62,746 bases of DNA from a virus. Its lineage: Duplodnaviria > Caudoviricetes. Made by a program: the position numbers and the translations under genes. Positions 1 through 62,746 of this stretch are shown one piece after another; within the stretch, counting starts at the first letter, position 1, and each line of letters starts with the position of its first letter. Under the pieces are notes generated by a model. That model did not search any database. It had not been told where the DNA came from and saw only the letters and a program-made list of their open reading frames with translations. Location of the stretch: positions 1-62,746 of the IMG/VR virus record IMGVR_UViG_3300044971_000798; one strand, written 5' to 3'.

Positions 1-435
1 TGGCTTGAAAGCATCCGCTACCAGATCAACACCAACCCGATCACAACGATGGAATTCGTTTCTCCTGATCAGGCGGCGATGTTGAAGGGTGCCAACGGGA
101 CCACCGGAAAGCCGATCTATTATACGCAGATTGGCCAGCAGTTTCAGGTTGTCCCGGCGCCGGATAGCGGGTCTGCCTATACTGGCGAGTTGACCTATTA
201 CGCCACGATCCCCGCGCTTTCGGTTTCCAATACGACGAATTGGCTTTTGACGGATTCTCCTGATCTGTACCTTTATGGCGCGCTTTTGCAGGCTGCGCCG
301 TATTTGCAGGACGATCAGCGTATTTCCACATGGGGCACGCTTTATGAGCGGTGTCTTAACGATCTGAAGGTTTCCGATGAGCGGAGCCGGATGGCAACCA
401 GTGCCCTTCGGATGCGGGCAAGGAGTTTTGGCTAA
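1..435 (+). CDS. Head-tail adaptor/neck protein, 5'-truncated (foreign segment)
   Basis: Frame is open from base 1 (WLESIRYQ...). TNWLLTDSPDLYLYGALLQAAPYL resembles podovirus adaptor proteins and 16325-16978. Confidence 0.65.
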   Translation, partial: WLESIRYQINTNPITTMEFVSPDQAAMLKGANGTTGKPIYYTQIGQQFQVVPAPDSGSAYTGELTYYATIPALSVSNTTNWLLTDSPDLYLYGALLQAAPYLQDDQRISTWGTLYERCLNDLKVSDERSRMATSALRMRARSFG

Positions 436-827
436 TGACCACGAATGCCTTCACCAATTATCTTGAAAACAAGATAATGGCTTATGTGTTTTCTGGGACG
501 GCTTATTCTTCGCCGTCTGCCAGCCTTTATGTCGGGCTGTTCACCGCTGCCCCTGGCGAGGGTGGTGGCGGTACGGAAGTTTCCGGCAATGGTTACACCC
601 GCAAACAGGCGACGATGACCACCAGCGGTAACGCCAGCACCAATAGCGGGGCTATTGAGTTCGATACGGCGACGGGTTCCTGGGGCACGATTACCTATGT
701 TGGTATTTTTGATGCTTCCACATCTGGGAACCTGTTGGCTTACGGGGAACTGACCACCAGCAAGACCATTGGCACGGGCGACGTTTTCCGCATTCCGGCT
801 GGCGATCTCGACATTACCTTGGAGTAA
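435..827 (+). CDS. Virion/tail structural protein (foreign segment)
   Basis: 130 aa; NYLENK...LYVGLFTAAPGE...WGTITYVGIFDA is a common phage tail-associated family; overlaps the upstream stop. Confidence 0.65.
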   Translation: MTTNAFTNYLENKIMAYVFSGTAYSSPSASLYVGLFTAAPGEGGGGTEVSGNGYTRKQATMTTSGNASTNSGAIEFDTATGSWGTITYVGIFDASTSGNLLAYGELTTSKTIGTGDVFRIPAGDLDITLE

Positions 828-832
828 TCTAA

Positions 833-1414
833 GTGGCTGGTTATGGCAGCGGCTTATATGGGCGAGGTAATTACGGCATAGACCCCAAAGAGGGGGCGGC
901 TGTAATTGACGCCATTGCTGATGTCACCAGTGTTGGGGTTCGTATTCAGCAGGGCGGTGTTGCCATTGATGGTTCCGCCACAACTGTTTTTGCTGGGCAG
1001 GTAGTTTACGGGACTACTATTTCTATAGATGCTATTGCCTCTCTTGCGGCGGATTCTCAGTTAATTCAGCAGGGTTCCGTCAATATAGAGTCAATAGCTT
1101 CTGTTGATGTATCTGGACAACAAATATATCAAGTTGATGTTACTATCGAAGGGGTTGCTTCGGTAGAAACTAATGCCATTGTCATTTATACTTCTTCAAC
1201 AGTTATCGATGCTTCCGCTAATATGGAAATCAATGGCGGAATCATTCAAAGCGGGGCCGCTGAAATCCAGGCATATTCTGAGTTTATAGCAAGTGCGATT
1301 TACAAATGGGAGCAAATCCCAGATGGCACGAAATCATGGACCGGAGCGCCTAATTCCTCTACAATATGGGTGCCCATTGCAGCAACTTCAGAAACTTGGA
1401 CGAGGGTTCAATAA
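833..1414 (+). CDS. Beta-rich repeat virion protein (foreign segment)
   Basis: YGSGLYGRGNYG N-terminus, ~19-aa beta repeats, Trp-spaced C-terminus; tail-gene context. Confidence 0.55.
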   Translation: MAGYGSGLYGRGNYGIDPKEGAAVIDAIADVTSVGVRIQQGGVAIDGSATTVFAGQVVYGTTISIDAIASLAADSQLIQQGSVNIESIASVDVSGQQIYQVDVTIEGVASVETNAIVIYTSSTVIDASANMEINGGIIQSGAAEIQAYSEFIASAIYKWEQIPDGTKSWTGAPNSSTIWVPIAATSETWTRVQ

Positions 1415-2677
1415 ATGGCTGACACCACAACCCCCAACTTAGGGCTTACAAAGCCAGAGGTTGGCGCGTCTGCTGATACTTGGGGGACTAAGACGAACGA
1501 CGATTGGGACAAGGTTGATGCGGTCTTTGCCGCGGGCGGTACTGGCACATCGGTCGGTTTGAATGTCGGGTCCGGTAAGATAGTGGTCGTGGCTGGAACG
1601 TTGAATGCGACCGGCACGGTCAACCTTGATACCTCTGTCGTGATCAACGAAAGCGGCGCGGACAAGGATTTCAGGGTCGAGGGCGATACCGACGCGAACC
1701 TGCTCTTTACCGATGCTTCGACAGATCGTGTCGGGATTGGGACGGCATCACCAGACGCTGCGCTAACCGTGAATACCGTGGCATCTTTTGGTGCGGGAGC
1801 GGCGGCGTTGCCGTCTATCGCAGCTAAGGGCGACCTCAATACAGGCATGTGGTTCCCTGCTGCTGACACTATTGCTGCTAGCACGGGCGGCTCTGAACGC
1901 ATGCGTATCACGAATGGCGGCAACGTGGGGATTGGGACGAGTTCGCCTTCGGCATACGGCCTGACAGTAAGTAAGGCTTCTGGTGCCGCAGGAATGCAAA
2001 TTGCGTCAGGGGCTAATAATTCTGACTTTGTAATGAGTGGAACCGATTTATATATAGCAAATAATGTAGCGGGAACAATTCAATTTTATATTAACTCCGC
2101 CGAACGCGCCCGCATCACCGCTGGTGGTCGCATTGGCATCAAGACCTCGGTGCCGACTTCGTTGCTCACGATCAGCACGCCGGGCGACACAGAAAACATT
2201 ACAAAATTGACGATCAATGGGTACGGCGACTTTCGCGGCTACGGCTGCATCATGCAGCCGAATAATGATACCAATTGCGTGCCGTTCCTTTTTACAAATG
2301 CGGCAGGAACTATTGTCGGGTCCATCAGCACAAATGCTAGTGGAACCTCATTTACTACATCCTCCGACTACCGCCTCAAGCACGATGTGCAGCCGCTAAC
2401 CACCGGCCTTGCCACCATCGCTGCGCTTAAGCCGTCAACCTACAAGTGGAACGCTGACGATAGCCACGGCGAAGGCTTTATCGCGCACGAACTTGCGGAA
2501 CACATCCCGCACGCCGTGACCGGCGAGAAGGACGCGGTGAACGCTGACGGCTCCATCAAGCCGCAGGCCGTGGACTACAGCAAGATCGTGGTCCACCTCG
2601 TCGCCGCCTTGCAGGGACTGAAGGCCGAGAGCGACGCCCTCAAGGCCCGCATCGCAACTCTGGAAGCCCGCCAATGA
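1415..2677 (+). CDS. Tail fibre with C-terminal intramolecular chaperone (peptidase S74); the part before 1917 probably belongs to another phage
   Basis: [18 protein letters not shown] anchor, VGIGT repeats, SDYRLK autocleavage motif, GFIAHEL, terminal coiled coil. Confidence 0.85.
1917..2043 (+). repeat. 127-bp exact repeat of the contig end (62620-62746)
   Basis: gcggcaacgtgggg...atgagtggaac is identical at both places; first mismatch at 1916/62619. Confidence 0.97.
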
Positions 2678-2820
2678 AACTCGACCTTTCTCTCAACGAG
2701 ATCAACGTCATCATGCAGGCGCTGGGCAACATGCCCTACGCTCAGGTGTTTGAGCTTGTAGAGAAAATCCGCACCCAGGCGCAGGCACAGGTGCAAACCA
2801 CGGAGCAAGCAAATGGCTAA
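2674..2820 (+). CDS. Small tail-fibre-associated protein (48 aa, not in the ORF track)
   Basis: [25 protein letters not shown]...; ATGA overlap with the fibre stop. Confidence 0.7.
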
Positions 2821-3142
2821 TACCTATACCTGGGTCATTGAGGCGATGGATTGCGTCCCTCAAGAAGACGGCCAGACCGATGTTGTGATCGCCGTGCATT
2901 GGCGCTTGAATGGCACCGACGGAACCAATACTGCAACGGTCTATGGCACTGTGGGTTTGACCTACACGCCGCGTTCCCCGTTCACGCCTTACACTAATCT
3001 GACGCAGGATCAAGTTATCGCATGGACGCAAGACGCGCTTGGCGATGAACAGGTGGCGTCGCTTGAGGCTAATGTGGCGGCGCAGCTTGCCAATCTTGTC
3101 AACCCTCCGGTGGTTTCCCCGCCGTTGCCTTGGGCTGCCTGA
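2813..3142 (+). CDS. Tail-fibre assembly-like protein
   Basis: 109 aa; YTWVIEAMD...VHWRL...FTPYTNLTQDQVIAW is typical downstream of phage fibres. Confidence 0.65.
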   Translation: MANTYTWVIEAMDCVPQEDGQTDVVIAVHWRLNGTDGTNTATVYGTVGLTYTPRSPFTPYTNLTQDQVIAWTQDALGDEQVASLEANVAAQLANLVNPPVVSPPLPWAA

Positions 3143-3162
3143 CACACCTTAGTGAACGGTAA

Positions 3163-5010
3163 ATGTCTTCTCCGCAGAAAATATCACAATTAACAACGGC
3201 AGGCCCGCTTACTGGCGCTGAGCTAGTTCCTGTCGTACAAAACGGCGGCACCCTACAGACCACTATATCGGTGCTTGCCGCGTTTGTAAACGTGTCTATT
3301 CTGCCCGTCGTATCAGCCCTTCAGACCCAGATTGAGCAGGTATCAGTCCTTACTTCTATCAATGCTGAATCTATTACCTCCTTAAATGCGGTAGTATCTA
3401 CTTTTGATTCTCGTATTGAAGCCGTGTCAGCGGGCATTGTTTCGGTAAATAATGCCGTTTCTGCTTTGGAAGTCCGCGTAAGTTCTGTTTCGGCTGCGGC
3501 CTCCAATGCTTCGGCAGCCATCACATCCATTAATAATGTCGTAAGCGCGCTTGAAGTTCGCGTAAGTGCCGTATCTGCCCTGACTTCAGTTAATTCGGCA
3601 GCTATCACATCCATCAATAACGCCGTATCCGCTTTAGAAATCAGAGTCAGCGCGGCTTCTGCAACAGGTGTGGCTAACTCGGCGGCTATTACTTCTGTCA
3701 ATAACGTAGTAAGCGCCCTAGACATTCGCCTTACCAATGTATCGGCATCCGTATCGGTACTTAATGTGCAAATGGGGCAGGCGCTTGCCTCGATTTCAGC
3801 TATCAATTCAGTCCTCGCTACCATCGACACTTCCGCTATCGCGGGCCTAGAAGTTCGCGTTAGCAACCTGTCAATTGCGGTGTCCACTAACTCCGCTGCT
3901 ATCACTTCTGTCAATGCGGTCGTCTCTTTAAAAGTATTCCGCAATAATGATTTCCTTACCAACGTCCAGTTCATCGACTTCGACACTACCACAAGCTACG
4001 CGGTGTGCGCCGGGCGCCTGACATGGGACATTACGCATGGTACCCTCGATTTAGGTCTAACGGGCACCGTCAACTTGCTTATTGGTCAGCGTACCGTCGC
4101 CCAAATCTATAACAATAGCGGCGGCACACTTCCTAAAGGAAAAGCCGTAAAGGTTACGGGCGCCCAAGGCCAACGCTTGACGGGCGCACTTGCCCAAGCT
4201 GACAGCGATTCGGATAGTGCTACTATCTTTGGTATTATGCTTGAGACGGTTTCTAACCTAGGCTCAGGCTACGTTGCAACAGATGGCGTCGTCAACAATG
4301 TCGATACGGCGGCCTATACTGACGGCGACATCGTATACTTATCTCCAGTATCTGCTGGTGAACTAACTCCCGTCAAGCCAGTAGCACCCCAGCATCTCGT
4401 GCAAATTGGCTACATCGTCAAGGGCGGTTCAGTTGGCGGCGGCTCCCTTTATGTCAAAGTCCAAAACGGCTATGAATTAGGTGAACTTCATAACGTCAAG
4501 ACCTCTGCCGAAGTATCCATAGCAAATGGTGAAGTTTTGGTATGGAATGCAAGCGCCAGTGTCTGGACCAACTCGACTGCCCTGCTTGACACGCAAGCTT
4601 CTGTTTCTGCCCTGCAAATCCAACTCAACTCTGTGTCGGCTGCCGTCTCCACTAACGCTGCCGCCATCACCTCCATCAATAACGTAGTCAGTGCCCTTGA
4701 AATCCGTGTCAGTACCGTGTCGGCACGGGCGTCTGCAATTCAAGCGCAAGTCAACAGTGTATCCGCTTTGGTGTCTGCTCTTGATGTGCGCGTGGCCGCC
4801 GTATCAGCTTCTATATCGGCCCTGCAAGTTCAAGTCAACAATGTTTCAGCCGCGCTTACTTCCGCTAACAACGTAGTAAGCGCACTTGAGATTCGCGTCA
4901 GTGCAGCTTCTGCTACAGGCGCTACCAATTCAGCATCTATTACCTCCATCAATGCGGTACTAACGTCCATTCTTGCAATTCTCAATTCCAACTATCGCGT
5001 CTTAGAATAG
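3163..5010 (+). CDS. Second fibre/whisker protein with Ser/Ala/Val coiled-coil repeats flanking a globular domain
   Basis: KISQLTTA anchor; repeated ITSINNVVSALEVRVSA; central YNNSGGTLPKGKAV...YLSPVSAGELT domain. Confidence 0.75.
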   Translation: MSSPQKISQLTTAGPLTGAELVPVVQNGGTLQTTISVLAAFVNVSILPVVSALQTQIEQVSVLTSINAESITSLNAVVSTFDSRIEAVSAGIVSVNNAVSALEVRVSSVSAAASNASAAITSINNVVSALEVRVSAVSALTSVNSAAITSINNAVSALEIRVSAASATGVANSAAITSVNNVVSALDIRLTNVSASVSVLNVQMGQALASISAINSVLATIDTSAIAGLEVRVSNLSIAVSTNSAAITSVNAVVSLKVFRNNDFLTNVQFIDFDTTTSYAVCAGRLTWDITHGTLDLGLTGTVNLLIGQRTVAQIYNNSGGTLPKGKAVKVTGAQGQRLTGALAQADSDSDSATIFGIMLETVSNLGSGYVATDGVVNNVDTAAYTDGDIVYLSPVSAGELTPVKPVAPQHLVQIGYIVKGGSVGGGSLYVKVQNGYELGELHNVKTSAEVSIANGEVLVWNASASVWTNSTALLDTQASVSALQIQLNSVSAAVSTNAAAITSINNVVSALEIRVSTVSARASAIQAQVNSVSALVSALDVRVAAVSASISALQVQVNNVSAALTSANNVVSALEIRVSAASATGATNSASITSINAVLTSILAILNSNYRVLE

Positions 5011-5016
5011 CAAGTG

Positions 5017-5065
5017 GTGAGCAAGTGAGAATCCCCTTGCAACCAATCCTCACTTAATGTAGGAT
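5017..5065 (+). promoter_or_regulatory. Sigma70-type promoter of the helicase/packaging operon, overlapped by GTGAG/CTCAC pentamers
   Basis: TTGCAA(5037-42)-17-TAGGAT(5060-65); GTGAG at 5017 and 5025, CTCAC at 5049. Confidence 0.6.
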
Positions 5066-5089
5066 GTGCTTCTGATCAAGGAGCCACAC

Positions 5090-6565
5090 ATGACAGACAA
5101 AGTAAATCGCGTCCAACTCCTAAACGACGCCAAAGCTCAACTAACACCCTGGACTACCGAAGACGGGCGCCTATTTTTGGATTACACCGACATGGGCACC
5201 CGTCGTACCATGGCCATCACGCCCACGGGCAACTGCGACTTCCGTGGTTGGTTCTCCTCGTTCTGCGTCGACCAAATCAATATCGTGCCCAATGGCGACC
5301 TCGTCAACTCCGCCCAAACCTACTTCGCACACTGGGCACGTACTCGTGGCCCCAAACTGAAAGACTATATCCGCGTAGGCGGGCGCATAGGTGAACTCTA
5401 CATCGATACAGGCAACGACGCCAACGACGCATGGCGCATCACCCCCAACGGTATCGAGCTTGTTAAGGGCGGCCCGACCCACATCCGCATGCTGCGTGGT
5501 GCTGGCGTCTTGCCCCTTGCCGACCCCGACTTCGACGCTGATCCGTCCGAATTCCCTACCCTACTCCGCAAGTACATCGCCTCCGACGACGACACCCTCA
5601 TGCTGCTAACGGCGTGGCTTCTCGGCTGCCTGCGCCCCGAAGGCCCCTATCCCGTCCTCACCATATCCGGCGAACAAGGTTCTGGCAAATCCACAGTTTT
5701 GCGCCTGATGCGCCGTATCATCGACCCCCATGCCCTCGATATGCGTACCCCGCCCGAAGACCAGCGCGACCTACAAGCCATGGTTCGCAACTCTTTTATC
5801 CTGGCCTTCGACAACGTGTCCTTCATTTCCAACAAAATGTCTGACGCTTTGTGCGTTATCAGCACGGGCACGGGCGCCCAGGGTGGTCGCGCGCTCTACA
5901 CCAACGCCGAAGAATCTGCCGTCCGCGTATGCCGCCCCGTCGCCATGAACGGCATCCCCGACGTCGTCGAACGCGGTGACCTAGTAGACCGCTCCATCCA
6001 CGTTCACCTGCCCCGCATCGACCCCCGCCTGCGCCGCGACGATATGGAATTTTGGGACAGCTTCCACACAGATCACCCACGCTTGCTGGGTTCGCTTATG
6101 AATGCAGCATTGAAAGCTATGCAAAACTATGGTAATGTAGTCTTGGCTGAAAAGCCGCGCATGTCTGCGTTTGCAGTGTGGGCCGTTGCTGCTGAACAAG
6201 CTTTCGGGTGGAAGCCGGGTCGTCTTATGGAAGTCTATAAGAACAACCGCTCCGCCGCCGAATCCCAAATGCTTGAGTTCAACGGCATGGCATCCGCCCT
6301 GTTGCGTATGATGGCGAAGCAAAAGGAATTCTCAGGTACGTATTCGGATTTGATTGGACAACTGGAAATGAACATCGGCCCGCGCGAGCGTCTGCCCCAA
6401 ACGTCCCATAGCTTTGCTGCTGAACTCAAGCGCATTCGTCCCGCCCTTGAACGGCAGGGCTTGCGCTTCTTCAATGCCGGGCGCTCGGGTTCCGTGGAGC
6501 AGAAGGGGCGTTCCCGTATTTCCATTGTGCGCCAAGACGACGACGAGGATGCTACGGTTTCATGA
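5090..6565 (+). CDS. P-loop ATPase, SF3/D5-like helicase or replication initiator (no primase domain seen)
   Basis: Walker A GEQGSGKST, Walker B AFDNVS, AMNGI, DLVDRS, winged-helix-like C-terminus; SD AAGGAG at 5078 before ATG 5090. Confidence 0.7.
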   Translation: MTDKVNRVQLLNDAKAQLTPWTTEDGRLFLDYTDMGTRRTMAITPTGNCDFRGWFSSFCVDQINIVPNGDLVNSAQTYFAHWARTRGPKLKDYIRVGGRIGELYIDTGNDANDAWRITPNGIELVKGGPTHIRMLRGAGVLPLADPDFDADPSEFPTLLRKYIASDDDTLMLLTAWLLGCLRPEGPYPVLTISGEQGSGKSTVLRLMRRIIDPHALDMRTPPEDQRDLQAMVRNSFILAFDNVSFISNKMSDALCVISTGTGAQGGRALYTNAEESAVRVCRPVAMNGIPDVVERGDLVDRSIHVHLPRIDPRLRRDDMEFWDSFHTDHPRLLGSLMNAALKAMQNYGNVVLAEKPRMSAFAVWAVAAEQAFGWKPGRLMEVYKNNRSAAESQMLEFNGMASALLRMMAKQKEFSGTYSDLIGQLEMNIGPRERLPQTSHSFAAELKRIRPALERQGLRFFNAGRSGSVEQKGRSRISIVRQDDDEDATVS

Positions 6566-7278
6566 CCGACGAACCTTACGTTCCCAAAATCAGCGCCAAG
6601 AAACTTCCTGAATACTACGAACGCGCCCAGAAGAAGGCACTGGAACGTAAGGGTAACGGCCCCTCGCAAAAGGACCGGATTGCCAAGCACAAGCGTGAAC
6701 TCCGGGCCATGAACATTCATAAGCCCGGCCATGGCATTCGCGCCGAGAACGTCAAAGCCATCCGCAACCTACGCGAACACCTGCGCGAAACGTGGCAAGC
6801 TTCTTGGGACAAAATCAACAAGATCAAGAAGCTCACGCCCAAGCAAGTCGAATTCGCCCGTCAGTTCGCCTTGAATGGCCGCACCAACAAATGCGGTGCC
6901 ATGCGCCTAGCCGGATACGATAGCGTCAATCCGGCAGTGTTGCTATCCCTGGCAAACAAAAACCTATCCATCCCACACTTCCATGACCTAGTCACCGCAT
7001 TTGAAATCGAGGAGAAGGCCCGTATGAAAATCAACGTAGAAGATGTCGTCAAGTGGTTCAACGACATTGCCACCCAAGCCATGGGTTCCGGCGACTTCAC
7101 TAACGCCAACCGCGCCATGGAAAACCTTGCCAAGTACCTCGGCATGTTTGTCGAGAAGAAAGAAATCACGCACCGCACCATCCACTCCAAAGAAGAGTTG
7201 GATACCCGCATTAGCGAACTGACTGCTATCCTGCGTGAAGCCGAGCCGGAAATTGAACGCAAACTTAAAATCCACTAA
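6562..7278 (+). CDS. terS: Terminase small subunit
   Basis: HTH LTPKQVEFARQFALNG...AMRLAGY, ANRAMENLAKYLGMF; directly upstream of terL. Confidence 0.8.
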   Translation: MTDEPYVPKISAKKLPEYYERAQKKALERKGNGPSQKDRIAKHKRELRAMNIHKPGHGIRAENVKAIRNLREHLRETWQASWDKINKIKKLTPKQVEFARQFALNGRTNKCGAMRLAGYDSVNPAVLLSLANKNLSIPHFHDLVTAFEIEEKARMKINVEDVVKWFNDIATQAMGSGDFTNANRAMENLAKYLGMFVEKKEITHRTIHSKEELDTRISELTAILREAEPEIERKLKIH

Positions 7279-8809
7279 CCCCGACGCAGTCCTTCAGTTA
7301 AAGGCCGAACTGGCCGAAGCCCTCCATCAAAAGGCGATATTGGAGGCGCAGGAAGACTTTTACGTTTTCGCCAAGCTCCTCGCCCCGCTCATGCTGGACG
7401 GCAACGACTACCGCGATGGGCGCCACATTGAAGCCATTGCCGCCACCTTGCAGGAAGTTGACCGGGGCCTAGTCGACCGCCTCATGTTGGCCCTGCCGCC
7501 CGGCTCCATGAAGTCTGTTCTCCTTATGCTGTTCGCCGCGTGGTGTATGGGCCGCCACCCAACATGGCGTATCATGTGGATTTCCCACACCACCGACAAA
7601 GCCGTGGAATGTTCTGGCCGTATCCGCGACCTAGTCCGCTCCACTGAATACCAAGAAATCTTCCCCGGTGTCCACATCCGTGATGACATGTCGGGCGTCA
7701 CAAACTGGAAGCTGGTCACGGGCGGGTCCTTCATGCCAGCGGGCGCGGGCAAGTCCATCGCTGGTTACCGCTTCAACTTAGGCATCCTTGACGACCCCCT
7801 CTCGGAACAGACCGCCAAGTCCGACGTAGAACGCGAGCGAGTCAACAACTGGTATGGCCCCGGCTTCCGGTCCCGTAAGCTGCCCGACTCCCGCATCGTC
7901 CTCGTCAACACCCGGTGGCATGTCCGCGACCTTTCAGGCTACCTCCTCGACAAGGCCGCTCGCAATGCCCGCGTCGACCAGTGGGAAGTCATATCCATTC
8001 CTGCCATCCTTGACAAGCCTTCAGCCGACTACCTCATGCTGCCCGAAGGCGAGTCCTACTGGCCCGAGTTCATTACCATGGATGACCTTATCGCTACGCG
8101 CGAGGGCCTGTCACGGGCAGACTGGGGCGCCCTGTACATGCAGACCCCAACCGGGGAGGATGGCAACGTCTTCAACAAAGACGACTTCCAAGACTGGGAA
8201 GATGACGACCCACCCGAATGCGACGAAATTATCCAGACCATGGACACGGCCTTCTCCACCAAAGCCAAGGCCGACTTCTCAGTCATCCAGACCTGGGGTA
8301 TTTTCCATCTGACATATACTGACGATAAAGGCTATGAATATCAAGAGCCTAACGCCATTCTCCTCAACCAAGTGCGGGGTCGCTGGTCCTTCCCTCAACT
8401 ACGGGCAGCCGCCAAAGAGCAATACGCCCAGTACAAACCCGACCGAATCATTATCGAAAACAAAGCATCGGGCCAATCTCTTTTGCAGGACTTGCGCCTT
8501 AACAAGTTGCCCGTATTGCCTTTTCAGCCAGATCGTGATAAAGTAGCCCGTGCCCATGCCGTCAGCGGTATAGTAGAGCGGCAGCGCGTCTGGCTTCCCC
8601 TGAAGAAGCGGTTCGCCGCCGAACTCCTACAGGAAGCCCTAGAGTTTCCCAAGGGCGCGCACGACGACGCCGTCGATACCATGGTTATGGCCCTGCTGTA
8701 TCTACGTCGCCGCTACGAACTAACGCAAGAGACGGTAACACAACCCGAGCAGTTCTCCCGCCGTCGATCTTTCAAAAGCTATTGGAGCCAGATGACCCAT
8801 GTCCGATAA
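7235..8809 (+). CDS. terL: Terminase large subunit (start uncertain)
   Basis: LPPGSMKS, GILDDP, NTRWH, YMQTP; nuclease motifs MDTA, IENKASG, FPKGAHDDAVD. Confidence 0.95.
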   Translation: MKPSRKLNANLKSTNPDAVLQLKAELAEALHQKAILEAQEDFYVFAKLLAPLMLDGNDYRDGRHIEAIAATLQEVDRGLVDRLMLALPPGSMKSVLLMLFAAWCMGRHPTWRIMWISHTTDKAVECSGRIRDLVRSTEYQEIFPGVHIRDDMSGVTNWKLVTGGSFMPAGAGKSIAGYRFNLGILDDPLSEQTAKSDVERERVNNWYGPGFRSRKLPDSRIVLVNTRWHVRDLSGYLLDKAARNARVDQWEVISIPAILDKPSADYLMLPEGESYWPEFITMDDLIATREGLSRADWGALYMQTPTGEDGNVFNKDDFQDWEDDDPPECDEIIQTMDTAFSTKAKADFSVIQTWGIFHLTYTDDKGYEYQEPNAILLNQVRGRWSFPQLRAAAKEQYAQYKPDRIIIENKASGQSLLQDLRLNKLPVLPFQPDRDKVARAHAVSGIVERQRVWLPLKKRFAAELLQEALEFPKGAHDDAVDTMVMALLYLRRRYELTQETVTQPEQFSRRRSFKSYWSQMTHVR

Positions 8810-11138
8810 TCTCGAAGAAGCTACGCCCGACATCGAATTTGAGTTTTCGGAAGATACCTTGGAAATCGAGGTTCCCGAAGAAGTCGTGGAAGTCGACATG
8901 TCCTTTGGCGCCAACCTAGCCCTGGCTATGGAAGACCCCATCCTACTGGACATCGGCTCGGCCCGCCAAGACGCCCTTCAAAACATCAAGAACTCCCGCC
9001 AGCAGTGGGAAGAGAAGATCAAGCAGGGCATCAGGTGGCTGGGCCTGAACACCGACGGCGAAGGCAACAGTGACGTCGAGGGCGCCTGCACGGCGGTCCA
9101 CCCCCTGCTGATCGAGAACGTGGTAAAGTTCCAAGCCAAGGCCATCCAAGAACTATGGCCCGCGCGTGGTCCCGTCCGCACCAAAGTCCGGGGCTACGTC
9201 GACACCACCCGTGAGCAGGTAGCTCAGCGCGTTCGCACTTACATGAACTATCAGCTTACCGAACAGGTGCCCGGCTTCTACTCAGACCTTGAACGCAACC
9301 TGTTCCGCGTGGGTTTCATGGGCATCGGCATCCGCAAGGCTGGCTGGAACGGCACCACGACCACGCCCGACCCTACCATCATCTACGCCGAAAACTTCTA
9401 CGTCGATCCGTCCGTCTCTCACCTGAAAGACGCCGAAGAATATATCGAAGTCATGGAATTGTCCACCCGCAAGATGGACAATCTGATCTTGGCCGGAACC
9501 TTCCGCGACATTTCCGAAAATGATTCCGAGGAAGTCCTCGACACCAACGAAATCACGGAAGCCATTGCCAATGCCCAGGGCTTTGACATGTCCCTTGAAC
9601 GTAAGGGCTTTACGGTAGGTGAGTCCCACTGCTACCTCGACTTGAACGGCGACGACCCTCTGCTGCCCGAAGGCGGCATGGCGCCCTACATCGTTCACTT
9701 CAATGTCAAGACTGGCAACGTCTACTCGATCCGCCGCAACTGGCGCGAAGACGACGACGCCATGGTCAAGCGCCAGTGGTACACCATCGACCAATTCATT
9801 CCGGCCTTTGGCATCTATTCGCTGGGCTACGTCCACCTGATCGGTGATCTGGCCGCTGCCTCCAGTGCCGCCCTGCGCGCCCTAGTCGACTCAGGTCAAT
9901 ACGCCAACTGGACGGCGGGCTTCAAATCCCAAGATGCCAAGTTCTCCGACTCCGACTCTCCTCTCGGCTTTGGCGAGTTCCGCGACGTAAACCTCGCGCC
10001 CGAAGAACTCCAAAAAGCCTTCTTGCCGCTTCCCTCCAAAGAACCCAACCAGACGCTCTTCTCGCTTCTGAAATTCATGGTGGAATCGGGTCAGAAGTTC
10101 GCTGACTCCGCCGATGAGGTCGTGGCCAACAGCACAAACTACGGCCCGGCTGCAACTACCCTAGCTTTGCTTGAAGCTTCTCAGCGGTTCTATTCCTCCA
10201 TCCACAAGCGCCTTCACCAGTCGCAGGGCGAATTCCTCAAGCTGATTGGGGAACTAAACTACGAGAACCTGCCGGACACCGTCAACTTTGTGGTGGGCGC
10301 CGAAAACCAATACGTTCAGCGCACCGACTTTGATCCGCAGATTGTTGACGTTATTCCCGCGTCGGACCCTAACGCCCTGACCGAATCACAACGTGTGGCC
10401 AAGGCGCAGATCGAATTGAACGTGGCCCAGCAGTTCCCCCAATTCCACGACATGCGCGAAGCTTTACGCCGTTACTACGTGGCGCTAGGCACCGAGTCCG
10501 TCGACAAGCTACTGACCAACCCGGAAGCCGAAGCTAAGAGCGCCGACCCCCTGACCGAAATCCAATTGGCTATGTCGGGCAAACCCATCAAGGCCCAGCT
10601 AGGTCAGAACCACGCGGCCCACATCGCCGTTAAGACCGCCTTCCTGCAAGCCCCGCAAATGCAGGGCGCCAACGACCCAACCATTGCTTTGGGCCAACAG
10701 GTGCTGTCAGCTAACATTGCCGAACACAAGGTCCTGATGTTCGTGGCCCAGGCTATGCAGTTGGCCCAGCAGATGGGTATGCCCATCCAAGACGAAAACG
10801 TCCAAGCCCAAATTGCTACCCAGCTTGTGCAAATCTCGGCGGCCAGCAATCCGCAGCAGCAGCAGGCCAGCATCGAACAACAGACGCTCCAGCTACAGGC
10901 GCAAGAGCTTCAGATGGCGGGCGAACGTATCCAATCCCAAGATACCCGCGAGGCAGCCAAGATTGCCCTTAAGCAACGCGAGCTTGACCTAAAAGAAACG
11001 TCTATGCTGCTCGACGCCCAAGAGAAGCAGAAAAGGAATCAAATCACAGCTTCTGGTAAAATACTTGACAACTCAGCTAAACTAGCGGATATTCAAGCCA
11101 AACAGCTTGCCGAAAGGGCAAATAATCCTATTCAATGA
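8799..11138 (+). CDS. Portal protein
   Basis: 779 aa after terL; HPLLIENVVKFQA, SSIHKRLH, DVIPASDPN; Gln-rich helical C-terminal barrel. Confidence 0.9.
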   Translation: MSDNLEEATPDIEFEFSEDTLEIEVPEEVVEVDMSFGANLALAMEDPILLDIGSARQDALQNIKNSRQQWEEKIKQGIRWLGLNTDGEGNSDVEGACTAVHPLLIENVVKFQAKAIQELWPARGPVRTKVRGYVDTTREQVAQRVRTYMNYQLTEQVPGFYSDLERNLFRVGFMGIGIRKAGWNGTTTTPDPTIIYAENFYVDPSVSHLKDAEEYIEVMELSTRKMDNLILAGTFRDISENDSEEVLDTNEITEAIANAQGFDMSLERKGFTVGESHCYLDLNGDDPLLPEGGMAPYIVHFNVKTGNVYSIRRNWREDDDAMVKRQWYTIDQFIPAFGIYSLGYVHLIGDLAAASSAALRALVDSGQYANWTAGFKSQDAKFSDSDSPLGFGEFRDVNLAPEELQKAFLPLPSKEPNQTLFSLLKFMVESGQKFADSADEVVANSTNYGPAATTLALLEASQRFYSSIHKRLHQSQGEFLKLIGELNYENLPDTVNFVVGAENQYVQRTDFDPQIVDVIPASDPNALTESQRVAKAQIELNVAQQFPQFHDMREALRRYYVALGTESVDKLLTNPEAEAKSADPLTEIQLAMSGKPIKAQLGQNHAAHIAVKTAFLQAPQMQGANDPTIALGQQVLSANIAEHKVLMFVAQAMQLAQQMGMPIQDENVQAQIATQLVQISAASNPQQQQASIEQQTLQLQAQELQMAGERIQSQDTREAAKIALKQRELDLKETSMLLDAQEKQKRNQITASGKILDNSAKLADIQAKQLAERANNPIQ

Positions 11139-11326
11139 CGTTACTATCAGATTACGTAGCAGAAGTACAGAAGCGAATAGAACGCGAAAAAGAGTCACTA
11201 GCTAGGGGGTCTGCGACCTCCTACGACGAATACGCTCGTAAGTGCGGCGTTATCAGCGGCATGGGTCTTGCCCTGGAAATCCTAAAAGACCTTTTTCAAT
11301 CAACACCTTCAGAGGAAAGGGACTGA
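11135..11326 (+). CDS. Small conserved protein between portal and GroES
   Basis: 63 aa; LARGSATSYDEYARKCGVISG; overlapping stop/start on both sides. Confidence 0.75.
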   Translation: MTLLSDYVAEVQKRIEREKESLARGSATSYDEYARKCGVISGMGLALEILKDLFQSTPSEERD

Positions 11327-11742
11327 TGATTACTGCCCGCTCGGCTCTTGACGGGGCCATTACCAACGACCAGTGGGTCACACAGGACGAAATTCCTGAT
11401 CCGACTCCACTGCCTAGGATTCCTGGCGTAGGGATTCTTGTCCGGCCTGTGCCTATCCGGCGCAAGACTGCGGGCGGGGTCCTACTTCCTGACACGTTTC
11501 GTGAGGATCGGGAATACCTGAACACTGTGGGTCGCGTCCTTTCATTGGGCGAACTCGCATTCGTGGACGAAGATATATACCGGAAAGGCCCATGGGTCAA
11601 GCCCGGTGATTATATCGTTTACGCAAAATTCGCAGGCCAGAAGATTTGGTGGAAGGGCGTGAAGCTCCTCTTGGTCAAGGCTTCTAGCATCGAGTTGGTC
11701 GTAGACAAACCCGAATACCTAGACGCAAACTTCAAGGAATAA
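11326..11742 (+). CDS. groES: Co-chaperonin GroES (Cpn10)-like
   Basis: ILVRP...KTAGGVLLPD...GRVLSLG...VKPGDYIVYAKFAG; TGATG coupling at 11324-11328. Confidence 0.88.
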   Translation: MITARSALDGAITNDQWVTQDEIPDPTPLPRIPGVGILVRPVPIRRKTAGGVLLPDTFREDREYLNTVGRVLSLGELAFVDEDIYRKGPWVKPGDYIVYAKFAGQKIWWKGVKLLLVKASSIELVVDKPEYLDANFKE

Positions 11743-11745
11743 ATC

Positions 11746-12747
11746 ATGTCCGAATCCGGCTATCGAGAAATCGACCTCGACAATCCAGGCAAAGCGCCAA
11801 ACGCTTCAGAAGAATCCGACATTGAAATCGTGGAAGAATCTTCTGTTGCGCCACCTCCAGAAGCTGATCCGGTGCCCGAACCGGAACCCGCAGCCGCTTC
11901 CAAGTCCTCCGAAGATTCTGACGATGACGACAGTTCGACATCCGACGACTCCCCTTCTGATCGAAAGCGCCTAACCCGTAGCCAGCGCCTCAAGAACCAA
12001 CGGGACCTTTATGCCAGACAACTAACTGAAGCGCAAGCCCGCCTAGCTCAATTAGAAACCCGCGCCCAACGGGCTGAAGCTGAAGCTAGTGAGGGCGCCG
12101 CCATTGGCTACGACCTCTACATTAAGCAACTCGACACCTCGATGCAAGCCTTGCGCCGGGATTTCGACTCAGCTTACGACGCTGGCGACCGCGACAAAAT
12201 CTTTGAAATCCAACAGCAAATCGCCACCATCACGGCAACCAAAGCTCAGGCTGAAAAGGATAGGCGGTCGATCCCTACGCGGCAGGCACCTACTGGACAG
12301 GAAGCCCCGCAGCCGACCCAGCAGACACCGCCTGCACCAGCTAGACGTACCCCCAGCCCGGCTGCTATCGAGTGGTATGACCGCAACAAGGACTGGTTCA
12401 ACAAGGATGCGGTGATGACGGCCAGTGCCCGAGTCATTGACCAGCAAATGGTTCGCGACGGTTTCGCGCCCACCGACCCCGACTACTTCGAGGAACTGGA
12501 CAAGCGGCTTCAGAGGGAGTTCCCCCAGAAATTGGGGCGCCCCGTCGGTCGTCCGCCTGCCAACAACCCCACCATCCAGAACAGGTCTGCCCCCGCCCCA
12601 GCCCCCGGCAAAGTTCGCGTAACCATTACGCAGGCCGACCGGGAAATGGCCAACCACCTCGGCATTAGCGTGGAACAGTACGCCCGCGAGAAAGCCAAGA
12701 CGGAACGTGCCATGCAGACCACCAGCCAGTACACGGAGATTCTGTAA
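11746..12747 (+). CDS. Capsid scaffolding protein
   Basis: Acidic N-terminus, coiled coil, [10 protein letters not shown]-terminal [10 protein letters not shown]; upstream of the capsid genes. Confidence 0.7.
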
Positions 12748-13238
12748 TGAAAACCAAACTGATTGCTACCCCTAGCAACGCCATCGACGAAGCACTTGAA
12801 AATTCTCTGGAAACAGAGTATAATCCTCCTAATGCGCTAGAAATCCCCCCAATGCCTGACAGTGACGCATTCATCTATAGGTGGATTCGTTTCCGGGTAG
12901 GGGACCAAGATGATTTCAACAACATCTCTCAGCGTATGCGAGAAGGGTGGGCATTCGTTCCAATCGGGGAAGTTCCCGACGGTTACGTTTTCCCTGGACT
13001 CGAAAGTAAGATTTCTGCTTTGGCAGGCGCGGCTATTAACGGCGACCTAGTCTTCGCTAAGCTGCCTCGACGGAAAGCGGAAGCCATCCAGAAATGGTCT
13101 GAAGATCGGGCCATTCAAGCAGAGCAGGCTTTCGATCTGAAGACAATCAGCTACGACGACAATATGGGCCGGGCACAACGCTTTGCCAATGAAGGTTCAA
13201 AACGCTTTTCCAGAGGGCGACGTCCCTCGTTTGGATAA
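12747..13238 (+). CDS. Conserved head-region protein
   Basis: YRWIR...[11 protein letters not shown]...GDLVFAKLP; operon position. Confidence 0.7.
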
Positions 13239-13259
13239 CACACAGAAGGAGGATAAAAG

Positions 13260-13850
13260 GTGCCCCAATCTTTCGCACCCTTCGGTCTTCGCGCTGTGGC
13301 TGCCCTCGGCACCCATGGTAACGAACTCCGCGCTTATCCGCTTCCCAACGGCGCTAACTGCCCGGACCTCGGTAAGGGTTCTCCGGTCAAGCTGTCGGGT
13401 GGCGTAATTGTTTCGGCTGGTACTGGTGGTGGCCCCCTGTTGGGTGTTGCTGCTGGTTTCGCGTGGATCGATCCGACCACGAAGCAGCCTCAACTCAAGA
13501 ACTCAATCCCCGCAGATACGTCTTCGGCTGGCCTGTACAACGGTTCCGACCGTCCGACGGCCTATGTCGTTGACAATCCCAACGCGCTCTTCATTGTGCA
13601 GGCTGACGCTTCCGTTACGGCGGGCGACCTCGGCTTGAACTTTGACGTGACCGCGTCTGGCGGCGATGTCAGTTCGGTGTACGGCACATCCCAGTATACG
13701 CTGGATGCGTCCACCCGTACCTCCGCTATTGGCACTGCGCTGAAGCTTGTGGGTTTGGCCAACATTCCCGACAACAACTGGGGCGATCCGTTCCCGATTG
13801 TGGTCGTGAAGCTGAACGGTCCGATCCTCCAGCAAGTTTCTGCGGCATAA
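13260..13850 (+). CDS. Capsid decoration/cement protein
   Basis: APFGLR...AYVVDNPNALFIVQAD; GTG start with SD AAGGAGG; immediately before the major capsid gene. Confidence 0.7.
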   Translation: MPQSFAPFGLRAVAALGTHGNELRAYPLPNGANCPDLGKGSPVKLSGGVIVSAGTGGGPLLGVAAGFAWIDPTTKQPQLKNSIPADTSSAGLYNGSDRPTAYVVDNPNALFIVQADASVTAGDLGLNFDVTASGGDVSSVYGTSQYTLDASTRTSAIGTALKLVGLANIPDNNWGDPFPIVVVKLNGPILQQVSAA

Positions 13851-13866
13851 TAGGGGGGACTAGACA

Positions 13867-14781
13867 ATGACTATTTTGACTCGCGCACAATTTGCGAAGC
13901 AGCTTGTTCCCGGCCTTAACGCCATCTTCGGCACTGCCTATAAGAGCATCGACAACGAACACACTCCGCTGTTCGACATCGAGAAGTCTGATCGGTCGTT
14001 CGAAGAAGAAGTGTTGATGACGGGCTTTGGTACGGCCCCGGTCAAGGACGAAGGCGATCAGGTGTTCTTCGACACCGCCTCCGAAGCTTGGACGAGCCGC
14101 TTTACCCACGAAACCGTTGCCATGGCTTTCGCCATCACCGAAGAAGCTATCGAGGACAACCTCTATGGCACGACGGGCAAGATGAAGGCGAATGCGATGG
14201 GCCGCGCGATGGCGAATGCCAAGCAGGTGAAGGCTGCTAACGTCTTCAACAACGGCTTCTCCACTAGCTCCCTCTACGCTGGTGGCGATGGTAAGCCTCT
14301 CTTCGCTACCGACCACCCCACGCTGGCGGCTGGTACGCAGTCCAACAAGGTTAGCTCGGACCTGTCCGAAACTGCCCTTGAGTCGGCCCTGATCAACATC
14401 TCGTTGACCAAGGATGACCGTGGCCTGCTGATCGGCGCCCGCGCCGTGAGCCTGCACATTCCTCCGCAGCTTCAGTTCGTTGCCCACCGTATTCTCTTCT
14501 CTGACCTGCGCGTCGGTACGGCTGACAACGACACGAACGCCATGAAGGACATGGGCCTGTTCTCGAAGGGCTACACCGTCAACCACCGCTTCACGGACAC
14601 GAACGGCTGGTTCATTCGCACTGACGTGCCGAATGGTACCAAGATGTTCATCCGTGCGCCGCTGGCCACCAAGGACGACGTGGACTTCCTGACGGGCAAC
14701 ATGCGCTACAAGGCCCGCGAGCGTTACAGCTTCGGCTGGTCTGACTGGCGTCAGTGGTACGGCTCCTCTGGTTCAACCTAA
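13867..14781 (+). CDS. Major capsid protein
   Basis: RAQFAKQLVPGLNAIFG, SDRSFEEEV, ITEEAIEDNLY, YKARERYSFGWSDWR. Confidence 0.92.
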   Translation: MTILTRAQFAKQLVPGLNAIFGTAYKSIDNEHTPLFDIEKSDRSFEEEVLMTGFGTAPVKDEGDQVFFDTASEAWTSRFTHETVAMAFAITEEAIEDNLYGTTGKMKANAMGRAMANAKQVKAANVFNNGFSTSSLYAGGDGKPLFATDHPTLAAGTQSNKVSSDLSETALESALINISLTKDDRGLLIGARAVSLHIPPQLQFVAHRILFSDLRVGTADNDTNAMKDMGLFSKGYTVNHRFTDTNGWFIRTDVPNGTKMFIRAPLATKDDVDFLTGNMRYKARERYSFGWSDWRQWYGSSGST

Positions 14782-14786
14782 TGGTT

Positions 14787-14804
14787 TGGGGGCTTCGGCC
14801 CCCA
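14787..14804 (+). terminator. Hairpin after the major capsid gene (weak terminator or stabiliser)
   Basis: TGGGGGC-TTCG-GCCCCCA with a C(UUCG)G loop; poor U-tract. Confidence 0.55.
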
Positions 14805-14829
14805 TTCCCTCATCCTTAAGGAGAATCAG

Positions 14830-15273
14830 ATGACTACTTTTAGCTACCCTGTCAACATCGCCAATCACGAACCCGCTTCCGGTTCCGTTGTCGATTTGAC
14901 GCAAGCCCGCGTTCCTGGCCGTTACTCCGTAGTAGTAAACACTGCCAAGTCAGGCACGGCGGTTGGTGCGACCACCATCCCGTTGTTCGTGGCTCCGGCT
15001 GGCTCTAACTTCTACGAATGTGTTCTTGACATTACGACCGCCTACGATAACCTTGACACCAAGATTACCGTCGGCACCTCGGCCAACCCTGCTACCCTGT
15101 TCGCAGCTACGTCCGTGAACACCGCAGGTCGCCGCGATTACGCTGGCACTGCCGCCCAAGTTTCCACCAACAGCATTGCGCTGGCGGCGGATACCACGGT
15201 CCAGGCCATCGTGTCTATTGCTACTTCGACTGTGGCGGCGGGTTCCGTCATTGTCCACGTTGTGATCGGCTAA
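14830..15273 (+). CDS. Virion structural protein
   Basis: 147 aa, beta-rich and Thr/Ala-rich; SD AAGGAG; follows the capsid gene. Confidence 0.65.
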   Translation: MTTFSYPVNIANHEPASGSVVDLTQARVPGRYSVVVNTAKSGTAVGATTIPLFVAPAGSNFYECVLDITTAYDNLDTKITVGTSANPATLFAATSVNTAGRRDYAGTAAQVSTNSIALAADTTVQAIVSIATSTVAAGSVIVHVVIG

Positions 15274-15280
15274 CAAGTTC

Positions 15281-15321
15281 GGCAGGCTCCTCCTTTTGGC
15301 GGGGTCTGCCTTACTTGCTTT
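15281..15321 (+). terminator. Probable intrinsic terminator
   Basis: GGCAGGCTCC...GGGGTCTGCC stem followed by ttacttgcttt. Confidence 0.5.
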
Positions 15322-15332
15322 AGGAGCTTTCC

Positions 15333-15647
15333 ATGCCCGGCATTAAAACTATCCGCGTCGTCCCCTTCCAAGTCAGCACATCTGCGACTACGACGAGCGA
15401 CCCTATCGACCTTGACTACCGCTTTGACGGTTCGCCCGCCCGGTGCTTCTGGGTCCAGAAGAGCGCCGCCGCAGGCCCCTCCATTTTCTTGGAAGCCGCA
15501 CCCTTCGAAACTGGCCCGTGGATTCCGTTTGCTGAAGTCACTGCCGCAGTTACCACGACCCTTGTGCAAGTGATCTTCGACGTTCCCTACGTCCGCAGTT
15601 CCTATGCTGGTGGCGGTCCGCTCGTAACTATTTACGGAGTCGTCTGA
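15333..15647 (+). CDS. Virion structural protein
   Basis: 104 aa, beta-rich; SD AGGAG. Confidence 0.6.
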   Translation: MPGIKTIRVVPFQVSTSATTTSDPIDLDYRFDGSPARCFWVQKSAAAGPSIFLEAAPFETGPWIPFAEVTAAVTTTLVQVIFDVPYVRSSYAGGGPLVTIYGVV

Positions 15648-15659
15648 GGAGTCGCGCCA

Positions 15660-16325
15660 ATGGCAACCAGCGGCGTAGCCTCCTTCGACCCCACCTTTGA
15701 CGAGATACTTCAGGATGCTGCTGCCATGGTAGGCGGCGGTCCCCTTCTTGCTGACGAACTGATTAGCGCCCGGCGCGGCCTCGATTACATGTTGACGGCC
15801 ATCCAAAACCAGAACGTCCTTCTCCACAAAATCGAAACCACGACCGTGCCTGTCACAACTTCCGAGGGCACTGTAACTTTTGGTCCTAGCATTTCCGACG
15901 TGCTTTCTGCCAGCACCCGTACCAGCACCACTGACATTCTGATGGACCGCGACGGCTACGAACGCTGGGCGGAAATCCCCACCAAATCCCAGACCGGGCG
16001 CCCCACTCGTTACTGGTGGGATCGGCGCCGCACTTCCAACATCCTGAACTTGTGGCCGTTGCCCGACCAATCCTACACCATCGTACTGACAATCCAAAAG
16101 AATACCGAAGACACACTGCGCGCCTTCGATAACATTGACGTGCCCCGGCGCTTCCTTCCCGCCGTCACCTATGGCCTTGCCTACTGGATCGGCTTGCGGC
16201 GCGGCACCCGCGTGGACCAGAACCGCCTTGTCCTTTTGAAGGCCGAGTACGAAGCCCAACTGAAAGAAGCAATGCGTGAAGACCGCGAGCGCGGCCCCTT
16301 CTTGGTTAGGATCGGGAGGCGGTAA
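15660..16325 (+). CDS. Head-tail adaptor/tail tubular protein
   Basis: MATSG...SARRGLD...IPTKSQTGRPTRYW...LWPLPD...DVPRRFLPAVTYGLAY. Confidence 0.8.
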   Translation: MATSGVASFDPTFDEILQDAAAMVGGGPLLADELISARRGLDYMLTAIQNQNVLLHKIETTTVPVTTSEGTVTFGPSISDVLSASTRTSTTDILMDRDGYERWAEIPTKSQTGRPTRYWWDRRRTSNILNLWPLPDQSYTIVLTIQKNTEDTLRAFDNIDVPRRFLPAVTYGLAYWIGLRRGTRVDQNRLVLLKAEYEAQLKEAMREDRERGPFLVRIGRR

Positions 16326-16978
16326 TGGGCTACACCTACAGCACACTGATAGCCGACATTCAAGCCAACATGGAAGAGGACTCGGCTGAGTTCGTCTCTG
16401 CCCTGCCCGCGATTGTCGAGCGCGCCCAAAGCTACCTCCAACGCCGCCTTGACCCCATCAATACGTTTCGCTTTACCGAAGTATCGGTCAGCGCCTCCAC
16501 TCGTACCCTGTCGCTGCCCGCCGACCTGCTAGTCCTGAAATCAATTCAAGTGTGTGCGACGGGTGGCTGGACTAATCTGCTTGAGCAGAACAACGAATTC
16601 CTCACAGCCTACTGGCCGGACTATACTTCTTGCGCGCCCACCAAATACTATGCGCCCAAGGACAACGCCACCATCTTCTTAGCGCCGACACCCCCGGCCG
16701 ACACCACGGCCCTTATCGAATACATTCCACAGGTTACTATCCTTAGCTCCGCTAACCCAACCAATTACTTCTCGGAGCGGGCGGACTCGGCTTTCTTCGC
16801 AGCCGCGATGATGTACGCCAATGCCTGGACCAAGAACGCAAACGCCGTCCAAATCTGGAAGGGGCTGGCCGACGAAGAACTGGCGGTCCTGAACATCGAA
16901 TACACCCGCGCCCGGCGTTCCGACTCTTCCAATCGCAACCTAGGCTCACCAGAAAACACGCTGGCAGGGCAGCCCTAA
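16325..16978 (+). CDS. Second neck/adaptor protein
   Basis: TYSTLIADIQ...LPADLL...PTKYYA...LAPTP...TNYFSE. Confidence 0.75.
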   Translation: MGYTYSTLIADIQANMEEDSAEFVSALPAIVERAQSYLQRRLDPINTFRFTEVSVSASTRTLSLPADLLVLKSIQVCATGGWTNLLEQNNEFLTAYWPDYTSCAPTKYYAPKDNATIFLAPTPPADTTALIEYIPQVTILSSANPTNYFSERADSAFFAAAMMYANAWTKNANAVQIWKGLADEELAVLNIEYTRARRSDSSNRNLGSPENTLAGQP

Positions 16979-17196
16979 TGTCAGTCCTAGATATGTGGTC
17001 GGTCTGTGACCGATGCGGATTCGACTACAAACGCCGGGACCTTCGCAAAGAAACCACCAACTTCGTTGTCTGTATGGCTTGCTACGACGGACGCTTCGAC
17101 AGGAAAAGTCACCCGCAGAACTACTCGGCTAAACCCCGGCGCGAACTTAAGCCAGTTCCCGACGCCCGGCCAGACCAAACCAACTATGGTTCCTGA
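16978..17196 (+). CDS. CxxC-CxxC small protein, paralogue 1
   Basis: CDRCG...CMACYD...HPQN. Confidence 0.75.
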   Translation: MSVLDMWSVCDRCGFDYKRRDLRKETTNFVVCMACYDGRFDRKSHPQNYSAKPRRELKPVPDARPDQTNYGS

Positions 17197-17198
17197 TC

Positions 17199-17510
17199 AT
17201 GCGTATGGATGTATGGTCGCTTTGTGATAGGTGCGGACAAAAGTACTACAGGCGGCAGATGCGCCGCGAGTCCACCAAACTGGTGGTGTGTTCGTCCTGC
17301 TTCGACGGCGCCTACGATCTTAAGCGCCACCCGCAGAACAAGCCGCCCCGGCCCCGTCTAGAATCCAAGAAGGTTCCTGATGGGCGCCCGCTACAAAATC
17401 TAGATGCGTACCTCGCCAAAGAAGATATGGGGTTCTTGCTGACCGAAGACAACAATTACATACTCGTGACGCCCGTTCAATGGAATCCGTCCATGAGTTC
17501 GCCGGAATAA
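17199..17510 (+). CDS. CxxC-CxxC small protein, paralogue 2, with LxxED extension
   Basis: CDRCG...CSSCFD...HPQN; YLAKEDMGFLLTEDNNYIL. Confidence 0.75.
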   Translation: MRMDVWSLCDRCGQKYYRRQMRRESTKLVVCSSCFDGAYDLKRHPQNKPPRPRLESKKVPDGRPLQNLDAYLAKEDMGFLLTEDNNYILVTPVQWNPSMSSPE

Positions 17511-17514
17511 AGCC

Positions 17515-17775
17515 ATGGAACTTTCTGCTATGTGGAAATTCATTTCAGATGTTCTGTTGCCGTTAGCTCTAGCGTACGCTGCCTATTTGCACAAGGAATT
17601 GAAGACCATGGAACAGCGAATTGAAAAGCTACACGACCAGCACCATCAGCATGTAGCTCAGGTCAACAAGGACTTTGCAACGCGCGAGGTAGTGAGCGAT
17701 CTTGAAAATAAGCTAACAATTGTGTTAAATAGTATCGACGATAAAGTAACACGAATCCTTCAGGAGCGCAAGTAA
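17515..17775 (+). CDS. Small membrane-anchored coiled-coil protein
   Basis: N-terminal hydrophobic segment followed by heptad repeats. Confidence 0.65.
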   Translation: MELSAMWKFISDVLLPLALAYAAYLHKELKTMEQRIEKLHDQHHQHVAQVNKDFATREVVSDLENKLTIVLNSIDDKVTRILQERK

Positions 17776-18374
17776 TGCCCTCTACATACGATCCACTCTT
17801 AAGGCTTGAGCTTCAGGCGACTGGCGAAAACGCCACCACCTGGGGCACCAAGACCAACAACAACCTAGACCTGATTGCCACCGCAATCGCAGGCACAGCT
17901 ATTGTCAGCGTCTCTTCTGGCGACACGACCCTTTCGACTGCCAACGCGGCAACCGACCAAGCCCGCGCAGGCATCCTCCTAGTCCAAGGCACCCTGACTG
18001 GTAACGCCAATATCATCGTGCCCTCCTCACCCAAAACCTACGCAATCGTTCGCCAAACCACTGGCTCTTTCGACATCATCGTCAAGAACGCCGGAACGGG
18101 CGCGACCCTCCCACCAAGCGGCAATGAAATTATCATTTGCACTTCCGCTACTTGCGTCGGTCTTATCGGCGGCTTGACAGCCAACGTCTCTACCCTTCAG
18201 GTCCAAGTGAACGCAGTCTCCGCCGCCTTGACGTCTGCCAACAACGTGGTGTCTGCCTTGGAAGTCCGGGTCAGTAGCGTATCGGCTCAGACCTCCTCCC
18301 TGCAAGTACAACTTAACGCCGTGTCTGCTCTAGTCAGCGCCGTCAACGCCTTGAACATTCGTATCATCGAGTAA
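17775..18374 (+). CDS. Tail protein (fibre-type N-terminal anchor, coiled-coil C-terminus)
   Basis: LRLELQATGENATTWGTKTNNNL; C-terminus shares repeats with 3163-5010. Confidence 0.75.
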   Translation: MPSTYDPLLRLELQATGENATTWGTKTNNNLDLIATAIAGTAIVSVSSGDTTLSTANAATDQARAGILLVQGTLTGNANIIVPSSPKTYAIVRQTTGSFDIIVKNAGTGATLPPSGNEIIICTSATCVGLIGGLTANVSTLQVQVNAVSAALTSANNVVSALEVRVSSVSAQTSSLQVQLNAVSALVSAVNALNIRIIE

Positions 18375-18376
18375 CC

Positions 18377-20233
18377 ATGTCGGCAACGCTCCAAGACCAG
18401 CGCCTCTCGGAACTAAATTTCAAAGTCGGTGTCATTAAAGAAAACACCGAACTGGACGCCTCTGGCCACTGGATTGACGCTGACAAAATTCGCTTCCGCT
18501 TCGGGCGTCCCGAACTCATGGGCGGTTGGCAGCGTCTTATCGACCCTTCACAGAACGACAAAATCGTGGGAGTTCCCCGCCTTCTAGACACGTTACGCAA
18601 TCGCCTCGGACAAGCAGCCGCGTTTATTGCCACACACCAAGGCGCCTTCTCCAGCGAGCTTTCTACCTTCTACAACATTACTCCGCGCGTGTCAACTCTT
18701 GCCACTTCCAATATTCTGTCGACGACGGCAGGCTCGACAAACGTAATCGTATCCGTATCTTCGCATGGCCTAACCGACGGCACCCTAGTTGAAATTGTTT
18801 CGGCGGCTGCAACCATTGGTGGCAACGTCCAAGTCAACACAATATCATCTGTGTCTGCCATGTTTGATGTAAGCGTCATAGACATCAACAGTTTCGCCAT
18901 CGACACGGGCACCACAGCGGCGGCAACTTCGATTGCTACTGGCGGCAACATCACCATCGGCTTCTGTTACAACGCTGGCACCCAAAATACCACCCAATTA
19001 GTGGGCTGGGGAACGGGCGTGTGGGGCGGTAACTTTGGCTGGAATGGAAGCGGCGGTACCGTAAACTCGCCCCTCCGCACATGGTCCGCCGATTTGTGGG
19101 GTACTGATCTTTTGGTAGTTCCATCCAAGGGTCCGCTCATGTACTGGAATACCAGCGCGGGCATCGTATCACCAATGACCATCGTTACGGCGGCCCCCTC
19201 AGTCAACCAGATTGTGCGCGTGGCTTCGGAAGCCCGTCACGTCCTACTCTACGGAACCCACGACGTTAGCGGCAGCTACGATCCGCTTTTGATCCGGTGG
19301 TGCAGCCAAGAAGACTTCACAGACTGGACGCCTTCAGGCATCAACAACGCAGGCGACTACCCACTGCCAAGCCGTGGCTCCGAAATCCTTGCGGTCAACC
19401 GCGTCAGCGATAAGACCGCGATCCTGACTGACTCGGACCTCTACATCCAATCCTACATTGGCGGCAATGACGTCTTCGGTTTCGTTGCGGCAGGCGAACA
19501 ATGTGGCGTGATTGCCCGCAACGCGGCCATCGAATACCGGGGCACCCTCTATTGGATGTCAAACAACGGTCAGTTCTACCAATACAATGGTCGCGTCCAG
19601 CCACTTCCCTGCACGGTGCTGCGCTTCGTCTATGACAACCTAGATCAAAACAACATAGACAAAATCTACGCAGCAGTCAATTCCACGTTCGACGAAATCA
19701 TGTGGTTCTATCCGTCCATAAATTCACCCGACGGCGAGAATGACCGCTACGTAATTTACAACACCTCCGAGCGGCACTGGTCTATTGGCACCATGGCCCG
19801 CACGGTATGGGAAGACGGCGGCACTTTCAACTATCCGTTAGCCCTCGGCACCGTACCTTCTGACCTTTACTATCAAGAATACGGCTATACGGCAGACACG
19901 TCGGCCTTGGCGGCCACTCTTGAAAGCGCCTACTTCGATACGAACGACGGCAACACCATCATGTTCGCCAACAAATTTGCGCCCGACTTCAGCAACATTT
20001 CCGACAACACACCCTACAGCGGCACCCTCAATATCTCGTTGCAAGCGCGCAAATATCCGGGCGGCACGGTCACAACCAAAGGCCCCTTCGCCGTGACGGG
20101 CACCACCCAGAAAGTATCGACGCGCCTTCGCGGACGGGAGTTTGCCATTCAAATCCAATCCTCGACTTCGTCAAATATGCCGTGGCGTATGGGGAAATTC
20201 CGCATGGCTATCGAACCGGACGGCCTACGATGA
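18377..20233 (+). CDS. Tail nozzle / DNA-stabilisation protein
   Basis: WIDADKIRFRFGRPELMGGW, IRWCSQEDFTDW, EIMWFYPS, RLRGRE...WRMG. Confidence 0.8.
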   Translation: MSATLQDQRLSELNFKVGVIKENTELDASGHWIDADKIRFRFGRPELMGGWQRLIDPSQNDKIVGVPRLLDTLRNRLGQAAAFIATHQGAFSSELSTFYNITPRVSTLATSNILSTTAGSTNVIVSVSSHGLTDGTLVEIVSAAATIGGNVQVNTISSVSAMFDVSVIDINSFAIDTGTTAAATSIATGGNITIGFCYNAGTQNTTQLVGWGTGVWGGNFGWNGSGGTVNSPLRTWSADLWGTDLLVVPSKGPLMYWNTSAGIVSPMTIVTAAPSVNQIVRVASEARHVLLYGTHDVSGSYDPLLIRWCSQEDFTDWTPSGINNAGDYPLPSRGSEILAVNRVSDKTAILTDSDLYIQSYIGGNDVFGFVAAGEQCGVIARNAAIEYRGTLYWMSNNGQFYQYNGRVQPLPCTVLRFVYDNLDQNNIDKIYAAVNSTFDEIMWFYPSINSPDGENDRYVIYNTSERHWSIGTMARTVWEDGGTFNYPLALGTVPSDLYYQEYGYTADTSALAATLESAYFDTNDGNTIMFANKFAPDFSNISDNTPYSGTLNISLQARKYPGGTVTTKGPFAVTGTTQKVSTRLRGREFAIQIQSSTSSNMPWRMGKFRMAIEPDGLR

Positions 20234-20502
20234 CCCGGCGTATCTCCTCGCGCACCCTTCCGGCGGCCCCCTATGAGTGGGACGAATCCTCCAAGGCTGC
20301 CTGGAACGCACTGACAACTGTGCTACAGCAAAGCGACCTTTTTGACCAGGGCCGCCGCACCCGCCCCGAGTTCATAATTCAGGGCACTGTCAGCGCGCCC
20401 ACCACCCTTGACATGAACAGCCCCTCCGTCACTGTCCTCACCAACGTGGTTGGCAAGCTGCTGCAAGCCCTTAATTCCAGCAACTTCGTTGACGTGAAGT
20501 AG
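20230..20502 (+). CDS. Small tail-associated protein
   Basis: ATGA overlap at 20230; LPAAPYEWD. Confidence 0.65.
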   Translation: MTRRISSRTLPAAPYEWDESSKAAWNALTTVLQQSDLFDQGRRTRPEFIIQGTVSAPTTLDMNSPSVTVLTNVVGKLLQALNSSNFVDVK

Positions 20503-20504
20503 GG

Positions 20505-20533
20505 TTTATTTTCAATGAAATCCATGGTATAAT
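20505..20533 (+). promoter_or_regulatory. Sigma70-type promoter of the ejection-protein genes
   Basis: TTTATT-17-TATAAT with an extended -10 TG. Confidence 0.6.
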
Positions 20534-20552
20534 GTCATCGAGAGGCACCTAA

Positions 20553-23060
20553 ATGTCAGAAACCTTCTTCAATCCCGATCTAAAAATAAAGCCTGGAGGC
20601 GATGAATACGCCACCATGGGAGGTATTTCTGTGGGTGTGCCAGGAACTCCTACTTATCGCGAACAGCCCATGATACTTCCAGGCGGAGACATCATCTACT
20701 CTGACATGGGACCGGGTAGCGGAGGTGCGCCTCCCGCTGGGCCTGTTAACATGGGACCGGAGAGCGGCGGCGGCATGATTCGCTACTTACCCCCTGAAAC
20801 GAAACCGGGCGGTATCGACTCTATTGGTGATGAGAACTTTTTTAATCCCGATCTAAACGTCGAACCGGGCGGCGATACCTTTAGAACCATGGGGGGCCTC
20901 GATGCACTACCCGCCGAAAGCTCGCCCACTTTTGATTTAGGTCAATTTATTGGGTCGGCTGCCCAGCTTGCCCAACTCTATCCGGGTAGCCAGAACCGCC
21001 CACAATATACTCCTGGCCTGACTGATCTGCGCTTTACCCGGAGCTTCCAAGGCGTATCTCCCACTGGTAGTGCCTACACGCCATCTGGTGCGGGAGCCGC
21101 GCCCGGCCCCGATCCCAACAAGATTGTCTATCAGCAGCCCTTCCCTGAGTATGACAGCGGCAACCTAGACGCCTCGCTTCTAAGCGGTCTGCTTGGCATG
21201 GACTGGTCGGGCGCCTACCAAGACTATCTCGACAGACTGGAAGCCGAGGCTCAAGATATTAACATTTCCAATGTCTTCACGCCTACCAACACCAACGTCA
21301 ATCAGCTTAGCCAAAGCCAATACCAAATTCAGGGCGATGGCTCCTCGAGCAGTTCACAAGATCAATCTGATCGTTTCGACTTTGACGACTCCCTAACTGA
21401 TGAGGCTCTTGGGGGTGGCCTCGACGATTTTTTTAAGTATGGCCCGGCAGCCCAAAATGCCGCAGAAGGAGCCGCTGCTTACGCTAAGGCTTCCGCAGAA
21501 GCTGAACGTAAGCGTGTAGCTGATGAACAAGCCCGCGTGGCTGCCGAACAAGCTAGACTACAGGCAGAGGCAGAGCAGGCCCGCAAACTTGCTGAGCAGC
21601 AACGCATCGCGGAAGAACAACGTCAAGCTGCCGAAGAAGCTAAACGTCAAGAAGAACAACGTCGCATTGCTGAAGAGCAATCACGTCAGGCGGAAGCTGC
21701 GCGTGAAGCAGAGCGCCAACGTCAACTTGCGGCTGAAGAAGCACAGCGTCAAGCTGCCGCTCAAGCCGAAGCTGAACGTCGTGCAGCAGCCCAAGCCGAA
21801 GCAGATCGTCAAGCCGCTGCCGCAGAAGCTGAGCGCCGACGTATAGCTGATATTCAAACTAAGACGGCCCCCGTTGTAAATCAAGCAACAACCAAATTTC
21901 AATCTGATATTGCAAACGCAATAAAGCAACGCGACGAAATCAAGAATGCACTTGACGAAGCGACGCGCGTAGTAGGAATGCATAAGGTTGATAAATTTAA
22001 ACGTCAAAGTTCGCCGCCAATTCCCCAAGAAGTAATTAATGATCTTCAGGCAAGATACACATCTCTTGACAATACCCTTAAGAATTACAACGTCGACGAA
22101 ATTCTTAAGAACCCGGACTACGCGCGCGAGCAGGCCCTGCAATCAGGCTCTAATGCCCTGCAAGCACTTACTAATCCAAGCAATCCGCCATCCCCTGACA
22201 CAGTAAACCGCGTACTTTCCAAGGTTGTTGATAGCGGCCTAGCTAATGTGGTTGCCCAAAACATCAGTAAAGAAGGTGCCAAGGCAATCTTACAAGCTGT
22301 TGGTGGCGATGCTGCCGTCGAGGCTTATGGCGGTGTGGCGGGGGACCTTGCGGGGCCAGTCGGTGCTGCCCTAGTTTCTTTGGCACAGGGCGACAGCGTA
22401 GGCACCGCTGCTGCTGAAGCTGCCAAAGCTTATGTCGTTGCGACTCTTGCTGCAATGCCGGGTGTTGGTCAGGCTATTGCGGCTACCATTGTTCTTGACT
22501 CCTTCCTTTCTGACGCCCTTGGCTACAAAAGCCCCATCAATGACGCGGTGGCCGGGGCTGCAAAGAGTGTAGACAAAGCCATTAGCTGGACAGGCAAGCG
22601 GGCGATTGGCGGCGATCCAATAGGTGCGATTGGCAGAGCGATTAGCAACCCCATTAGGTCTATTAGCCGCGCCTTTGGTTTTCAAGAGGGCGGCCTAGTT
22701 GATTTACCCGGCGATTCCATGTATAATGACAATAGCCAAGGAGTCTTACCTGACATTGAAGGCTACGCGCGCGGGGGCATCATTCCGTTGCCGGGCGGTG
22801 GCAAAATCGCCAAGGGACCGGGCGGCGGACTGGACGATCTAATCCCAACTACAATCGACGGTAGACGGGCGGCGGCCCTATCCGACGGTGAGTTCGTGAT
22901 CCCCGCTGACGTAGTGTCCATGATGGGCGACGGGTCAACCAACGCCGGGTCAAAGCGCCTGTATGATCTAGTCAAGCAGGTACGCCAACACAAGACAGGC
23001 ACGACCCGGCAGGCAGGCCCACTTCAGGTCGGCAAGATTCTTGAAAGGACTATGAGATGA
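20553..23060 (+). CDS. Internal virion/ejection protein
   Basis: 835 aa; Pro/Gly-rich N-terminus, AEQR-rich coiled coil, hydrophobic Gly/Ala segment, C-terminal GPGGGLDDLIP...LSDGEFVIPADVV domain. Confidence 0.65.
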   Translation: MSETFFNPDLKIKPGGDEYATMGGISVGVPGTPTYREQPMILPGGDIIYSDMGPGSGGAPPAGPVNMGPESGGGMIRYLPPETKPGGIDSIGDENFFNPDLNVEPGGDTFRTMGGLDALPAESSPTFDLGQFIGSAAQLAQLYPGSQNRPQYTPGLTDLRFTRSFQGVSPTGSAYTPSGAGAAPGPDPNKIVYQQPFPEYDSGNLDASLLSGLLGMDWSGAYQDYLDRLEAEAQDINISNVFTPTNTNVNQLSQSQYQIQGDGSSSSSQDQSDRFDFDDSLTDEALGGGLDDFFKYGPAAQNAAEGAAAYAKASAEAERKRVADEQARVAAEQARLQAEAEQARKLAEQQRIAEEQRQAAEEAKRQEEQRRIAEEQSRQAEAAREAERQRQLAAEEAQRQAAAQAEAERRAAAQAEADRQAAAAEAERRRIADIQTKTAPVVNQATTKFQSDIANAIKQRDEIKNALDEATRVVGMHKVDKFKRQSSPPIPQEVINDLQARYTSLDNTLKNYNVDEILKNPDYAREQALQSGSNALQALTNPSNPPSPDTVNRVLSKVVDSGLANVVAQNISKEGAKAILQAVGGDAAVEAYGGVAGDLAGPVGAALVSLAQGDSVGTAAAEAAKAYVVATLAAMPGVGQAIAATIVLDSFLSDALGYKSPINDAVAGAAKSVDKAISWTGKRAIGGDPIGAIGRAISNPIRSISRAFGFQEGGLVDLPGDSMYNDNSQGVLPDIEGYARGGIIPLPGGGKIAKGPGGGLDDLIPTTIDGRRAAALSDGEFVIPADVVSMMGDGSTNAGSKRLYDLVKQVRQHKTGTTRQAGPLQVGKILERTMR
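22699..22727 (+). promoter_or_regulatory. Internal sigma70-type promoter
   Basis: TTGATT-17-TATAAT. Confidence 0.5.
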
Positions 23061-24067
23061 GTGGCTTTTTTAGTTCCATTTTGGGAGGCGCCCCCGCCAC
23101 CACGGAAGGTGCCCTTAGCGGCCTTCTTGGTGTAGGCCCGTCGCAAACCTCCCGCATTACGACCCCAACCACTCCCCAGTCCGTTGTCGACACGCGCGAG
23201 GAACTGCTTGCCCGCACTCGTGGTTTTGCCGCCGAACCCTTCCAGCCCTACGTCGACGCCCAAGGCAATCCCGTCCCGCGCGTTGCCGAATTCACCCCAG
23301 ATCAGCAGCGGGCCTTCGAAGCTACGCGCGGTCTTGCCGATCAAGCAGGCGGCTTAAGCGCCCTGACGCCCGGCCTTACAACGCAGGGCATCTCCGCTAC
23401 TACGGGCCTCGCCACCACCCTGCCCGAAACCGACCTTTCTGGTTACATGTCGCCCTACACGCAGGCGGTCCTCGACCCGGCGATCCGCGACATTGAAGAA
23501 CGCGCCGCCAAGGAACGTCTCCGTCTCGGCCAGCAAGCGGGCATGCGCGGTTCCTTCGGCGGCTCCCGTCAAGCCATTGCAGAAAGCGAACTTGAGCGCG
23601 GCACCCAGCGCAATATCGGTGACATCTCCGCCAAAGAACGCGCCGCCGCCTACAATCAAGCTCTCGATCAGTTCCGCAAAGATCAGGAAAAGATTCCTGC
23701 TCTATACGCTTCAGCCCAAGGTCAACTTGGCACGGGCCTTACGCAAACTCAGAACGCCCTCGGCTCCATGGTCAATCCGCTCCTAGCTACGGGCGGCCTC
23801 CAGCAAGCGCGTGATCAGGCCGAGCTAGACGTGATGCGCCAGCAGTTCGAAGAAGAGCGTGACTATCCGCTGCGCGGCATTTCGGCCCTGCGTTCTACTC
23901 TTGGCCTGCCTTCTGCTACCCTCGGCATCGGCCAGCAGCAAACCGAAACCGCGCCGGGCCGTGACCTCCTCTCCGCTCTTGCTGGCGGCATCATGCAAGG
24001 CCCTGCTTTCCTTGATAACCTTCGCTTGCTCGGTCAGCAACTCGGCATCTCCAGTACCCCTTCTTAA
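23057..24067 (+). CDS. DNA ejection (pilot-like) protein
   Basis: VAEFTPDQQRAF, YMSPYTQAV, GSFGGSRQAIAE. Confidence 0.7.
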   Translation: MSGFFSSILGGAPATTEGALSGLLGVGPSQTSRITTPTTPQSVVDTREELLARTRGFAAEPFQPYVDAQGNPVPRVAEFTPDQQRAFEATRGLADQAGGLSALTPGLTTQGISATTGLATTLPETDLSGYMSPYTQAVLDPAIRDIEERAAKERLRLGQQAGMRGSFGGSRQAIAESELERGTQRNIGDISAKERAAAYNQALDQFRKDQEKIPALYASAQGQLGTGLTQTQNALGSMVNPLLATGGLQQARDQAELDVMRQQFEEERDYPLRGISALRSTLGLPSATLGIGQQQTETAPGRDLLSALAGGIMQGPAFLDNLRLLGQQLGISSTPS

Positions 24068-24079
24068 GGAACTAATTCC

Positions 24080-24724
24080 ATGGGCGAAACAATGCAACCC
24101 TCTTTGCTTGAACAACTGCGGCAACGTCTTCAACAAGATATTGCACCGCCGCAAATGTCTGCGAATGAACGCTTGGCAGCCATGGGGCGCGGTATCCTTT
24201 CCAACCGTGGCAGCCTACTTGACAACCTAAGCGCGGGCCTTGCCGCACAAAATCAAGCTATGGCTGCGCGCCGCGAAGAAGCCCGCAAGGCCGCCGAACT
24301 CGAAGCCGAAATCGTACGCCGCGACGAAGAGATGCGCCTTAAACAAGAAGAACTCCGCAATCCAGACATCAGTGCGCTGCGCCAAGCCCAAGCTTTCTAC
24401 TACCGCCAACGCCCCGAAATGGCTGGCGCCGGGGCCGCCAATCGTTCGCGCGTATCTCCTGCTCAGTATGCTACGATGTATAACCAAGCAGAAGAAGCAG
24501 CCCGGCGTCAATATCCCGACCCGGCGCCCGGCATGCCAGAACCTGAGTCGGCGCGTCAAGAACGTCTTGCAAATCGGGAACGCTACCGGGACGCGCGTCT
24601 CCAGCAACTTTTGGAAGGGGCGGCACAAATTCAAAGTGGGCAACTGCCAACGCCGCAACCAGCGCAGCCGCAGCAAGGTCCCGGCCAGCGCGTACAAGTT
24701 CCGCTAACGGGCACACCGCGCTAA
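24080..24724 (+). CDS. Probable ejection protein
   Basis: 214 aa, helical and Gln/Ala-rich; position in the ejection cluster. Confidence 0.55.
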   Translation: MGETMQPSLLEQLRQRLQQDIAPPQMSANERLAAMGRGILSNRGSLLDNLSAGLAAQNQAMAARREEARKAAELEAEIVRRDEEMRLKQEELRNPDISALRQAQAFYYRQRPEMAGAGAANRSRVSPAQYATMYNQAEEAARRQYPDPAPGMPEPESARQERLANRERYRDARLQQLLEGAAQIQSGQLPTPQPAQPQQGPGQRVQVPLTGTPR

Positions 24725-27700
24725 TGCCCTTATATGAAGTTCCGTTACCTAACGGCACTATCGTAGAAATTGAAGGGCCTCCGGGCGTCGAGCGGCAAGT
24801 TCAAGCCCGCGCCCGCGAATACTTTCGGTCTGCGTTCCCCCAAGAATTTGAAAGCTGGCGGCGCACCCAAGTAGGCTTGGGTAGTTCCATTACACAGGGC
24901 GCTTCCCGCGCCGTTGACGAATTCCAAGGCCAACTATATTCAGCAGCCGAAGGTCTGGGCCAGTCGCTCAACATGCCGAGCCTTCAGCAATTCGGGCGCG
25001 AGGGCCGCATTGAACAGGCGCTGCAAGCTGAAGCTGCCCAGCCCCAAGCTCTTCGCACACCTATCCTAGAATCGCAAGGCCCCGGCGACGTCGGGCGCGC
25101 TGCTGCTGAAATCGTCACAGGCTCCCTTCCCCAAACCGCTACCGGAATCGGCGGCGCCCTAGCTGGTGCGCGTCTTGGTGCGCGGGCTGGTGCGCGCGGT
25201 GCCCTACTCGGCGGCTTCCTCGGCGCTTCCGGCGCGGGCTACCTTCCTACGGCAGGCGCCAACATCCAACGCAAAGTCGAAGAAGAAGCCAAGCGGCTAG
25301 GCGTAACTCCCGCTGAAGTCACACAAATCCCTAACCCCGGCGAATCCTTTATTGCCGCCATCCCGCAAGTCGCCCTTGAAAGCGCCGCTGACATTGCCAC
25401 CTTGGGCGCAGGTCGTTTCTTGGGGCGCCCTGTCGGTGAAGCAGCAGGTTCACTAGGCCAGCGCCTACTTCGAGGTGCTGGTGTAGGCGCCGCAACCGAA
25501 CCCCTTGCCGAAGTGCCGCAGGCTGCAATCGAACGCTACCAAGCCGGACTTCCCATCACAGGCCCCGAAGCCAACCGCGAATACTTGGAAGCGGGCCTTG
25601 GGGGCGCAATCGCTGGTGGCGTTCTTGGTGGTGCCGCGCGTGGTGCTTTCGGTGCGCGCCCCACACCCGAAGCTGCCCCCGCCCCAGAAGCCGCGCCCGA
25701 ACCTGCGCCCGTGCCCCGTGGGTCAGTGCCTGCCGTTGGCGTTGCCCCCACGCCGCCCGTAGCAGAAGCCGCACCAACGCCCGAACCTGCACCCGCGCCG
25801 CGTTTCGAGCCACTTACTATGCCGACGCGCCCGGAACCGTTAGCTTCTGTCGATCAGGTCGAAGCCTTCCTAGCCGAGAACCCGCGCTTCACACCACCTG
25901 TCCCGCTCGCCACACCTGAAGCTACCGTGGCCTTCGTCAATGCTGCGCGCGTAGCTGACTGGCAGCAAGCTTCAACCGACATGCGCCAGCGGGCCATTGA
26001 CGAATTCGTTGCCAAGCCCGCGCAGGAAGCAGACGCAGAGACGGTAGCCCCGTCCAGCCGCCAAGCTCAAGCCTCTGACTTCATTAGCAATCTTGCGGAA
26101 AACGCGCAACTTGCCAACGTCAATCTAAACTCCTTCACGCCTGCTGACGTTGCTCGCGCCGCTCTCGGTGCCCGCGATCTCGACCCTGGCCGCCCTTCGC
26201 GCGCCGAACAGAAAGCCGTATCCGAACAACTCAACGCGCTTGCCGACGCGGGCTTCCTTCGCAAATTATCGCCCAAAACTTTTGCAGTCGCCACCGAACC
26301 CGTCGCTCCCGCACCACCTACGCAGACTGACGTACAGCAGGAAATCGCTGCCTTCAACGAACAGCTTGCGACTGGGACTCTAACACCTGAAACCATGCAG
26401 CGCATGGGGGCCGAAGTTCCCGCCGCGCCAATCCAACCGCAAGACGAAGCTGCCCTGTGGCGCGGCTATTCCTTGAACGCTGGTCCGCAGGCGCGCAGTC
26501 CCTTCGTAGCGCAGGCTCGCAACATCGCGGCCATTCGCCAGCGCCCCTTCACACGGCCTGAGTTCATTGACTTCGCGCAACAATCCAGCGCGGCAGCTAC
26601 ACCCGAAGCGCGCGACCAAGTCTATAACGATTTCATCAATCGCCGCCAAGCCCCCACCCAAGCCGCCGCTCCACAACCTGCACCCACGCCTGCTGGTGAT
26701 ACGCCTGCTGCTGCTGCCGCTGCTGCTGATCCGCAATCGGGCGCAGGCAAGACTACCGATACGGTAGAAGAGGCGCTGTTTTCCCCGCCAGATAATGCCC
26801 CAATCAAGAACCTTCAAGCTTCTCTTGATAAGCAGATTGTCGATGGTTTCCGGGGCGGATTTATGGGTAAGTGGTTTGCTTCTCCCATTGCAACTTACAG
26901 CAAGAATCCCATATACAAAGGATCGGCGGACCAACTGGACCGCTTCTATGTTCGCAACCACCAAGCCTTGACACAGTCTACGGAGGCATACGAACCTGCG
27001 TTACGTTTGTCTGCCGAGTCGCAGGCCCGCATTGCCCTGACATTGCAAGACGCCCGCAGCAAACAGCAGATGTGGGATCGTTCTGCTTTCACGCCCGAAG
27101 AAAACGCGGCGATGGACGGCATCCTCCGTAGCTTTCAAAGCCTGTTTAACTTTTATGTTGATTCGTCTACAGCAAGCTATTTCAACCCAGCGTTGGCAAA
27201 GACTGCCGAAGATCGTGCGCGCCTTGAGGCTTTCCAGCGCAAGAAGGGCGACCGCCTTATCGGACAGATGCCTGATGAAGAAGTCAGGGCAGCCTCACCC
27301 ATTGGCCACCAAGAAGTAAAGCGTTATGAAAGGCGGCGCGATGCGTTCTTCTTCCCGCAAATCGCCCAGGGCAGCCACTTCGTTGCCGCTTACGAGAAAC
27401 TGCCCGGCAACAAGAAGCGTCTAGTCCGCATCTACTTCTACGATCCCGCGCGCAATATCCGCAAAGTTAGGCAAACTGTTGGATTGCAGCGCAACTTCGA
27501 AGATATTGCTGTCAAACGCCTGCGTGAAGAGTTCCCTGACAGCAAACGCTTCTATATCATGGAGCGGGGCATGGAAGCTACGCGGGACGAAAACGCCAAT
27601 AACCTTCGTCGTGATGGTGACTTCATTGCCCAGTGGCTACAAGAACTGAGCAAGGTCAGTGGCGCCGAAGCCAAGCAAGTCATTGACCGCATGACCAAAG

Positions 27701-29625
27701 AAATTAAGAAGGCGCAGATGGAACGGATGTTCCGCCCTAACAACGACTTGCTGCGGGCCGTCACCCCTGAGAACGCGACCGACTACATCCGCGACACAGT
27801 ACCTAACTACATCATAGCAGCCAGTAAGTTGCAGGCCCGTGAAGCCGTCCGCGATGACTTCAACAATTCACTAGATGGGTATAGCAACGAAGAAAAGCAA
27901 TACTGGAACGACACTTTTAATTACGCATCCACCCCGACGGAAGCTTTCGGTACGGGACGCGCGCTTGCCTTCCTCTGGTTCCTAGGCTTCAACTTCAGTA
28001 CCGCCGTCATTCAGTTTACGCAGAACCCGACCGTGATGGTGCCGCGCCTGCTTCGTGACGGAGCCGGGGCCAGCGCCCTGCGCTACTCGGCGTCTGCTGC
28101 CAAAGATGTATACGGCACACTCGACGTAATGAAATCCCTGGGCAAGGAACTTGACTATACCAAGAAGTTAATTGACCGGGGCGTATTGACTGCCGACGAA
28201 GTCACTGCTTTGAGGCGGGCCGTGAAGGACGGTCGCATCAATCCAGTGCAAGCCGTTGAACTTCGCAGCACCTTCTCCGCTGATGAAATGCGTAAGGCTG
28301 GCATTGCCGACAAGTCCGCTACGACCTTCGCCAAGAACGCCAACAAGATACTTGATTTGTCGGGCAAAATGCTTTCGGCAGTTGACGAAACCAACCGCGT
28401 GACTGCGTTCTTAGCAGCTTACCGTCTTGCGAAAGCGCGCCCCGAAGTGATGGCCCGCGCCAGCAAACTCGACAACCGCAATTACGCTACGCCCTACGAC
28501 TACGCTGAAGGCGTCACAAGCGACACGAACTTCCGCAGCACCAAAGAAGACCGTGCCCTGATCCAACGCTTCCACCCCATTGCTGAAGCCGCCACCCAGT
28601 TCCAAGGTCCCGTCTTTAAGATACTGGAACTATACACTAGAAGCGCGGCCCAGACAATTCGCGGCCTGCGCCAAAGCGACCCTGTCATGGCCAAGGCGGG
28701 CGCCATCCAATTTGCTGCCATGCTTTCAACCCAAGTGGCGCTGGCTGGTATATGGTCGCTGCCACTGGCAGAACGCATCCGCGAACTTGCCGAATTCATT
28801 CTGAAACTAGCATTTGAAAACGCTACCGACTTCGAACAAGAACTGGAACGCGCCCTCGGCAACGGCTTCCTAGCGTCCATGTTCAGCTATGGCTTGCCCC
28901 ACGCTTCCGGTACCTTGAGCTTGAACTCGCGCCTTAAGATCGACCCGCTACCCCAAGGCTCCGTTTCTGATTGGGATGTTCTTTCGTTCTTCGGTCCCGT
29001 AGGCGGGCTTGCAAGCAAAGCCGTAGATACATTCCAAGCCTGGAAGAAAGGCGACCCATGGGGAGCAATGGTTTCGTTCATGCCTAACGCTTTGGCAAAT
29101 ATTGCCAAGGGTGCGGAGATTGCAGTCAACAAAGAACAGTGGACGCGCGGCGGCGAACGCATGATTTCCCCCGCAGACGTCGATAAGGCATCACAGACAG
29201 GCTTCCTACCTCCGGCAATTCAACAGGCAATTGGTTTTGTGCCGCCTGAGTTTGCTGACATCCGGCGCGGGGCTACCCGCGTAGACGAATTGCGCCGCAT
29301 AAACCGCGACCCAACTGAACGCGCCAACCTAGAGCTTTCCCGCCTTCTGCTGCGGGCTTTGGAAGCGCGGGCAGCCGGGCGTGAACAAGACGTCGAACGC
29401 TTCTACAGAGAATACCAAAAGCGGTTCGCTGAAATTGACCAACAGCAAGAAAGCAAACCTGTTGCCCAGCGCGTAAACCTGAACCCGCAAGCTATCCTTG
29501 ATCGGGCGCAGAAAGACTACGCTGGCCGGGGCAACCCCGCCGTGCTTACCCGCCAGACCCGCGTTCCTGCCCGTGAAGAAGCTGCACGGATTGCCGAGGA
29601 AGCCCGCTGGCGCGAGCGTCAGTGA
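24724..29625 (+). CDS. Large internal virion/ejection protein
   Basis: 1633 aa; Gly-zipper N-terminal region, Pro/Ala linkers, helical C-terminus; last gene of the virion block. Confidence 0.7.
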   Translation: MPLYEVPLPNGTIVEIEGPPGVERQVQARAREYFRSAFPQEFESWRRTQVGLGSSITQGASRAVDEFQGQLYSAAEGLGQSLNMPSLQQFGREGRIEQALQAEAAQPQALRTPILESQGPGDVGRAAAEIVTGSLPQTATGIGGALAGARLGARAGARGALLGGFLGASGAGYLPTAGANIQRKVEEEAKRLGVTPAEVTQIPNPGESFIAAIPQVALESAADIATLGAGRFLGRPVGEAAGSLGQRLLRGAGVGAATEPLAEVPQAAIERYQAGLPITGPEANREYLEAGLGGAIAGGVLGGAARGAFGARPTPEAAPAPEAAPEPAPVPRGSVPAVGVAPTPPVAEAAPTPEPAPAPRFEPLTMPTRPEPLASVDQVEAFLAENPRFTPPVPLATPEATVAFVNAARVADWQQASTDMRQRAIDEFVAKPAQEADAETVAPSSRQAQASDFISNLAENAQLANVNLNSFTPADVARAALGARDLDPGRPSRAEQKAVSEQLNALADAGFLRKLSPKTFAVATEPVAPAPPTQTDVQQEIAAFNEQLATGTLTPETMQRMGAEVPAAPIQPQDEAALWRGYSLNAGPQARSPFVAQARNIAAIRQRPFTRPEFIDFAQQSSAAATPEARDQVYNDFINRRQAPTQAAAPQPAPTPAGDTPAAAAAAADPQSGAGKTTDTVEEALFSPPDNAPIKNLQASLDKQIVDGFRGGFMGKWFASPIATYSKNPIYKGSADQLDRFYVRNHQALTQSTEAYEPALRLSAESQARIALTLQDARSKQQMWDRSAFTPEENAAMDGILRSFQSLFNFYVDSSTASYFNPALAKTAEDRARLEAFQRKKGDRLIGQMPDEEVRAASPIGHQEVKRYERRRDAFFFPQIAQGSHFVAAYEKLPGNKKRLVRIYFYDPARNIRKVRQTVGLQRNFEDIAVKRLREEFPDSKRFYIMERGMEATRDENANNLRRDGDFIAQWLQELSKVSGAEAKQVIDRMTKEIKKAQMERMFRPNNDLLRAVTPENATDYIRDTVPNYIIAASKLQAREAVRDDFNNSLDGYSNEEKQYWNDTFNYASTPTEAFGTGRALAFLWFLGFNFSTAVIQFTQNPTVMVPRLLRDGAGASALRYSASAAKDVYGTLDVMKSLGKELDYTKKLIDRGVLTADEVTALRRAVKDGRINPVQAVELRSTFSADEMRKAGIADKSATTFAKNANKILDLSGKMLSAVDETNRVTAFLAAYRLAKARPEVMARASKLDNRNYATPYDYAEGVTSDTNFRSTKEDRALIQRFHPIAEAATQFQGPVFKILELYTRSAAQTIRGLRQSDPVMAKAGAIQFAAMLSTQVALAGIWSLPLAERIRELAEFILKLAFENATDFEQELERALGNGFLASMFSYGLPHASGTLSLNSRLKIDPLPQGSVSDWDVLSFFGPVGGLASKAVDTFQAWKKGDPWGAMVSFMPNALANIAKGAEIAVNKEQWTRGGERMISPADVDKASQTGFLPPAIQQAIGFVPPEFADIRRGATRVDELRRINRDPTERANLELSRLLLRALEARAAGREQDVERFYREYQKRFAEIDQQQESKPVAQRVNLNPQAILDRAQKDYAGRGNPAVLTRQTRVPAREEAARIAEEARWRERQ

Positions 29626-29638
29626 CCTAACTAACTTG

Positions 29639-29667
29639 TTGACAAAACGCGGGAAGACTATTATCCT
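29639..29667 (+). promoter_or_regulatory. Sigma70 promoter of the glycosyltransferase operon (predicted leaderless)
   Basis: TTGACA-17-TATCCT; ATG lies 7 nt downstream; no SD. Confidence 0.65.
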
Positions 29668-29673
29668 AGCGGC

Positions 29674-30441
29674 ATGTCAAAGTTTGCCTACTACATTGGC
29701 GTAGACCACCGCGAACCGGATGCACTGCGAGTTACCGAGGCGTCTGTCCGTGCCTACGCCAGCAAGCCTGTCGAAGTGAAACGCTTAGAACACATCGACT
29801 TGCGCCGCCGCCAACTCTTCGACCGTCCATGGCGTATCAACGAAGACGGCACTTACACCGACGAGCGAGACGGCAAGCCATTCAGTGTACAGTTCTCCCA
29901 CACCCGTTTCCTCACGCCCATCGTCGCCAAGCTTGACGGCGTCACTGACTGGGCGCTCTTCACGGATTGCGACTGGCTCTGGCTCAATGACATCCATAAG
30001 ATTCTCCAAGAAGCTGATAGCAGCAAGACGGTGATGGTGGTACCACATCGCTTCGAACCTGACAAGACCGTCAAGATGGATGGCCAAGTCCAATCCCGCT
30101 ACAAGCGGAAGATGTGGTCGGCCCTCATGCTTTGGAACCTGAAGTCCAACAAGCTGCCCACCGTCGAGATGGTGAACGAAGCCAGCGGCAACCACCTCCA
30201 CACCTTCGGCTGGCTGCAAGACAACGACATCGGCTATCTGTCTGAACGCTGGCATTGGATTCCCAACTACAGCCCGACGACGGAAGCTGCCCAGGCCGCC
30301 GAAGATCAGAACCGCCCCATTCCGGTGGATGCTGTTCACTTCACATTCGGGCCGCCTGTGCCGGGCATGACCAATCGGGAGCCAACTCCCTTCGATAACT
30401 TCTGGACCAACGAACTCACGGACGCTTACAATGCACGCTAA
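29674..30441 (+). CDS. GT-A fold glycosyltransferase (GT8-like)
   Basis: YIGVDHRE, FSHTRFLTP, ALFTDCD (DxD), WSALMLWN, VHFTFGPP. Confidence 0.85.
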   Translation: MSKFAYYIGVDHREPDALRVTEASVRAYASKPVEVKRLEHIDLRRRQLFDRPWRINEDGTYTDERDGKPFSVQFSHTRFLTPIVAKLDGVTDWALFTDCDWLWLNDIHKILQEADSSKTVMVVPHRFEPDKTVKMDGQVQSRYKRKMWSALMLWNLKSNKLPTVEMVNEASGNHLHTFGWLQDNDIGYLSERWHWIPNYSPTTEAAQAAEDQNRPIPVDAVHFTFGPPVPGMTNREPTPFDNFWTNELTDAYNAR

Positions 30442-32575
30442 GATCATCACGACCATTGGCCCCAAAGGTTGGGAAACCTACGGACGCCGCTTCGCAGAAT
30501 CCTATCGCAAGTTCTGGCCTGCTGACATCCCCCTGGAGATTTGGCACCACGACCTGGACGGTAACGTCCCGTCATTCGAGGGCGTCACCTTCCGTGCATT
30601 GGAAGACACGGCTTCCTTCCATAAGCTCAAGGCGCGACTGGGTAGCGAAGCCAAAGACGGCCCGTCCCTCCAGTACTGCTTCAAGGCTGTAGCTCTGGCT
30701 TCCTCGGTAACGCCGGAACTTGACTGGATTGGGTTCATCGACGCTGACACGGAAGCTATGCGGCACGTCGACTCCCAATTGCTGGAGCAGCTTTTTGACG
30801 ATAACGTCCATCTCACCTACCTCTACCGTAAGTCTGTTGCGGAAAGCGAAGGCTCATGGTTCGCATTTAATTTGGCGACTGTCAAGGGCGCATCACTGCT
30901 GGCCGACTACTGGGGCCTGTACGATTCCTTCGAAGCCTTCCACTACAAGAAAGCCCACGACAACGCAGTCCTTGACCGCCTAGTCCTGTTGCATCGCGCC
31001 CACGGTCTTCTGGTGAAGGACCTGTCGCCGGGCGCCTTGGGTTTAGATGCGTTCCATCAATCGACCCTAGGCGCCTATATGATCCACTACAAGGGACCGG
31101 ACAAACAGACCATCGCCAACCCGGCACTGGGCGCCCCGGCCCGCTACGAAACGCTGTGCGAATTGCTGACCGCTTCCATCAAGGCGACAGGCAAAGCCAA
31201 CATCGTTGAAGTCGGCACATGGAATGGTAGCCGCGCCATCCACATGGCCGAGTGCGCCTTCGCTTCCGGCGCCACCCAAGTATCCTACGTGGGCTTCGAC
31301 ACCTTCGAAGAAGGCAACGACCGCCACTACGAAGGCCACACCAAACCACACGCCAACTCCTGGCTGGTGGGCAATCGCCTTAACAATTACAGCCGACTCA
31401 TGTCCCGCAAGGGCTTGACTTTTGACTACACTCTGATAAAAGGTAACACTCTTGAAACCCTGCCCAAGTCTGGGCAAGTAGTAAAGGAAGCCTCCTTCGC
31501 CTACATTGACGGCGGCCACTCCTACGAAACCACCAAGTCAGACTACCACCACCTGATGCACGTCCCCTATGTGGTGTTCGACGATGTGATTGCCCAGCCT
31601 GAAGAAGGCGCGCCCGAAGGCCCCATCCGCACTTGGACGGAAGCCGAAGGCCAGAAGCGCATGATCACTAGCGGCGACGGCTACGCTGGCCTGAAGCAAA
31701 CCATTTCCTTTGGGCTTGTGGTGCGGCCCGGCTTCCCAATGCCAGACCTCCGCACCCGCATCCAAGTCAAGCCCGTCGATTCCGTCGACAAGGGCGAGCA
31801 GCTTCAGCACATTGCTGAAAACGGGAAGGCCCTCCAAAAGTGGATTGGCAACTATCAGGCCCACACCAAGACCGCGATCTTCGTTAGCGCCGGGCCTACC
31901 ATTCCCCAGTACCTTGATGAAATCAAACGCAGGCAAGCTGAGGGCGCCACTGTCTTCACCGTCAAGCATGCCTTCCCTACCCTGAAGAAAGCGGGCATCA
32001 CCCCTGACTGGACCGTGATCCTGGACCCACGTCCAATCGACGGCAAGTCCACGCACGGCATTATCAGAACCGACTTGTTCGCTGGCGCCGGGCCGGAAGA
32101 TAAGTTCCTGTTTGCAACGATGACCCACCCGTCAGTACGCACCTATCTGGAAGGGAAGGGCGCCCAACTCTATGGCTGGCACGCACACACTAACGCCACG
32201 CTACAGGCCCGGCCCCCGGCCTTCGACATTGGCACGGTAGTTATGGGCGGCACTTGCTCCGCCACCCGTATCCCAATGCTGGCTTTCGTGATGGGCTTCC
32301 GGCGCTTTGACTTCTACGGCTACGACTTCTTCTACCCAGAAGAAACCAAGCAGGACGACGTGAAGCAATCCTTCATGAAGGTGACGCTGGGCGCCGACCA
32401 GAAATCCTACCTGACTACGGGCGAACTGGTCGCCGCTATGCAGGACCTAGGTCAGTGGAACAAGTGGCTAGTAGAAAACCGCATCAACGTCACGTTCCAT
32501 GGCGAAGGCGCGGGCGCGGCGATCTGGGAACAGACCGTCAACAACTACACTGCACCAACGGAGTATCCGTTCTAA
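30431..32575 (+). CDS. Three-domain fusion: GT-A glycosyltransferase + class I SAM methyltransferase + Maf/DUF115-like transferase
   Basis: FIDADT; VEVGTWNG...GFDTF...YIDGGHSYE...VFDD; VSAGPT...GITPDWTVILDP...MGFRRFDFYGYDF. Confidence 0.8.
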   Translation: MHAKIITTIGPKGWETYGRRFAESYRKFWPADIPLEIWHHDLDGNVPSFEGVTFRALEDTASFHKLKARLGSEAKDGPSLQYCFKAVALASSVTPELDWIGFIDADTEAMRHVDSQLLEQLFDDNVHLTYLYRKSVAESEGSWFAFNLATVKGASLLADYWGLYDSFEAFHYKKAHDNAVLDRLVLLHRAHGLLVKDLSPGALGLDAFHQSTLGAYMIHYKGPDKQTIANPALGAPARYETLCELLTASIKATGKANIVEVGTWNGSRAIHMAECAFASGATQVSYVGFDTFEEGNDRHYEGHTKPHANSWLVGNRLNNYSRLMSRKGLTFDYTLIKGNTLETLPKSGQVVKEASFAYIDGGHSYETTKSDYHHLMHVPYVVFDDVIAQPEEGAPEGPIRTWTEAEGQKRMITSGDGYAGLKQTISFGLVVRPGFPMPDLRTRIQVKPVDSVDKGEQLQHIAENGKALQKWIGNYQAHTKTAIFVSAGPTIPQYLDEIKRRQAEGATVFTVKHAFPTLKKAGITPDWTVILDPRPIDGKSTHGIIRTDLFAGAGPEDKFLFATMTHPSVRTYLEGKGAQLYGWHAHTNATLQARPPAFDIGTVVMGGTCSATRIPMLAFVMGFRRFDFYGYDFFYPEETKQDDVKQSFMKVTLGADQKSYLTTGELVAAMQDLGQWNKWLVENRINVTFHGEGAGAAIWEQTVNNYTAPTEYPF

Positions 32576-32817
32576 CGGAACCGCTTGGCTAACTTGGCGG
32601 CGGAGGCGGGTTGCTTTGAGAATTGCTTACCCGCTTTTGTCGCCTTCCTTTTGGCAGCAGACGACGCAGCATACGTACTAGCTGGCATAGCTTTGATTGC
32701 AGCTTCTGGTAGATAGCGTTCACCTGTAGCTCCCGGTCCTTGGGTTGATGGCTTACCAGACTTGGTTCGCCACTTTTGTTTCGTCCAATCAACAAGCGAT
32801 TTCTGTGGGGCCTTCAT
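32572..32817 (-). CDS. Small basic protein (C-terminal half of a DUF5872-like domain)
   Basis: QKSLVDWTKQKWRTKSG...GERYLP. Confidence 0.65.
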   Translation of the reverse strand: MKAPQKSLVDWTKQKWRTKSGKPSTQGPGATGERYLPEAAIKAMPASTYAASSAAKRKATKAGKQFSKQPASAAKLAKRFR

Positions 32818-32996
32818 GACTTGTAGCCGCCGCCCTTAGCAGCGTATTCCTTAGCGAGCATTTGGGCTTTCCTGGCGCTCCAAGTTTGGGGCTTCCCGCC
32901 TTTGCCTCCAGCTTTGATCTTTTCGAACAACGCTTTCCGCATACCCGGCTTAGTGTAATTGCCTGCTTCGTTGACGCGGGATGGGGTCTTAGCCAC
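32814..32996 (-). CDS. Small basic protein (N-terminal half of a DUF5872-like domain)
   Basis: NYTKPGMRK...GGKGGKPQTWSARKAQMLAKEY..KGGGY. Confidence 0.65.
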   Translation of the reverse strand: MAKTPSRVNEAGNYTKPGMRKALFEKIKAGGKGGKPQTWSARKAQMLAKEYAAKGGGYKS

Positions 32997-33147
32997 GCTT
33001 CATCAGGCAGCCGCCTGCCTTCTTACAAGCAGCCGGATTGGGGCAGCCCTTGCACGGCACGAACCCACCCTTCTGCATCTTCACGGCCTTCTTTTTCATC
33101 GGCCCTTGCGTAACCTGCTTCGACATATTAGAACGCATCATAGCCAT
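32989..33147 (-). CDS. 52-aa basic Cys-rich protein (not in the ORF track)
   Basis: MAMMRSNMSKQV...MQKGGFVPCKGCPNPAACKKAGGCLMKRG; TGATG coupling to the upstream gene. Confidence 0.65.
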   Translation of the reverse strand: MAMMRSNMSKQVTQGPMKKKAVKMQKGGFVPCKGCPNPAACKKAGGCLMKRG

Positions 33148-34391
33148 CACTTACATCCTTTCGCCATGCCACCTTTGGCATACATTGCACGACCGCCGCC
33201 CATCATCTTCTTGACAGGCTTGGCCGCAACCTTACCGCCCTTCATCATCTTCTTGGGCGCGGGCACCTTGCCACCAGACTTCATCTTCTTGGCCGGGGAC
33301 TTGATAGCGCCGCCCTTCTTGAAGCCAGACGAACGCATGCGTTCCTTCTCGGCACCTGTCAGCGGCCCGCTATCCATGCCAGCTTCCATGCGGCCAGCCT
33401 TGCGCTCCTTGTCGGAGATTGGCTCGCGCGCACGTTCACGACGCATCACATCTTCGGCCATTTCCGCACGACCCTCTTGGGCCTTGGGAGATTGCATGCC
33501 CTGACGAATCGGGCCGCCTTCACGGTACTTCATAACCTTGCCACCTTTCTTCATCATGGTCTTGGACTTGATTTGGCCGCCCTTTTTGAAGCCAAGGGTG
33601 CGGCCAAGCTCACGAATGTCTTCGCGGAAGTTGCCAGTGCTGGGGCGGCCTTCGCCCGTTTCGTTGGTGCGACGAATACCCAGGCGCTCGAAGAACCCAC
33701 GCTCGGGCTGTTCATAGCCACCCTTCATCATGTCACTCAAAACAGCACCAAGAGCTATACGCTCAAGCTCACGCTGGTTCAGGGCATCAGCTTCAGATTG
33801 TGACGGACGACGCGCAGGCTGCTGACGGGTACGGGGACGCTGCACTTCTTCGTACGGAGGCGGCTCCATGTCCGGCAAATTATTAGGAATCGGCATCGAA
33901 GGGCGAGCCGGACCCTCGTCAGGACCCGTGTCGGGTGTGCGCGCAGGCATGGAACGGTACGCACGGCGGGCGGCATCGCCTAGGCGCATCGCTCCTTCAG
34001 CAGCACGGCCAATTGCAGCACCCCGTCCGCTTCCCATGGCGCGAGCCATCGGGCTTTGCATCGCACCGCGCATGGCTTCGGCAGCGCCGGGCGGCACACG
34101 GATGCTGGGCATACCTTCGCGGCGGACAGCAGGCAGGTTTTCGCCACGGGGTGAGGCGACTTCGCGGCCACCGGATGGAGCGGGCGGACCACCACGGCCA
34201 CCACCTTCAGGCGCGGCAGGCAGACGCTCTTGGTAGGGAACCACCGACCGCGTTGACGGAGTCATTGACGGGCCGGATGCTTGACCTGCGCGGCGCGCGG
34301 CTTCTGCTTCACGGGCGCGGCGGCCTACATTCAAACGCCTACGGGCTACGTCGCGGGGGTCTTCGCCTGGGCGACCAATATCATCAGCCAT
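33147..34391 (-). CDS. Disordered basic protein with nine [FYM]xxGG motifs
   Basis: 414 aa; R/G/P-rich N-terminus, K/M/G-rich C-terminal repeats. Confidence 0.75.
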   Translation of the reverse strand: MADDIGRPGEDPRDVARRRLNVGRRAREAEAARRAGQASGPSMTPSTRSVVPYQERLPAAPEGGGRGGPPAPSGGREVASPRGENLPAVRREGMPSIRVPPGAAEAMRGAMQSPMARAMGSGRGAAIGRAAEGAMRLGDAARRAYRSMPARTPDTGPDEGPARPSMPIPNNLPDMEPPPYEEVQRPRTRQQPARRPSQSEADALNQRELERIALGAVLSDMMKGGYEQPERGFFERLGIRRTNETGEGRPSTGNFREDIRELGRTLGFKKGGQIKSKTMMKKGGKVMKYREGGPIRQGMQSPKAQEGRAEMAEDVMRRERAREPISDKERKAGRMEAGMDSGPLTGAEKERMRSSGFKKGGAIKSPAKKMKSGGKVPAPKKMMKGGKVAAKPVKKMMGGGRAMYAKGGMAKGCK

Positions 34392-34859
34392 TTACTTTCT
34401 CCTAGATTTCTTGTTAAGAGTTACTTGGCCGCCACGGCGCATAGCAGTGCGTTGTCTTGCTGCCGCTGGCCCTTTAGATACATCGAATTGCTCAGGCGTA
34501 AAACGCATTTGCATGCGAGTCTGCGCGAACTTGGGGAACTGATCTTCGACCTGACCAGATTGATTTGGAAGCGGCAAATACTCAGGCGTCTTACGTTGCG
34601 GCGCCTCTTCCTGCTGGTTGCGCGTCTGACTTGCAGTCCGCGTTGAAGTTGATGTGCGGGTAACTGATCCGCCCGTCGCATACTTCTGGGGCTTAGGTTT
34701 GCCAGCTTGGCGGAGGGAGATGGCAACGGCCTGTTTGACGGCGGCCTTCTTGTTGGCTGGCTTTGAAGTGCCAATGCGCCCGCTCTTGGTGTAGTCTTCA
34801 ACCAGAGTGCGGATGTTTGCGCTGACGGTCTTTTGGGAAGAACCCTTCTTAAGCGGCAT
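34392..34859 (-). CDS. Basic protein (MPLKKGSSQKTVSANI type)
   Basis: Common phage N-terminus, KQAVAISL, YATGG, MRRGG. Confidence 0.7.
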   Translation of the reverse strand: MPLKKGSSQKTVSANIRTLVEDYTKSGRIGTSKPANKKAAVKQAVAISLRQAGKPKPQKYATGGSVTRTSTSTRTASQTRNQQEEAPQRKTPEYLPLPNQSGQVEDQFPKFAQTRMQMRFTPEQFDVSKGPAAARQRTAMRRGGQVTLNKKSRRK

Positions 34860-35358
34860 GCAAAGCTTCCTTTTCAGTTTCGTCTACGCGGCGCAGCCAG
34901 CCCTTGCCAAATACAGGAAAGGTCTTCAAGCTTTTGTAGAAGTCACGGCGCGCCTCGGATACCTTAGCAATGAAGTCGCGGGGGTCTATGGCATTGATGG
35001 CGGCCATACTCTTAGGCCCAAGCGCCCCGTCTTCTGCAACGCCTGCCGCCCGCTGCATTAGCTTGGCTGCCCGGCCCACACCTTTGTTGACTGCCATGTC
35101 GAAGGCCAACAGGTCGACGCCCGGCTTCAGTTCGTCACAGCGTACCGCATCCCAGTACTTAGTCTTATAGATGGCGTGAAGGTCGGCATCCGAAATGGCG
35201 CGAAGTTCTTCCTTGGCCATCGCCCGGCCCTTGAATTCTGAGAAGCTGGCCAAGGTCACGCCCTTCATAGTGGCGCCGCCCGGATCATCCCTGTGGTCGC
35301 TCCACAGCCCCTCGTGCTTCAGAATCAAAGCCAACGACTTGTCGAAATTCTCTTTCAC
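34849..35358 (-). CDS. Endolysin, glycoside hydrolase family 108 with peptidoglycan-binding domain
   Basis: HEG...DDPGGATMKGVT, IYKTKYW, FDMAVN, FGKGWLRRV. Confidence 0.92.
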   Translation of the reverse strand: MKENFDKSLALILKHEGLWSDHRDDPGGATMKGVTLASFSEFKGRAMAKEELRAISDADLHAIYKTKYWDAVRCDELKPGVDLLAFDMAVNKGVGRAAKLMQRAAGVAEDGALGPKSMAAINAIDPRDFIAKVSEARRDFYKSLKTFPVFGKGWLRRVDETEKEALHAA

Positions 35359-35873
35359 TTGCTGGCCATCCTATTCATAGCTTCAGTCTTTTCTTTGGAA
35401 CCCGCGCTGCTGCCAAAGTAATAGGCCATAATACCGCCCCAGGCGGTGCCAAGGGTGCCTAGCATCACAAGCATGGCCTCAGACCCACCCGTGGTTGGAA
35501 GACCATGGGTTAGCATGTAGAACAGAACACCAAAATAACCAGTCGTAACCGACCAAGCCAGGATGCGAGGGGTCCAGTCTTTGGTTTTGATTTCCCGGTT
35601 GCGCGCCGAGTTACGGTCTTCGTTGGCGATCCGCTCCAGATCAATGTCCAGTTCGCGCATGCGTACAGCAAAGTCTTGCTCGGCATTCTTCAGGGCAAGC
35701 AGTTGCTCGGGCGTAGCTTTGGCCGCAGCTTCCACAAGTTCCGTCTCAGTACCGTCGGGCTTTCCCAGCAGAGCTTCAGAGATGGCGCGGGTAGCCATGC
35801 CAGCCAGCGGACCACCGACGGCAGACGCAATAGTGGGCGCAACAGTGCGAACTAAATTAAGGAGCGCGTCCAA
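35355..35873 (-). CDS. Holin-like membrane protein
   Basis: VAPTIASAVGGP, DRNSAR, two C-terminal TM segments, YYFGSS; adjacent to the endolysin; TTG start inferred. Confidence 0.7.
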   Translation of the reverse strand: MDALLNLVRTVAPTIASAVGGPLAGMATRAISEALLGKPDGTETELVEAAAKATPEQLLALKNAEQDFAVRMRELDIDLERIANEDRNSARNREIKTKDWTPRILAWSVTTGYFGVLFYMLTHGLPTTGGSEAMLVMLGTLGTAWGGIMAYYFGSSAGSKEKTEAMNRMASK

Positions 35874-35874
35874 C

Positions 35875-36339
35875 TTATTTCTCCAGTACAAACGTCAAGT
35901 TCGGGTGACGGGGATACGTCACAGTGCGTTCGCCTTCGGGGCACTTGTAACGGATCGTCGCTAGAAGGGTTGCCCTACCGGGCGCAATGGTATCTTTGTC
36001 TGCAATATCAAGCATGTAGGTGAAGGTATCAATTTTGGGGCCAGCGGGGCCTGTAAAGCGGGTCATGCTGGGGGCGGCTTCATGAATGACGCTGGCACTG
36101 TCGCGGATCGTAACCTTGAAATCCTCGACTGAGCAGTCGTCGCGTTTCTTGATGCGGGCCACAGTGACAGCCACAGGCTGGCCGATCTTGGTATCAACGA
36201 TCCTGAAATGCTCCGGCGCCCACGCAATAATCTCGTTCTTGAACCAGCCAAACTTTTCACCCGCAGAATAGCCACCGACCGCCAACGCGAAAGCAGCCGT
36301 AAAGAACTGAACAACAGGCGTGATCTTAGGTAGCTCCAC
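35875..36339 (-). CDS. Membrane-anchored protein in the lysis cluster
   Basis: N-terminal TM segment, beta-rich domain with two Cys. Confidence 0.55.
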   Translation of the reverse strand: MELPKITPVVQFFTAAFALAVGGYSAGEKFGWFKNEIIAWAPEHFRIVDTKIGQPVAVTVARIKKRDDCSVEDFKVTIRDSASVIHEAAPSMTRFTGPAGPKIDTFTYMLDIADKDTIAPGRATLLATIRYKCPEGERTVTYPRHPNLTFVLEK

Positions 36340-36348
36340 GACACGGCC

Positions 36349-36603
36349 TTAACAGTTCCAGGCCCGCAGGCTTTTGTTGATGCGGGAGTTGGGATCATTG
36401 GCCGTCTTGGCGCTGGTCAACTTCTTCTTCATGCCCTTCATGCGGGCGCAAAAGGAATCGCGGCGCGGGCCACCCTCTGGTTGGGGAGCCTTCAAGCCGG
36501 GCTTGCCGGGGTTCGCACGATTGTAGGAGGCACGGCCTTTGGCATTGAGTCCACCAGCGGGATTCTTACCTTCGGCCCGTTGCCATGCTGGGGTCTTGGC
36601 CAT
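36349..36603 (-). CDS. Small basic phage protein
   Basis: AWQRAEGKNPAGGLNAKGR...RRDSFCARM...SLRAWNC. Confidence 0.75.
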   Translation of the reverse strand: MAKTPAWQRAEGKNPAGGLNAKGRASYNRANPGKPGLKAPQPEGGPRRDSFCARMKGMKKKLTSAKTANDPNSRINKSLRAWNC

Positions 36604-36609
36604 GCCTCC

Positions 36610-36638
36610 ATTATACTACAGTTAGTTCAATCTTTCAA
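36610..36638 (-). promoter_or_regulatory. Sigma70 promoter of the lysis/basic-protein operon
   Basis: Minus strand TTGAAA-17-TATAAT; ATG lies 7 nt downstream. Confidence 0.65.
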
Positions 36639-37398
36639 GACTGATAGACTCGACGTCGAACTCGCCGGGCGCGTAGAAATGTAACAAATGTACACCATTC
36701 CACCATAACTTCTTGGCTGCCTTGGCATAGGAGAAGTCCCCCTTCGGGTCGACGAAGCACCCGGCCACTAGGGCGTGGAGCTTGGAGCCGTCGGCCTTGG
36801 TGCGGGTGGCCGTCGACAGGAGATGGGAGTGCCCGCAAATGCAGGAGGCGTGCTGAGATTTCAGCAGGTTATTGGCGTGGTGTTCGCCGCCTTGCGGGCG
36901 CCCCATTACCCCGCTCACGAAGTAGTGTTGAAAGACTGCACCCATGAGTGTAACAGGTTTCAGGAAGGGGTGGAACTTCACGTTCGCTTGCGGTCGGTAG
37001 TTCTTCAGCAGTTGCTGGACAGTTTGCGGAAAGCCCGAAGTCAGCAGGCGGTTGTCGGACTTCATCCATTTGTTATAGCGATCCTCGTGATTGCCTTCGA
37101 TGAAATGGATTTCCGCCTTGCCGTAGGCGTGGGCTATGGAGACGATCCAATCAAGGGCTTCAAGCCCGGCCTGGATGTCGTCGCTAAGGGAACGCTTGTA
37201 CCAGTCGGGGGAGTCCATGTCGTGGGTGCAGAGGGAAGCGAAGTCCCACAGGTCGCCAATGTGGACGATCTTGTCAAGTGTGGCGTTACGCTTATCAAGG
37301 TAAGCCATCAGTTTGCCGAAGCGTTCAAGGCTGTCGCCCGGCATGGCGTGGGTGTCTGGGATTAGCAGCACCGTCTGGGGCTTGAACTTACTTGTCAT
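36622..37398 (-). CDS. Calcineurin-like metallophosphoesterase
   Basis: PDTH, IGDLWD, EGNHE, GHSH. Confidence 0.88.
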   Translation of the reverse strand: MTSKFKPQTVLLIPDTHAMPGDSLERFGKLMAYLDKRNATLDKIVHIGDLWDFASLCTHDMDSPDWYKRSLSDDIQAGLEALDWIVSIAHAYGKAEIHFIEGNHEDRYNKWMKSDNRLLTSGFPQTVQQLLKNYRPQANVKFHPFLKPVTLMGAVFQHYFVSGVMGRPQGGEHHANNLLKSQHASCICGHSHLLSTATRTKADGSKLHALVAGCFVDPKGDFSYAKAAKKLWWNGVHLLHFYAPGEFDVESISLERLN

Positions 37399-37784
37399 GA
37401 ACTGGCAGTTCCCTTCAGTTCCCTTGTGTTATCGGAAATGTAATCGGGGGTGTAGCCAGCAAGGGGGCGGTCGTCACGCAACCAAACACCGCTATGGGCA
37501 TCCATCAGAATGCACAGATTGGCAGCGGCATGGGCTAGGTGTTGGAGCTTCGTTTCGGGATCACAGTCTTGACCATCCCACCACGCCATCAGGTGACGCA
37601 TGGCAGCGTCGTAGTAGGTGGAGGCGGAGACGGAGTCTTTGCGCCAATTCATCGGGCCATACTTCGCCGCGCCTGCCGCCATGACTTCTCCAATGGCAAA
37701 GATGGGAACGGGTGGCACGTTGCTCAAGCCGGGTTTCGCCAGACCGTATTGGGTTTTGGGGTTGGTGTCCATCACAGCCCCCAA
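37395..37784 (-). CDS. DUF5664-like (dATP/dGTP diphosphohydrolase N-terminal domain) protein
   Basis: GAAKYGPMNWR...YYDAAMRHL..WWDG...DPET.L.HLAHAAAN. Confidence 0.8.
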   Translation of the reverse strand: MGAVMDTNPKTQYGLAKPGLSNVPPVPIFAIGEVMAAGAAKYGPMNWRKDSVSASTYYDAAMRHLMAWWDGQDCDPETKLQHLAHAAANLCILMDAHSGVWLRDDRPLAGYTPDYISDNTRELKGTASS

Positions 37785-37955
37785 ATCATAGCAAGGACCG
37801 CAACAACCGCGCTAAGTAGGGTGCAGGTTGCAGCAGTCATGCCGAGACGGTCGATCCAATTCAAGGGCGAATCATAAGTGACGAATTGCGAAGTCACGAA
37901 AGCCACCACGGCAAACAAGATGCAGGCTGTTGCGCTGATTTGGGATATGATCATG

Positions 37956-38420
37956 TCAGACTCCTGTCGAACCGAGGCCACCAGCCCCGCGCTCTGTGGT
38001 TGTAAGGTCAGATACTTCTGCAACTTCTAGTTGTGGCAGGGGGAGGATCATCAACTGAGCGATACGCATTCCCTGTTCGATCATAATGATGTCGGGCGAC
38101 GGCCACTGCGGGGAGAAGGGCAGGCGCCCCAAGATAACCTTCAGTTCGCCACGGTAATCTTCGTCAATGACGCCGGGCGCGTTGATTACGTGGATGCCTT
38201 CCTTGGCGGCAAGACCAGAGCGGGAGCAGACTAAGCCGACGTGACCGGGGGGTAGCTCGATGGCGATGCCAGTGCCGACGGTGCGCCGGGTCCGCATGTC
38301 GTCAAGCCATTGGGCTTCGTCTGCGTATAGGTCGAAGCAGGCAGCACCGGAGGTGGCGCGGGTGGGGATGATGGCGGTGTCGGTAAGCCGCTTGAACTTT
38401 ATGGTCGGTAGTATCGTCAT
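37956..38420 (-). CDS. dut: Trimeric dUTPase
   Basis: ACFDL, SRSGLA, GVIDEDYRGE, RIAQL, RGAGGLGSTG. Confidence 0.95.
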   Translation of the reverse strand: MTILPTIKFKRLTDTAIIPTRATSGAACFDLYADEAQWLDDMRTRRTVGTGIAIELPPGHVGLVCSRSGLAAKEGIHVINAPGVIDEDYRGELKVILGRLPFSPQWPSPDIIMIEQGMRIAQLMILPLPQLEVAEVSDLTTTERGAGGLGSTGV

Positions 38421-38492
38421 AATCCTTTCTTGTAGAGAATCTACACGGGATGCGAATTTGATTGGACTACCCATTCTGTTCTCCTTCGTTAA

Positions 38493-38948
38493 CTAAAGTC
38501 CTAACCATTGGCATTCCTTGTACTTGGTTGGAGGAATATCTTCAAGCTTATATATACTAAAAGGTTTCTTATGGGAAGAAGTTTTTGCGTTCTTGTAGAC
38601 TTGCAAATAAGATAAGGTGGCATTGGGATAGATTGCCTGGACGATGGGGCCATAAAATTCCATCAGCTTTTTGCGGACGGGGCGCATCCATGACAGTTTG
38701 ATTTCGACTATGCAGATGTGGTCGTCTGCCAACCAGACCAGGGCATCAGGCTGGCAGACACCGCTACGCCGGGGCGTCTTGTAGTAAAGCCAAGGCGATA
38801 TGTCGATGCGCGGGTATAGGGCAGTCAGTCGCTTGTGGACTGCGCGCTCGAAGGAGATACCCGCCTGCTGTGCTTTAGTGCGTTTCTGCTGGGGGAACTG
38901 GGGAATGTAGTCAGCATGACGCGCTACAACAGGCGAGCCTAGTTTCAT
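38493..38948 (-). CDS. PD-(D/E)xK nuclease-like protein
   Basis: GISFE...QPDALV...IVEIK. Confidence 0.6.
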   Translation of the reverse strand: MKLGSPVVARHADYIPQFPQQKRTKAQQAGISFERAVHKRLTALYPRIDISPWLYYKTPRRSGVCQPDALVWLADDHICIVEIKLSWMRPVRKKLMEFYGPIVQAIYPNATLSYLQVYKNAKTSSHKKPFSIYKLEDIPPTKYKECQWLGL

Positions 38949-39250
38949 CCGCCGTTAAGATTCCTGAAGAAAGAGTTTTCCAGCACCTTGATAAGCAAGG
39001 CAAAGTCGCGGGCTTCGATAGGGGACGACAGCACCCGGCATTCGGTGTCGGTGCCGTTGGGTGCGTCCATGCTGAAGCTACACACGAAGTTACGAATGGC
39101 ATGTTTGTTTTCGAGCATGAACTCCACCATGTCCGTGATGGACTGGATCAGTTCGGTTTGCTCTGGCGTGAAGTCGGCGGTCACAATCTCTGGCTGCGCT
39201 GGCTTAGCGGAAGTGATTACCCGGAAGGGCACTACGTTTTCATTCGACAC
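38945..39250 (-). CDS. Hypothetical protein
   Basis: GTG start giving MSNENVVPFR; operon packing. Confidence 0.6.
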   Translation of the reverse strand: MSNENVVPFRVITSAKPAQPEIVTADFTPEQTELIQSITDMVEFMLENKHAIRNFVCSFSMDAPNGTDTECRVLSSPIEARDFALLIKVLENSFFRNLNGG

Positions 39251-39446
39251 TGTATCCACTCCTTGCGTTTGATACGGTTTGCACAATGTTAGAACGGATG
39301 ACCCAGATGTTGGTTCCGTTCGAGGGGTCGATTGCCTTCTCAAGCCACACGCGGACGATGTAGCCGCGCTTCCGCCACCAGTTCTTGATGTCGGCCATGA
39401 GCTTGTAGTTGGCTGCTCGATCACTTAGGTAGTCATGCTTTGCCAT
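39240..39446 (-). CDS. Hypothetical protein
   Basis: 68 aa; overlaps the pol stop and the next gene. Confidence 0.6.
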   Translation of the reverse strand: MAKHDYLSDRAANYKLMADIKNWWRKRGYIVRVWLEKAIDPSNGTNIWVIRSNIVQTVSNARSGYSVE

Positions 39447-40872
39447 TGGACCTCCATTTCTTCAGGCCCCCCGGATTGCTGGTGCTGGCCTTACCCCAGT
39501 TATATCCGATTTCCACATCGAATGGAATAACTATTTCGCGTTCTATTCCCTTGATGTCTTTGATCGGAAACGGAAAGTTAAGGCAGTCAAGAACTTCTGG
39601 CAGCAACTGGTCGGCCTTGTCAATGCGGACCTGACCAAGCACGGCATCGTGTAAGTTCAGTAGTATCTGGACGTCGGCGCCGGGCTTACCTTCGAAGCGT
39701 TCCCACAAACGGTAGATGCCCACGTTCATCAGAACGCCGACACAGTGCTGGGGTACGAAGGCAATGGCTTCGCGCAGGGTAGCATCGTCCCAGCGGCGGG
39801 ACCAGAAGGTGCGGCGTATGCCAAAGGGACTGACCAGATAGCCCTTGGTCTGTAGCTCATGGGCTACCCACACATGCCAGTCGCTGATGCCAGGAAACCG
39901 CTTGAAGTACTGCGCTTGGAAGGCTTCGGCAACGGCAGTCTCCACCTTCATCTGCTGTGCCAGAGTAAAGGGCTTTCCATAGTAGTTACTTCCGTGGGCG
40001 CCCCGCTTCGTGATGTCACGATATGAATAGCCACGGTAGTACTCACGTTCAGCCAACTCGCGTTCAGGCGGGAAGCCAAAGACCATGGAAGCGACCATTG
40101 TGTGTGAGTCACCACCTTCAACTGCGGCGATGTAGTTTTCATCTCCCGAAAGATACGCAACAATCCGCGCTTCTGCGCCCTGTTGATCAGAATAGAATAG
40201 TACGTAGCCGGGGTCCGCGACAAAGCAGGTGCGCGCTTCTTTCGGTATGTTCTGAAGGTTACTCCCGATACGGAACGGATGTTCACTAGACGAAAGTCGG
40301 AACGTCTCAGTCCCCGCAATATTGAACGAAGCGTGGAAGCGATTGGTTGGCGACAGCTTCTTGGAAAGGAATTCAATCTGCTTTTCAAGGTCGCGGATGC
40401 GGAGGATGTGGTTGGCGAAGAAGGCGCCGCGTGGGTATTCGCGGGTGATGCGTTCAAGGATTTCACGGTCTGCTCCTACTTTGGTTTCCCCCTTCTTGGA
40501 TTTGGTTTGCTCGGGGATGGCAAGGAATTCGTAGAACAGGGTGGTAAGCTGGGGCGTGGAGTTGTGATTGATGGTCGTACCCCACAATGCTTCACACACT
40601 AGATCGAAGTTGGCTTGCACCTTGTCGGCGCGGAGGCGCAGCCCTTCGACTAGACGGTCGCGCCGTTCGGTGTCGATCTGTACGCCACGTCGCATCATGG
40701 TAAGGATGGGACCCAGCATCAGTTCGCTGTAGCGGTAGGTTGTCGCGGCCCAGTCAGGCAAAAGGCCCTCATCATATATTTCTTTGAGGGCCATTGTCTG
40801 CATGGTATCGAGCGAGTTGTAAACTATCTCCTGCGTTTCAGGAGTCGGGGTCAGGTCCGTCAGTATCTTCAT
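39433..40872 (-). CDS. polA: Family A DNA polymerase, C-terminal part (ExoIII motif + polymerase domain)
   Basis: YNSLD, TETFRLSS, NLQNIP, motif A SDQQGAEAR, motif B RDITKRGAHGSNY, motif C LHDA. Confidence 0.92.
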   Translation of the reverse strand: MKILTDLTPTPETQEIVYNSLDTMQTMALKEIYDEGLLPDWAATTYRYSELMLGPILTMMRRGVQIDTERRDRLVEGLRLRADKVQANFDLVCEALWGTTINHNSTPQLTTLFYEFLAIPEQTKSKKGETKVGADREILERITREYPRGAFFANHILRIRDLEKQIEFLSKKLSPTNRFHASFNIAGTETFRLSSSEHPFRIGSNLQNIPKEARTCFVADPGYVLFYSDQQGAEARIVAYLSGDENYIAAVEGGDSHTMVASMVFGFPPERELAEREYYRGYSYRDITKRGAHGSNYYGKPFTLAQQMKVETAVAEAFQAQYFKRFPGISDWHVWVAHELQTKGYLVSPFGIRRTFWSRRWDDATLREAIAFVPQHCVGVLMNVGIYRLWERFEGKPGADVQILLNLHDAVLGQVRIDKADQLLPEVLDCLNFPFPIKDIKGIEREIVIPFDVEIGYNWGKASTSNPGGLKKWRSNGKA

Positions 40873-41164
40873 GCGGCTCGCCTTTCAGGAACGTGTTTCG
40901 CATACGCGACAGGAGGTGCAGAGTCAAGGGCGGTCCTTCGTAGGACTTGGCAAAGCGCCTGACGCGGGTGGGGTCTAGGTCGGCGGCCAAGCAGACTTCG
41001 TCAAAGTTCTGGGCGGTCGTGCCAAACTCTGCCGTAAGCCATGCATGGGCCTGCCGTTTGTTGACGTGAGCAACAGGCGTCTTGGGTTCGGACGTAGCGT
41101 CAATCAACGCTTGAATAATCACGCTCGCCCATAGGCGCCGGATACTCGCATCATCTTCAGTCAT
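40838..41164 (-). CDS. Conserved hypothetical phage protein
   Basis: RRLWASVIIQALIDA...AHAWL...FDEVCLAADLDP. Confidence 0.7.
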   Translation of the reverse strand: MTEDDASIRRLWASVIIQALIDATSEPKTPVAHVNKRQAHAWLTAEFGTTAQNFDEVCLAADLDPTRVRRFAKSYEGPPLTLHLLSRMRNTFLKGEPHEDTDGPDPDS

Positions 41165-41177
41165 TTGTAATTCAGTT

Positions 41178-41717
41178 TCATTTAAACGTGTTACCTTTCC
41201 GTATGTTTTCTGTGGCTTCTATCACTTGCAAATTCCAAGGGACATGAAGCCCGCAGACTAGTGCATTGCTTAATGGTACTATGTGATCAACATGATACGA
41301 TATTCCTATGGTATCTGTCAAGTGTTTAGCTATTAGATAGAATGCTTTTAATTGAAGTTTATCAACCCATTTAGGGCAAGCTTGTTTCTTTATAGCTCTC
41401 CGCCTATTTACCCTTTCTAAATTGTTTATTGGATTTTTATTAGACCACTCACGAGAAGCTTGTCTGCACTTTTCTCTATTGTTATTTTGCCATTCACGTT
41501 GGCGCTGTTTTCTTTTATTGTCGGTTTTCCAACGCGATCTGCTTTGTTCATTTATAGATTGCCTGTTTTGTTTAGAATACTCACGCGACCAAACAGCGTG
41601 GCAAGTGTGGCACTGTCCGGTTTTACTATACCGAATCTTGGTGCCACACTTCTTACAGGGATTTTGGCTTGTATAAAACATGATTCCCTGTTGTAAAGAT
41701 TCTTTTCTAGTCAACAC
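41178..41717 (-). CDS. HNH homing endonuclease
   Basis: YHVDHIVPL...VCGLHVPWNLQVI...N.RKGN; markedly AT-rich. Confidence 0.9.
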   Translation of the reverse strand: MLTRKESLQQGIMFYTSQNPCKKCGTKIRYSKTGQCHTCHAVWSREYSKQNRQSINEQSRSRWKTDNKRKQRQREWQNNNREKCRQASREWSNKNPINNLERVNRRRAIKKQACPKWVDKLQLKAFYLIAKHLTDTIGISYHVDHIVPLSNALVCGLHVPWNLQVIEATENIRKGNTFK

Positions 41718-42651
41718 TTCCAGCCTTATTAAACTCTTTCTTAGCTTTTGTACGAAGGTGTTTCCAAGCCCTGGTCGGTATGTGCATTGATGCTAGAAAA
41801 CCTAAAGATTTTTCCCACTCTGGTTGCCACGCATGGTGCCTAAGCATGGTATCAAATATGGGTCCCTTGGGTTTAATACCATACGCATCAAGGTAAGTCA
41901 AATCGAAGGTGGCATTGTGGAATCCCCAACCTAGGTCGGGGCGCTGCGCCAGATACCAAAGCCACAACCAGATGTCGCGTTCGTTCTGCTCTGACCAAAT
42001 GCTTTCGTATGCACGATCTTCTAGCTGCACATAAAGACATTCGGTTGAGGAGGTGGCGACCGAGAACTCCGTGATGCGGCAAGCCTTGTTGGTTTCTACA
42101 TCGAATACGATTTCGTCTTTGATGTAGCGGGTGGCGAAGTCGTATAGGTCGGCTACGTTTTCGGGTAGGAATATAGTCCGGTCCTTGTGGGCCAGACGCT
42201 GCTTGACTTTACGCATGGCGGATACGACCACGGGCCGCTCGGCCCAAGCCATGCGCGCAAAGATGGTGGGCGAATACGAAGGCACCACTTGCAAGCCCTT
42301 GACAAAGGGACTGTCGATATGTGTGCCACGGAAAGTATCCAGCTTGGTTTCGCCCGTCAGGCAGAACATAGCGTGTTGCCCTAGGGTCAGGGCCATGTCG
42401 TAGCCTTGCAGGTCAGCGCGTAGCTTGGCACGGTCAGCTTCTGCCAGTTGCGTGAGGGGGCCGCCCGGCTTGTTGCCGACGAATAGCGTGGGCCACTTGG
42501 CAGTATAGGCGCGGAAGGCAGTGAAGGTGCCGGAAGGCACAAGCCCCGCAGCACCTAACAGTTCTTGCGTAACCTTCCACTCCCACTCTGATAGGGGGTG
42601 GCCAGTCATTGCGTCAACGGAAGGCCAATCAAGTACCAGGGCGATCTTCAA
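41707..42651 (-). CDS. DNA polymerase N-terminal part: degenerate uracil-DNA-glycosylase-like domain + 3'-5' exonuclease ExoI/ExoII
   Basis: LTLGQHA...FRG...VVPSYSP (UDG-like); FDVET, FHNATFD, DTMLRHH, KSLGFLAS; TTG start inferred from SD GGAG. Confidence 0.75.
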   Translation of the reverse strand: MKIALVLDWPSVDAMTGHPLSEWEWKVTQELLGAAGLVPSGTFTAFRAYTAKWPTLFVGNKPGGPLTQLAEADRAKLRADLQGYDMALTLGQHAMFCLTGETKLDTFRGTHIDSPFVKGLQVVPSYSPTIFARMAWAERPVVVSAMRKVKQRLAHKDRTIFLPENVADLYDFATRYIKDEIVFDVETNKACRITEFSVATSSTECLYVQLEDRAYESIWSEQNERDIWLWLWYLAQRPDLGWGFHNATFDLTYLDAYGIKPKGPIFDTMLRHHAWQPEWEKSLGFLASMHIPTRAWKHLRTKAKKEFNKAGSVD

Positions 42652-42823
42652 GGGGAAGCTCCATCTGCATGGGGTCTGGCATACGATTGACAACAGGTAT
42701 GTTTTTCCAATCACCATGTTTGTCTTGGTATTGAATAGCATACTTCGAAGGGTAGGGTATGCCTTCTTCGTTGCGGCTCCACTCTTGAAGAACGCGCAGG
42801 GTAGGCACGGTGTTGCGGCACAT
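42629..42823 (-). CDS. Hypothetical protein
   Basis: 64 aa; stop/start coupling with the upstream gene. Confidence 0.55.
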   Translation of the reverse strand: MCRNTVPTLRVLQEWSRNEEGIPYPSKYAIQYQDKHGDWKNIPVVNRMPDPMQMELPLEDRPGT

Positions 42824-43077
42824 CAGAGTGGCGTCTCCGATTTGTAAGAGGCGAGGTCGAGGGGTTTGGCGCCGTAGTATACAAGCAGTTCGTTGACGGC
42901 ACCTAGGATTTTCATGTTGTCGCCAATGTCAGTCCAGTTGTGGGGGCCGCGCCCTTCCGCAAGATATTCGTGGGCTTTGCGGATACACCAGATGGCAGTG
43001 TCACCAGTATTTTGGAGCATCTTAATCATGAACTGGTCAGCCGCGTCGGCGTCGATGGTGATGGTGAGATTTGGCAT
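42823..43077 (-). CDS. Hypothetical protein
   Basis: 84 aa; operon packing. Confidence 0.6.
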   Translation of the reverse strand: MPNLTITIDADAADQFMIKMLQNTGDTAIWCIRKAHEYLAEGRGPHNWTDIGDNMKILGAVNELLVYYGAKPLDLASYKSETPL

Positions 43078-43078
43078 G

Positions 43079-43597
43079 TCAGCGATCCTTGTAGAAGATA
43101 TGGTTGTCGATGCGCGTGGTGCGCCGTAGATGGTGCCACCCTACCACAGAAGTATCGTGGAAGTAAAGGGCGCCGCGCGTCAGGTCGGGCATGTTGCTTA
43201 GCACTAGCTGGGCAGAGTGTTGTGCTTCATGCCAATCGTCTTGATTGGAAGGTGCTAGGGTGCGGCGATTCGTGCAAGCCCATGTGAACTGGCAGGAGTT
43301 GCCGCGCCGCTGATAGACTACGTCGCATACGTCAGCAGGGAAGCGACGGTCATTGGCCCGGTTCAGAATGACTTGACCCACGGCTATCTGCCCGGCGCGG
43401 GATTGGCCGCGAGCTTCCCAGTAGATGGCGCGCGATATGCAGTTGAAGTGGCGGTCCCGGTTGTTGGTGTCGTTCCATTCAACGGGGATGGGGCTGGGCG
43501 GTACGGCTATGGCGGGTAGCGGCTGCATCCATGTTAGCAGGGCCAGCAGCAGGACGGGCCAATAGATCAGCAGGTCACGGCCTAGGCGTAGGTTCAT
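43079..43597 (-). CDS. SleB-like cell wall hydrolase (Hydrolase_2) with signal/TM segment
   Basis: AIYWEARG...AVGQVILNR...CQFTW...GALYFH...HIFY. Confidence 0.9.
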   Translation of the reverse strand: MNLRLGRDLLIYWPVLLLALLTWMQPLPAIAVPPSPIPVEWNDTNNRDRHFNCISRAIYWEARGQSRAGQIAVGQVILNRANDRRFPADVCDVVYQRRGNSCQFTWACTNRRTLAPSNQDDWHEAQHSAQLVLSNMPDLTRGALYFHDTSVVGWHHLRRTTRIDNHIFYKDR

Positions 43598-43787
43598 GGC
43601 TAGGGTTCTCCTTGGTTCGATGGCATTCGGGTTGGGAGGTAAACATAGCGATGGGTGCGCCGGGCTTACCCCACCACTTAGCGGCGGCGTCGTGGATGGC
43701 TGGCGTCAGGGCACGAGGGCAAGTGGCGGCGTGAATGCAATCAGCATTGAAAGGGCAGAACGTCATGTCACGAAAACATAGCGGCAT
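43575..43787 (-). CDS. Small Cys-rich protein
   Basis: MPLCFRDMTFC...C....CPRALT; SD GGAG. Confidence 0.6.
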   Translation of the reverse strand: MPLCFRDMTFCPFNADCIHAATCPRALTPAIHDAAAKWWGKPGAPIAMFTSQPECHRTKENPSHEPTPRP

Positions 43788-43902
43788 CGGGTTTCTCCAG
43801 TTCACAAAGGGCTTCGGCTGCGTCGGCACGGGTAGGAAATGGGTAGCCATAGAAGCACCCAATTCCAACCAAATACCACCAGCCATTCTTCTCTTTGATC
43901 AT
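43768..43902 (-). CDS. 44-aa hypothetical protein (not in the ORF track)
   Basis: MIKEKNGWWYL...PFPTRADA; ATGA overlap and SD from the upstream gene end. Confidence 0.55.
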   Translation of the reverse strand: MIKEKNGWWYLVGIGCFYGYPFPTRADAAEALCELEKPDAAMFS

Positions 43903-44117
43903 TCCTTTTCTCCTGGCTCCAGTTTGAAGTCTTTGGGAGGGTGGCCTAGATAGTCAGCTTCATAGAAGTGGACATAAGCTCGTTGGCTTTCAGGGATCAA
44001 CAGATGAATTTTCCCGTCTACCGCCATGATAATTCTGGCCACCCCTTCACCCACCCTTAAACGCCCAATACTCATTGGTATCGGTTGGCCAGTGGCAAAG
44101 TCTCTTTCAAAGATCAT
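43899..44117 (-). CDS. Hypothetical protein (GEK-ending cassette)
   Basis: 72 aa ending PGEKE. Confidence 0.6.
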   Translation of the reverse strand: MIFERDFATGQPIPMSIGRLRVGEGVARIIMAVDGKIHLLIPESQRAYVHFYEADYLGHPPKDFKLEPGEKE

Positions 44118-44407
44118 TCCTTTTCTCCCAGCGCCGCGCGGGCGGGCTTCATAATGGTTTCCTCAATGCGCTTCCGGTTTTTCTTCATGCTTGTCAGCAT
44201 TGCGTGGCATCGCGCAACGCCGCTAATGCTGACCGCGTCTGCTGTTTCAGCAAACGCATAAAGAGAACCAATCACTGCCGCCGCATTGGTCAGCGCCGCC
44301 CGCAGCTTTTCGTTCTCGGCTTGGATCATCTGCCCAATCGCAGCCGCCGCCTCTGCGTTGAGCGTCAGGCCGGTGGCGGCGTAGATTTTATCTGCGATAT
44401 CGCTCAT
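44114..44407 (-). CDS. Hypothetical protein (GEK-ending cassette)
   Basis: MSDI...EKLRAAL...ARAALGEKE. Confidence 0.65.
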   Translation of the reverse strand: MSDIADKIYAATGLTLNAEAAAAIGQMIQAENEKLRAALTNAAAVIGSLYAFAETADAVSISGVARCHAMLTSMKKNRKRIEETIMKPARAALGEKE

Positions 44408-44703
44408 TGCTTTTCTCCCAGCGCTGCACGGGCGATTGCTACAGTTTCTTCTTCATAGGCTCGCTCGGAAACGATCTGAGTATCGCCCGCTATTGGTCCT
44501 GCCCATTCCAACAAACCCCGCAGCGCCGCCCGCAGATTTTCGATTTCACCTCTGGCTTCTTGGTAATCAGATAGATAAGCATGGTTTGAGGCGGCGAGTT
44601 TCGCGTTCTCCGCCCGCAGCTTTTCGATTTCCTGTGCCGCAGTTTCCATGTCGCCTTCGGTTGGTTCTGCGTCCAGCCGCAGCCGTTCCACAATGTCGCT
44701 CAT
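44404..44703 (-). CDS. Hypothetical protein (GEK-ending cassette)
   Basis: MSDIVERLR...ENLRAAL...ARAALGEKQ. Confidence 0.65.
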   Translation of the reverse strand: MSDIVERLRLDAEPTEGDMETAAQEIEKLRAENAKLAASNHAYLSDYQEARGEIENLRAALRGLLEWAGPIAGDTQIVSERAYEEETVAIARAALGEKQ

Positions 44704-44951
44704 TTCTTTTCTCCCAGCACTGCGCGGGCGATAGCCTGCGCGCTTTCTTCATCGCCTTCTGGTTGGATGGTTATATCACGCAGCGCCGCCCGCAAGTTTT
44801 GGATTTCGGTTTCGGCTTGGGCGAGGCGTTTGCGGAGGGCATCGTAGGTTACTTCGGACATGGGTTCTCCTTCGTTTGCTAGGGCTTCGAGGGCACGGCG
44901 CCTTACCTCATGGGATGGCGTGGTGTCGGTAGCGTAAGCGTCGATTATCAT
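44700..44951 (-). CDS. Hypothetical protein (GEK-ending cassette; alternative start 44861)
   Basis: QNLRAAL...ARAVLGEKK. Confidence 0.6.
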   Translation of the reverse strand: MIIDAYATDTTPSHEVRRRALEALANEGEPMSEVTYDALRKRLAQAETEIQNLRAALRDITIQPEGDEESAQAIARAVLGEKK

Positions 44952-44962
44952 AAGTACCTCAC

Positions 44963-44997
44963 AAAGAAAAGGGGAGCAAGCCGAAGCCTACTCCCCC
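44963..44997 (-). terminator. Intrinsic terminator after the SSB-like gene
   Basis: GGGGAGTAGGC-TTCG-GCTTGCTCCCC-TTTTCTTT on the minus strand. Confidence 0.8.
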
Positions 44998-45015
44998 TGT
45001 TGAACTAAGCCGAGG

Positions 45016-45474
45016 TTAGGCGGCCTTCTTGTTGGTCATGTACCAGTCGACCGAGTAGTAACGGGATGCCGTAAGGCGCGGCGTATTAAGGGGCTTGCCG
45101 TCACGGTCCTCGGTTTCGTGACCGACCGTAATGACAACCTCGCTACCGGGCAGGATGTCAAGAGCATCCCGAATGGAATTGCCCACGGTATCCTGGGAGA
45201 TACGGGCCAGACGTTCCTGCACGATAGGCAGCGACTTCTCGGAAATCCAAAGCGTGTCACGCATACGGCACTTCGAAAGATCGACGCCCGTCATATCGTG
45301 GTCGTGCATAGGCTCCATCAAAGTGTAAGAAAGCTCAAGACCTTGCGTACCAGAATTGGCCTTGACAATCTTGACGGACTGAACCGTAGCAAGGTAATCG
45401 CCCACGGGCGCCTGACGGAAAGCCGGGCGGTCGGCGGCGGTTGCATTGACGACGGTATCGAAAAGGTCAGCCAT
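45016..45474 (-). CDS. Putative single-stranded DNA-binding protein
   Basis: PVGDYLATV...OB-fold-like; has its own promoter and terminator; near the Sak4-like ATPase. Confidence 0.6.
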   Translation of the reverse strand: MADLFDTVVNATAADRPAFRQAPVGDYLATVQSVKIVKANSGTQGLELSYTLMEPMHDHDMTGVDLSKCRMRDTLWISEKSLPIVQERLARISQDTVGNSIRDALDILPGSEVVITVGHETEDRDGKPLNTPRLTASRYYSVDWYMTNKKAA

Positions 45475-45519
45475 TGGCTGTGTTCTCCATAAGGGGTTGT
45501 GTCACATAGGACAGGACGG

Positions 45520-45548
45520 GATATACATCTGGGCGCCCGCCCTGTCAA
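45520..45548 (-). promoter_or_regulatory. Sigma70 promoter
   Basis: Minus strand TTGACA-17-TATATC. Confidence 0.65.
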
Positions 45549-45563
45549 GTCATGCCCAGAAAT

Positions 45564-45746
45564 TTATTTGTGCTTAGTCAGGTCCACGTTAGGGCCAAGC
45601 ACAATCCCACGCGCAGCAAGATACTTATTTAAAGCAGTCTTGCCCGTCGCCTTTGCCGTAACCCAACCTCCCCTTTTAACATTGGAAGATTGCATTACGC
45701 TATAATCAATAGGCCGCTTAGGGAATTTAAGTTTGAGTTGGGCCAT
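45564..45746 (-). CDS. Small basic protein
   Basis: 60 aa; SD AAGGAG. Confidence 0.55.
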   Translation of the reverse strand: MAQLKLKFPKRPIDYSVMQSSNVKRGGWVTAKATGKTALNKYLAARGIVLGPNVDLTKHK

Positions 45747-45748
45747 GG

Positions 45749-46552
45749 TCAGGCTCCTTTCGTCAGGCGGTCAAGCATGGAGGCGAGGTCGTAGGGTTCG
45801 GCGCCCTTGATCAGGCTGGGCGCAGAGGTGCGAAGCGAAGCCTTGTCAGTGGCTGCCGTCTTGAAGGTGCGGTTGCCCGCCCGGTCCACTTCCAAATGCC
45901 AGATGTCAGAGAAGTAGGTCTGCATCTTCTTCGAAAACTTTTCGCCTACGCCGACAGGTACGTCGCGCGCCTTGCCAATGATCTTGCCTTGGTCGTCCTT
46001 CTCACCCGTCTGCATTAGGTGGGTAAGCATGATGACGGTGGCGCCCATCTTGTTGCCAGTCAGGTGATCGAGGATGGCGCCGTAGTATTTGCCCGCCACG
46101 TTGTAGAGGGAGCGCCCGTCCTTCTTGGTTTCGGGGTCCTCCTGCGCGGCCAGCAATAGCAGTTCACCTAGGAAGGTGCCGCTGTCAATGACCACCACAT
46201 CGCGCGGGGTCCAGCTAGTGCAAGCACCTAGGTCCTCGGCACCCGCCACCTTCCACTGCTCCAACATGGAACAGAAGCGCCGCATCTCCGACAGCGCCTG
46301 CTTGCTGGCTTGACCTGACCCGGCAAACAGATTGGTGCCTGTGATCTTGGCGGCGGCGTAAGTGTTAAGATAGACTTCGGCAGCCTTGTCGGTCAGGTAG
46401 GAACCAATGACCCGTGAGTTCTGGTCGAAGTCGTGGATCATCAGACGGTAGCCAGCGTTAGCAAGCTGAGCGAGTGCGCCCGTCTTGCCTGCTGCTGGTT
46501 CGCCACAGATCAGGATGCGGGGTGGCAGTTTCACTTCATTAAACTTGGGCAT
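45749..46552 (-). CDS. AAA ATPase, Sak4-like ssDNA-annealing protein
   Basis: GEPAAGKT, HDFD, VVIDSGT, MLTH. Confidence 0.75.
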   Translation of the reverse strand: MPKFNEVKLPPRILICGEPAAGKTGALAQLANAGYRLMIHDFDQNSRVIGSYLTDKAAEVYLNTYAAAKITGTNLFAGSGQASKQALSEMRRFCSMLEQWKVAGAEDLGACTSWTPRDVVVIDSGTFLGELLLLAAQEDPETKKDGRSLYNVAGKYYGAILDHLTGNKMGATVIMLTHLMQTGEKDDQGKIIGKARDVPVGVGEKFSKKMQTYFSDIWHLEVDRAGNRTFKTAATDKASLRTSAPSLIKGAEPYDLASMLDRLTKGA

Positions 46553-47426
46553 TGAACAGTGTCTCCGATATGGATTGTTTGTTGCGTGGGTCGTACCGCC
46601 ATTGCTGGCAGAACTCAGATACAGGGCACCAGCTTTGGCAGCGCACTGCTTCGCCGGGCCTATGCTCTACATACAGGTTACTTGCCGTACCTGCAAGTGC
46701 CTGCGCTTCGATTGGGTCGTCGAACAGCTTGACTGCACGGATGTTGCCGCGCTTCATGACTGCCCACTTCTCAGGCTTAGTCCAACGATCTTCGTCTGTG
46801 CATAGGGCTGGCACTTCTGCTTGGTGCATAGCTATACGCTGGTTGATGAAGGCGTCAGCTTCTTCTTCTGACCACAGGGGCACGTCCAGCAGTTTGACTT
46901 GGGATTGCGGGTAGTCAGGGCTACGGGCAGCTTCGTTACGTGACCAGTCGCGCAGCACGGCAAGGACTGACATACGATTGACGATCAGGCCCTTCTCCTT
47001 GATAAGCAAACGGCGGTAGGTGTTGGTCTGCTTCTCCCAATCAGAAGGCACGACCCCGCCCTTGACCTTCCAAGCAGACGTAACCTTGAAGTCGAACAGG
47101 TGGCTGTCAGACAGGACCACGTTGTCGATCTGCCCCTTCAGTTTCCAACCACCGTATCCAGAAGTAACGGTCACTTCAGTTAGGACGTTGGGCAGGGCAA
47201 GGCTGGCACGTTCGATGATGGTATGAACTGACTGACCAAGCAAGGACCAGATGCGGTCGCTCACATCTTCAGATAGTTCTTCGTAGTGCTTCAGCTTGAG
47301 GTGCCGTAGCTGGGGCGGCGACAGCAATTCCGTTACGGAAATGTCGGCATCGCCTTTGGTGTAGCTGTCATTCATGATGGCAGCAACGATAGCTTCCGGC
47401 AAGTTGTGGTTGTTGGTTAGCTTCAT
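46539..47426 (-). CDS. PD-(D/E)xK (Cas4/RecB-like) exonuclease
   Basis: ISVTELL...GQSVH...GQID...DFKVT...Q..Y; C-terminal Cys cluster CQSWCPVSEFC. Confidence 0.8.
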   Translation of the reverse strand: MKLTNNHNLPEAIVAAIMNDSYTKGDADISVTELLSPPQLRHLKLKHYEELSEDVSDRIWSLLGQSVHTIIERASLALPNVLTEVTVTSGYGGWKLKGQIDNVVLSDSHLFDFKVTSAWKVKGGVVPSDWEKQTNTYRRLLIKEKGLIVNRMSVLAVLRDWSRNEAARSPDYPQSQVKLLDVPLWSEEEADAFINQRIAMHQAEVPALCTDEDRWTKPEKWAVMKRGNIRAVKLFDDPIEAQALAGTASNLYVEHRPGEAVRCQSWCPVSEFCQQWRYDPRNKQSISETLFNAQV

Positions 47427-47737
47427 AGCTTGGTGTCCAGTAGGTTGGCGGCAAGGGTAGGCGCGGCCTTCTTCTTGCGGGTTGCGGTGTTTGCCTTCTT
47501 AATCTTCGCAGCAGATGCGGCGATTGCGGCATCGTCAGCGCGGGCTTTGCGATTGCGTTCGTTGATCTTCCTAATTTCCACAATCACCTGTTCGAGGTGG
47601 GCATGAGTTAGGTTCTCGGGATCACGGGCAAAGACCTGGGCGCGGGTCAGCTTTTCTAGAGGAGAAGCAGCGCCGCCAGGATTATCATCAGGTGGATTAG
47701 TCGCATCCGTCATATCCATATCTCCGGTTAGGGTCAT
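47423..47737 (-). CDS. Hypothetical protein
   Basis: 104 aa; start uncertain. Confidence 0.55.
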   Translation of the reverse strand: MTLTGDMDMTDATNPPDDNPGGAASPLEKLTRAQVFARDPENLTHAHLEQVIVEIRKINERNRKARADDAAIAASAAKIKKANTATRKKKAAPTLAANLLDTKL

Positions 47738-47738
47738 G

Positions 47739-47768
47739 AGAAGGGGGAGAGCCTAAGCCCTCCCCCAC
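47739..47768 (-). terminator. Terminator-like hairpin after rIIB
   Basis: GGGGGAGGGC-TTAG-GCTCTCCCCC-TTCT on the minus strand. Confidence 0.6.
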
Positions 47769-47775
47769 TGGCGCG

Positions 47776-48585
47776 TTAGTCGTCGTCGCCTTCCTGAAAG
47801 ATGGTCCCCCAGAAGTAGCTGTTTTCTTCCGAGTCATAGATAGGCGATTCGTCTTGGTAGTAGGCTTGGTCCTTGAAGATGTCGGCAGCGCCGGGAATAT
47901 CAAAGACCACCGAATACTTGCAGCACCGGAGCTTTTGATTGTTATAGTCAGACGGCACCGATACTACGTCGCATGGGCGAATCTTGACGGCAACCAGCTT
48001 GTCGCCCCCAGACATGAAGCCCTTAGCATATTCGTAGGCAGCGGCATGGAAGCCGTAGCTACAAGTCTGCTCGCGATTATCGTCAACGTCATGGCGCCAC
48101 ATCTCAAGCGTGACGCCGGGTGAGTTGTCGAACTTGCCAGTGTGCTTGTCCTTGAAGTCGCTAGTCACTGCCTTGTAAGCAAGGAAGCAACCATCTTCGG
48201 TGATAGGAAGGTTTGCGGCTTCCAAGAACAGGAACAATTCGTTGCGGCTAGTCATCGAAGGATTGGACATAAGGTTGTCGAGGAACAGGCAGTAGTGTTC
48301 GACAGGCAAGCCCTCGTTAAAGAACTGGTGCAGCTTGTTGGCAAGGTAGCCAGTAAGCGGGGCGCCGTTGAAGGTGACGCCCTGTTCGTTGACGGACACG
48401 CGCCCCTTGCTGATCGTGTTAAGGTAGGTCTTGACGCTCGCCATTTCAAGGGCAGTGTCGAAGTCCTTGTCCTTGATAGCATCGACCACCGCTTGGAAAT
48501 TCATGTGGGTGGAGTCGATAGTTACCGGACCCTGACCAGCAGGGAACAGGGACACGGAGTTGGAGGTGAGGATGTAAGGGATCAT
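47776..48585 (-). CDS. rIIB: rIIB-like protein
   Basis: NPS...ELFLFL...ITEDGCFLAYKAV...CSYGFH...DVVSVPSDYNNQKLRCCKY. Confidence 0.9.
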   Translation of the reverse strand: MIPYILTSNSVSLFPAGQGPVTIDSTHMNFQAVVDAIKDKDFDTALEMASVKTYLNTISKGRVSVNEQGVTFNGAPLTGYLANKLHQFFNEGLPVEHYCLFLDNLMSNPSMTSRNELFLFLEAANLPITEDGCFLAYKAVTSDFKDKHTGKFDNSPGVTLEMWRHDVDDNREQTCSYGFHAAAYEYAKGFMSGGDKLVAVKIRPCDVVSVPSDYNNQKLRCCKYSVVFDIPGAADIFKDQAYYQDESPIYDSEENSYFWGTIFQEGDDD

Positions 48586-48610
48586 GGGTTTTGTTCCTAG
48601 GTTTGGGTTG

Positions 48611-50761
48611 TTACTTGGAGAGATACTGAAGGATAGCAGGTTCGGACTGGCTAGTCCAGTTTACGAACTGCAACATAGGTCGGGCTGCATAGATAGCATC
48701 CCATGCTTTACGATATTTAGTGGCCAGCGTCAAGCAGTCTGCCTGAATACGCTTAACGACGGCGGGGTCAATGACGCGCAAGCAGTCGTCGTCAAATTCC
48801 GAGTTATGGAAGTAGGTGTCGCGCATCGTATCCTTGTAGGGACGCAACACATCAAGCATTGCGCTTACCTCTGGGATACAATTGCCATAGGTTGCGTCAT
48901 ACAGCTTGAAGAGCTTTGCAACGTCGAAGTTACCGCCACCATGAGCAAGGGAGCCTGCCGTATAAGTAAGCATAGCTTTGCTAAGCAGGTTGAGCGGGGT
49001 GATGCTTGCCACATAGTCAGGCGACAGGAAGAACCAGCCCGCCTTCTCCATGCGCTTGACCAGAGCAGGCGAGTTCTTGATCTTGCTTTCGGACATACCA
49101 AGGTAGCGGTTCGCCGGAGCAAACAGCCCATAGCGAAGCGCCCTTCTATAGAAAACCAATTCGTTAGTGCCTTTCATGGTGCCTTGGCTGAAGGGGATTA
49201 CAACGCCGCCGCCTGTCAAGTCTATGTCCTTCGTAATAATATCCTCGGCTACTAAGACAGGCTGGTTGTTGGTATTGTGTTCGACTTTGACGCCATAGCC
49301 CTGCGTAGTCAGCTTGGTGGTCGGACCCTTGGTAATCTTGGGCGGGTCCTCCAAGGTAGCTAGGTCGATGGGTTCCGGCCAGCCCTTGCTGGCGAGCGTC
49401 TGCTTGAGGGTGTCGAAGGGGACGCCGTTGAACAGTAAGATACGATGGTAAGCGCGAGGGGCGTTAGGGTCGGTGTAGTTGTGGGTAACCTTGCGCGATA
49501 CCTTAGATGATGCCGGAGCATCGGTCCACAAAACCTTCGTATCTTCGTCGGCTGCTGAATGGGTAAGAACTACTTGGCCTGACGTATAGCTTTCGCGCTG
49601 GAAGTTTTTCCAATGTGACCGCTTCATAAACTCCGCAACGGTGTAGGGCATAGGCATATCGACCTTGGTGTCGATGTCAGACTGAAACTCGATATTGTGG
49701 CCGCGCCACTTCAGCTTACCGTGCCTAGCCATATCGCGCATCAAATTGGTGATGCTATTCCTAGGGCCAGCATAAACGTATTGCCGGGCTTCGTAAAGGG
49801 AGGGCTGGTTTGCGAGGTCCTGCTTAGCTGTGTCAATGACTTCACGGGCAACCTCGGCAGCCTTCTTAACTAGGGCCGCTGACGTATTGTTGTCATAGGA
49901 CAACGCTTCGCGGCTGGGGCTGATGCTTAGCGAACCGACAGGCATATTCAAGACGAAGCCTGTGTCTGAGAACAGGGTCGCAACCTCGGGCGGCAGGCCC
50001 TTGATAGCCGAAGTCTGAAGGCGATAGGCAACTAAGCCCATCAAAACATACGAAGCATTGGAGTTAATGATATACCAGTCAGGGATGCCGTTGGTTTCGG
50101 ACGCTGACTTGATAAGCATATCATGCTTCGGGATTGTGCTTAGTAGTTCGGTGCCCTTAGTGCCCGTGAAGGTAGGAAGTTCGGGCCACCAGCAAAAGAA
50201 GTTACGGGCTTCACGTTCCCACCAAGGCAGGTCGCTGCTCTTAGCGGCAACGCTAACTGCTAGGCCCGTTTCGGTGCCACATGGTTCGCTAGATACCACG
50301 TTGACGCGGGGCAGCCCGCCGTCCTTATAGCAAACGTAGGTAGTCTTAGCGCCGCCATGCCATGAGGTGACAGTGAACTGGTCGGCTACTGAGAAGGGCG
50401 ACTTTGAACCTAGGCCGAAGCCCCCAATCAGATCGTTGCTCGTGTCCTTGGTTGATCGGAAGTATGTGGTGTAGAGGGACAGCACATCCTCCCTAGACAG
50501 GCCGGAACCAAAGTCCCGTACCCTGAACTCGGGGTCCGCCCAGGTAGGAATGTGAACCCCTATCTCAGATAGGGGCAGCCCGGCTACCTTGTGGGCGTCG
50601 GCTGCATTGCAAGTTATCTCGCGGATAACAGCCAGGATTTTGTTCTGATACAGGTTACTGGACAGAACCTCGAACGCCTTAGCTGAAGCGGCAATCGTGA
50701 ATGAATTGCCAGCACCAAGGCCCTCGGACTGGATAAGGTCGCGGTCTTGTGTGAGCAACAT
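48611..50761 (-). CDS. rIIA: rIIA-like protein (N-terminal GHKL ATPase)
   Basis: LYQNKILAVIRE..CNAADAH, RDFGSG, STK, GGFGLGSKSPF. Confidence 0.9.
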   Translation of the reverse strand: MLLTQDRDLIQSEGLGAGNSFTIAASAKAFEVLSSNLYQNKILAVIREITCNAADAHKVAGLPLSEIGVHIPTWADPEFRVRDFGSGLSREDVLSLYTTYFRSTKDTSNDLIGGFGLGSKSPFSVADQFTVTSWHGGAKTTYVCYKDGGLPRVNVVSSEPCGTETGLAVSVAAKSSDLPWWEREARNFFCWWPELPTFTGTKGTELLSTIPKHDMLIKSASETNGIPDWYIINSNASYVLMGLVAYRLQTSAIKGLPPEVATLFSDTGFVLNMPVGSLSISPSREALSYDNNTSAALVKKAAEVAREVIDTAKQDLANQPSLYEARQYVYAGPRNSITNLMRDMARHGKLKWRGHNIEFQSDIDTKVDMPMPYTVAEFMKRSHWKNFQRESYTSGQVVLTHSAADEDTKVLWTDAPASSKVSRKVTHNYTDPNAPRAYHRILLFNGVPFDTLKQTLASKGWPEPIDLATLEDPPKITKGPTTKLTTQGYGVKVEHNTNNQPVLVAEDIITKDIDLTGGGVVIPFSQGTMKGTNELVFYRRALRYGLFAPANRYLGMSESKIKNSPALVKRMEKAGWFFLSPDYVASITPLNLLSKAMLTYTAGSLAHGGGNFDVAKLFKLYDATYGNCIPEVSAMLDVLRPYKDTMRDTYFHNSEFDDDCLRVIDPAVVKRIQADCLTLATKYRKAWDAIYAARPMLQFVNWTSQSEPAILQYLSK

Positions 50762-50763
50762 GA

Positions 50764-51012
50764 TTATTTCCCCTTGTGTGTGCGGTTGTAAGCCCAAGCA
50801 TGGGCTTCTTGGAAGGACTCAGCAACACGAACTATCTGCCAAGCATGGGCGCGCCAACCCCCTGTGCTACGGAGGTAGGAAGCTAGGACTTCTGGCTCAC
50901 TGTCCAGATAGTCGTCAGGCCAGGGCATATATGCCCAGACGTTGACAAGGCCGTCGATGCGGCGAGAGAAGTCGAACCCATTGAAATGCTTAGACATTGT
51001 GATTGTCTCCAA
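50764..51012 (-). CDS. Hypothetical protein
   Basis: 82 aa; operon packing. Confidence 0.55.
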   Translation of the reverse strand: METITMSKHFNGFDFSRRIDGLVNVWAYMPWPDDYLDSEPEVLASYLRSTGGWRAHAWQIVRVAESFQEAHAWAYNRTHKGK

Positions 51013-51703
51013 GGAAGGAGGATTGGGGGGACTTGCGAAGCGGACCCTTAGCTTTCAGGCCCACGATGCAAGGGGACGGATCAAGAAACCGGAGGTCGTC
51101 GGCATCGCCGTCGATAACCGGATAGCCAAGCCAAGTCGCGGGCAGCCCGTTCAGGAAGGGAACTGCTACGTTCATGCCATTGGCAAGCGCCTTGCGGCAG
51201 TCGCTTAGGTTGTTGCCCGAGAAGCTGAACGTCAGCTTGTAGTTAGGGGGCAGACCCTTGCGATTAGGAATCTTGGTGTAGTCATAGAAGCCTAGCATGG
51301 ACCACCGCTGGGGTATGCCATGTCGCTCCCACCTAATGTCGGACAGGATGTTCAAGCGCAGCACCGCTTCCATGTCCAGGGCCTGGGCGTTGCGATGGAA
51401 CTGATAAATGTCAGAGTTGAGAAGGTCAAAGAAAGCAGGGCGATCCTCAAAATACATGAGGGTTCGCCGGATACGAGCGTCCTTGACCTTCTGCATAGCA
51501 CCACGACCAGCGAAGAAAAGGCAGGCCGCGCTACATTCGGTGCTGTGATTAGCGCAGGTATTGTGACCAGATTCCCAAGCCGGAGCAAGAGAAAGGCCCG
51601 CCGTAGCGAAGCCCCTCTCCATGCCCTTGATAATCTTAGGATTGCCTACCGTCAGCATACTCACATTGCGAGAAAGCTGATAGACAAGCTGGGTTGTATT
51701 CAC
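50990..51703 (-). CDS. GP88-like Cys-cluster phage protein
   Basis: C......C...CL..AGRG, RLNILSD, FYDYTK, LTFSFS, DLRFLD, GLKAKG. Confidence 0.75.
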   Translation of the reverse strand: MNTTQLVYQLSRNVSMLTVGNPKIIKGMERGFATAGLSLAPAWESGHNTCANHSTECSAACLFFAGRGAMQKVKDARIRRTLMYFEDRPAFFDLLNSDIYQFHRNAQALDMEAVLRLNILSDIRWERHGIPQRWSMLGFYDYTKIPNRKGLPPNYKLTFSFSGNNLSDCRKALANGMNVAVPFLNGLPATWLGYPVIDGDADDLRFLDPSPCIVGLKAKGPLRKSPQSSFLGDNHNV

Positions 51704-51963
51704 TTGCGGATTCCTATGAAGCGAGCGCGCTCAATCAGGGCGAGGAGGTCATGATGAAACGCCTCTAGTTCAGGGTTGATGTCGTAGTGCTTGGCCCATT
51801 CCTCGCTACCAGAGGGCAGACCTTCACCTAGCCTGTCATAATCAGCATTGATCATGGCGCCCACCGTAGCGGCATCTTCCATAGCTTCTTCAATGTCCCA
51901 CCTAGCTTTGGGCCAGTTAACATACTCGGGTTCACGGATTTCCGGCATTGTCATTCCTCCCAT
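51700..51963 (-). CDS. Hypothetical protein
   Basis: 87 aa; early-gene array. Confidence 0.55.
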   Translation of the reverse strand: MGGMTMPEIREPEYVNWPKARWDIEEAMEDAATVGAMINADYDRLGEGLPSGSEEWAKHYDINPELEAFHHDLLALIERARFIGIRK

Positions 51964-52304
51964 TCGATCTTAATCGTTGCAACAGCGCCATTACCAACAG
52001 TTTCAGCTTGTTCCTCAGTAGGGTATAGCACACCGACTGAGGCTTCACCAAGGGTTGACCTGTATATATTGACCCATCCCTTCCGCTTCACCTTCACGTT
52101 GCGGATTTTTACACTGATATACCTGTTAGTTCCTTGAACATTATAATAATGCAGGCTGCTTTCGCCCATCCTTTCTACTTGCACAATCACCTGAAGTTCG
52201 CCGGATGATAGTAGGTAATCCCTTGATATGACCCGCGCCGGAAACCCTTCCGTGGTTTCGATAGGCTTGTCCCAATCAATAGGCTTGTCCCAATCAATTG
52301 CCAT
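51951..52304 (-). CDS. Hypothetical protein
   Basis: 117 aa; SD AGGAG; duplicated IDWDKP. Confidence 0.65.
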   Translation of the reverse strand: MAIDWDKPIDWDKPIETTEGFPARVISRDYLLSSGELQVIVQVERMGESSLHYYNVQGTNRYISVKIRNVKVKRKGWVNIYRSTLGEASVGVLYPTEEQAETVGNGAVATIKIEWEE

Positions 52305-52314
52305 GACTTTTCTC

Positions 52315-52503
52315 CTACAGTTGACCTAGATACTTGACGACCGGATTGCGGCAGCCAGCCTTAGCATAGGCTTCAGCGGCTTCCATCGACTCATGGTAGT
52401 TAGCCAGTTCCCACTTGGTTGTCCAGAAGGGGAGCCACCACCGCCACACTTGCACTTGATACCAGCTTTTGTAGCGGATGATCCTATAGTAGGGCTTCAA
52501 CAT
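52315..52503 (-). CDS. Trp-rich hypothetical protein
   Basis: MLKPYYRII...QVWRWWLPFW; SD GGAGG. Confidence 0.6.
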   Translation of the reverse strand: MLKPYYRIIRYKSWYQVQVWRWWLPFWTTKWELANYHESMEAAEAYAKAGCRNPVVKYLGQL

Positions 52504-52600
52504 TACCAAATCCTCCAGAGTTTGCGGCCCCACCGTAGGTAGAGCCAACCAAGAGCGCCCTGGCTAATCCGGGGAACCCAAAAGAACGGACGTTCAGGCA

Positions 52601-53005
52601 TCACTTCACCCTAGTGACGAAGATGCCCGGCTTATCATTACGCAAGCCGCGCTTAGTGCTAACCTGAATGTCCTGACCACGTTCACGAAGGCGAACCGCC
52701 GTGTTCATGAAAATCTTAGACACGCGCCGCTGATCCTTAGCCTTATAGAACTTGGTGCTGCCAAGGCGCATAGCCATGATAAACTCGGCAATGCGGTGCT
52801 GCTCTGAAGTAGGGCGGAAGAACGGGGTCTTAACCTCGGCACTCTGCTCAGGCATAGCAAACAATTCCGCCTGGGGTTCAGCCAAAGGGGTGATGATGGT
52901 GCGGGGCTTAGCTTCTGAAGCCTGCTTCTTCGCCATCTCGGGCAGCTTGTCGAGGGGAATGTCCAGCTTAAGGGAGCCAAGGGTGATGGTAAGGATGTTA
53001 GACAT
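52601..53005 (-). CDS. Hypothetical protein (possibly DNA-binding)
   Basis: 134 aa; basic C-terminal domain; SD GGAG. Confidence 0.6.
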   Translation of the reverse strand: MSNILTITLGSLKLDIPLDKLPEMAKKQASEAKPRTIITPLAEPQAELFAMPEQSAEVKTPFFRPTSEQHRIAEFIMAMRLGSTKFYKAKDQRRVSKIFMNTAVRLRERGQDIQVSTKRGLRNDKPGIFVTRVK

Positions 53006-53110
53006 AGGTGCTTCTCCATTGAAGCGGTTAGGATATGCAGCGGATGCTGCCAGAACCAGCCATCATGACTAGTTCTGGAAGCACCCCACCGTAAGGCAGG
53101 GTGTCCTACG

Positions 53111-53296
53111 TTAGGCAGCCTCCTCGGCAAGATCATAGTAAGGATAGACCCCCTTACCACGGGTTTGAAGGCTGAGCAAGGTGCGATCAGCGACCGCCCT
53201 AGCTTCCCAAATGGACGCAACCACGATGGGCTGCTGCTGCTCAATCATGTTACCCCACTTGTTAGCGAGGTAGAAGGACGCGGTGAACCGCTTCAT
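53111..53296 (-). CDS. Early hypothetical protein
   Basis: 61 aa; preceded by a conserved linker. Confidence 0.6.
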   Translation of the reverse strand: MKRFTASFYLANKWGNMIEQQQPIVVASIWEARAVADRTLLSLQTRGKGVYPYYDLAEEAA

Positions 53297-53299
53297 GGC

Positions 53300-53623
53300 T
53301 TAGGCTCCTTGTGAAAGGGGTTTGCGAATGATGAGGCTGACGGGGACGCGATCTTGTTTAGACCAGCCTTCATCCCACTTGCGGTTCCTTTCTATAACGG
53401 CATCGACCGCGTCTTGATCTTCTAGGGGTCCACGAAGGGACCTGCTCCAGCGATCCCCGCAGCAGGGGCAATCCATATTCTCATCGACACCATCGAAGTA
53501 AAGACCATTGGCTTCAGCAATGGTGTCAGCTTCCTCGTGACTTGAAGCTTCGATAAATACATTCAAGGCGGGTTCCATAAAAACCCCACCTGAATTGTTC
53601 TGATCGTAGTGATAGAAGGGCAT
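53300..53623 (-). CDS. Conserved early phage protein
   Basis: FYHYDQNNSGG.F...IEA...YFDGV....DCPCCGDRW. Confidence 0.75.
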   Translation of the reverse strand: MPFYHYDQNNSGGVFMEPALNVFIEASSHEEADTIAEANGLYFDGVDENMDCPCCGDRWSRSLRGPLEDQDAVDAVIERNRKWDEGWSKQDRVPVSLIIRKPLSQGA

Positions 53624-53626
53624 GGC

Positions 53627-53848
53627 TTAGGCTCCTTGTTTGGCTAGGAAGTCGGCAGCTTCGACCAGCTTTTTGGCTAGGTCGCGTAGCTGTTGGGCGG
53701 TGAAGTAGATGCAGGGCGCTGCGTCTGCCGTTACCATTTCAATCTCAATTGAGAAAGTGTTATCGAATTGCGGTGCATAGATAGAGGCACCACGATAACC
53801 TAGGTGAAGGAGGTCGCCGTCGATGTCCTTAAAGGCGATGGGTTCCAT
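53627..53848 (-). CDS. Early hypothetical protein
   Basis: 73 aa; SD AGGAGG. Confidence 0.6.
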   Translation of the reverse strand: MEPIAFKDIDGDLLHLGYRGASIYAPQFDNTFSIEIEMVTADAAPCIYFTAQQLRDLAKKLVEAADFLAKQGA

Positions 53849-53851
53849 GGA

Positions 53852-54118
53852 TTAGTCCTCCTGCGGAAGGGCGGCAATCCTAGACATAATAGCAAGGACT
53901 TGATCGGGGGTCTGGTAGCCTATCACGTCATCGTGTTCGCCTAGCTTGACCCATTCACCGCCGTGGCTCTTGAACGCTGCTACTTCAGCATTAGCTGACT
54001 TAGCGCCGTCCTTGCCATGGCGGTTGGCACAGTAGTTTCCGTGTCCGAATTGAACAGAAACTGTATAGCCGTTGGCAAAGAGCATCTTAAAGCCCTTGCC
54101 CATTGTGATGTTGAACAT
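53852..54118 (-). CDS. Conserved early phage protein
   Basis: FANGYTVSVQFG.GNYC...AEVA...DDVIGYQTP; SD AGGAGG. Confidence 0.7.
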   Translation of the reverse strand: MFNITMGKGFKMLFANGYTVSVQFGHGNYCANRHGKDGAKSANAEVAAFKSHGGEWVKLGEHDDVIGYQTPDQVLAIMSRIAALPQED

Positions 54119-54122
54119 GAGA

Positions 54123-54386
54123 TTAGTCCTCCTCGGCAAAGTCGGCAGCTAGGCGCATACGTCTAGCTTCGTTGATTTCGTATTGTCCATCATTAGCGTC
54201 AGAGTCACGCTCTTCTAGATAGGCTTTAATGGATGAGAGGGCATAGTCAATGCGATGCTTGGCTACATTAACGAATAGCGGCTCTTCTCTAAGCGCGTCT
54301 TTGGCATCGCTCAGTAGATCCGTAAGGCGTCTCAAGAGCTTGGTTTCGTCGATCATGTGCATGAACAATTCAGCATTCATGGGCAT
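54123..54386 (-). CDS. First early protein
   Basis: 87 aa; SD AGGAG. Confidence 0.6.
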   Translation of the reverse strand: MPMNAELFMHMIDETKLLRRLTDLLSDAKDALREEPLFVNVAKHRIDYALSSIKAYLEERDSDANDGQYEINEARRMRLAADFAEED

Positions 54387-54666
54387 AGGTCAGCACTCCT
54401 GCTAACTAGAACAGTCAGGCACGATTGCACGGCTGTTCTAGGTAACAGGGAATAGGCCCGCAGTCATAGACTACAGGTTCTTCCCTATCGGATTATGGCT
54501 AAATTCGCTCTTTATTGGGCTGTTGCCAAGATGTCTCGACGGCTGCGAGGATACTGCCACATATCCTATTCGCTACATTTACACCCAGCGCATTTTAATG
54601 ATGGGTCCACCGCAAAGATAATCTTATCTGCACCTCTCGACCGGGCAGATCGGGGTGACGGCCAGA

Positions 54667-54695
54667 ACCATAGACCGGATCGGCGAACGTGTCAA
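54667..54695 (-). promoter_or_regulatory. Early leftward sigma70 promoter
   Basis: Minus strand TTGACA-17-TATGGT with an upstream A-tract. Confidence 0.7.
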
Positions 54696-54817
54696 GCGAA
54701 TTTTTTTCGGCAGCGATTTCAACGGCTTGTGGGTCGATCCTCATGCGGTTTGTGAAGTTGCCGACTGGCAATCATTGCGATCCGGCAAGCAGCCTTCCGT
54801 GTAAATAGACCTAGGGC

Positions 54818-54846
54818 TTGATTTACTGACTAGCCTAAGTTACTAT
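54818..54846 (+). promoter_or_regulatory. Promoter pointing into origin-like element A
   Basis: TTGATT-17-TACTAT; no downstream ORF. Confidence 0.45.
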
Positions 54847-54892
54847 GTAGTCTAGTGCTATACTGCCAATACTCCGCGCCCCTGCCTAGCTT

Positions 54893-55126
54893 GGTGAGGG
54901 GGCTAAATAGATTCTCACCAGAGAAGCCAATGAAATCAATAACTTACAAGCCCAGGTGAGGGAGTGAGAATGGTGAGCAGCTAACTTCCAGATTAGGAAA
55001 AGAAGCTATATAATATAATAGAAGTTTGCCCCGACCCACGCTCACTTTCTCACCCGCGCCCACTTTCCCAATGATTTCAGTAGCTTAGCTAGTGAAGGTT
55101 TACGAATGACACTCACCCTCTCTCAC
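54893..55126. other. Origin-like element A
   Basis: GTGAG x3, TATATAATATAATA core, CTCAC x2-3; IHF-consensus site 54934-46 and near-consensus site 55075-87. Confidence 0.7.
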
Positions 55127-55153
55127 TCTAACTCTGCCCTAGCTCTAGCCTAG

Positions 55154-55248
<95 letters not shown>

Positions 55249-55461
55249 ACTAGGGCAGGCTAGGTAGGGAACAAAGAGGGAACGAGCAGGGGGCTAGATG
55301 GGCCAAAGAGAATTGTAACAAAATGTAACTGCCAATGATTTCAATGGGTTAGGGCTATTGCAATGCCTGGGGCTTTGTGAAATTATAATTGGGCCAAGGC
55401 GGAAAGCGCTAAGGCGGGACCGGACCCTATCCGGGGCGCATAACCTAAGGAAATCAGCGCC

Positions 55462-55884
55462 ATGTCTATTAAAATCAATACCTATGTTTCGAAGGCTGGT
55501 AAGGAATTTCGTTCGCTTAGCGTTGCCGATATTTTCGCGGCGCTTGGGATGCCGGAGCAAGCGGCGGCGGGATGCGGTTTGACGCCAGACGGTAAAACCC
55601 TGCTTTTGTGGGAACCGAAGGCGCCTAAGCAAGAGAAGGCGCCGCACATTGCCAAGGAAATGCAAGCCGCCATTACCGCATGGGCGGAGCATATCAAAAG
55701 CGGGGCTGGCAAGCTTGAAGATATTCAAGACAAGGTGTTGCGGGATAGCGTTGCACGCCTAATGAAGCCCGCCCCTATTCAAATGCCGCCCACCAAACAG
55801 GCAATCCAGATGCCCCCCGCGCGCCAAGTAAATGAAACTGGTCCTGTTGGCGTGACCATCACCCGGCGGAAAAAGGTAGCATAA
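55462..55884 (+). CDS. Isolated hypothetical protein between the two origin-like elements
   Basis: 140 aa; SD TAAGGA; followed by a terminator. Confidence 0.7.
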   Translation: MSIKINTYVSKAGKEFRSLSVADIFAALGMPEQAAAGCGLTPDGKTLLLWEPKAPKQEKAPHIAKEMQAAITAWAEHIKSGAGKLEDIQDKVLRDSVARLMKPAPIQMPPTKQAIQMPPARQVNETGPVGVTITRRKKVA

Positions 55885-55895
55885 ACAAAGAGTTA

Positions 55896-55929
55896 GCCCC
55901 TAGGCAGAAATGCTTAGGGGTTTTTTCTT
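55896..55929 (+). terminator. Intrinsic terminator
   Basis: CCCCTAGGCA-GAAA-TGCTTAGGGG-TTTTTTCTT. Confidence 0.85.
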
Positions 55930-56140
55930 GCCTAGGCCTAGGTATATTTTCCTATCTAGCCTCTAGTCTAGAGGGAATCTATTCCCATCCGACCAGGGCG
56001 CCGCCAGGAATCTATTCCGCCAGCCGAGGGGGTAGGCCGGGGCGGGGCTGGAAAATTACGCCCGGTCAGGCTCTGTATCAGTATGCCCCTACCAAAATCG
56101 CGCGTATTTTTAGACTTGCCTTTCTTTCGCCACAATCCCC

Positions 56141-56320
56141 CTATCCCATTTTCATAGGCCCGCCACCCGTATAGCCCCGCGACAACGCCTTCAACATTTC
56201 GTAAAGCGCCTGCTGCACTTCCGTCTCGGTAAACGCCCGGCCATCCTTCGCATAAGCTTCCCGCATGCAATCCTGCAAACTAGACCACATCTGCTTTGCA
56301 AATTCTTCGCGTGTCACCAT
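56141..56320 (-). CDS. Small hypothetical protein (predicted leaderless)
   Basis: MVTREEFAKQMW...; minus-strand promoter TTGACG(56355-50)-17-TAGGGT(56332-27). Confidence 0.55.
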   Translation of the reverse strand: MVTREEFAKQMWSSLQDCMREAYAKDGRAFTETEVQQALYEMLKALSRGYTGGGPMKMG

Positions 56321-56366
56321 GCCCACACCCTACCCGAAACCCAGGCGCCCGTCAACCCCCGGCGCG

Positions 56367-56607
56367 GGTGAGTTTCTGTTTGTAAAGCTCACCGCAACCC
56401 TCACCAAAAAGATGTAGTCATATCAAGCGATTAGCTCAAAAGTGAGAAAGGTGAGGAAGGTGAGCGCCCCCTTCTTATCAGAGAAGAAAGTATATAATAT
56501 ATAAAAGGTAGGCGATTTTACGCTCACCTCACTCACCGCTCACTTATCCAATGATATCAATGACTTAGCCCGCGCCCCCGAGGTGAAGAAGAGTGACCTT
56601 CTCTCAC
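56367..56607. other. Origin-like element B
   Basis: GTGAG x3, TATATAATATATAAAA core, CTCAC x4; IHF-consensus sites 56421-33 and 56555-67. Confidence 0.7.
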
Positions 56608-56730
56608 ATCGTTTCGTTTAGCTACCATCTCTAGACGCCGGGCGCATTTCGGCAAGGTAGACTTATATATACCAGAAATCTACTCCAAATACAAGCCCTC
56701 GGCCCCGACGGGTCCCGCGCAGACGCGCCC

Positions 56731-56759
56731 TTGACATCCGGCGCAGGCTTTGTTATATT
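56731..56759 (+). promoter_or_regulatory. Strong sigma70 promoter
   Basis: TTGACA-17-TATATT with an extended -10 TG. Confidence 0.7.
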
Positions 56760-56763
56760 GCGC

Positions 56764-56936
56764 CCTGTGATCTGATCCTGCACCAAGCAGGGGTAGGACC
56801 GCACCATGCGGGAGACAGGCCATATGCGTCCAGTCAACTTCCTGCGTCACTAAACTACACTAATAGCTCCTTTCGTAACTAGCCGGGCGACTGTCTTTCT
56901 ATAGGGTCTTGGGGCGTCTCGCCCACCGGCATTTTC
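56764..56936 (+). ncRNA. Candidate small structured RNA
   Basis: Downstream of a promoter, no convincing + strand ORF; predicted three-way junction plus a 3' hairpin. Confidence 0.3.
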
Positions 56937-56968
56937 ATATCATTACAAAAATGTAATTCGTCGACACG

Positions 56969-56997
56969 TTGACACCCTCGCGTCCCTGCCTTATACA
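56969..56997 (+). promoter_or_regulatory. Sigma70 promoter of the thyX operon
   Basis: TTGACA-17-TATACA; upstream palindrome ATTACA-N4-TGTAAT (56942-57). Confidence 0.55.
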
Positions 56998-57025
56998 CAT
57001 CTTCCCACCAACAAAGGAGAGGGCA

Positions 57026-57226
57026 GTGGAACTACCTAGTGCAGATCGATTTGATCTGGAACAAGCCATCATGCAATGCTGGGGCGTTGTCGATGACCTG
57101 AAGTCTTTCGTAGCCCAGGACGCTGCGCCAGAAGACTACACGGCCATGGCCCGCGTCTATCAGAAGCACTTTGAATATCTGATGGCTATCTTCGAAAAGA
57201 TGCTGGAAGATCGGAAGCTAGGATGA
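57026..57226 (+). CDS. Conserved small phage protein
   Basis: DRFDLEQAIMQCWGVVDDL; GTG start with SD AAGGAG. Confidence 0.7.
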   Translation: MELPSADRFDLEQAIMQCWGVVDDLKSFVAQDAAPEDYTAMARVYQKHFEYLMAIFEKMLEDRKLG

Positions 57227-57435
57227 CTGACGACACCATGGAACTCACCCACCAAGATTTGGTCGAGGCGCTGGATCGGATCATCCGTCAGCTTGAAGTC
57301 CTTGACAACGCAGCCATCATGAAGTCCCTGAACCTGGGCATGTTCGATATTGACGAGATGATCAAGATCGTCGTACTGTACAAAAGTAAGGTGGTCGTTG
57401 ACGCCCACAAGCAAGGAGTTCTGGAATGGAAGTAA
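57223..57435 (+). CDS. Hypothetical protein
   Basis: 70 aa; coupled to both neighbours. Confidence 0.6.
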   Translation: MTDDTMELTHQDLVEALDRIIRQLEVLDNAAIMKSLNLGMFDIDEMIKIVVLYKSKVVVDAHKQGVLEWK

Positions 57436-58469
57436 CATATCTTAGTCACATGGGTGATGATCGCATGGTTGTGAACGCTGCCCGCGTGTCCTTCGGCAAG
57501 CGCACCCAAGAGTTCCGGCCCGGCAAGGACGACCGCCTGCTGGCCTTCCTAGCGCGCCACAAGCATGAACTGCCGTTTGCCCACCCCCACGTCAGCTTCC
57601 ACTTCAAGGCGCCCATCTTTGTGGCCCGGCAACTGGCCAAGCACCAAGTAGGCTTCGTGTGGTCGGAGATCAGCCGTCGCTACGTCAAGGATCGGCCCGA
57701 ATTTTATATTCCGTCCTACTGGCGCAAGGCGGCAGAAAATGTAAAGCAGGGCAGTTCTTTGGAACCTGTGGATATTTCTCCGCGTGGTAAGTGTAATCGT
57801 TGTGGTATACCTGTCAGCTATCCTAAACGGCTTTGGTGTAGCTCTGAGTGTCAAACGCTTTCTTGGCGAGAAAACAACCGCTATGCGTATATATTCTCGA
57901 AATGGGGCGCCGCTGCCAAGTTTGAGAATATTCCTTTTACTATCACGCCGGACGATCTTGCGTGGCCCGATAAGTGTCCGTATCTAGATATCCAGCTTGA
58001 TTACACTCCCGGCGACAAAAACGACAATAAGGCATCTCTGGATAAAATTGTGCCTGCTCTTGGTTACGTTCCAGGGAATGTGCAAATTGTTTCTTTGCTT
58101 GCCAATAAGATGAAAAGTTCTGCGTCCTTGGAGCAGATTAAGACTTTTGCAAAAAACGCCTTGTTTATTCACGGTGGGGTTTTTGCAGAAACTTCTCACT
58201 CCTACGCAGATTATTGTGAAAAGGCTGCTGACCTTTATGTGGAACTTATCTCACAGGGTGTTTGCGCTGAACAGGCTCGCATGGTATTGCCCCAAGCGCA
58301 ACTAACGGAATGGCACTGGACCGGAAGTCTGCTGGGCTGGAGCCGGGTCTGGAACCTGCGCGTAAAGCCTGATGCCCAGGCCGAAACCCGTGAAATTGTG
58401 CAACTAATTGGGCCAACCATGAAAGCTTTATTTCCGTTTTCTTGGTCTGCTTTGACTGGCGACCGCTAG
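57426..58469 (+). CDS. thyX: Flavin-dependent thymidylate synthase with an in-frame endonuclease-domain insertion
   Basis: VVNAARVSF, H..PF, PIFVARQLAKHQ...SEISRRY, EQARMVLP, AQAETRE; about 135 extra residues in the middle. Confidence 0.92.
   Translation: MEVTYLSHMGDDRMVVNAARVSFGKRTQEFRPGKDDRLLAFLARHKHELPFAHPHVSFHFKAPIFVARQLAKHQVGFVWSEISRRYVKDRPEFYIPSYWRKAAENVKQGSSLEPVDISPRGKCNRCGIPVSYPKRLWCSSECQTLSWRENNRYAYIFSKWGAAAKFENIPFTITPDDLAWPDKCPYLDIQLDYTPGDKNDNKASLDKIVPALGYVPGNVQIVSLLANKMKSSASLEQIKTFAKNALFIHGGVFAETSHSYADYCEKAADLYVELISQGVCAEQARMVLPQAQLTEWHWTGSLLGWSRVWNLRVKPDAQAETREIVQLIGPTMKALFPFSWSALTGDR
57777..58181 (+). mobile_element. HNH-like endonuclease domain inserted in thyX (approximate bounds)
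   Basis: CNRC...WCSSEC, CPYL, SLDKIVPALGYVPGNVQIVS..ANKMK; lower GC than the thyX 5' part. Confidence 0.8.
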
Positions 58470-58495
58470 AAATTTCTGGCGTTCTTTGGTATACT
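58467..58495 (+). promoter_or_regulatory. Promoter of nrdJ
   Basis: TAGAAA-17-TATACT with an extended -10 TG. Confidence 0.55.
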
Positions 58496-58522
58496 GACCC
58501 TTCATCCAAACAGGAGCTTTGA

Positions 58523-60565
58523 ATGCGTAATTCACCCGAAGTGCGTACACCGTCCGTGCGCGCTGCTACCATTACTCGTCGCACTTACTCCCGCCCACTG
58601 GAAGGCGGCGGCTTTGAAAGCTGGGACGACATTGTCGGTCGCGTCGTCAGCCACCAGCGTTGGCTGTGGCAGCGGGCGCTGGGCGACGTCCCCTTGGACA
58701 AGAAGCAAGAAGATGAACTTGAAGAACTGCGTGACGTGCTGCTGCGCCGTAGCGGTTCTGTGTCTGGCCGTACCCTGTGGCTGGGCGGCACCGAAGTAGC
58801 CAAGCGCCGCGAGGCGTCCATGTTTAACTGCGCGTTCACGAAGGTGGAGACGGTCCATGACGTTGTCGACTCCTTCTGGCTGCTGTTGCAGGGCTGCGGC
58901 GTCGGCTTCGAACCCGTTGTCGGTACGCTCAATGGCTTTACTGCGCCGATGGAAATCGAAGTGGTACGGTCCCAGCGTCATCTACTGGAGCAAAAGAAAG
59001 GCCGCGAAACCAATGTCGAAACGTATACTACCGAAGGCGACCGACTCTGGGGCCGCAAAACGGTATGGACAATTAGTGTGGGTGATTCAGCAGAAGCGTG
59101 GGCAAAGTCGGTCGGTAAAATGCTGGCTGGCAAGCGGAAGGCTGATGTGCTACGACTTGACTTCTCGCAGATTCGTCCAGCCGGGCAACGTCTTAAGGGC
59201 TATGGGTGGATTTCGTCGGGTGATGAAACTTTTGCGCCTGCAATGCAGCATATCGCGGAAATCCTCAACAATCGCGCTGGTCATCTCCTTTCCCGAATCG
59301 ACATCCTCGACGTCCTCAACCACCTTGGCACAACCCTCTCCTCACGTCGTTCGGCTGAGATTGCGCTCGTTCCTTACGGCGATGCCGAATGGGTAGACTT
59401 TGCCAAGGCCAAAAAGGACTTCTGGCTACATAACAACTACCACCGCCAGCAATCTAACAACTCCGTCACTTTCCACGCCAAACCTGCGCGCGAAGACATT
59501 GCCGGGTTGTTCGACATGATGCAAGATGCGGGCGGCTCCGAGCCGGGTTTCATCAACTTTGTGGAGGGCAAGCGCCGGGGTCCGTGGATGTCGGGCGTCA
59601 ATCCCTGCGCCGAAATCCTGCTGCCCAACAAGGGCTTCTGTAACTTGGTGGAAATCAATCTGTCACACTTCAACGGCATCCACGCCAAGAAGCTGTGGCG
59701 GGTGGCGGAACTGCTGGCCCGTGCCAACTACCGCCAGACCTGCGTCAATCTGGTGGACGGCGTCCTTCAGCGGGCGTGGCACGAGAACAACGAGTTCCTG
59801 CGGCTGTGTGGCGTGGGCGTCACAGGCGTTGCCGAATGGGAACCAGCGGGTGATCCGTCCGTCTGGCGCATGCTTCGCGACAAAGTCAAGCGGGCGGCGA
59901 ATGGTATGGCCGACGAACTGGGGCTGCCGCGTCCCAAGGCCGTCACTACGGTCAAGCCGTCGGGCACCCTGTCGAAGATTATGGACACGACCGAAGGCGT
60001 TCACAAGCCGCTGGGCCGCTATATCTTCAATAATGTACGCTTCAGCAAGCACGATCCGTTCGTTCAGGAACTGGTGGACGCCAACTATAAGGTGATTCAG
60101 GACCCGTCCAGCCAGGATGCGGTGCTGGTTACGTTCCCGGTGGCCTACCCACGGGTCCAGATGGACGAAGTAGACGGTAAGTTCGTCAACTTGGAACCCG
60201 CGACGGTCCAGTTGGCTCGCTACAAGACCATGATGGACAATTATGTGGACCATAACTGTTCGGTTACGATCAGCTACAGCCCGGAAGAAGCACCGGAAAT
60301 CGTGGATTGGCTCCATGAAAACTGGGAATCCTACGTGGGCGTGAGCTTTTTGTACCGGACAGACCCCACTAAGACGGCCAAGGACCTTGGCTATTTATAT
60401 TTGCCCCAACAGGTTGTTACAGAAGAAGAATATAATGAGTATGTAAGTACCTTGAAGCCTATAAAAGGGGAAGAAATGGGTACGAATGAACTTGTAAAAG
60501 AAGCTGACGACTTTGAAATCGACACCGGAAGCGAATGTGCAACTGGTGCGTGTCCTGTACGGTAA
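58523..60565 (+). CDS. nrdJ: Class II (adenosylcobalamin-dependent) ribonucleotide reductase
   Basis: GRTLW, FNCAF, NPCAEI, CNL, TVKPSGT, C-terminal ECATGACPVR; no small subunit gene present. Confidence 0.93.
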   Translation: MRNSPEVRTPSVRAATITRRTYSRPLEGGGFESWDDIVGRVVSHQRWLWQRALGDVPLDKKQEDELEELRDVLLRRSGSVSGRTLWLGGTEVAKRREASMFNCAFTKVETVHDVVDSFWLLLQGCGVGFEPVVGTLNGFTAPMEIEVVRSQRHLLEQKKGRETNVETYTTEGDRLWGRKTVWTISVGDSAEAWAKSVGKMLAGKRKADVLRLDFSQIRPAGQRLKGYGWISSGDETFAPAMQHIAEILNNRAGHLLSRIDILDVLNHLGTTLSSRRSAEIALVPYGDAEWVDFAKAKKDFWLHNNYHRQQSNNSVTFHAKPAREDIAGLFDMMQDAGGSEPGFINFVEGKRRGPWMSGVNPCAEILLPNKGFCNLVEINLSHFNGIHAKKLWRVAELLARANYRQTCVNLVDGVLQRAWHENNEFLRLCGVGVTGVAEWEPAGDPSVWRMLRDKVKRAANGMADELGLPRPKAVTTVKPSGTLSKIMDTTEGVHKPLGRYIFNNVRFSKHDPFVQELVDANYKVIQDPSSQDAVLVTFPVAYPRVQMDEVDGKFVNLEPATVQLARYKTMMDNYVDHNCSVTISYSPEEAPEIVDWLHENWESYVGVSFLYRTDPTKTAKDLGYLYLPQQVVTEEEYNEYVSTLKPIKGEEMGTNELVKEADDFEIDTGSECATGACPVR

Positions 60566-60993
60566 TGCCCCATAAGGACAGAGATCAGGACCGGGAGTAT
60601 AAGCGCCAATATTACTCCCGGCGCCGCCGCGAAGACCCTGAATACAGCCGAAAAGGCCAGTACGACTGGCGTGTTAGGAACCCGAAGAAGTATTTACTGT
60701 CTAGGGCCAGGGGCAGAGCTAAGGTAGAGGGTATTCCCTTTGCTATTACAGATGAAGATTTTGAAATACCTGAATATTGCCCAATATTTAGGCATCTCAA
60801 ATTGCAATTTAGTAATGGCAGAGGTAGTAGACCTGATAATATACCCACTCTAGATAAGATAATACCCGCTTTGGGGTATGTTCCGGGTAATGTAGCTGTA
60901 ATATCAATGCGGGCTAATCGCCTAAAGAGCGATTCTACGGCACAAGAATTGCAAGCTATATTGGATTGGATCAATGATCAAACAGCAAGCTAA
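60565..60993 (+). CDS. Free-standing HNH-like homing endonuclease
   Basis: CPIF...TLDKIIPALGYVPGNVAVISMRANRLK; TAATG overlap with nrdJ; AT-rich. Confidence 0.85.
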   Translation: MPHKDRDQDREYKRQYYSRRRREDPEYSRKGQYDWRVRNPKKYLLSRARGRAKVEGIPFAITDEDFEIPEYCPIFRHLKLQFSNGRGSRPDNIPTLDKIIPALGYVPGNVAVISMRANRLKSDSTAQELQAILDWINDQTAS

Positions 60994-61162
60994 GAAAAGG
61001 AGTCCGTGTCGTGGAATATGCCATATTGTTAGGGGTCCCTATAGCCGCATGTGCGGTGGCTGCCTCCGTTTTCTTACGGAAATTGAAAACTGGAGCCGAT
61101 ATACTGATGAAGAACGGGCGAATATCCTCCGGCTACTACCACTAAGGGTAGAACAGACTTGA
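60974..61162 (+). CDS. DUF1289-like small Cys protein
   Basis: SPCRGIC...CGGCLR...EIENW...EER..IL. Confidence 0.75.
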   Translation: MIKQQAKKRSPCRGICHIVRGPYSRMCGGCLRFLTEIENWSRYTDEERANILRLLPLRVEQT

Positions 61163-61217
61163 TTTTATGGAGCCAGTGGGGTATTATCCTGCTGGCTTCA
61201 TCTATTTGGGGGTACTC

Positions 61218-61424
61218 ATGAAGTTTTCCGTTACATACGAGGATGGACTGTGGACCTTCAGCCTGGAATCCACTGATCCGCAGTCCGATTACTACGAAGA
61301 ATTCGAAATTATGGACGAAGACGAAGCCAAGACCGTGGCCGCCGAGCTTATTGGCGAGATTTCCATAGCCGACGACGACCTAGACCTAGAAGAAATGGTT
61401 GCCAACAGGATCGACCCCGAATGA
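61218..61424 (+). CDS. Small acidic protein
   Basis: MKFSVTYEDG...; promoter TTGATT(61159)-17-TATTAT upstream. Confidence 0.6.
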   Translation: MKFSVTYEDGLWTFSLESTDPQSDYYEEFEIMDEDEAKTVAAELIGEISIADDDLDLEEMVANRIDPE

Positions 61425-61672
61425 CCCAGTCCAAAGCTTCAGCTATCGAACAATTCCAAGAGATGGTGGACCTGGACCGTAAAATAGCCAGCACCGTCGC
61501 CAAGGTTATGGCCCAGTCCCCGGTAGCTATCATGATTGCCTGGGAAGATGCTGAAGGTGGCGTTAAGGCTACCAGCATTCCCTTCTCGGCCTGCCTTGTC
61601 AAGGGCATGGTCGACACCCTTTTCGATATGGTATTTGACAATGATCCAGAAGCTGATGACGATGTATCGTAA
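61421..61672 (+). CDS. Hypothetical protein
   Basis: 83 aa; ATGA overlap. Confidence 0.6.
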   Translation: MTQSKASAIEQFQEMVDLDRKIASTVAKVMAQSPVAIMIAWEDAEGGVKATSIPFSACLVKGMVDTLFDMVFDNDPEADDDVS

Positions 61673-61685
61673 AGCACGGTATGTC

Positions 61686-61714
61686 TTGCATAATTTAGCC
61701 CACTATGTTATACT
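61686..61714 (+). promoter_or_regulatory. Promoter of the tail-fibre operon
   Basis: TTGCAT-17-TATACT with an extended -10 TG. Confidence 0.65.
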
Positions 61715-61739
61715 AGTTCGCTAATGGAGATGCCAACCC

Positions 61740-62746
61740 ATGCCAAATTTTAAAATCTCGCAGCTTACGACGGCAACTGCCGTCTCGGCCACCAACCAAT
61801 TTGAAATCAATCAGAACGCCGCTTCCCGCAGCTTGGAAGTATCGGTGCTTTCTACCTATATTCGCAGCGGCGATTCCGGCAAAGCTATTGTAGTATCCGT
61901 AAGTACCGCATCTGACGCCGTCCGTATCACCCAGACAGGCACTGGCAACGCGCTGGTAGTTGAGGATAGCACAAATCCCGATAGCAGTCCGTTTGTGGTA
62001 GATGCTTCCGGCAATGTTGGCGTGGGAACTGGAACCCCAACCGCTAAACTAGACATTGGTTCGGGCAACCTTTCGTTCACCAGTACGGGGCAGCGCATTA
62101 CGGGGGACTTTAGTAACGGCACACAAAGCAATCGTGTATTTTTTCAAACCACAACCGCAGGCGGCGGTACCTCAGTTGGCACCATCCCAAATGCAACGGG
62201 AGTTAACAGTGCCTTTAATGCTTTTGGAGGGCCAGACCCAGGCAACGCATCTTTTGCTCAACTTAGGGCTGGTTCAGATACGTCAGATGTTCGTTTGACT
62301 TCTGGCATAAATGGAACTGGCACCTACTACCCCATGACGTTTTACACAGGCGGCTCCGAGCGGATGCGCCTGGATACGTCTGGCAACGTTGGGATTGGGA
62401 CGACAAGCACCACTGCAAATGCAAAGTTGGCGGTGGAGCAGGGTATAGTCGCACGGGCTTCAACAGCAGGGTTAGTTCCTTACCTACAGTTGTATAACTC
62501 AAATGCTGGCACTGATCTAAAAACATGGCGGTTTGGCGGCGATTCTGCTGGGTCGCTTTCAATTGAAACAGTTAATGATGCTTATAGCGCTGCTGTGCAG
62601 CGTTTGGTTATTAACAGCAGCGGCAACGTGGGGATTGGGACGAGTTCGCCTTCGGCATACGGCCTGACAGTAAGTAAGGCTTCTGGTGCCGCAGGAATGC
62701 AAATTGCGTCAGGGGCTAATAATTCTGACTTTGTAATGAGTGGAAC
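61740..62746 (+). CDS. Tail fibre, 5' part (runs off the end; continues in frame at 2044-2677, about 546 aa in total)
   Basis: MPNFKISQLTTA..., GNVG(V/I)GT repeats; same reading phase as 1415-2677 across the 127-bp repeat. Confidence 0.88.
   Translation, partial: MPNFKISQLTTATAVSATNQFEINQNAASRSLEVSVLSTYIRSGDSGKAIVVSVSTASDAVRITQTGTGNALVVEDSTNPDSSPFVVDASGNVGVGTGTPTAKLDIGSGNLSFTSTGQRITGDFSNGTQSNRVFFQTTTAGGGTSVGTIPNATGVNSAFNAFGGPDPGNASFAQLRAGSDTSDVRLTSGINGTGTYYPMTFYTGGSERMRLDTSGNVGIGTTSTTANAKLAVEQGIVARASTAGLVPYLQLYNSNAGTDLKTWRFGGDSAGSLSIETVNDAYSAAVQRLVINSSGNVGIGTSSPSAYGLTVSKASGAAGMQIASGANNSDFVMSG
62620..62746 (+). repeat. 127-bp exact repeat of 1917-2043
   Basis: Direct sequence identity. Confidence 0.97.

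What the first reader, a model, noticed from the sequence alone, without database searches (positions are those of the whole stretch)
57426..58469. ThyX carrying an in-frame endonuclease domain with no intein or intron
Seen: one continuous 347-aa ORF. About 135 aa (residues ~118-252: zinc finger plus SLDKIVPALGYVPGNV...ANKMK) sit between KQGSS..V and the C-terminal ThyX helices; removing them leaves a normal-sized ThyX of about 210 aa. I see no intein splice blocks (no HN-[C/S/T]) and no space for a ribozyme core. The insert is homologous to the free-standing gene at 60565, and lower GC extends through the thyX 3' end. Known: homing endonucleases are normally free-standing or intron/intein-encoded. 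Inference: a splicing-free homing element tolerated as a domain in a surface loop. Caveat: the canonical HNH His reads D-K in both copies, so activity is unproven.
Basis: partly seen in the sequence, partly recalled or inferred. Interest (0 to 1): 0.85.

Follow-up and report, generated by a model that had tools for sequence, protein, structure and literature searches.

The report
Unspliced homing endonuclease inside phage ThyX
A lake-water phage's only thymidylate synthase gene carries, in the same reading frame, a complete PacI-like DNA-cutting domain that appears to stay in the protein and to have moved between phage genes, which would be a third way (besides introns and inteins) for a selfish nuclease to live inside a needed gene.

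Summary
ORF 57426-58469 (347 aa) is a ThyX whose Pfam match is split by about 135-145 residues. These residues align end to end with free-standing phage endonucleases (phrog_3322).

No intron or intein was found. The insert folds like restriction enzyme PacI (Z 6.8). Tyr214, Asn218 and Asn227 are kept in 53 of 53 inserts.

Fifty-five of 120 listed ThyX homologues carry the insert at the same site.

Mobility is supported:
- Near-identical phages (L005, L002, L006) lack the insert.
- The window differs from them only in a sharp-edged, AT-rich segment, 57692-58304, made of the insert plus adjoining thyX codons.
- Insert and ThyX-core trees conflict (AU p 1.4e-5 and 0.00097).
- The insert is under purifying selection.

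Best reading: a splice-free, in-frame homing endonuclease. Nuclease activity, ThyX activity and the absence of splicing are not shown experimentally. I rate it a new variant of a known kind.

The parts
57426..58469 (+). thyX ORF (347 aa) with the in-frame endonuclease insert. It is the only thymidylate synthase gene in the 62,746-bp, about 99% complete virus record.
57426..57758 (+). ThyX N-terminal part (residues 1-111), ending in the conserved NVKQGSS motif
   Evidence: Pfam Thy1 profile positions 3-105. Matches PDB ThyX chains at residues 5-111. K107, Q108 and G109 are invariant in all 83 rows of alignment A1.
57759..58193 (+). Inserted PacI-like His-Me-finger endonuclease domain with its linkers (residues 112-256)
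   Evidence: phrog_3322 and phrog_1035. Aligns end to end with 28 free-standing proteins. Best non-ThyX fold match is PacI 3m7k_A: Z 6.8, rmsd 2.9, 79 residues aligned. The A2 profile's only PDB match at E<=10 is PacI (E 0.14).
57792..57851 (+). Zinc ribbon, CxxC...C...C (C123, C126, C138, C142)
   Evidence: Conserved in 50-51 of 53 inserts; position 142 is C in 38 and H in 12
58029..58118 (+). Beta-beta-alpha-metal core (residues 202-231): D206-K207, G213-Y214, N218, A226-N227, K230
   Evidence: Strands 202-207 and 219-223 and helix 224-231 in the AF2 model. Y214, N218, S223, A226, N227 and M229 are kept in 53 of 53 inserts. The motif aligns with PacI's D-R..G-Y..N..N-R-I-K.
58194..58469 (+). 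ThyX C-terminal part (residues 257-347, plus the stop codon)
   Evidence: Pfam and genome search place profile positions 108-190 at 58188-58436. R285, R312, Q318 and E320 are invariant.
57692..58304 (+). Foreign, AT-rich segment: the insert plus co-converted thyX flanks of about 68 nt upstream and 110-140 nt downstream
   Evidence: Identity to L005 is 62% (57692-57754) and 60% (58263-58304), against 95% (57490-57691) and 97.5% (58305-58700). GC is 0.45-0.50 here against 0.67 in L005's equivalent stretch. Contigs of insert-free relatives in runs X14 and X20 lose their match exactly at 57691 and 58305.
60565..60993 (+). Free-standing paralogue of the same endonuclease family (P0002). Its ATG overlaps the RNR stop codon. 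Positions 60566-60988 are a clean 423-bp insertion or deletion relative to L002, L003, L004, L005 and L009.
58523..60565 (+). Class II-like ribonucleotide reductase gene lying between the two endonuclease copies (context)
   Evidence: phrog_367, E 1.3e-171

Best explanation
A whole free-standing-type phage homing endonuclease gene has been fused in frame into thyX, directly after the conserved N-V-K-Q-G-S-S codons. It has a zinc ribbon plus a PacI-like beta-beta-alpha-metal domain, and a loop tyrosine stands in for the HNH histidine. It is neither an intron nor an intein. The phage most likely makes a 347-aa ThyX that carries the nuclease as an extra domain, and the ThyX core folds around it.

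Proposed mechanism (inferred): when this phage meets a relative with an empty thyX allele, the nuclease domain acts as a dimer. It is predicted to self-pair, and ThyX is recalled to be an oligomer. It cuts the empty allele at or near the insertion site. Repair from the insert-bearing allele then copies the insert together with adjoining thyX codons. The element's own allele is immune because the insert splits the target.

Shown here: the anatomy; the absence of detectable splicing elements; conservation of PacI-type catalytic residues and of ThyX residues; purifying selection; and the recombination and mobility footprint.

Inferred only: that the nuclease itself makes the cut, that no splicing occurs, and that the fusion keeps thymidylate synthase activity.
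For: (1) Anatomy. The Thy1 match is split by an insert that matches phrog_3322 and aligns from zinc ribbon to C-terminal helix with 28 free-standing proteins. Those proteins end where the insert ends.

(2) No splicing machinery. The Rfam scan of 56500-61500 at E<=10 gave 4 sub-threshold chance matches and no intron. The RNA fold z-score is -1.0. No intein or Hint family appears at E<=1. No HN[CST] is present. The fold search returns ThyX and PacI/HNH, not Hint.

(3) Nuclease competence. PacI is the best non-ThyX fold match (Z 6.8) and the A2 profile's only PDB match at E<=10 (E 0.14). PacI lacks the histidine and uses a loop tyrosine (passages read in PMC4081073 and PMC5714182). Y214, N218 and N227 are kept in 53 of 53 inserts. 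The homodimer model scores ipSAE 0.69 against a best control of 0.00. That mark was reached by 20 of 30 proteins solved as pairs and 1 of 23 solved as single chains. The runs agree in at least 93% of contacts and the partner's pLDDT is at least 81. PacI is recalled to be a solved homodimer, so this pass may only reflect likeness.

(4) Selection. For L032 against L033, pN/pS is 0.120/0.797 in the insert, 0.170/0.770 in the N core and 0.141/0.632 in the C core. ThyX residues E81, S83, R85, Y86, R285, R312, Q318 and E320 are invariant in all 83 rows. The AF2 core matches T. maritima ThyX at Z 20.7. This is the phage's only thymidylate synthase gene.

(5) Mobility. Of the 120 listed homologues, 55 carry the insert at the same site and 65 do not. 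So does L117, a ThyX with the canonical RHR motif. L005, L002 and L006 are 89-95% identical phages without the insert, and the difference is confined to the sharp-edged segment 57692-58304. P0001's distal ThyX parts are 84% and 75% identical to the insert-free clade but 54% and 39% to the clade whose insert is closest; in the proximal flanks this reverses, to 56% and 38% against 73% and 44%. L033 shows the same pattern independently. AU tests reject a shared history: the insert data reject the core split (p 1.4e-5) and the core data reject the insert split (p 0.00097).

(6) Family behaviour. Free-standing members sit beside thyX in L009, L031 and L059. The window's own free-standing copy is a clean insertion or deletion.
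Against: There is no biochemical evidence of cleavage, of thymidylate synthase activity or of protein size.

The sequence link to PacI is weak (profile E 0.14; 19% identity in the fold alignment), and Z 6.8 lies in the range the tool calls common. The metal-binding Asp206 is Asn in 21 of 53 inserts.

The core tree needs only 2 changes of state. The deep clade B looked uniformly insert-bearing among the sequences I sampled, so much of the inheritance is vertical. Insert-free relatives of clade B turned up only in a later scan.

The direction of the window-versus-L005 event (gain or loss) is inferred from GC content and from the insert tree, not shown directly. The flank differences could in part be adaptation to the insert.

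The groups used in the AU tests were taken from the other partition's tree after I had seen it, and both trees are 'quick' trees.

RNA data are too thin. One 225-nt metatranscriptome contig covers 57752-57961 and bridges no junction by 31 nt.

Strong long-term conservation of a selfish nuclease is unusual and fits a useful domain just as well.
Confidence: 0.6

Rival explanations
1. Domesticated domain. The endonuclease-like insert was captured long ago and is now kept because it helps the phage. It might degrade host DNA to feed dTMP synthesis, or tether or regulate ThyX on DNA. The mosaic pattern would then reflect ordinary recombination among phage thyX genes, not self-driven homing.
For: Purifying selection on the insert is at least as strong as on the ThyX core. 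Conservation is deep: 53 inserts at 29-100% identity, with invariant residues. The core tree needs only 2 state changes. thyX in these phages is mosaic at other places too, for example codons 4-15.
Against: The recombination end points hug the insert on both sides, in two independent lineages. The segment is compositionally foreign. The insert is absent from near-identical phages that appear to do without it. Of 1277 matching records in the deposited phage collection, 0 cover 80% or more of the protein. The family's free-standing members behave like mobile homing endonuclease genes, as clean insertions or deletions beside nucleotide-metabolism genes.
Confidence: 0.2
2. Trans-mobilised or decaying passenger. 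The insert no longer cuts DNA, or never did in this context. It spreads because a free-standing relative cuts near thyX, such as the copy at 60565-60993 or the thyX-adjacent genes seen in L009 and L059. Alternatively it is simply a tolerated remnant.
For: Free-standing homologues lie directly beside thyX in L009, L031 and L059. Trans-homing of a defunct endonuclease by phage T4 mobE is in print (PMC2790892, abstract seen only in a search listing). D206 is N in 21 of 53 inserts.
Against: The candidate catalytic residues Tyr214, Asn218 and Asn227 are invariant in 53 of 53 inserts and pN/pS is about 0.15, which argues against decay. The window's free-standing copy sits 2 kb away, at the RNR 3' end, and is only 42% identical.
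Confidence: 0.12
3. The insert is removed after all, either by an unrecognised RNA splicing or bypass mechanism or by a non-canonical protein-splicing chemistry, so the mature ThyX is of normal size.
For: Homing endonuclease genes inside conserved sites of needed genes are normally rescued by splicing. The residue before the insert is Ser, and phage ThyX genes are known intein hosts (PMC5050341 and bioRxiv 10.1101/2025.01.02.630785, passages read).
Against: No intron family and no unusually stable RNA fold. The insert is selected in frame. There is no Hint fold, no intein blocks, and no terminal Asn followed by C, S or T. The whole insert is homologous to complete free-standing proteins. No joints appeared in the laid contigs, but those data are too thin to count.
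Confidence: 0.05

Closest known systems
ShiLan-domain insertion element in actinobacteriophage DNA methylases (PMC11855218; abstract and passages read)
   Same: An insertion in a conserved site of a phage nucleotide/DNA-metabolism gene that reads through in frame. It has no detectable intron or intein features, a disjunct distribution, and an HNH-type endonuclease. It was proposed to home without splicing.
   Different: In ShiLan the HNH is encoded in another reading frame, and the in-frame translation is a low-confidence loop. Here the endonuclease itself is in the host gene's frame and would be a folded domain of the host enzyme. The nuclease family (PacI-like, without the histidine) and the host gene (thyX) also differ.
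Intein-encoded homing endonucleases, including inteins in phage ThyX (PMC5050341; bioRxiv 10.1101/2025.01.02.630785; passages read)
   Same: An in-frame selfish insertion at a conserved site of the same kind of host gene, with sporadic distribution and conflict between element and host-gene trees.
   Different: No Hint splicing domain, splice-junction residues or intein family match is present. At 135-170 aa the insert is filled entirely by the nuclease.
Free-standing phage homing endonuclease genes (intronless homing; for example T4 mobE, PMC2790892, abstract seen in a search listing only)
   Same: The same protein family as many free-standing phage genes (phrog_3322; 89 phage records). They sit beside nucleotide-metabolism genes and show the same footprints: clean insertions or deletions and co-conversion.
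   Different: Free-standing genes sit between host genes, or split them into two ORFs. Here the start and stop codons are gone and the gene is an internal domain of the target protein.
Restriction endonuclease R.PacI (PDB 3ldy, 3m7k)
   Same: The beta-beta-alpha-metal fold, an N-terminal CxxC zinc motif, the D-R...G-Y...N...N-x-x-K layout, no catalytic histidine, and a predicted homodimer.
   Different: PacI is a stand-alone bacterial restriction enzyme. Sequence similarity is marginal (E 0.14), and the recognition sequence of the insert is unknown.
LAGLIDADG homing endonuclease genes fused in frame to the fungal mitochondrial rps3 gene
   Same: A homing endonuclease reading frame joined in frame to a host protein-coding gene without its own intron.
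   Different: As recalled, those are terminal fusions with a duplicated host gene end, from a different nuclease family, in organelles. This one is internal to the enzyme's fold.

Membership tests
ThyX, flavin-dependent thymidylate synthase (PF02511) | Family profile match above the curated cut-off | tested here: met
   Thy1 E 8.8e-40, 137 bits against a cut-off of 24.8, in two stretches. Confirmed in the genome search.
ThyX, flavin-dependent thymidylate synthase (PF02511) | ThyX fold | tested here: met
   The AF2 model (pLDDT 85.8) matches T. maritima ThyX 5chp_A at Z 20.7, rmsd 2.3, over 195 residues.
ThyX, flavin-dependent thymidylate synthase (PF02511) | ThyX motif RHR-(X)7-S-x-R-Y (motif recalled from memory) | tested here: inconclusive
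   S83, R85, Y86 and H73 are kept, but the flanking arginines read K72 and Q74 and there is one extra residue. The same K-H-Q variant is the consensus of the whole clade, including the insert-free members.
ThyX, flavin-dependent thymidylate synthase (PF02511) | dUMP-to-dTMP activity | not testable with these tools
   Indirect evidence only: invariant core residues and purifying selection in insert-bearing genes.
PacI-like His-Me finger nucleases (group 20 of PMC5714182) | Beta-beta-alpha-metal fold most similar to PacI | tested here: met
   3m7k_A: Z 6.8, rmsd 2.9, 79 residues aligned, model residues 150-232. It is the top hit after five ThyX chains. Other HNH nucleases score Z 2.8-4.2.
PacI-like His-Me finger nucleases (group 20 of PMC5714182) | Catalytic histidine absent, with a tyrosine in the omega loop in its place | tested here: met
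   The histidine position is K (18) or R (35) in the 53 inserts, and Y214 is present in 53 of 53. It aligns with PacI's G-Y.
PacI-like His-Me finger nucleases (group 20 of PMC5714182) | Significant sequence similarity to PacI | tested here: inconclusive
   A profile of 29 sequences returns PacI as its only PDB match at E<=10, but at E 0.14. The single-sequence search finds nothing real.
PacI-like His-Me finger nucleases (group 20 of PMC5714182) | Metal-dependent DNA cleavage | not testable with these tools
Intein | Hint splicing domain and blocks; N-terminal C/S/T; C-terminal (H)N followed by C/S/T | tested here: not met
   No intein or Hint Pfam family at E<=1. No HN[CST] or N[CST] anywhere in the protein. 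The column before the C-terminal junction is an invariant Gly. The insert is fully homologous to complete free-standing nucleases.
Group I or group II intron | Ribozyme core detectable by a covariance model | tested here: not met
   Rfam scan at E<=10 over 56500-61500: 4 sub-threshold unrelated matches. Fold z-score -1.0. The reading frame is open and selected in more than 50 diverged homologues.
Homing endonuclease element (functional class) | The same insertion site in divergent alleles, with a sporadic distribution | tested here: met
   55 insert-bearing and 65 insert-free among the 120 listed hits, all at the K-Q-G-S site. L117 carries the insert in a ThyX with the RHR motif. Insert-free close relatives exist in both clades.
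Homing endonuclease element (functional class) | Co-conversion of flanking host sequence, and conflict between element and host trees | tested here: met
   Sharp-edged foreign segment 57692-58304. Reversal of segment identities. AU p 1.4e-5 and 0.00097.
Homing endonuclease element (functional class) | Cleavage of the empty allele by the encoded enzyme | not testable with these tools
   Would need an experiment.
ShiLan-type insertion element | Endonuclease encoded out of frame relative to the host gene | tested here: not met
   Here the nuclease is in the thyX frame. The ShiLan description is from PMC11855218.

The most novel reading that the evidence does not exclude
Homing endonucleases have a third, so far essentially undescribed way to occupy the conserved core of a needed gene. 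They stay in the protein as a folded, active domain, with no RNA or protein splicing. They borrow the host enzyme's oligomer (the ThyX tetramer) to bring two nuclease domains together. They form a widespread, still-mobile lineage in environmental phages: 55 of the 120 nearest ThyX clusters carry the insert.
Probability: 0.45. Interest if true: 0.8.

Novelty: new variant of a known kind. Interest (0 to 1): 0.72.

Why it matters
Textbook accounts give homing endonucleases three homes: introns, inteins and intergenic space. The first two depend on splicing to spare the host gene.

If this fusion is both a working thymidylate synthase and a working nuclease, splicing is not required. A compact nuclease can simply be tolerated at a permissive site next to a highly conserved motif. 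That bears on how inteins and intron-borne endonucleases may have begun, and on how enzymes acquire inserted domains. It also offers natural, small, histidine-less PacI-like nucleases with presumably long targets.

It matters for annotation too. These roughly 350-aa 'ThyX' proteins, and the very large nuclease family behind them (14,180 clusters at E<=0.001), got no Pfam match for the nuclease domain in any member I scanned. Two-domain genes like this one are therefore easily mislabelled.

The lake-water time series that hold this phage could show the spread of the insert in nature.

Tried and rejected
- The PacI structure paper (PMC2886031) is not held. PacI's chemistry is taken from passages in two other papers.
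- P0002 alone against PDB sequences gave only chance leucine-rich-repeat-like matches.
- The search for related loci with P0007 found nothing.
- The metagenome scan with the insert returned 21 loci. I examined two. L116 is 99.67% identical to the window, too close for rate estimates. L117 carries the insert in a distant ThyX. The other 19 matched only 38-58% of the insert and I did not inspect them. I therefore have no DNA for the close relatives P0004-P0007.
- dN/dS proper could not be computed because synonymous sites are saturated (pS 0.63-0.80). I report pN and pS only.
- RNA evidence. Of four runs laid, RNA run X19 gave one 225-nt contig over 57752-57961. It bridges neither junction by 31 nt and may be DNA carry-over. 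The RNA run X20 contigs come from insert-free relatives. No joints were listed. This neither supports nor excludes splicing.
- Other host proteins for the same domain. I scanned 27 of the 150 listed representatives with Pfam, chosen by length or number of matched stretches. Five are ThyX, several carry HTH domains, and the rest have no family. No other enzyme host was seen in this small sample.
- BFVD holds no viral protein covering both domains; the best TM-score normalised to the query is 0.53.
- No flanking direct repeats of note.
- In the phage collection, 0 of 1277 matching records cover 80% or more of the protein.
- Of the 31 viral loci, three had long matches. I inspected L009 and L031, where the extra length is a neighbouring free-standing gene. 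I did not inspect L030.
- L059 and L106 also proved insert-free.
- Alignment A1 holds P0001, 52 of the 55 insert-bearing hits (P0082, P0099 and P0112 left out) and 30 of the 65 insert-free hits, chosen by me to thin near-duplicates.
- Five literature searches turned up no description of an in-frame endonuclease domain in ThyX. Supplementary files were not seen.
- I considered and rejected an assembly chimera, because the stretch occurs in many runs.
Full report
**What is there**

The window is a whole virus record of 62,746 bp, about 99% complete. It comes from lake water: 18 DNA runs hold at least 0.88 of the sampled words of the stretch.

ORF 57426-58469 (+) encodes 347 aa. Pfam Thy1 matches it at E 8.8e-40, but in two stretches. 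PDB ThyX chains match residues 5-111 and 266-343. PHROG phrog_3322 'endonuclease' matches residues 145-244 (E 2.9e-27), and phrog_1035 'endonuclease VII' matches 119-248.

The free-standing gene downstream of the ribonucleotide reductase gene (P0002) hits the same two PHROGs. It is 42% identical to the insert over 98 aa, E 9e-26. The record holds no second ThyX and no ThyA.

**Not an intron, not an intein**

- An Rfam scan of 56500-61500 at E<=10 lists four sub-threshold, unrelated matches and no intron family.
- The RNA of the insert folds no better than shuffled sequence (z -1.0; 15 of 100 shuffles fold at least as well).
- Pfam at E<=1 shows no intein, Hint or LAGLIDADG family.
- The protein has no HN[C/S/T] and no N[C/S/T] at all.
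- The insert aligns from its N-terminal CxxC zinc ribbon to its last helix with 28 complete free-standing proteins of 119-204 aa. Many of these end right where the insert ends. No room is left for a splicing domain.
- The AF2 model (pLDDT 85.8, pTM 0.65; insert blocks 68-89) shows a ThyX core that superposes on T. maritima ThyX (Z 20.7, rmsd 2.3, 195 residues). It also shows a separate domain whose best match is PacI (3m7k_A: Z 6.8, rmsd 2.9, 79 residues). Weaker HNH nucleases follow, and no Hint fold appears.

**What the domain is**

Y214, N218, S223, A226, N227 and M229 are invariant in 53 of 53. The four zinc-ribbon ligands are kept in 50-51 of 53.

A profile of the insert plus 28 free-standing relatives has one PDB match at E<=10, PacI, at E 0.14. 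The alignment puts D-R, G-Y, N and N-x-x-K in register.

Passages in PMC4081073 and PMC5714182 state that PacI lacks the catalytic histidine and that a tyrosine of the omega loop takes its role. So the missing histidine is a family trait of an active enzyme type, not a sign of decay.

A caveat remains: Asp206 is Asn in 21 of 53 inserts, and the sequence link to PacI is weak.

Two copies of the insert are predicted to pair. The ipSAE is 0.69 against a best control of 0.00. That mark was reached by 20 of 30 proteins solved as pairs and 1 of 23 solved as single chains. The runs agree in at least 93% of contacts and pLDDT is at least 81. The interface maps to P0001 residues 185-188, 200 and 225-250. 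From memory, PacI is a solved homodimer, so this may only show likeness.

The family is very large: 14,180 representative clusters at E<=0.001 and 3,501 at E<=1e-10. Many proteins carry two tandem copies or HTH modules, as homing endonucleases often do. Pfam reported no family for the nuclease domain in any of the proteins I scanned.

**How widespread**

Of the 120 best ThyX homologues listed, 55 (329-408 aa) carry an insert at exactly this site, after [N/D]-x-K-Q-G-S. The other 65 (203-223 aa) do not.

Five of the 27 representatives I scanned are ThyX fusions, split at Pfam profile positions about 105-111. L117 carries the insert in a distant ThyX with the canonical RHR motif.

No deposited phage has this architecture: 0 of 1277 matching records cover 80% or more of the protein. 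BFVD has no protein covering both domains (best query-normalised TM-score 0.53).

**Selection**

Between insert-bearing L032 and L033, synonymous sites are saturated (pS 0.63-0.80). The pN of the insert (0.120) is lower than that of either ThyX part (0.170 and 0.141). The insert is therefore a selected protein domain in the thyX frame, and the ThyX core stays under constraint with the insert present.

ThyX residues E81, S83, R84, R85, Y86, R285, R312, Q318 and E320 are invariant in all 83 aligned sequences.

**Mobility**

Phages L005, L002 and L006 share 89-95% nucleotide identity with the window around thyX, yet they lack both the insert and the free-standing gene at 60566-60988.

In a base-by-base alignment the window is 95% identical to L005 over 57490-57691 and 97.5% over 58305-58700. 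It is 100% identical from 58393 to the thyX stop. Identity falls to 62% over 57692-57754 and 60% over 58263-58304.

The segment 57692-58304 is AT-rich (GC 0.45-0.50). L005's equivalent stretch has GC 0.67, and the window as a whole 0.551. The free-standing gene's insertion has the same low GC, 0.452.

Contigs of insert-free relatives in two other runs stop matching exactly at 57691 and 58305.

At protein level the pattern reverses between distal and proximal ThyX parts:

| P0001 compared with | distal N | proximal N | proximal C | distal C |
|---|---|---|---|---|
| 30 insert-free clade-A proteins | 84% | 56% | 38% | 75% |
| 13 clade-B proteins with the closest insert | 54% | 73% | 44% | 39% |

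L033 in clade B repeats this independently:

| L033 compared with | distal N | proximal N | proximal C | distal C |
|---|---|---|---|---|
| insert-free L061 | 80% | 55% | 32% | 81% |
| insert-bearing L032 | 74% | 91% | 78% | 88% |

On the ThyX-core tree the window's group (6 sequences) sits within a clade of 30 insert-free proteins, with 100% support. On the insert tree its insert groups with those of one clade-B subgroup, with 98% support.

AU tests reject a common history both ways (p 1.4e-5 and p 0.00097). Two caveats apply: these are quick trees, and each test group was taken from the other partition's tree after I had seen it.

Free-standing relatives lie directly upstream of thyX in L009 and L059 and downstream in L031. 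A free-standing 143-aa protein, P0126, is 54% identical to the insert. This suggests the route from a neighbouring gene to an in-frame insert.

**Reading**

The most likely account is a homing endonuclease that lost its own start and stop codons and now lives as an unspliced domain of its target enzyme. It spreads by cutting empty alleles, with co-conversion of the flanks.

Shown: the anatomy, the lack of detectable splicing elements, the conservation, and the recombination footprint.

Inferred: cleavage by the fusion itself, dimerisation on the ThyX oligomer, retained synthase activity, and the direction of the window-versus-L005 event. I take that event as a gain, on the grounds of GC content and the insert tree.

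Rivals are a domesticated, useful nuclease or DNA-binding domain (0.2), a passenger moved in trans or a tolerated remnant (0.12), and cryptic splicing (0.05).

**Comparison with what is known**

The nearest published case I found is the ShiLan insertion element in actinophage methylases (PMC11855218). It also reads through in frame without intron or intein features, but its HNH lies in another frame.

Phage ThyX genes are known intein hosts. Five full-text searches found no report of an in-frame nuclease domain in ThyX. Supplementary files were not seen.

I rate it a new variant of a known kind (homing endonuclease elements), with interest 0.72.

Noticed in passing
window 60535-60993 (indel 60566-60988): The free-standing endonuclease gene is a clean 423-bp insertion relative to L002, L003, L004, L005 and L009, between the RNR gene and the DUF1289 gene. 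Its likely start, the ATG at 60565, overlaps the RNR stop codon (T-A-A-T-G). Its GC is 0.452, the same as the thyX insert.
   Followed up: partly
L009 5878-6324; L059 about 4977-5444; L031 7035-7514: In relatives with insert-free thyX, free-standing members of the same nuclease family sit directly upstream of thyX (overlapping its start) or just downstream. This is the arrangement expected of endonucleases that target thyX from outside.
   Followed up: partly
protein P0257 (175 aa; alignment): A free-standing homologue whose last 30 or so residues resemble the C-terminal cysteine-bearing tail of the ribonucleotide reductase. This suggests an endonuclease gene inserted within, or carrying a duplicate of, the 3' end of an RNR gene. 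No DNA context was available.
   Followed up: no
window 57639-57647 (ThyX residues 72-74): The ThyX motif usually written R-H-R reads K-H-Q here, with one extra residue before the conserved S-x-R-Y. This is the consensus of the whole clade (K72 invariant in all 83 rows), including the insert-free members. L117 keeps R-H-R.
   Followed up: partly
window 57437-57470 (thyX codons 4-15): A second small mosaic patch. The window differs here from L005, L002 and L006 but resembles L009, and contigs of relatives in run X20 lose their match at 57467/57468. thyX seems to recombine often in these phages.
   Followed up: no
proteins (for example P0125, P0129, P0133; P0146): Many family members of about 270-490 aa carry two tandem copies of the nuclease domain, and some carry HTH modules. 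A 2180-aa protein with 22 short matched stretches is probably a leucine-rich-repeat false positive, since the motif resembles LRR units. No Pfam model matched the nuclease domain in any member I scanned.
   Followed up: partly
L031 5992-6789; L106 4995-5771; L117 803-1954: Some phage ThyX proteins carry a different extra segment of about 45-60 aa near the N-terminus, after the first conserved helix. It is unrelated to the endonuclease insert.
   Followed up: no
window 60974-61162: A small DUF1289 (cysteine-rich) gene overlaps the end of the free-standing endonuclease ORF (Pfam E 1.6e-14).
   Followed up: no
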